From the IMG/VR virus record IMGVR_UViG_3300045988_015275, positions 1 through 5,636 of that record: 5,636 bases of DNA, one strand, 5' to 3'. Below are positions 1 through 5,636 of this stretch, piece after piece; position 1 is the stretch's first letter; each line of letters begins with the position of its first letter. A program made the position numbers and the translations under genes. A model generated the notes under the pieces. The model was not told where the DNA came from. It saw only the letters and a list, made by a program, of their open reading frames with translations, and ran no database searches. Source of the stretch: a virus.

Positions 1-55
1 GCAGCGGGCATCAATCCTATCCTAGCAGCGACCAACGGAGCAACAAGCACACCAT
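1..55. repeat. Terminal direct redundancy, left copy; identical to 5582-5636. This is the signature of a circular genome written out linearly.
   Basis: Base-by-base comparison: gcagcgggcatcaatcctatcctagcagcgaccaacggagcaacaagcacaccat occurs at 1-55 and again at 5582-5636 with no mismatch. The repeat lies inside an open reading frame and keeps it in frame. Confidence 0.9.
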
Positions 56-474
56 CGGGAGCATCTGCAAGCATTGGAAGCCAACATTATAACCAGCAGA
101 GCGCACAAGCTGCAAGTGTAAGCGCTATGTACGAGTACGGCAACAACACGGCAGAACTGGCAGACAAATACTTACAGCTGGCAAAGCAAGCCACCAGCGC
201 AAAACAGTTTAAGAATGCCAAAAGCTGGGAACAGGCAGCAAGCGAGCTGGCAACCTCAAGCGCAAAACAGGCACAACAGTACAGCTATGCAGCAAGCAAA
301 TTAGGTTCAGGCCTTGCAAAAGCGGGAGAAAAAGCCAAAGACGCAGTAAAAAAGGCTGGTGAAGCAGCCAAAGAAGGTGTTGACAAAGTAGCCGAAGATA
401 CTATCAACAAGACAGCAAGAAGACGTAAACTAATAGATGGATTCAAATCTGGAGAAACATACACAGGAGACTAA
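1..474 (+). CDS. VP2: DNA pilot / minor capsid protein VP2, C-terminal 157 aa. It continues the ORF that starts at 5183 across the circular junction; the whole protein is 290 aa.
   Basis: Frame 1 is open from base 1 to the TAA at 472-474, and the frame from ATG 5183 runs into base 5582 (= base 1) as a codon start. The junction encodes ...AERAFQKEMRGTAYQDTVKDMIAAGINPILAATNG..., which I recognise as the conserved core of gokushovirus-type VP2. The Ala/Lys/Glu-rich helical C-terminus suits a phiX174 H-like pilot protein. The track ORF 127-474 is only an internal Met of this gene. Confidence 0.8.
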   Translation, partial: AAGINPILAATNGATSTPSGASASIGSQHYNQQSAQAASVSAMYEYGNNTAELADKYLQLAKQATSAKQFKNAKSWEQAASELATSSAKQAQQYSYAASKLGSGLAKAGEKAKDAVKKAGEAAKEGVDKVAEDTINKTARRRKLIDGFKSGETYTGD

Positions 475-480
475 GAAAGG

Positions 481-511
481 AAAGGGGGGTGGTAAAACAT
501 CTCCCTTTTTT
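481..511 (+). terminator. Rho-independent terminator-like hairpin downstream of VP2
   Basis: The 5' arm 481-491 (aaaggggggtg) pairs with the 3' arm 498-508 (catctcccttt), with loop gtaaaa. That gives 11 pairs, including two G-U wobbles and a G/C-rich core (484-491 with 498-505). A run of six T (506-511) follows. It starts 7 nt after the VP2 stop. Confidence 0.55.
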
Positions 512-548
512 AGTAACAGCAATCAAAAAAAAGAAAGCGAGGTGTCAA

Positions 549-581
549 CCGGCACAAGATAGACAAGGAAGCTTGTGCCGG
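549..581 (+). promoter_or_regulatory. Perfect 10-bp stem-loop immediately upstream of the Rep start, with an SD-like AAGGAAG in the loop
   Basis: ccggcacaag (549-558) is the exact reverse complement of cttgtgccgg (572-581). The 13-nt loop atagacaaggaag contains AAGGAAG (565-571). The stem ends 8 nt before ATG 590 and covers the alternative GTG at 575. Confidence 0.5.
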
Positions 582-589
582 TAACAAAA

Positions 590-1579
590 ATGCCATGTAC
601 AAAACCATTAGTATTTCAGATGGATACAAAAAAACCGCAACTGTGGGGAAGTCTGGAAAACCTATCCAAGCAAGGACTGCAAACGGACATCATGGACGGA
701 GTCAAAAAAGGAAAATTCGCATTGTTACCATGCGGTAAGTGCGAATATTGCCGAAAACAGACGGCTGACCAATGGGCAACAAGAATAGAGCTAGAAGCCA
801 AAGAGTGGGACGATGTGATTTTTCTAACACTGACATATGACGATGAGCATATCCCATACGGCGAAATCATCAAAGGCTACAAAAGCATTCAAAGCCAGAC
901 GGTAAGCAAACGAGACGTACAGCTATTTATAAAGCGACTGAGAAAAGCATACAAAAAACCAATAAAATACTTTCTAGCAGCCGAATATGGCGACAGAACA
1001 AAAAGACCACACTACCATGCGATAGTATTTGGACTAAAACCACCGGATGCACAATGGTATAAGAACCAGAAAGGCAACAGCTACTTTAAAAGCGAGTGGT
1101 TACAAAAAATCTGGGGCAAAGGTATGATTGACTTTTCACCAGCACAGCCGGGAAGTTTTGCATACGTAGCGCAGTACGTCAACAAAAAAGCCATAGGTGC
1201 AGAGCAAGCAGCTAAATACTGGATGGAAGGTCGAGAGCCAGAGTTTAGAATCATGTCAAAAGGTATCGGCGAAAAATATCTAAAAGAACACAAAGATGAA
1301 ATCTTGAAAACAGATAGCATCATATGCGCAGGAGGACGCGAGAAAAGGCCGCCACGCTATTTTGATAAGATACTAGATAAGGATACCAGCCAAGACACAG
1401 AAAGCTATTTTAAGGCACATTCTGACGAGCTGAGAGAGGTTAGAGCCAGACGCAGACGCAGTGCAATACAAAGTTTGGTCAATCTCGAACAGAGCACAAG
1501 CGTGGATTACGAAACCTATCTCAACATTCAGAAAGAAAAAGACAAACTAAAGCAAAAGTGGCGTGAGCCAAAAGCATGA
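590..1579 (+). CDS. VP4: Rolling-circle replication initiator (HUH endonuclease), Microviridae VP4 / phiX174 A-like, 329 aa
   Basis: Motif I FLTLTY is at 821-838. The HUH motif is HYH in RPHYHAIVF (1010-1018). The catalytic tyrosine motif YVAQYVNKK (1163-1189) is nearly identical to phiX174 A YVAKYVNKK. A CGKCEYCR cysteine cluster lies near the N-terminus. ATG 590 gives the family-typical MPCTKPL N-terminus. GTG 575, the track start, is possible (AGGA 566-569, 5-nt spacing) but lies inside the hairpin arm. Confidence 0.9.
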   Translation: MPCTKPLVFQMDTKKPQLWGSLENLSKQGLQTDIMDGVKKGKFALLPCGKCEYCRKQTADQWATRIELEAKEWDDVIFLTLTYDDEHIPYGEIIKGYKSIQSQTVSKRDVQLFIKRLRKAYKKPIKYFLAAEYGDRTKRPHYHAIVFGLKPPDAQWYKNQKGNSYFKSEWLQKIWGKGMIDFSPAQPGSFAYVAQYVNKKAIGAEQAAKYWMEGREPEFRIMSKGIGEKYLKEHKDEILKTDSIICAGGREKRPPRYFDKILDKDTSQDTESYFKAHSDELREVRARRRRSAIQSLVNLEQSTSVDYETYLNIQKEKDKLKQKWREPKA

Positions 1580-1599
1580 CGCAAAGCACACAAGCGCGA

Positions 1600-1614
1600 T
1601 ATAATATTAACTTG
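1600..1614 (+). promoter_or_regulatory. AT-rich palindromic element just after the Rep stop. It could be a -10 box (TATAAT 1600-1605) or a candidate nick/origin core.
   Basis: TATAAT is at 1600-1605, with ATGACG (1576-1581) 18 nt upstream as a weak -35. The 8-bp palindrome TAATATTA is at 1602-1609. ATATTAA (1604-1610) and AACTTG (1609-1614) are both sub-strings of the phiX174 origin core CAACTTGATATTAATAAC, but in a different order. Confidence 0.3.
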
Positions 1615-1644
1615 TTGTAGGAGTAGTAGTAGAGGTGGTGGAAA

Positions 1645-1810
1645 AGTTGAAAAGTACTAAAATTTAACACTAAAGCGTAAATAAAAAGCAAAAAACGCTG
1701 TTGAAAGTTTTGTTGAAAACTTGTTGAATTGTTGAAAGTTCGTCAAAATGACTAAAATCATTGTGCAACATTTTGTGGAAAACCTGTTGAAACTGTTGAA
1801 ACTGTTGAAA
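1645..1810 (+). repeat. Array of nine same-orientation TGTTGAAA octamers (iteron-like)
   Basis: Exact TGTTGAAA occurs at 1699-1706, 1711-1718, 1730-1737, 1785-1792, 1794-1801 and 1803-1810. One-mismatch copies are at 1645-1652 (AGTTGAAA), 1722-1729 (TGTTGAAT) and 1774-1781 (TGTGGAAA). All are in the same orientation in non-coding DNA. I found no other exact copy elsewhere in the window by eye. Confidence 0.85.
1784..1810 (+). repeat. Perfect tandem repeat (CTGTTGAAA)x3
   Basis: The 9-mers at 1784-1792, 1793-1801 and 1802-1810 are identical and head-to-tail. Confidence 0.95.
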
Positions 1811-1884
1811 ACGCGCACAGCGCTAAAAAGGAATGGATTTAGCCGAATTCCGCTGCGCTCCATACGGCAAGGCGCTAAAGCGCC
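1811..1884 (+). other. GC-rich cluster of nested or adjacent hairpins in the non-coding region; candidate ssDNA structural element
   Basis: gcgc-aca-gcgc is at 1813-1823. gctaaa (1822-1827) pairs with tttagc (1838-1843). gcgca (1813-1817) pairs with tgcgc (1854-1858), enclosing the former. ggcgc-taaa-gcgcc is at 1871-1884. GCGCTAAA is a direct repeat at 1820-1827 and 1872-1879. The region contrasts sharply with the A/T-rich repeat array just upstream. Confidence 0.5.
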
Positions 1885-1902
1885 ATTCAAACCAAAAAAC
1901 AA

Positions 1903-1931
1903 TTGACAAGCGACAAAAAAAGTGATATCAT
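1903..1931 (+). promoter_or_regulatory. Near-consensus sigma70-type promoter with extended -10, driving the peptidase-to-VP1 gene block
   Basis: The -35 is TTGACA (1903-1908), followed by an exact 17-nt spacer. TG at 1923-1924 plus TATCAT (1926-1931) gives TGnTATCAT, which is 5/6 to TATAAT. The predicted start near 1938 precedes SD GAGGA (1945-1949) and GTG 1957. Confidence 0.6.
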
Positions 1932-1956
1932 AAAAACAGAAAGTGAGGAAACAGCC

Positions 1957-2349
1957 GTGAGCATTAAAAGCTACATTGTAAACACCGATGGAAACGTAAA
2001 ACTTGCAAGACACTTCAAAGTAAAAGAGTTTGCATGTAAAGACGGTAGTCCGGTAGTATTCATAGACGAACATCTATACACTACTCTGGATATCTTACGA
2101 CATGAGCTGGGAAAACCAGTCATTATCACCAGCGGATACAGAACACCAGAGTGGAACGAAAAAGTCGGTGGAGCAAAATACAGCTATCATATGCGCGGTA
2201 TGGCGGCAGATATCCGGGTCGATGGCGTGAGTCCAAAAGAACTTGCCCAAAAACTTAATAGCATCGTCCCAGATGAATGCGGCATTATCGTATATAACAC
2301 GTGGGTACACATCGACACACGCGCCAGCAAATACAGAAAGGGGGTATAA
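1957..2349 (+). CDS. Zinc metallopeptidase of the peptidase M15 type (D-Ala-D-Ala carboxypeptidase / L-Ala-D-Glu peptidase fold); putative peptidoglycan hydrolase, 130 aa
   Basis: The sequence reads FKVKEFACKDG ... ITSGYRTPEWN ... SYHMRGMAAD (H-x6-D; His 2188-2190, Asp 2209-2211) ... WVHIDTR (His 2308-2310). This is the His/Asp/His zinc-ligand layout of M15 enzymes such as the phage T5 endolysin. There is no in-frame ATG before the domain. GTG 1957 has GAGGA 7 nt upstream and lies downstream of the promoter. The track start TTG 1903 is the promoter -35 itself, so it is unlikely to be coding. Confidence 0.8.
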   Translation: MSIKSYIVNTDGNVKLARHFKVKEFACKDGSPVVFIDEHLYTTLDILRHELGKPVIITSGYRTPEWNEKVGGAKYSYHMRGMAADIRVDGVSPKELAQKLNSIVPDECGIIVYNTWVHIDTRASKYRKGV

Positions 2350-2350
2350 G

Positions 2351-2473
2351 ATGGCGCTGATTTCCATTAAGGACATCAAACAGGCAATCCGCATTATGAT
2401 GCAGATTCTCGAAAAGCTTGACGAAATCTATCACGCATTGCATGATAGCGTCAACGAAAAAGAAAAGGAGTAA
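2351..2473 (+). CDS. Small hypothetical protein, 40 aa, predicted helical (MALISIKDIKQAIRIMMQILEKLDEIYHALHDSVNEKEKE)
   Basis: ATG 2351 lies 1 nt after the peptidase stop, with GGGGG (2340-2344) 6 nt upstream. The track ORF 2243-2473 is this gene plus a spurious N-terminal extension overlapping the peptidase in another frame. I do not recognise the family. Confidence 0.55.
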   Translation: MALISIKDIKQAIRIMMQILEKLDEIYHALHDSVNEKEKE

Positions 2474-2477
2474 AGCC

Positions 2478-2699
2478 ATGACGAACAGATCGTGGAATGT
2501 ACGAGACCAGCCCGAAGAAGCATTGGAAGAACTGCTCACACGAAAATACAAAGAAATTGATGGCAATTACAAAATGCTTAAAAAAGTGTCAAACATCAAA
2601 GACGCACAAATGCTAGTAGATGAAATTTGGCAAATGAAAAGCTTTGTAAACGCCATCGAAATGGAACTGATTAGAAGGGGGTATAAAAATGGCACATAG
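2478..2699 (+). CDS. Small hypothetical protein, 73 aa, acidic/helical
   Basis: ATG 2478 is preceded by AAGGAG (2465-2470) at 7-nt spacing. The track ORF 2418-2699 starts at a TTG inside the previous gene. The protein MTNRSWNVRDQPEEALEELLTRKYKEIDG... has no hydrophobic segment, and I do not recognise the family. Confidence 0.65.
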   Translation: MTNRSWNVRDQPEEALEELLTRKYKEIDGNYKMLKKVSNIKDAQMLVDEIWQMKSFVNAIEMELIRRGYKNGT

Positions 2700-2805
2700 A
2701 AGCGGAGCGGGTAAAGGCGACCGAGAACGCTTTACCCAGACAGCAAAGCGGGTAAAAAACATCAATGTACGACCGAAGGTATCGCGGGGCGGCATCCGCC
2801 TGTAA
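2689..2805 (+). CDS. Very basic 38-aa protein; probable DNA-binding/packaging protein (phiX174 J or gokushovirus VP8/ORF8 analogue)
   Basis: This ORF is absent from the ORF track (too short). I translated it by hand: MAHRSGAGKGDRERFTQTAKRVKNINVRPKVSRGGIRL, ending in TAA at 2803-2805. It has 10 Arg/Lys against 2 acidic residues. GGGGG (2677-2681) lies 7 nt upstream of the ATG. The start overlaps the end of the previous gene by 11 nt, suggesting translational coupling. As I recall, the RGGIRL-type C-terminus recurs in small basic proteins of gut microviruses. Confidence 0.6.
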   Translation: MAHRSGAGKGDRERFTQTAKRVKNINVRPKVSRGGIRL

Positions 2806-2841
2806 ACGATACAAACAAAGACGAAGAGTAAAGGAGAAAAA

Positions 2842-3096
2842 ATGAAACTGAAATTCTATTCATTCCACGATGCACTGACCAACGGCTACTCTCAGCCGTT
2901 TCTTCAGAACAACAGGGCACAGGCGGTCAGAACGGCACGCTGGAAAGCCAACGAAAGCAAACCGAGTGAAATCGAAGATATCAGTCTGGTTGAACTGGGC
3001 GAGTTTGACACCGAAACCGGCTACATGAGCGAGGCAATGCCTGAACACATCGCACGGCTCATCGATCTGAAGGAGACGGCCAATGTTAAATCCTGA
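2842..3096 (+). CDS. Conserved small non-structural microvirus protein, 84 aa (possibly VP5-like)
   Basis: AAAGGAG (2830-2836) lies upstream of ATG 2842. The pattern MKLKFYSFHD...GYSQPFLQNNRAQAVR...ISLVELGEFDTETG resembles a small protein I recall as common in gokushovirus-like genomes (...PF...N...A.R...L..LGEFD..TG). The functional label is uncertain. Confidence 0.6.
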   Translation: MKLKFYSFHDALTNGYSQPFLQNNRAQAVRTARWKANESKPSEIEDISLVELGEFDTETGYMSEAMPEHIARLIDLKETANVKS

Positions 3097-3502
3097 TGCA
3101 CTGGTAAGGTACTACGGACTACCGACCGAGAGAGTGGCAAACAATCCGGGCAGCAAGACCGCGCCAACGTGGAAAGCAGTAAAGCGACCGAACGGCACTA
3201 CCGACTACATCGAGCAGCCGGAAGAAAACACATACGAAAAAATCCAGCGAGCCGGCGAAGGATACGACCTTGCAAGCGCAATCGCACGGCTGGAAGCCGG
3301 AGATACCAGCATCAAGGCAAAGAGCATGGTATACACCGAAGGAACTGAACTTGAAAGTCTGCCGAAGGATATCATGACAATGCACGAAAAAGCCGAGACT
3401 GCAGCCGAAACGCTGGAACAGCTGAAACAGGTGCAGCAGATCGAACAGCCGAAGCCGGAAGAGAAAAAGGAAGAGGTGAAGGAAAACGAACCGAAACAGT
3501 GA
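3083..3502 (+). CDS. Putative internal scaffolding protein (VP3-like), 139 aa, with an acidic/Lys-rich tail
   Basis: AGGAG (3071-3075) lies 7 nt before ATG 3083, and the start overlaps the previous gene by 14 nt. The gene sits directly upstream of the capsid gene. The protein is acidic with a low-complexity tail, PKPEEKKEEVKENEPKQ. Similarity to the VP3 family is weak by eye, so the CDS call is firmer than the function. Confidence 0.6.
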   Translation: MLNPDALVRYYGLPTERVANNPGSKTAPTWKAVKRPNGTTDYIEQPEENTYEKIQRAGEGYDLASAIARLEAGDTSIKAKSMVYTEGTELESLPKDIMTMHEKAETAAETLEQLKQVQQIEQPKPEEKKEEVKENEPKQ

Positions 3503-3527
3503 AAACCATTTCGCGCAAGTGCCACGA

Positions 3528-5144
3528 ATGGAACGACCGCGAAGCAAATTTGACCGAAGTCACCAGCTGCTGACGACCATCAACGAAGGCGAACTGGTGC
3601 CGATCTACTGCGATGAAGTGTTACCGGGTGATACCGCAAAAGTGCACCTGAACGGCCTTATCCGTATGAGCACGCCCATCTATCCGATAATGGATAACGC
3701 CTATATGGACACCTATTTTTTCTTTGTTCCATGCCGTCTACTGTGGGAACACTGGGAAAATATGTTCGGCGAAAACGACACCAACTATTGGGCAGAAAAG
3801 ACCGAATACAGCACGCCGACTTGCACAATCGGCGGCACGAGCGGCCTGAACAATGGCAGCATTGGAGACTACTTTGGACTGCCGACTGGAGTCAAAAACA
3901 AAATCAAAGTCAACGCACTACCGGCGCGCGCATACGCAATGATATATAACGAGTGGTTTCGAGATGAAAACTTGGAAGCACCGTTAATGCTAGGGTACAA
4001 AAAAACTGACGATGCGGGAGACGCCCCTGACGCGGGAAATACAACCACATACATCAACGAACCAAGCCGAACGACAGACACCAACGAGGGAAACATGTAC
4101 TCGAGAAAACCCGCAAAGGCGGGCAAGTTCCACGACTACTTCACGAGCTGTCTACCTTCGCCGTTAAAATCGGACACTGTGGAAATCAACCTGACGGGCA
4201 ATGCACCAATCAAAGGATATAAAGACTTTAATTATTCAGAACTACAGCTTCAGCAAGTAAGTCCAATCATGAGCGCAACAATCAGACCTGGAGCAGAAGT
4301 AACGGTAAGACCCAGCTACGCAGTAATTAAAGAGGGCGGAAACACCGCATACTTAGGTGCAGACCTCAGCAACGTAAGCGGCATCAGTATTGCAGACTTG
4401 CGCATGAGCATCGCACTGCAGCACATCTTCGAGGCAGATGCACGCAACGGCACGCGCTATCGCGAGTTCCTTTCCGGCACATGGGGCGTGACAAGTCCGG
4501 ACAGCCGTCTACAGATTCCTGAATACATCGGCGGACAGCGCATCGCAATCAATGTAAACCAAGTCGTACAGACGAGCCAGACGGACACGACAACCGGGCA
4601 AGCACTGGGCAATACAGCAGCATACAGTCTGACCACATGCAGCAAGGACATGGTGGACTATGCAGCGACCGAATACGGCTATATCATCGGTCTGGCAGTG
4701 ATACGAGTGGAACACAGCTACCAGCAAGGACTTGCGACCAAGTGGACACGTGGCGGGAGATTCACCTACTACGACCCGCGTCTAGCAGCACTGGGCGAAC
4801 AGCCAGTGTATAACCGCGAGATATACGCACAGGGCACGGCCGAAGATAACGAGATCTTCGGATATCAAGAAGCATGGGCGGACTACCGCTACAAGCCTTC
4901 TTACGTAACCGGAGAAATGCGGTCTAACTACAAGACGAGTTTGGATGCATGGCACTATGCAGACGATTATGACGCGCTCCCGCGTCTCTCGGCGGAGTGG
5001 ATTCAGGAAGGAACACAGAACATTGACCGAACGATTGCAGTAACAAGCGCAAAAAGCCACCAATTCTTGTGTGACATCTACTTCACAGAAGATTGGTACC
5101 GCGAGATGCCTATCTACAGCATCCCGGGCATCGAAAGAATTTAA
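3528..5144 (+). CDS. VP1: Major capsid protein VP1 (Microviridae F-like jelly-roll capsid protein), 538 aa
   Basis: The N-terminus RSKFDRSHQLLTTINEGELVPIYCDEVLPGDT, then FHDYFTSCLPSP, ARNGTRYREFLSGTWGV and YQEAWADYRY are hallmark microvirus capsid motifs. ATG 3528 is preferred over the track GTG 3519. Neither has a clear SD, so the start is uncertain by 9 nt. Confidence 0.92.
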   Translation: MERPRSKFDRSHQLLTTINEGELVPIYCDEVLPGDTAKVHLNGLIRMSTPIYPIMDNAYMDTYFFFVPCRLLWEHWENMFGENDTNYWAEKTEYSTPTCTIGGTSGLNNGSIGDYFGLPTGVKNKIKVNALPARAYAMIYNEWFRDENLEAPLMLGYKKTDDAGDAPDAGNTTTYINEPSRTTDTNEGNMYSRKPAKAGKFHDYFTSCLPSPLKSDTVEINLTGNAPIKGYKDFNYSELQLQQVSPIMSATIRPGAEVTVRPSYAVIKEGGNTAYLGADLSNVSGISIADLRMSIALQHIFEADARNGTRYREFLSGTWGVTSPDSRLQIPEYIGGQRIAINVNQVVQTSQTDTTTGQALGNTAAYSLTTCSKDMVDYAATEYGYIIGLAVIRVEHSYQQGLATKWTRGGRFTYYDPRLAALGEQPVYNREIYAQGTAEDNEIFGYQEAWADYRYKPSYVTGEMRSNYKTSLDAWHYADDYDALPRLSAEWIQEGTQNIDRTIAVTSAKSHQFLCDIYFTEDWYREMPIYSIPGIERI

Positions 5145-5154
5145 GGAAGGAGGA

Positions 5155-5180
5155 AGCCCCGCAAAAGCGGGGCTATTTTT
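5155..5180 (+). terminator. Rho-independent terminator-like hairpin between VP1 and VP2
   Basis: agccccgc (5155-5162) is the exact complement of gcggggct (5167-5174), with loop aaaa, followed by ATTTTT (5175-5180). It begins 11 nt after the VP1 stop (5142-5144). Confidence 0.65.
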
Positions 5181-5182
5181 GA

Positions 5183-5636
5183 ATGGAGACCTTATTAAGC
5201 TTTATGCCGTACCTCATGCAAGGGCTGAGCATGTTAACGGGCATCATAACAAGCAGCAACCAGAGCAGCGCCAAAAACAGCCAAGGATCAGGCAACGAAA
5301 GCACAACCGGCAGCGAGACCACAACGGGCAGCGTAACAGCGCCGCAGCAAATCGGTGCAACACAAATCGGCACGCCAACGGGTATTACCACATTTGGCAA
5401 CCAGAGCAGCGTAAACACCGCAAACGCACTGCAAATGATGAGCGGACTGCTGAGCAACCTCGCAAACGCCGGAAGCCAAGCAAGCGCCAAGAAGTACAAC
5501 AGCGCAGAAGCAGCAGCAGAACGAGCATTTCAAAAGGAAATGCGCGGGACAGCCTATCAGGATACCGTGAAAGACATGATAGCAGCGGGCATCAATCCTA
5601 TCCTAGCAGCGACCAACGGAGCAACAAGCACACCAT
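5183..5636 (+). CDS. VP2: DNA pilot / minor capsid protein VP2, N-terminal part; it runs off the window end and continues at base 56 of the circle
   Basis: ATG 5183 is preceded in frame by TGA (5180-5182), so it is the first possible start. The frame has no stop through 5636. It encodes METLLSFMPYLMQGLSMLTGIITSS (hydrophobic), then a Ser/Thr/Gly/Gln/Asn-rich segment, then the conserved AYQDTVKDMIAAGINPILA core. A strong SD, GGAAGGAGGAA (5145-5155), lies upstream of the intervening hairpin. The ORF track misses this ORF because it has no stop inside the window. Confidence 0.8.
   Translation, partial: METLLSFMPYLMQGLSMLTGIITSSNQSSAKNSQGSGNESTTGSETTTGSVTAPQQIGATQIGTPTGITTFGNQSSVNTANALQMMSGLLSNLANAGSQASAKKYNSAEAAAERAFQKEMRGTAYQDTVKDMIAAGINPILAATNGATSTP
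5582..5636. repeat. Terminal direct redundancy, right copy; identical to 1-55
   Basis: See the left copy: 55/55 identity. Confidence 0.9.

Follow-up and report, generated by a model that had tools for sequence, protein, structure and literature searches.

The nine copies of TGTTGAAA downstream of the VP4 (Rep) gene of this gokushovirus are probably DnaA boxes in the variant form of Oscillospiraceae/Ruminococcus, carried in a portable 232-nt cassette that would reproduce the basal unwinding module of a host origin. The window, which is the whole stretch of DNA analysed here (5,636 nt), represents a 5.58-kb circular gokushovirus, with the cassette between VP4 and an M15 peptidase gene. Its architecture suggests that a small single-stranded DNA (ssDNA) phage may recruit DnaA through an origin-like cassette.

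Microviridae replication is taught from phiX174, with a Rep nick site in gene A and host priming on ssDNA. With a complete DnaA unwinding module, this picture would gain a second step, one that depends on the host initiator. Each full-length genome of an abundant gut clade has the module once and only once, and lineages exchange it as a whole. We know of no cultured host for gut gokushoviruses, and the cassette offers a testable prediction, namely Gram-positive Oscillospiraceae/Ruminococcus. Hosts could in general come to be assigned to phages by comparing the cassettes of the phages with bacterial origins. No prior report was found in the literature searched, either for "DnaA box" together with Microviridae or Ruminococcus or, in any relevant form, for oriC or DnaA together with gokushoviruses.

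The repeat array is the distal part of a discrete cassette

A rescan of the window confirmed the nine co-oriented repeats described in the sequence-only reading at 1645-1810 of the + strand, at a number far above chance. Six are exact copies of TGTTGAAA (1699, 1711, 1730, 1785, 1794 and 1803) and three carry one mismatch (AGTTGAAA at 1645, TGTTGAAT at 1722 and TGTGGAAA at 1774). The start-to-start spacings of 54, 12, 11, 8, 44, 11, 9 and 9 nt were reproduced, as was the uniqueness of the exact copies, none of which lies elsewhere in the window. With one mismatch or fewer, 16 matches occur genome-wide compared with 5.5 +/- 2.3 in dinucleotide-preserving shuffles, and 0 of 200 shuffles contained at least 16. 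Tandem Repeats Finder returned (CTGTTGAAA)x3 at 1784-1810 with 100% matches, in agreement with the perfect triple repeat reported before. The array was also correctly placed between Rep and the main promoter: it lies between the VP4/Rep stop (1579) and a TTGACA-17-TGaTATCAT promoter (1903-1931), the strongest one, which starts 92 nt downstream of the array end.

The earlier description did not include a tenth box-like site, GGTGGAAAA, a trio run at 1618-1632 and an AT-rich stretch at 1599-1610. Together with the array they make up one cassette, and the nine repeats are its distal part. An AT-rich stretch is followed by five DnaA-trios, a G-rich gap of 4 nt, a pair of tandem boxes and two clusters of four boxes each:

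1580..1811, + strand: whole oriC-like cassette, 232 nt; ends +/- ~3 nt, owing to CGC microhomology
1599..1610, + strand: AT-rich stretch ATATAATATTAA, the presumed unwinding element; 12/12 A/T
1609..1617, + strand: AACTTGTTG, a conserved 9-mer specific to the phages, between AT-rich stretch and trios
1618..1632, + strand: five DnaA-trios, TAG GAG TAG TAG TAG; read away from the boxes, 3'-GAT GAT GAT GAG GAT-5'
1633..1636, + strand: G-rich gap AGGT, 4 nt, from the trios to the proximal box
1637..1653, + strand: proximal tandem box pair, GGTGGAAAA (1637-1645) and AGTTGAAAA (1645-1653)
1699..1738, + strand: box cluster 1, TGTTGAAAG (1699), TGTTGAAAA (1711), TGTTGAATT (1722) and TGTTGAAAG (1730)
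1741..1753, + strand: small inverted repeat CGTCAAAATGACT between the clusters; CGTCAAAATGACG in relatives
1774..1811, + strand: box cluster 2, TGTGGAAAA (1774), TGTTGAAAC (1785), TGTTGAAAC (1794) and TGTTGAAAA (1803)

Comparison with related cassettes showed which of these parts are kept. The trio pattern TAG-NNG-(TAG)n occurs in 83 of 87 cassettes; the four exceptions are variants or truncated contigs. A run like that at 1618-1632 appeared in 0 of 2000 genome shuffles. The gap between trios and box is 4 nt in 62 of 83 cassettes. At the AT-rich position, the mean AT content over 24 nt is 0.74 (83 cassettes); the window has 16/19 A/T when 1611-1617 is included (1599-1617). The 9-mer AACTTGTTG is identical in 67 of 83 cassettes and [AT]ACTTGTTG is found in 76 of 83; neither host origins nor the tailed-phage module of L073 contain AACTTGTTG.

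Boxes are co-oriented in all cassettes examined. The first proximal box is mostly TGTGGAAAA (26), AGTGGAAAA (11) or TGTTGAAAx among relatives. Cluster 1 keeps its number and spacing of boxes, and in cluster 2 the 8-nt cores are fixed and the bases between them vary (C or G). Related cassettes also contain the canonical box TGTGGATAA 15 times and TGTGGAAAA 71 times, all oriented like TGTTGAAAA, with 0 occurrences of TTATCCACA on the box strand.

The cassette matches host chromosome origins

A scan of bacterial genomes for three closely spaced copies of TGTTGAAA gave 120 loci, about 37 of which are from Oscillospiraceae, Ruminococcaceae or Ruminococcus by our own count of record titles. Dense arrays abut a gene with DnaA motifs in nine of these loci. 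Pfam confirmed dnaA and dnaN in four loci (L145, L211, L183 and L130), whose dnaA-dnaN spacers contain 12-22 exact copies of TGTTGAAA and no exact TGTGGATAA. Judged by these spacers, TGTTGAAA takes the place of the canonical DnaA box in Oscillospiraceae/Ruminococcus. The comparison exposes a non-canonical box, TGTTGAAA(A), in these bacteria, together with a variant DnaA recognition helix (RDHSTIVY).

The host spacers read AT-rich, TAGTAGTAGTAGTAG, GGGG, TGTTGAAAC TGTTGAAAAC and then further clusters, and 1599-1811 of the window has the same order, orientation, spacing and 4-nt gap. Part by part, TAGTAGTAGTAGTAG occupies the trio position, the gap is GGGG or GGGC, the proximal pair is TGTTGAAAC TGTTGAAAAC or TGTGGAAAAG, and the AT-rich run lies in the same place, past the trios. 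The same 8-mer arrays also occur in tailed-phage contigs without VP4.

DnaA-trios follow a published definition, and the search rule for a basal unwinding system (BUS) asks for three or more NAN trios, preferably GAT, at 0-16 bp from a box (PMC8287927). As the box motif we used TGTTGAAAA, derived from the four Pfam-verified Oscillospiraceae/Ruminococcus dnaA-dnaN spacers; AGTTGAAAA has one mismatch to it and GGTGGAAAA two, within the two allowed. Four of the five trios at 1618-1632 are GAT, with the proximal box 4 nt and the better box 12 nt away. None of 2000 genome shuffles satisfied this rule. The published system has a GC-rich gap of ~4 bp (PMC8287927), and B. subtilis incC is inactivated by reversal of boxes 6 and 7 (PMC6669920); the proximal boxes are oriented as in the host spacers in every cassette examined. 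At 1599-1610, or 1599-1617, the cassette has an AT-rich run that is short compared with those of host origins. The cassette lies in a gokushovirus genome and not on a chromosome flanked by dnaA and dnaN; it is an oriC-type module, not oriC.

The sequence-only reading had proposed initiator or host-factor binding sites, with DnaA as a candidate. That proposal is supported, but the partial match to the relaxed E. coli DnaA box on which it was built was weak reasoning. DnaA is a candidate because TGTTGAAA fills the host spacers, because the array is joined to trios and an AT-rich stretch, and because canonical TGTGGATAA boxes are co-oriented with it.

The origin match suggests gut Oscillospiraceae/Ruminococcus as the likely host. 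A search of the 120 bacterial loci for a prophage or binning link found no encoded microvirus proteins, so the assignment follows from the origin match alone.

Conservation, position and exchange among relatives

Loci L004-L123 were gathered by the array pattern itself, and a statement that all of them have one would be circular for that set. Relatives chosen by VP1, the capsid protein, were used to remove this bias. Exactly one cassette is found in 67 of 67 full-length genomes selected in this way. The same intergenic position, about which the sequence-only reading had asked, is not conserved: in 67 of 67 full-length close relatives the cassette lies between VP2 and VP4, antisense to the genes, while that of the window follows VP4 in the sense orientation. 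Among the array-selected genomes, 24 of 87 have an antisense cassette.

The ancestral antisense cassette is precisely missing from the VP2-VP4 spacer of the window, and one foreign sense cassette is present directly after the VP4 stop. In the closest relative, L001 (KX513876), whose VP4 is 98% identical in amino acids, TGA is followed directly by CGCGCACAGCGC; the window has 232 extra bases between the VP4 TGA and CGCGCACAGCGC. Identity to L001 is 92% in the VP4 flank and 95% in the other flank (1811-1896). The cassette shares 92.5% identity with that of L055 and 90.6% with that of L002, but only 75.8% with L001's own. Cassettes of ~90% identity are shared by phages whose VP4 proteins have 38% identity. 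The AT-rich end adjoins VP4 in both main configurations (3' or 5' end of VP4), and in two genomes the box end, not the AT-rich end, is next to VP4. That the cassette is tied to neither position nor orientation speaks against signals at the ssDNA or RNA level, Rep iterons, stacked promoters and coding sequence.

No box cluster, trio run or clustered 7-mer repeat was detected in SpV4, phiMH2K, Chp2 and five more distant gut gokushoviruses, the five having been sampled without regard to the array. Members of the subfamily therefore do not generally need the module. A scan for canonical boxes, TAGTAGTAG-N(2-8)-TGTGGATAA, gave clear modules in large viral contigs only; its single microvirus match (L278) is a lone box that lacks the other module parts.

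Comparison with known replication systems

The nearest known system is the BUS of B. subtilis, composed of incC boxes 6 and 7, a GC-rich gap, DnaA-trios and an AT-rich element (PMC6669920, PMC8287927), whose parts, order and orientation the cassette repeats. Shared details are a tandem proximal pair, a gap of ~4 nt, at least three 3'-GAT-5' trios, an AT-rich flank and further boxes at variable distance. In the B. subtilis origin the orientation of the proximal box matters and distal boxes work at variable distance (PMC6669920), which matches the fixed proximal pair followed by looser clusters. The cassette differs in lying in an ssDNA phage, away from a chromosomal dnaA, and in being portable, with two positions and both orientations. 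It also has the extra conserved AACTTGTTG and a shorter AT-rich run, and its activity is only predicted.

Plasmid and phage-plasmid origins such as pSC101, P1 oriR, F, RK2 and R6K also contain DnaA boxes, where DnaA assists a replicon-encoded iteron-binding initiator that opens the DNA. As with these origins, a mobile replicon would recruit host DnaA through boxes. Unlike them, this phage lacks such an initiator gene and its module has its own trios, and opening by DnaA alone is therefore predicted. In oriC minichromosomes and oriC plasmids, which are laboratory constructs or cloned origins, a host origin module and DnaA drive the replication of a small circle, as they would here. The gokushovirus would instead be a natural virus with a compact mimic alongside a rolling-circle Rep.

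The replication signals of phiX174, a member of the same family, are likewise cis-acting and in or near the rep gene: a 30-nt (+) origin inside gene A and a PriA-dependent primosome assembly site. These are strand-dependent, as a Rep nick site or single-stranded hairpins, whereas the cassette is strand-independent and matches a duplex DnaA origin. A phiX174-type origin (CAACTTGATATTAATAAC...) had no match within three mismatches on either window strand. At the R6K A-site, used by the ABC primosome, the DnaA box lies in a single-stranded hairpin that makes the box double-stranded. DnaA would serve a single-stranded replicon in both cases, but no hairpin is predicted in the cassette (z = -0.19) and its orientation is not conserved.

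Proposed mechanism and alternative explanations

From the architecture we infer the following course of DnaA binding, unwinding and helicase loading, as well as the replication mode. The incoming single strand would be converted to the double-stranded replicative form, on which host DnaA-ATP would then occupy the boxes. DnaA would extend from the proximal pair onto the trio strand and melt the AT-rich stretch, and the host helicase-loading machinery would then start replication of the replicative form by the host replisome. This replication could serve amplification or plasmid-like maintenance, and single strands for packaging would be supplied by rolling-circle synthesis by VP4 (Rep). On this model, changing TGTTGAAA to TCTTCAAA would abolish DnaA protection of the ten boxes. 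Two features fit the model less well: at only 12 nt, the pure A/T run in this genome is on the short side for strand opening, and the phage-specific AACTTGTTG beside the trios is left unexplained by a host-origin model. The data here also do not separate replication initiation from other uses of DnaA-driven opening.

One alternative, which we regard as rather unlikely, is that DnaA melts the cassette so that VP4, an HUH endonuclease, reaches and nicks ssDNA, or so that a helicase loads for rolling-circle synthesis, with AACTTGTTG as the recognition or nick site of VP4. The near invariance of AACTTGTTG in phage cassettes and its absence from host origins and the tailed-phage module would suit this role, as would the AT-rich end next to VP4 in both main configurations. 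The gpA protein of phiX174 needs a partly melted origin, and the nick sites of phiX174 (CAACTTG^A) and pC194 (CTTG^ATA) have CTTG in common. However, the cassette is inverted relative to the genes in most of the window's clade, where the nicked and packaged strand would switch, yet the A>T skew of the coding strand does not differ between the cassette orientations (+0.33 and +0.36; weak evidence). The lack of a phiX-type origin in the window within three mismatches and the two genomes with the box end next to VP4 also speak against it. A k-mer survey for a second cis element of fixed orientation that could be the Rep nick site yielded nothing beyond strings resembling ribosome-binding sites and a hairpin after VP1. 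The probability is low that the cassette is instead a sink or regulator, with replicative-form copies titrating host DnaA, so that chromosome initiation is blocked or shifted in time in the manner of datA or the B. subtilis inc clusters, or with array-bound DnaA controlling phage promoters. Ten co-oriented boxes per genome copy would give a large titration capacity, box clusters on plasmids inhibit chromosome initiation in B. subtilis, and the strongest promoter of the window is close to the array end. Neither role needs the trios, the fixed 4-nt gap or the AT-rich flank, yet these are the most conserved cassette parts. The position relative to promoters is not conserved either, since the cassette follows VP4 in some genomes and precedes it in antisense in others.

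The remaining explanations, several of them put forward in the sequence-only reading, fared worse. Direct repeats adjoining a rep gene could be iterons to which VP4 binds as the phage-encoded initiator, in the manner of iteron plasmids or of the RepB direct repeats in pMV158, but this is very improbable. The motif is not replicon-specific, being shared with host dnaA-dnaN spacers and with tailed phages that lack VP4; VP4 has the HUH Rep domain PF23343 only, and no iteron-binding initiator gene was found. Cassettes of 90% identity accompany VP4 proteins of 38% identity, and the relative with a 98%-identical VP4 has a cassette only 76% identical. There is a similarly slight chance that the boxes, if DnaA boxes they are, act on the viral ssDNA as a complementary-strand origin of the R6K A-site/ABC-primosome type. 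A DnaA-box hairpin can prime complementary-strand synthesis, but here the boxes all point the same way and cannot form a duplex box with one another. Folding of the viral strand at 1590-1815 does not exceed that of its shuffles (z = -0.19), and in the 67 full-length close relatives, as in the 24 antisense array-selected genomes, it is the complement of the cassette that lies on the viral strand.

We give almost no credence to the repeats being a by-product of translation of the 1748-1906 ORF, of stacked -35 hexamers, of a packaging signal or of a selfish miniature mobile element. A 52-aa ORF (MTKIIVQHFVENLLKLLKLLK...) is open in the window and 24 relatives, but its start codon is absent in 62 of 87 cassettes and its length varies from 30 to >61 aa. 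Its variation across the three codon positions does not resemble that of coding sequence (0.12, 0.07 and 0.02 ahead of the array; position 2 highest after it). TTGAAA resembles a -35 hexamer, but the array contains a single weak promoter-like match (9/12). Inversion among relatives alters any signal read on ssDNA, packaging signals included. The cassette does move between sites, as a mobile element would, but selfishness would not explain a copy number of exactly one in 67 of 67 genomes or the copying of a host origin's working parts. Searches for RNA genes in the window returned none (Rfam at E <= 1; ARAGORN).

Among other regulators considered, Spo0A binds 0A boxes of the heptamer consensus TGNCGAA, whose fourth and fifth bases are C and G. 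This candidate was rejected on position 4, where C is needed and the 808 boxes have T at 0.91, G at 0.09 and C at 0.00. Sites of the OmpR/WalR/PhoP type and the LytTR type of response regulator, and of IHF, all considered by their consensus sequences, were dropped once the host-origin match appeared.

A wider view of the oriC-type module, which we offer tentatively and consider possible but doubtful, is that a large clade of gokushoviruses from human and animal guts replicates or persists as DnaA-driven minichromosomes in Oscillospiraceae/Ruminococcus, each with a compact, horizontally exchangeable cassette that mimics the oriC of its host. Rep rolling-circle synthesis would then serve only for progeny single strands, and the cassette would set the host range and allow a plasmid-like carrier state, a lifestyle that to our knowledge has not been described for Microviridae. 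As a separate observation, the M15 peptidase gene is consistent with a Gram-positive Oscillospiraceae/Ruminococcus host.

Genome organization of the window

Positions 1-56 and 5581-5636 of the window are identical (a 56-nt assembly overlap), and the window is therefore taken as a circular genome of ~5580 nt. Its nearest GenBank records are the human-gut gokushoviruses MT121961 and KX513876, with 87% identity across 86-87% of the genome. The + strand carries every gene.

Genes and promoter-like site of the window
5183 to 474, spanning the junction, +, VP2 (gene calls and comparison)
590-1579, +, VP4/Rep (PF23343)
1903-1931, best promoter-like site TTGACA-17-TGaTATCAT, upstream of the M15 peptidase gene
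1957-2349, +, M15_3 peptidase, GTG start (Pfam, Peptidase_M15_3)
2351-2805, +, small ORFs (gene calls)
2842-3096, +, VP5 (Pfam)
3083-3502, +, VP3 (Pfam)
3519-5144, +, VP1 (PF02305)

The coding strand is strongly A-rich and T-poor in the window and its 86 relatives (A 0.36, T 0.17-0.18), with an AT skew of +0.33 to +0.36 for both cassette orientations.

A box cassette of nearly invariant architecture

The sequence-only reading had described an iteron-like array downstream of VP4, and motif search bore it out. Six exact and three one-mismatch copies of TGTTGAAA lie at 1645-1810, all on the + strand, with start-to-start spacings of 54, 12, 11, 8, 44, 11, 9 and 9 nt, including a perfect (CTGTTGAAA)x3 and with no further exact copy anywhere in the genome. 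With up to one mismatch, 16 matches are found genome-wide versus 5.5 +/- 2.3 expected, and no shuffle out of 200 gave as many as 16.

The VP4-to-M15 spacer has counterparts in 43 GenBank phage records, many of them otherwise very divergent, in which the region is annotated as nothing beyond "hypothetical protein". It is 90.6% identical to KX513868, though the VP4 proteins are just 38% identical. Scanning IMG/VR with the array pattern gave 120 loci, of which 86 are gokushovirus genomes; together with the window, 87 cassettes were compared, each oriented by its boxes. The architecture is nearly invariant among the gokushovirus genomes carrying the array. An AT-rich stretch is followed by [A/T]ACTTGTTG, the trios, a gap, and the first and second boxes; a ~45 nt spacer, a four-box cluster, a spacer with a small inverted repeat and a second four-box cluster come after. 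TAG-NNG-TAG-TAG-TAG occurs in 83/87 cassettes, the remaining four being variants or truncated contigs, and the trio-to-box gap is 4 nt in 62 of these 83. The first box in the relatives is mostly TGTGGAAAA, and the logo of boxes from related cassettes reads T-G-T-(T 0.91 / G 0.09)-G-A-A-(A 0.90)-(A 0.50). Inside these cassettes the canonical TGTGGATAA (15 copies) and TGTGGAAAA (71 copies) are always co-oriented with the other boxes. The AT-rich run of the window is short.

Elements of the window cassette
1599-1610, +, AT-rich stretch
1609-1617, +, AACTTGTTG
1618-1632, +, trios
1633-1636, +, gap
1637-1645 and 1645-1653, +, proximal boxes
1699-1738, +, box cluster 1
1774-1811, +, box cluster 2

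Position and orientation of the array among the 87 array-selected genomes
After VP4, sense to the genes: 63 genomes
Between VP2 and VP4, antisense: about 21 genomes
After VP4, antisense: 2 genomes

Conservation in relatives, the check proposed in the sequence-only reading, holds for the array but not for its intergenic position; its orientation varies as well. As loci L004-L123 had been fetched by the array pattern, a claim of one cassette per genome would be circular for them, and we therefore used 79 loci fetched by VP1 similarity. Among these were 73 close relatives, including six partial contigs without the relevant spacer. Exactly one cassette is found in 67/67 full-length close relatives (65 by automated scan, two by inspection), always antisense and between VP2 and VP4; the window, with its sense cassette after VP4, is the exception within its own clade. 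No box cluster or repeat array was found in SpV4, phiMH2K, Chp2 and five more distant gut gokushoviruses sampled regardless of the array, and a narrow scan for canonical-box modules gave none in other microviruses. The module is confined to certain clades.

Exchange of the cassette relative to KX513876

KX513876 is the closest relative, with a VP4 98% identical in amino acids to that of the window and flanks 92-95% identical. In the window, 232 additional bases (1580-1811) separate the VP4 stop codon TGA from CGCGCACAGCGC, while TGA directly abuts CGCGCACAGCGC in KX513876; the insertion is exact to the base. The ~225-nt antisense cassette in the VP2-VP4 spacer of KX513876 is precisely missing from the window. 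The window cassette is 92.5% and 90.6% identical to those of two distant lineages, L055 and L002, and only 75.8% identical to that of KX513876. The comparison indicates that the window lost one copy and gained one foreign copy at a different site and in the opposite orientation. No other evidence speaks as strongly as this swap for a self-contained, cis-acting cassette that is under selection and acts on duplex DNA.

Mosaicism is seen in the region 1584-2695. Here the cassette, M15 peptidase gene and small ORFs share 80-92% identity with L055, L002 and KT264791, lineages whose VP4 and VP1 proteins are only ~38-46% identical to those of the window. Outside this region the window is 85-95% identical to KX513876.

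Match to chromosome origins of the predicted hosts

A three-box pattern scan of bacterial genomes gave 120 loci, ~37 of which belong to Oscillospiraceae, Ruminococcaceae or Ruminococcus by count from record titles. Dense arrays adjoin a gene with DnaA motifs in nine of these loci, and Pfam confirmed dnaA (Bac_DnaA + Bac_DnaA_C) and dnaN in L145, L211, L183 and L130. In the dnaA-dnaN spacers of these four, exact TGTTGAAA occurs 12-22 times and exact TGTGGATAA is absent. Starting at dnaN, the spacers show an AT-rich stretch, TAGTAGTAGTAGTAG, GGGG, TGTTGAAAC TGTTGAAAAC, ~45 nt and further clusters. In sequence, the phage cassette and the Oscillospiraceae/Ruminococcus chromosome origin have the same architecture.

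The recognition helix of DnaA domain IV is GGRDHSTIVY(A/S) in 6/6 loci (L130, L135, L145, L172, L183, L211); E. coli and B. subtilis DnaA have GGRDHTTV(L/I)H at this position. The variant helix may go with origins of TGTTGAAA rather than TGTGGATAA, as a specificity switch.

Thermotogota MAGs (Mesoaciditoga/Athalassotoga: L155, L189, L196, L231) also contain dense TGTTGAAA arrays in both orientations, with the order TAGTAGTAGTAG-gtac-TGTTGAAAG TGTTGAAAAC in L155; no dnaA motif was found in these 8-kb loci. As the phages are of gut source, Oscillospiraceae are favoured as hosts over Thermotogota. The predicted assignment to Oscillospiraceae/Ruminococcus has the origin match as its sole basis; the M15 enzyme is consistent with it, since a peptidoglycan hydrolase suits a Gram-positive host.

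The basal unwinding system (BUS) of bacterial chromosome origins pairs a DnaA box with repeated DnaA-trios across a spacer, and is searched for as a box with <=2 mismatches from the species motif lying 0-16 bp from >=3 NAN trios (PMC8287927). The commonest trio is 3'-GAT-5', the GC-rich gap is ~4 bp and the commonest overall spacer is 13 bp (PMC8287927). In sequence, the window conforms to this definition throughout: its + strand, read away from the boxes, is 3'-GAT GAT GAT GAG GAT-5', with a gap of 4 nt and 12 nt from the trios to the better box. Neither the trio run nor the full arrangement arose in 2000 genome shuffles. The B. subtilis origin is inactive once its proximal boxes are reversed, whereas a distal box tolerates many distances and both orientations (PMC6669920). 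This rigid proximal pair with a tolerant distal box resembles the rigid proximal pair and looser clusters of the phage cassette.

Proposed role of the cassette

At the sequence level, the cassette is a complete copy of the host DnaA unwinding module, single-copy and independent of position and orientation. It is probable that host DnaA opens the replicative form at the cassette for replication by the host replisome, with VP4 rolling-circle synthesis yielding the packaged strands. DnaA-ATP would occupy the boxes on the replicative form, spread from the proximal pair along the trio strand and melt the AT-rich stretch; helicase loading would then be permitted and the host replisome would copy the replicative form.

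DnaA opening might instead serve nicking by VP4, in keeping with the phage-specific AACTTGTTG and the closeness of the cassette to VP4. We regard this as unlikely, since the cassette inverts, yet the A>T skew of the coding strand is unchanged (+0.33 and +0.36). DnaA titration or transcriptional control would leave the conserved trios, gap and AT-rich flank unexplained, and appears quite improbable.

Several further readings were discarded. A DnaA-dependent site on the single strand, as the sequence-only reading had suggested, or any signal on viral single-stranded DNA or RNA, conflicts with the antisense cassette of all 67 full-length close relatives, as inversion swaps the sequence for its complement; folding of the viral strand at 1590-1815 is no stronger than that of its shuffles (z = -0.19), and co-oriented boxes are unable to pair mutually. 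Its proposal of Rep iterons fails because the motif is common to host chromosomes and tailed-phage contigs and cassette similarity is uncoupled from VP4 similarity, and its stack of -35 hexamers because only one weak match lies within the array. The 1748-1906 ORF is not supported as coding: a homologous ATG occurs in only 25/87 cassettes, ORF lengths range from 30 to >61 aa, and variability by codon position is not coding-like. Spo0A boxes were rejected as position 4 is never C, and a phiX-type origin has no match in the window.

Related modules in other viral contigs

TGTTGAAA arrays are also found in larger viral contigs, most of which come from the same gut metagenome (L073, L062, L076, L112, L117, L086, L021, L036, L082, L088). 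The 39-kb contig L073, which has tail-like genes close by, carries the module in full at 1790-1980 (AT-rich stretch, TAGTAGTAG, GGGC and box pair), adjoining a 916-aa ORF that is a tape-measure candidate from size and position only. Mimicry of the host origin may be common to unrelated phages of these hosts. Other large viral contigs (L245/L256/L274, L255, L264, L269-L271, L280, L281) have an AT-rich stretch, (TAG)n, GGGG and TGTGGATAA arrays; these clear canonical modules may represent origins of phages or phage-plasmids, or else pieces of chromosomal origins wrongly called viral.

Literature searches gave no paper joining "DnaA box" with Microviridae or with Ruminococcus, and nothing relevant for oriC, DnaA or DnaA-trio with Microviridae, Gokushovirinae or bacteriophage. 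The module type is already known; what is new, within the literature searched, is that a single-stranded DNA phage with rolling-circle replication carries it as an exchangeable cassette.

Other non-coding elements

The sole deeply conserved non-coding element besides the cassette is a terminator-like hairpin 3' of VP1 (5147-5180, AGCCCCGCAAAAGCGGGGCT and then a run of T). The k-mers GGCTATTTT and AAGGAGGAAGCC of this hairpin map to the coding strand in 53-67/87 genomes, with hardly any occurrences on the opposite strand; the hairpin may act as a terminator or as an origin for the complementary strand. Immediately 3' of the cassette is a GC-rich structured block (1812-1896) with a hairpin GGCGCTAAAGCGCC at 1871-1884 and a central palindrome, GAATTC or GAGCTC depending on the relative. 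The block is conserved independently of the cassette, as the sequence directly after the VP4 stop codon of KX513876 matches it at 95% identity. Upstream of the VP4 start codon, at a distance of 9 nt, is a perfect 10-bp stem, CCGGCACAAG...CTTGTGCCGG (549-581), with TTGACA ahead of it on the opposite strand. The antisense cassette of relatives has its AT-rich end only a few bases past the region matching this hairpin.

Follow-up and report, generated by a model that had tools for sequence, protein, structure and literature searches.

Few phages in the human gut are more abundant than the gokushoviruses, and to our knowledge no lysis mechanism has been assigned experimentally for any of them. Protein E of phiX174, likewise a tiny phage without a holin-endolysin pair, is an MraY inhibitor anchored in the membrane; its gene overlaps another one in a different frame, and the protein does not act enzymatically on murein. 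Roux et al. (2012; PMC3394797) described M15_3 peptidases in human-gut Gokushovirinae and Alpavirinae, proposed an endolysin role for them, and reported a Firmicutes (Faecalibacterium) affinity and horizontal acquisition in at least two events. A sequence-only reading of the DNA studied here (the window, that is, the whole stretch of 5,636 nt) had mentioned M15-like genes in virome-assembled Microviridae, and it is this work that describes them. In addition, GenBank entry KX513876, a human gut gokushovirus of 5637 nt with 89% identity over 77% of the window, carries a coding sequence annotated as "peptidase M15." Nothing essential distinguishes these genes from the one in the window; both the gene and the type of genome are the same. 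Published work and GenBank annotation already cover the peptidase gene, its family, and its proposed role, and as a discovery the gene is ordinary; what is added here is its universality throughout the lineage, the presence of two alleles, an exchanged cassette, a cotravelling 40-amino-acid protein, and counts that document the lack of holins.

Single-domain enzymes of the same family are known from tailed phages. LysPM1 from Proteus phage Homer, a protein of 116 amino acids, is a verified Zn-dependent endolysin with an H/D/H triad, a (W/F)xH motif, and 1LBU as the best match (PMC13461873). Like the peptidase described here, LysPM1, the peptidase M15A of Burkholderia phage ST79, and the enzyme of Shewanella phage Spp64 consist of a single Peptidase_M15_3 domain within 116 to 130 amino acids, and in all of them the H/D/H zinc triad and the (W/F)xH motif are present and 1LBU is the closest structure. 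The tailed-phage enzymes have been demonstrated to be muralytic. They belong to phages of Gram-negative bacteria that provide holin, Rz, or LysB/LysC partners (PMC5025407), whereas the gokushovirus peptidase has no membrane partner, and its relatives and predicted hosts are Clostridia. The best match in both sequence and fold is the zinc D-Ala-D-Ala carboxypeptidase of Streptomyces albus G (1LBU; MEROPS M15A type), and the match covers the SxxR and H-x6-D region; this enzyme is a secreted protein of 213 amino acids with an N-terminal peptidoglycan-binding domain, whereas the phage peptidase comprises the catalytic domain only. Within the microviruses, Gp7 of the Rhodobacter phage Ebor (proposed "Tainavirinae") is a stand-alone enzyme of approximately 146 amino acids that degrades peptidoglycan (PMC11980548). 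It differs in that it comes from another subfamily with an alphaproteobacterial host and has another HHpred template (6SSC), and Ebor encodes a predicted 45-amino-acid membrane protein, Gp1, that has no counterpart in the window genome.

Results

The window comprises the complete circular genome (5581 nt) of a gut gokushovirus plus an assembly overlap of 55 nt. The VP2 gene runs from position 5183 over the contig end to position 474, and the coding strand has a composition of 36% A and 17% T. No Rfam match was obtained within the window at gathering thresholds.

The + strand ORF at positions 1957 to 2349 (GTG at 1957, TAA at 2347 to 2349; 130 amino acids) encodes a zinc peptidoglycan peptidase of the M15A family, reduced to its catalytic domain and with an intact active site; hydrolysis itself is predicted. 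The assignment is based on profile, fold, and substitution pattern, and it bears out the M15-fold peptidase proposed from the sequence alone. The profile search suggested at that stage placed the protein far above the cut-off of Pfam Peptidase_M15_3 (PF08291; E value of 1.3e-25, 90.1 bits versus a cut-off of 23.2, profile positions 2 to 108 of 108), and further matches were obtained with the PHROG 894 "endolysin" profile (E value of 9.3e-43) and the sequence of PDB entry 1LBU (E value of 1.6e-5). The His-x6-Asp, His-x-Asp, and SGYR motifs that had been read from the translation are present as SGYR at residues 59 to 62, H78-x6-D85, and W116-x-H118-x-D120, with H78, D85, and H118 as the predicted zinc ligands and D120 as the catalytic Asp of H-x-D. 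None of these four residues, nor S59 or R62, varies among 27 close homologues or among 25 homologues with 41 to 49% identity, so that the proposed conservation of the zinc ligands withstood the comparison. The protein reached 49.1 bits with the equivalog profile of the peptidoglycan L,D-endopeptidase MepK (NCBIfam NF053624), compared with a cut-off of 185, and has no Tat or Sec leader; it is related to MepK without being its orthologue.

An AF2 model built from a 25-sequence alignment had a pLDDT of 97.6 and a pTM of 0.90, compared with a pLDDT of only 42 for single-sequence AlphaFold. In a Foldseek search with this model, 1LBU was the top match, followed by VanXYc, VanY, Hedgehog N-domains, Ply500, ChiX, and LysECD7, and the modeled protein has the LAS/Hedgehog-DD-peptidase fold. 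The match to 1LBU had an E value of 7.6e-5, 26% identity, and a root mean square deviation of 3.0 over 91 columns, with a TM-score of only 0.51 on the query, and tailed-phage peptidases matched the model with a TM-score of 0.95. The T5 endolysin and VanX, which had been put forward for comparison, are only distant fold relatives; the former belongs to M15C, and the nearest solved structure is the M15A enzyme 1LBU.

A Shine-Dalgarno sequence, GAGGA, is located on the + strand at positions 1945 to 1949, 7 nt upstream of the GTG start codon, and a similar motif precedes the peptidase gene in 107 of 126 relatives. Further support for the start at position 1957 comes from the homologues, most of which have their first Met at this place (MSIKSY or MIKSY). 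A TTG start at position 1903, which underlies the IMG call of 148 amino acids, was rejected in favor of GTG-1957; this TTG lies inside the −35 hexamer of a sigma-70-type promoter-like site at positions 1903 to 1931 of the + strand (TTGACA, 17 nt, TGnTATCAT), which ends 25 nt before the peptidase start codon. With 11 of 12 matching positions and an extended −10 TG, this is the top-scoring site of the window, and to that extent its earlier description as the strongest promoter holds; however, it is a consensus match only, and the total of seven promoter-like sites in the window does not exceed the shuffle expectation of 5.8 ± 2.7. Of 126 relatives, 46 have a match of at least 11 of 12 positions ahead of the peptidase gene. 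The peptidase reading frame itself has entropy values of 0.33/0.22/0.74 at the three codon positions and a coding-type substitution pattern.

Upstream of the promoter-like site, a conserved noncoding element with three hairpins (positions 1813 to 1823, 1842 to 1868, and 1871 to 1884) occupies positions 1812 to 1893 of the + strand and forms the 5′ edge of the conserved cassette. RNAalifold analysis of 22 distinct homologues yielded 17 pairs with 100% of cells paired and compensatory changes in four pairs; the covariation score was reached by none of 500 shuffles, and slid controls were without compensatory changes. Single-stranded DNA folding of positions 1800 to 1960 alone was not better than that of shuffles (z = 0.37), and the element is clear only via covariation. 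It is a candidate for a complementary-strand origin or a terminator of the VP4 transcript. The 3′ half of the ORF at positions 1748 to 1906, whose cationic "LLK peptide" had been considered as a helper of the peptidase, overlaps this element. We rejected this ORF as a gene, and with it the helper: it has no third-codon-position excess (entropy values of 0.42/0.56/0.48), and CTGTTGAAA repeats in the DNA give rise to its LLKLLK run.

Downstream, a 40-amino-acid acidic, amphipathic/coiled-coil protein (MALISIKDIKQAIRIMMQILEKLDEIYHAL...) is encoded at positions 2351 to 2473 of the + strand, starting 1 nt past the peptidase stop codon (TAA-G-ATG). It is a candidate partner of the peptidase and was present in all 45 circular relatives; in a wider set, it was found in 113 of 114 genomes with peptidase allele 1 (see below) versus 6 of 28 genomes with allele 2. 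Among independently retrieved loci for this protein, all 52 adjoin a peptidase gene located immediately upstream, and its family of 961 clusters is confined to contigs of microvirus size. The ORF has a third-position excess (0.62/0.55/1.05), and the protein is kept at 87 to 92% identity even where the peptidase is only 48 to 53% identical. It has a hydrophobic moment of 0.71 (greater than those of the melittin and magainin controls), hydrophobic residues at nine of nine heptad a/d positions, and a net charge of −2. In a second gene layout, a VP8-like gene lies between the peptidase and 40-amino-acid protein genes. In one of the two layouts, the latter is followed by an ORF for a helical protein of 73 amino acids (positions 2478 to 2699, + strand), which recurs in 25 of 45 circular relatives with 59 to 83% identity, has a weak coding signal (0.77/0.72/0.93), and has no family match in profile searches, including Pfam and PHROG.

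The sequence-only reading had also stated that no + strand ORF apart from the VP2 N terminus has a transmembrane segment and that the peptidase has no signal sequence, and both statements stood up. All + strand ORFs of at least 25 amino acids in all frames of the circularized genome were scored for 19-mers with a Kyte-Doolittle mean of at least 1.6. None reached this value in the window, where the maximum of 1.42 belongs to the VP2 N terminus (METLLSFMPYLMQGLSMLTGII...; positions 5183 to 5260, + strand), the only recurring hydrophobic helix of the coding strand and a speculative candidate for causing a membrane lesion. In 102 related circular genomes, no + strand transmembrane ORF was found except VP2 N termini, for which the mean is 1.5 to 1.73, and a few isolated nested ORFs. 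The peptidase has neither a signal peptide nor a signal-anchor-release (SAR) helix, as its N terminus (MSIKSYIVNTDGNVKLARHFKVKEF) is polar and its most hydrophobic 19-mer has a mean of 0.54; the N terminus of the allele 2 peptidase is polar too. A transmembrane protein next to the endolysin gene, as in a canonical holin-endolysin cassette, was found neither in the window nor in the 102 relatives, while the identical test does detect adjacent membrane ORFs at 21 of 32 loci of Clostridia homologues. Likewise, the three + frames of the window and its relatives contain no overlapping-frame membrane ORF of the phiX174 E type; in contrast to phiX174, the gokushovirus is predicted to encode a muralytic-type enzyme. 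Hydrophobic ORFs on the minus strand, 17 in the window and at least one in 101 of the 102 genomes, were rejected as evidence of hidden holins; they are ubiquitous, and the antisense of a coding strand with this A and T content translates into hydrophobic residues by composition alone.

The nearest nonmicroviral relatives of the peptidase, with approximately 50% identity, come almost all from Clostridia and are either fused to SH3_3, PG_binding_1, LysM, or GH25 domains or bear a leader. At 21 of 32 Clostridia loci, a membrane ORF adjoins the gene on the same strand, and four more homologues have a hydrophobic N terminus (25 of 32), a setting that is an endolysin or autolysin context. The nearest cellular homologue, L002 (single domain, 50% identity), is located between prophage terminase genes, outside any lysis cassette, and M15A domains are found, too, in entry lysins associated with tails (Gp5 OB-fold fusions and "cell wall hydrolase" proteins of 800 to 1200 amino acids). 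A scan of bacterial genomes revealed no integrated microvirus and no peptidase homologue with more than 53% identity, so that no direct host assignment follows from it. A few contigs of 3 to 6 kb that are binned into Clostridia metagenome-assembled genomes are probably microviruses, binning being weak evidence. CRISPR spacers predict Clostridiales hosts for gut gokushoviruses (PMC10159846), and the Clostridia origin of the closest relatives of the peptidase is an independent host clue.

Contrary to the initial expectation that such genes are probably rare, the M15 peptidase gene is standard in this lineage. It was found in all 64 relatives with a VP1 identity of at least 70%, and the family, when clustered at 90% identity, forms more than 1400 clusters, nearly all of them from contigs of 5 to 6 kb, and is present on 333 IMG/VR contigs. 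The 64 genomes carry two alleles of the gene, 38 with at least 60% identity to the window peptidase and 26 with 41 to 54%; its presence in every genome despite the differing allele argues that the function is required. Alleles that are 41 to 54% identical replace each other in backgrounds with 80 to 97% identity in VP4 and 71 to 94% in VP1, and allele 1, at 65 to 86% identity, also occurs in 75 genomes in which VP1 is less than 50% identical. The gene therefore behaves as an exchangeable cassette that is independent of the capsid, as expected of a soluble late enzyme. This self-contained cassette, of which the peptidase is the lead gene and which has been swapped repeatedly between gokushovirus lineages, consists of the hairpin element, the promoter-like site, the Shine-Dalgarno sequence, and the peptidase gene, to which allele 1 adds the 40-amino-acid amphipathic protein.

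Discussion

From the family, the fold, the intact active site, and the Clostridia relatives of this peptidase, we infer a role in lysis, and the enzyme is probably a phage endolysin with a non-holin release route in a Clostridiales-type host, in agreement with the earlier proposal of Roux et al. (PMC3394797). This stem- or cross-bridge peptidase of the M15A type would derive from endolysin or autolysin genes taken over from Clostridia and their tailed phages, with nothing but the catalytic domain retained, and would weaken the host wall, leading to the release of progeny. Presumably, it builds up in the cytoplasm and meets the wall only after a membrane lesion that is not made by a classical holin, with the 40-amino-acid partner, the VP2 N-terminal helix, or a late loss of membrane integrity as candidate causes. 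As no holin, signal peptide, or SAR domain was found in the window or the 102 relatives, this release step is without a known mechanism, and the route to the murein is as unexplained as it had seemed from the sequence alone. Our literature search returned no work on the enzymology, genetics, or timing of expression of an M15 enzyme from any gokushovirus, and no virion proteomics. The position of L002 outside a lysis cassette and the occurrence of M15A domains in tail-associated entry lysins also count against an endolysin.

An alternative is an entry lysin, or an enzyme with dual functions in entry and exit, of which a few copies in or on the virion would open the thick peptidoglycan of a monoderm host for DNA delivery by the VP2 pilot protein. 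Virion-carried entry lysins are known from other phages, with phi6 P5 and PRD1 P15/P7 as examples, and such an enzyme needs neither a holin nor a signal peptide, which fits their absence here. The predicted Clostridiales hosts have a thick wall, M15A domains are found in tail and baseplate lysins, and L002 lies within a prophage packaging/head module. However, the gokushovirus peptidase is a stand-alone soluble domain for which no fusion to VP1 or VP2 was seen, and both the replacement of one allele by the other in closely similar backgrounds and the presence of one allele alongside capsids with less than 50% VP1 identity are hard to square with specific packaging into a T=1 capsid. The muralytic Gp7 of microvirus Ebor does occur in virions, but only in a trace amount (PMC11980548). 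We regard an entry function as unlikely on balance.

Within the preferred endolysin reading, release in allele 1 genomes could be a two-component process, in which the 40-amino-acid protein, despite having no transmembrane segment, disturbs the membrane or else acts as a chaperone and regulator of the peptidase; the Gp1-LysA pair of mycobacteriophage Ms6 provides an analogy. The tight TAA-G-ATG spacing, the co-occurrence in allele 1 genomes, the peptidase gene immediately upstream at each of the 52 loci, the conservation of the small protein next to diverged peptidases, its high hydrophobic moment, and its restriction to microviruses are all in favor of such a pair. On the other hand, the net charge of −2 and the perfect heptads suggest a soluble coiled coil rather than a membrane-active peptide, and the pair is separated by the VP8-like gene in the second layout. 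Since the 40-amino-acid protein is missing, with no substitute ORF, from 22 of 28 allele 2 genomes, it cannot be a general export factor, and we rejected it as an obligatory partner. Altogether, we consider this form of release rather unlikely.

A holin that escaped recognition is a further and quite improbable explanation, with the lesion made either by the product of a complementary-strand gene, such as the 108-amino-acid ORF at positions 5173 to 5499, or by the VP2 N-terminal helix. All Microviridae genes that we know of are on one strand, and minus-strand hydrophobic ORFs are found everywhere and are driven by composition; this weakens the case of the ORF at 5173 to 5499 in spite of its four segments with a Kyte-Doolittle mean of at least 1.66. 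The VP2 N terminus is hydrophobic in all relatives, but the helix reaches only 1.4 to 1.7, and VP2 is the virion pilot protein. In favor of a complementary-strand gene, such an ORF lies beside the peptidase gene in one genome of Roux et al. (PMC3394797).

Least probable, and very much so, is a single-gene lysis in which the peptidase destroys precursors in the cytoplasm by cutting the stem peptide of either UDP-MurNAc-peptide or lipid II, or by splitting D-Ala-D-Ala in the manner of VanX/VanXY. Growing cells would burst because their wall synthesis is starved, making the enzyme a functional analogue of phiX174 E, Qβ A2, and phage M Lys that needs no holin. Lysis by a block of wall synthesis is typical of microviruses and leviviruses, and in addition to the lack of an export signal and of a membrane partner in 102 genomes, 1LBU, the type enzyme of M15A, is a DD-carboxypeptidase whose targets are free stem-peptide ends, and cytoplasmic D-Ala-D-Ala dipeptidases and pentapeptidases belong to the fold family as well (VanXYc and VanY occupy ranks 2 to 8 of the fold matches). 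However, the likeness to VanXY is at the fold level only (TM-score of 0.44, 18% identity), the relatives with approximately 50% identity are taken to act on the assembled wall since they have wall-binding domains, leaders, or adjacent membrane ORFs, and cytoplasmic endolysins are normally harmless without a holin.

Holin-free lysis of Gram-positive-type hosts by a leaderless M15A peptidase, be it by precursor destruction, as an enzymatic "protein antibiotic" comparable to phiX174 E, or with the 40-amino-acid transmembrane-less coiled coil substituting for a holin, is rather improbable as a whole; if true, either route would be a lysis strategy that has not been described for any phage. Apart from their role in the phage, the bare catalytic domains of this family may be useful in practice as compact lysins.

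Results

The first 55 nucleotides of the window (1-55) recur exactly and in direct orientation at its end (5582-5636), so the repeat is the overlap of a circular assembly and the genome is 5,581 nucleotides long; an overlap of this length is common to 20 related IMG/VR contigs. All recognizable genes lie on the plus strand. The gene for the pilot protein VP2 (290 amino acids) runs from 5183 across the contig end to 474 and is followed by those for the replication initiator VP4 (575-1579) and, after an intergenic region (1580-1956), the peptidase (1957-2349; GTG start, stop codon at 2347-2349). Next are three small open reading frames (ORFs) (2351-2473, 2478-2699, and 2689-2805, the last being arginine rich), VP5 (2842-3096), the scaffold VP3 (3083-3502), the capsid protein VP1 (3519-5144; Phage_F, E value of 3e-148), and a terminator-like hairpin (5155-5174). 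The ORF at 2689-2805 overlaps the end of ORF 2478-2699 and encodes 38 amino acids rich in arginine and lysine (MAHRSGAGKGDRERFTQTAKRVKNINVRPKVSRGGIRL), presumably a VP8/J-like DNA-binding protein; it was found in all relatives, with 84 to 92% identity across new loci with a VP1 at least 70% identical to that of the window. The closest megablast record, Human gut gokushovirus KX513876 (5,637 nucleotides), is 89% identical over 77% of the window. The 38-amino-acid ORF is not annotated there, and a coding sequence is already annotated as "peptidase M15." In the IMG entry for the window's own contig, the gene starts at TTG 1903 and is named "uncharacterized protein YcbK (DUF882 family)."

The sequence-only reading took the product of 1957-2349 for an M15-fold zinc peptidase, and profile searches, structure prediction, and residue conservation all confirm this assignment. 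The 130-amino-acid protein contains the motifs SGYR (residues 59 to 62), H78-x6-D85, and H118-x-D120; none of the zinc ligands or of the SGYR and H-x-D residues varies among 27 close homologues or among 25 homologues with just 41 to 49% identity. Pfam Peptidase_M15_3 matches it from end to end (E value of 1.3e-25; 90 bits against a cutoff of 23), and PHROG 894, "endolysin," also matches (E value of 9e-43); the MepK equivalog threshold is not reached by the profile score. The sole sequence match in the PDB is the Streptomyces albus zinc DD-peptidase 1LBU (E value of 1.6e-5), over the SxxR to H-x6-D region. An AlphaFold model built on a 25-sequence alignment has a pLDDT of 97.6 and a pTM of 0.90 (single-sequence input gave a pLDDT of 42), and a Foldseek search of the PDB ranked 1LBU first, followed by VanXYc, VanY, Hedgehog N-terminal domains, Ply500, LysB4, ChiX, LysECD7, and LdcB; the predicted fold is that of the LAS/Hedgehog-DD-peptidases. 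Among predicted viral structures, the top matches are tailed-phage peptidases (TM score of 0.95; 46 to 48% identity), with marine microvirus peptidases lower in the list. Substitutions across relatives are of the coding type (entropy of 0.33, 0.22, and 0.74 at codon positions 1, 2, and 3). As judged from sequence and the predicted structure, the protein has every characteristic of an M15A peptidase.

Homologues mostly share a Met start with GTG 1957, and GAGGA lies 7 nucleotides 5' of this start. The alternative start codon, TTG 1903, coincides with the first three bases of a -35 hexamer, that of the window's best sigma-70-like site (1903-1931; TTGACA, 17 nucleotides, TGnTATCAT; score of 11 out of 12). 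The gene had been placed behind the strongest promoter, which stands as far as the best consensus match is concerned, but such sites are no more numerous in the window than expected by chance, and the site is not a mapped promoter. Of 126 relatives, 46 have a similarly good promoter-like site 5' of the peptidase. Strong Shine-Dalgarno sites precede the peptidase, the three small ORFs, VP5, and VP3 and are compatible with a Clostridiales-type host.

The peptidase had been thought probably rare, and this view has to be abandoned: clustering of the family at 90% identity yields more than 1,400 clusters (the 120 best have identities of at least 76% and are almost all on 5- to 6-kb contigs), and relatives are encoded on 333 IMG/VR contigs. 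In a set of 152 microvirus loci that retain most of VP1, an M15 peptidase occurs in all 64 with a VP1 at least 70% identical to that of the window, 38 having allele 1 (at least 60% identical to the window's peptidase) and 26 having allele 2 (41 to 54%). Allele 1 is also found, at 65 to 86% identity, in 75 genomes with VP1 identities below 50% and VP4 identities of ~38%, and only six environmental gokushoviruses (VP1 identity of 31 to 39%) lack a peptidase. In DNA alignments of 80 loci, ~35 match the window over its full length and ~45 only from ~1800 to ~2700. The peptidase is thus standard equipment of this gut lineage and, from the allele distribution and alignment extents, lies in a cassette that has been exchanged between lineages, with replacement by a second allele. 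Loci with allele 2 (L185 to L222; e.g., L201:1994-2389) usually have neither the 40-amino-acid ORF (2351-2473) nor the 73-amino-acid ORF (2478-2699); the order in L201 is VP8-like gene, peptidase, and VP5, with no gene between. In L147/L190, which is closely related to the window (VP4, 95%; VP1, 82%), the peptidase is 53% and the 40-amino-acid gene 92% identical, which suggests recombination inside the cassette.

HMMER searches against 1.84 billion representatives returned 14,439 peptidase relatives. The nearest nonmicroviral ones are ~50% identical and modular (GH25 plus M15_3; leader plus M15_3 plus SH3_3; PG_binding_1 plus M15_3; M15_3 plus LysM). Bacterial genomes (one per species) contained 51 confirmed loci, with a highest identity of 53%, nearly all in Clostridia, e.g., Lachnospiraceae, Lacrimispora, Oscillospiraceae, and Faecalibacterium. 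Roux et al. had reported the same Firmicutes affinity for gokushovirus M15 peptidases in 2012 (PMC3394797), and CRISPR spacers likewise predict Clostridiales hosts for gut gokushoviruses (PMC10159846). No integrated copy was found in the bacterial genomes (one per species), so we only infer a host among the Clostridia. The closest cellular homologue (L002:7998-8393; Lachnospiraceae metagenome-assembled genome, 50% identity, single domain, 131 amino acids) lies within a tailed prophage and not in a lysis cassette; genes for a terminase small subunit and a structural protein precede it, those for the terminase large subunit and the portal follow directly, and there is no membrane ORF nearby.

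Discussion

The N terminus of the peptidase is not hydrophobic, in line with the earlier statement that it has no signal peptide. All three plus-strand frames of the circularized genome, including nested ORFs of at least 25 amino acids, were scanned with a 19-residue Kyte-Doolittle mean and a threshold of 1.6. No plus-strand ORF in the window reached 1.6, the highest value being that of the VP2 N terminus (1.42), and in 46 plus 56 related circular genomes, the only recurring hydrophobic stretches were VP2 N termini (1.5 to 1.73), besides a few isolated nested ORFs. The observation that only the VP2 N terminus resembles a plus-strand transmembrane segment therefore holds for the window and 102 related circular genomes. 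A positive control applied the identical script to 32 long loci that contain the nearest bacterial homologues: at 21 of them, it found a directly adjacent same-strand membrane ORF, frequently with stop/start overlap, and at 4 more, the M15 protein itself begins with a hydrophobic leader. The defining features of a holin-endolysin cassette, a secreted or SAR endolysin, and an E-type amurin are absent from the peptidase and its genome. We infer that the peptidase is probably an endolysin: the leaderless zinc peptidase would accumulate in the cytoplasm late in infection, the membrane would be breached by an agent other than a classical holin, and the peptidase would then degrade the wall. Truly holin-free lysis, via precursor cleavage or the 40-amino-acid protein, seems unlikely.

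The swapping of alleles across capsid lineages makes it rather doubtful that the peptidase is an entry or dual-function lysin, since exchange of the cassette is more readily reconciled with a soluble function independent of the capsid than with a component packaged in the virion, even though tail lysins contain M15A domains, the predicted host is thick walled, and Gp7 of microvirus Ebor is present in virions in trace amount (PMC11980548).

Under the endolysin model, the best candidate for an allele-specific partner of the peptidase is the 40-amino-acid protein, a sub-hypothesis that we regard as improbable. Its ORF (2351-2473) starts 1 base past the peptidase stop codon and is kept in 45 of 45 circular relatives, with a conserved start Met, a nearly invariant core (ILEKLDEIYHAL), and a third-position excess in substitutions. 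Used alone as a query, the protein retrieved 52 further loci, every one with a peptidase immediately upstream; in some, the peptidase is just 48 to 53% identical and the 40-amino-acid protein 87 to 92%. The gene is present in 113 of 114 genomes with allele 1 and in 6 of 28 with allele 2, and the latter count led us to reject it as a general export device. There is also a second layout, with the order peptidase, VP8-like gene, and 40-amino-acid gene. None of the 961 clusters in its family, all of them on microvirus-size contigs, has a name or a Pfam domain. With a hydrophobic moment of 0.71, the peptide is strongly amphipathic and exceeds the melittin and magainin controls; all 9 of its heptad a/d positions are hydrophobic, its net charge is -2, and these properties resemble those of a coiled coil more than those of a cationic membrane peptide. 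A cationic "LLK" peptide (ORF 1748-1906), proposed as a helper in the sequence-only reading, was dropped as a gene; it has no codon periodicity and is a translation of CTGTTGAAA repeats.

A holin hidden on the minus strand or in VP2 is very unlikely. Hydrophobic minus-strand ORFs number 17 in the window and occur at least once in 101 of 102 genomes; on the plus strand of the window, A makes up 36% of the bases (38% at second codon positions) and T 17%, and a coding strand of this composition yields many hydrophobic antisense pseudo-ORFs. Because composition alone produces such ubiquitous ORFs, they were rejected as candidate holins. One example (5173-5499, minus strand) encodes 108 amino acids with four hydrophobic segments; in the alternative plus-strand frames, hydrophobic stretches are nearly absent. 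Cytoplasmic destruction of stem-peptide precursors by the peptidase, which its kinship with VanXY and DD-carboxypeptidases makes attractive, is very unlikely given the wall-binding architecture of its nearest relatives.

The peptidase of the window is real, was identified correctly in the sequence-only reading, and is already known. Roux et al. (2012) reported M15_3 peptidases of this same gene family in 5 gokushoviruses and 6 alpaviruses, showed their horizontal acquisition, found unknown ORFs adjoining 5 of the 11 peptidases, and suggested that the peptidases act as endolysins (PMC3394797). M15 peptidases have been reported in most Occultatumvirinae (PMC11499846), the muralytic enzyme of Ebor has been verified biochemically (PMC11980548), and tailed phages provide characterized single-domain Peptidase_M15_3 endolysins (PMC13461873). 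What remains of interest is how the enzyme would be released and how its cassette behaves, as described above.

Upstream of the peptidase is a conserved noncoding element of 82 nucleotides (1812-1893) with three hairpins (1813-1823, 1842-1868, and 1871-1884). In 22 distinct homologues, 17 of 17 pairs are kept in every sequence, with compensatory changes at 4 pairs (GC/UA, GC/AU 13:9, UA/CG 14:8, and GC/AU); the covariation score was reached by 0 of 500 shuffles, and slid controls had no compensatory changes. A search of Rfam gave no match. The element could be the complementary-strand origin of the single-stranded DNA genome; three hairpins are likewise found in the complementary-strand origin of G4. 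Another candidate role for the element is that of a terminator for the VP4 transcript, because a T-run follows hairpin 3 in some variants. The intergenic DNA at 1580-1921 is 79 to 91% identical to human and pig gokushovirus GenBank records (H6 to H15) that otherwise have no megablast-level alignment to the window, so this region is conserved more widely than allele 1. Repeated (C)TGTTGAAA motifs at 1700-1810 might be protein-binding iterons.
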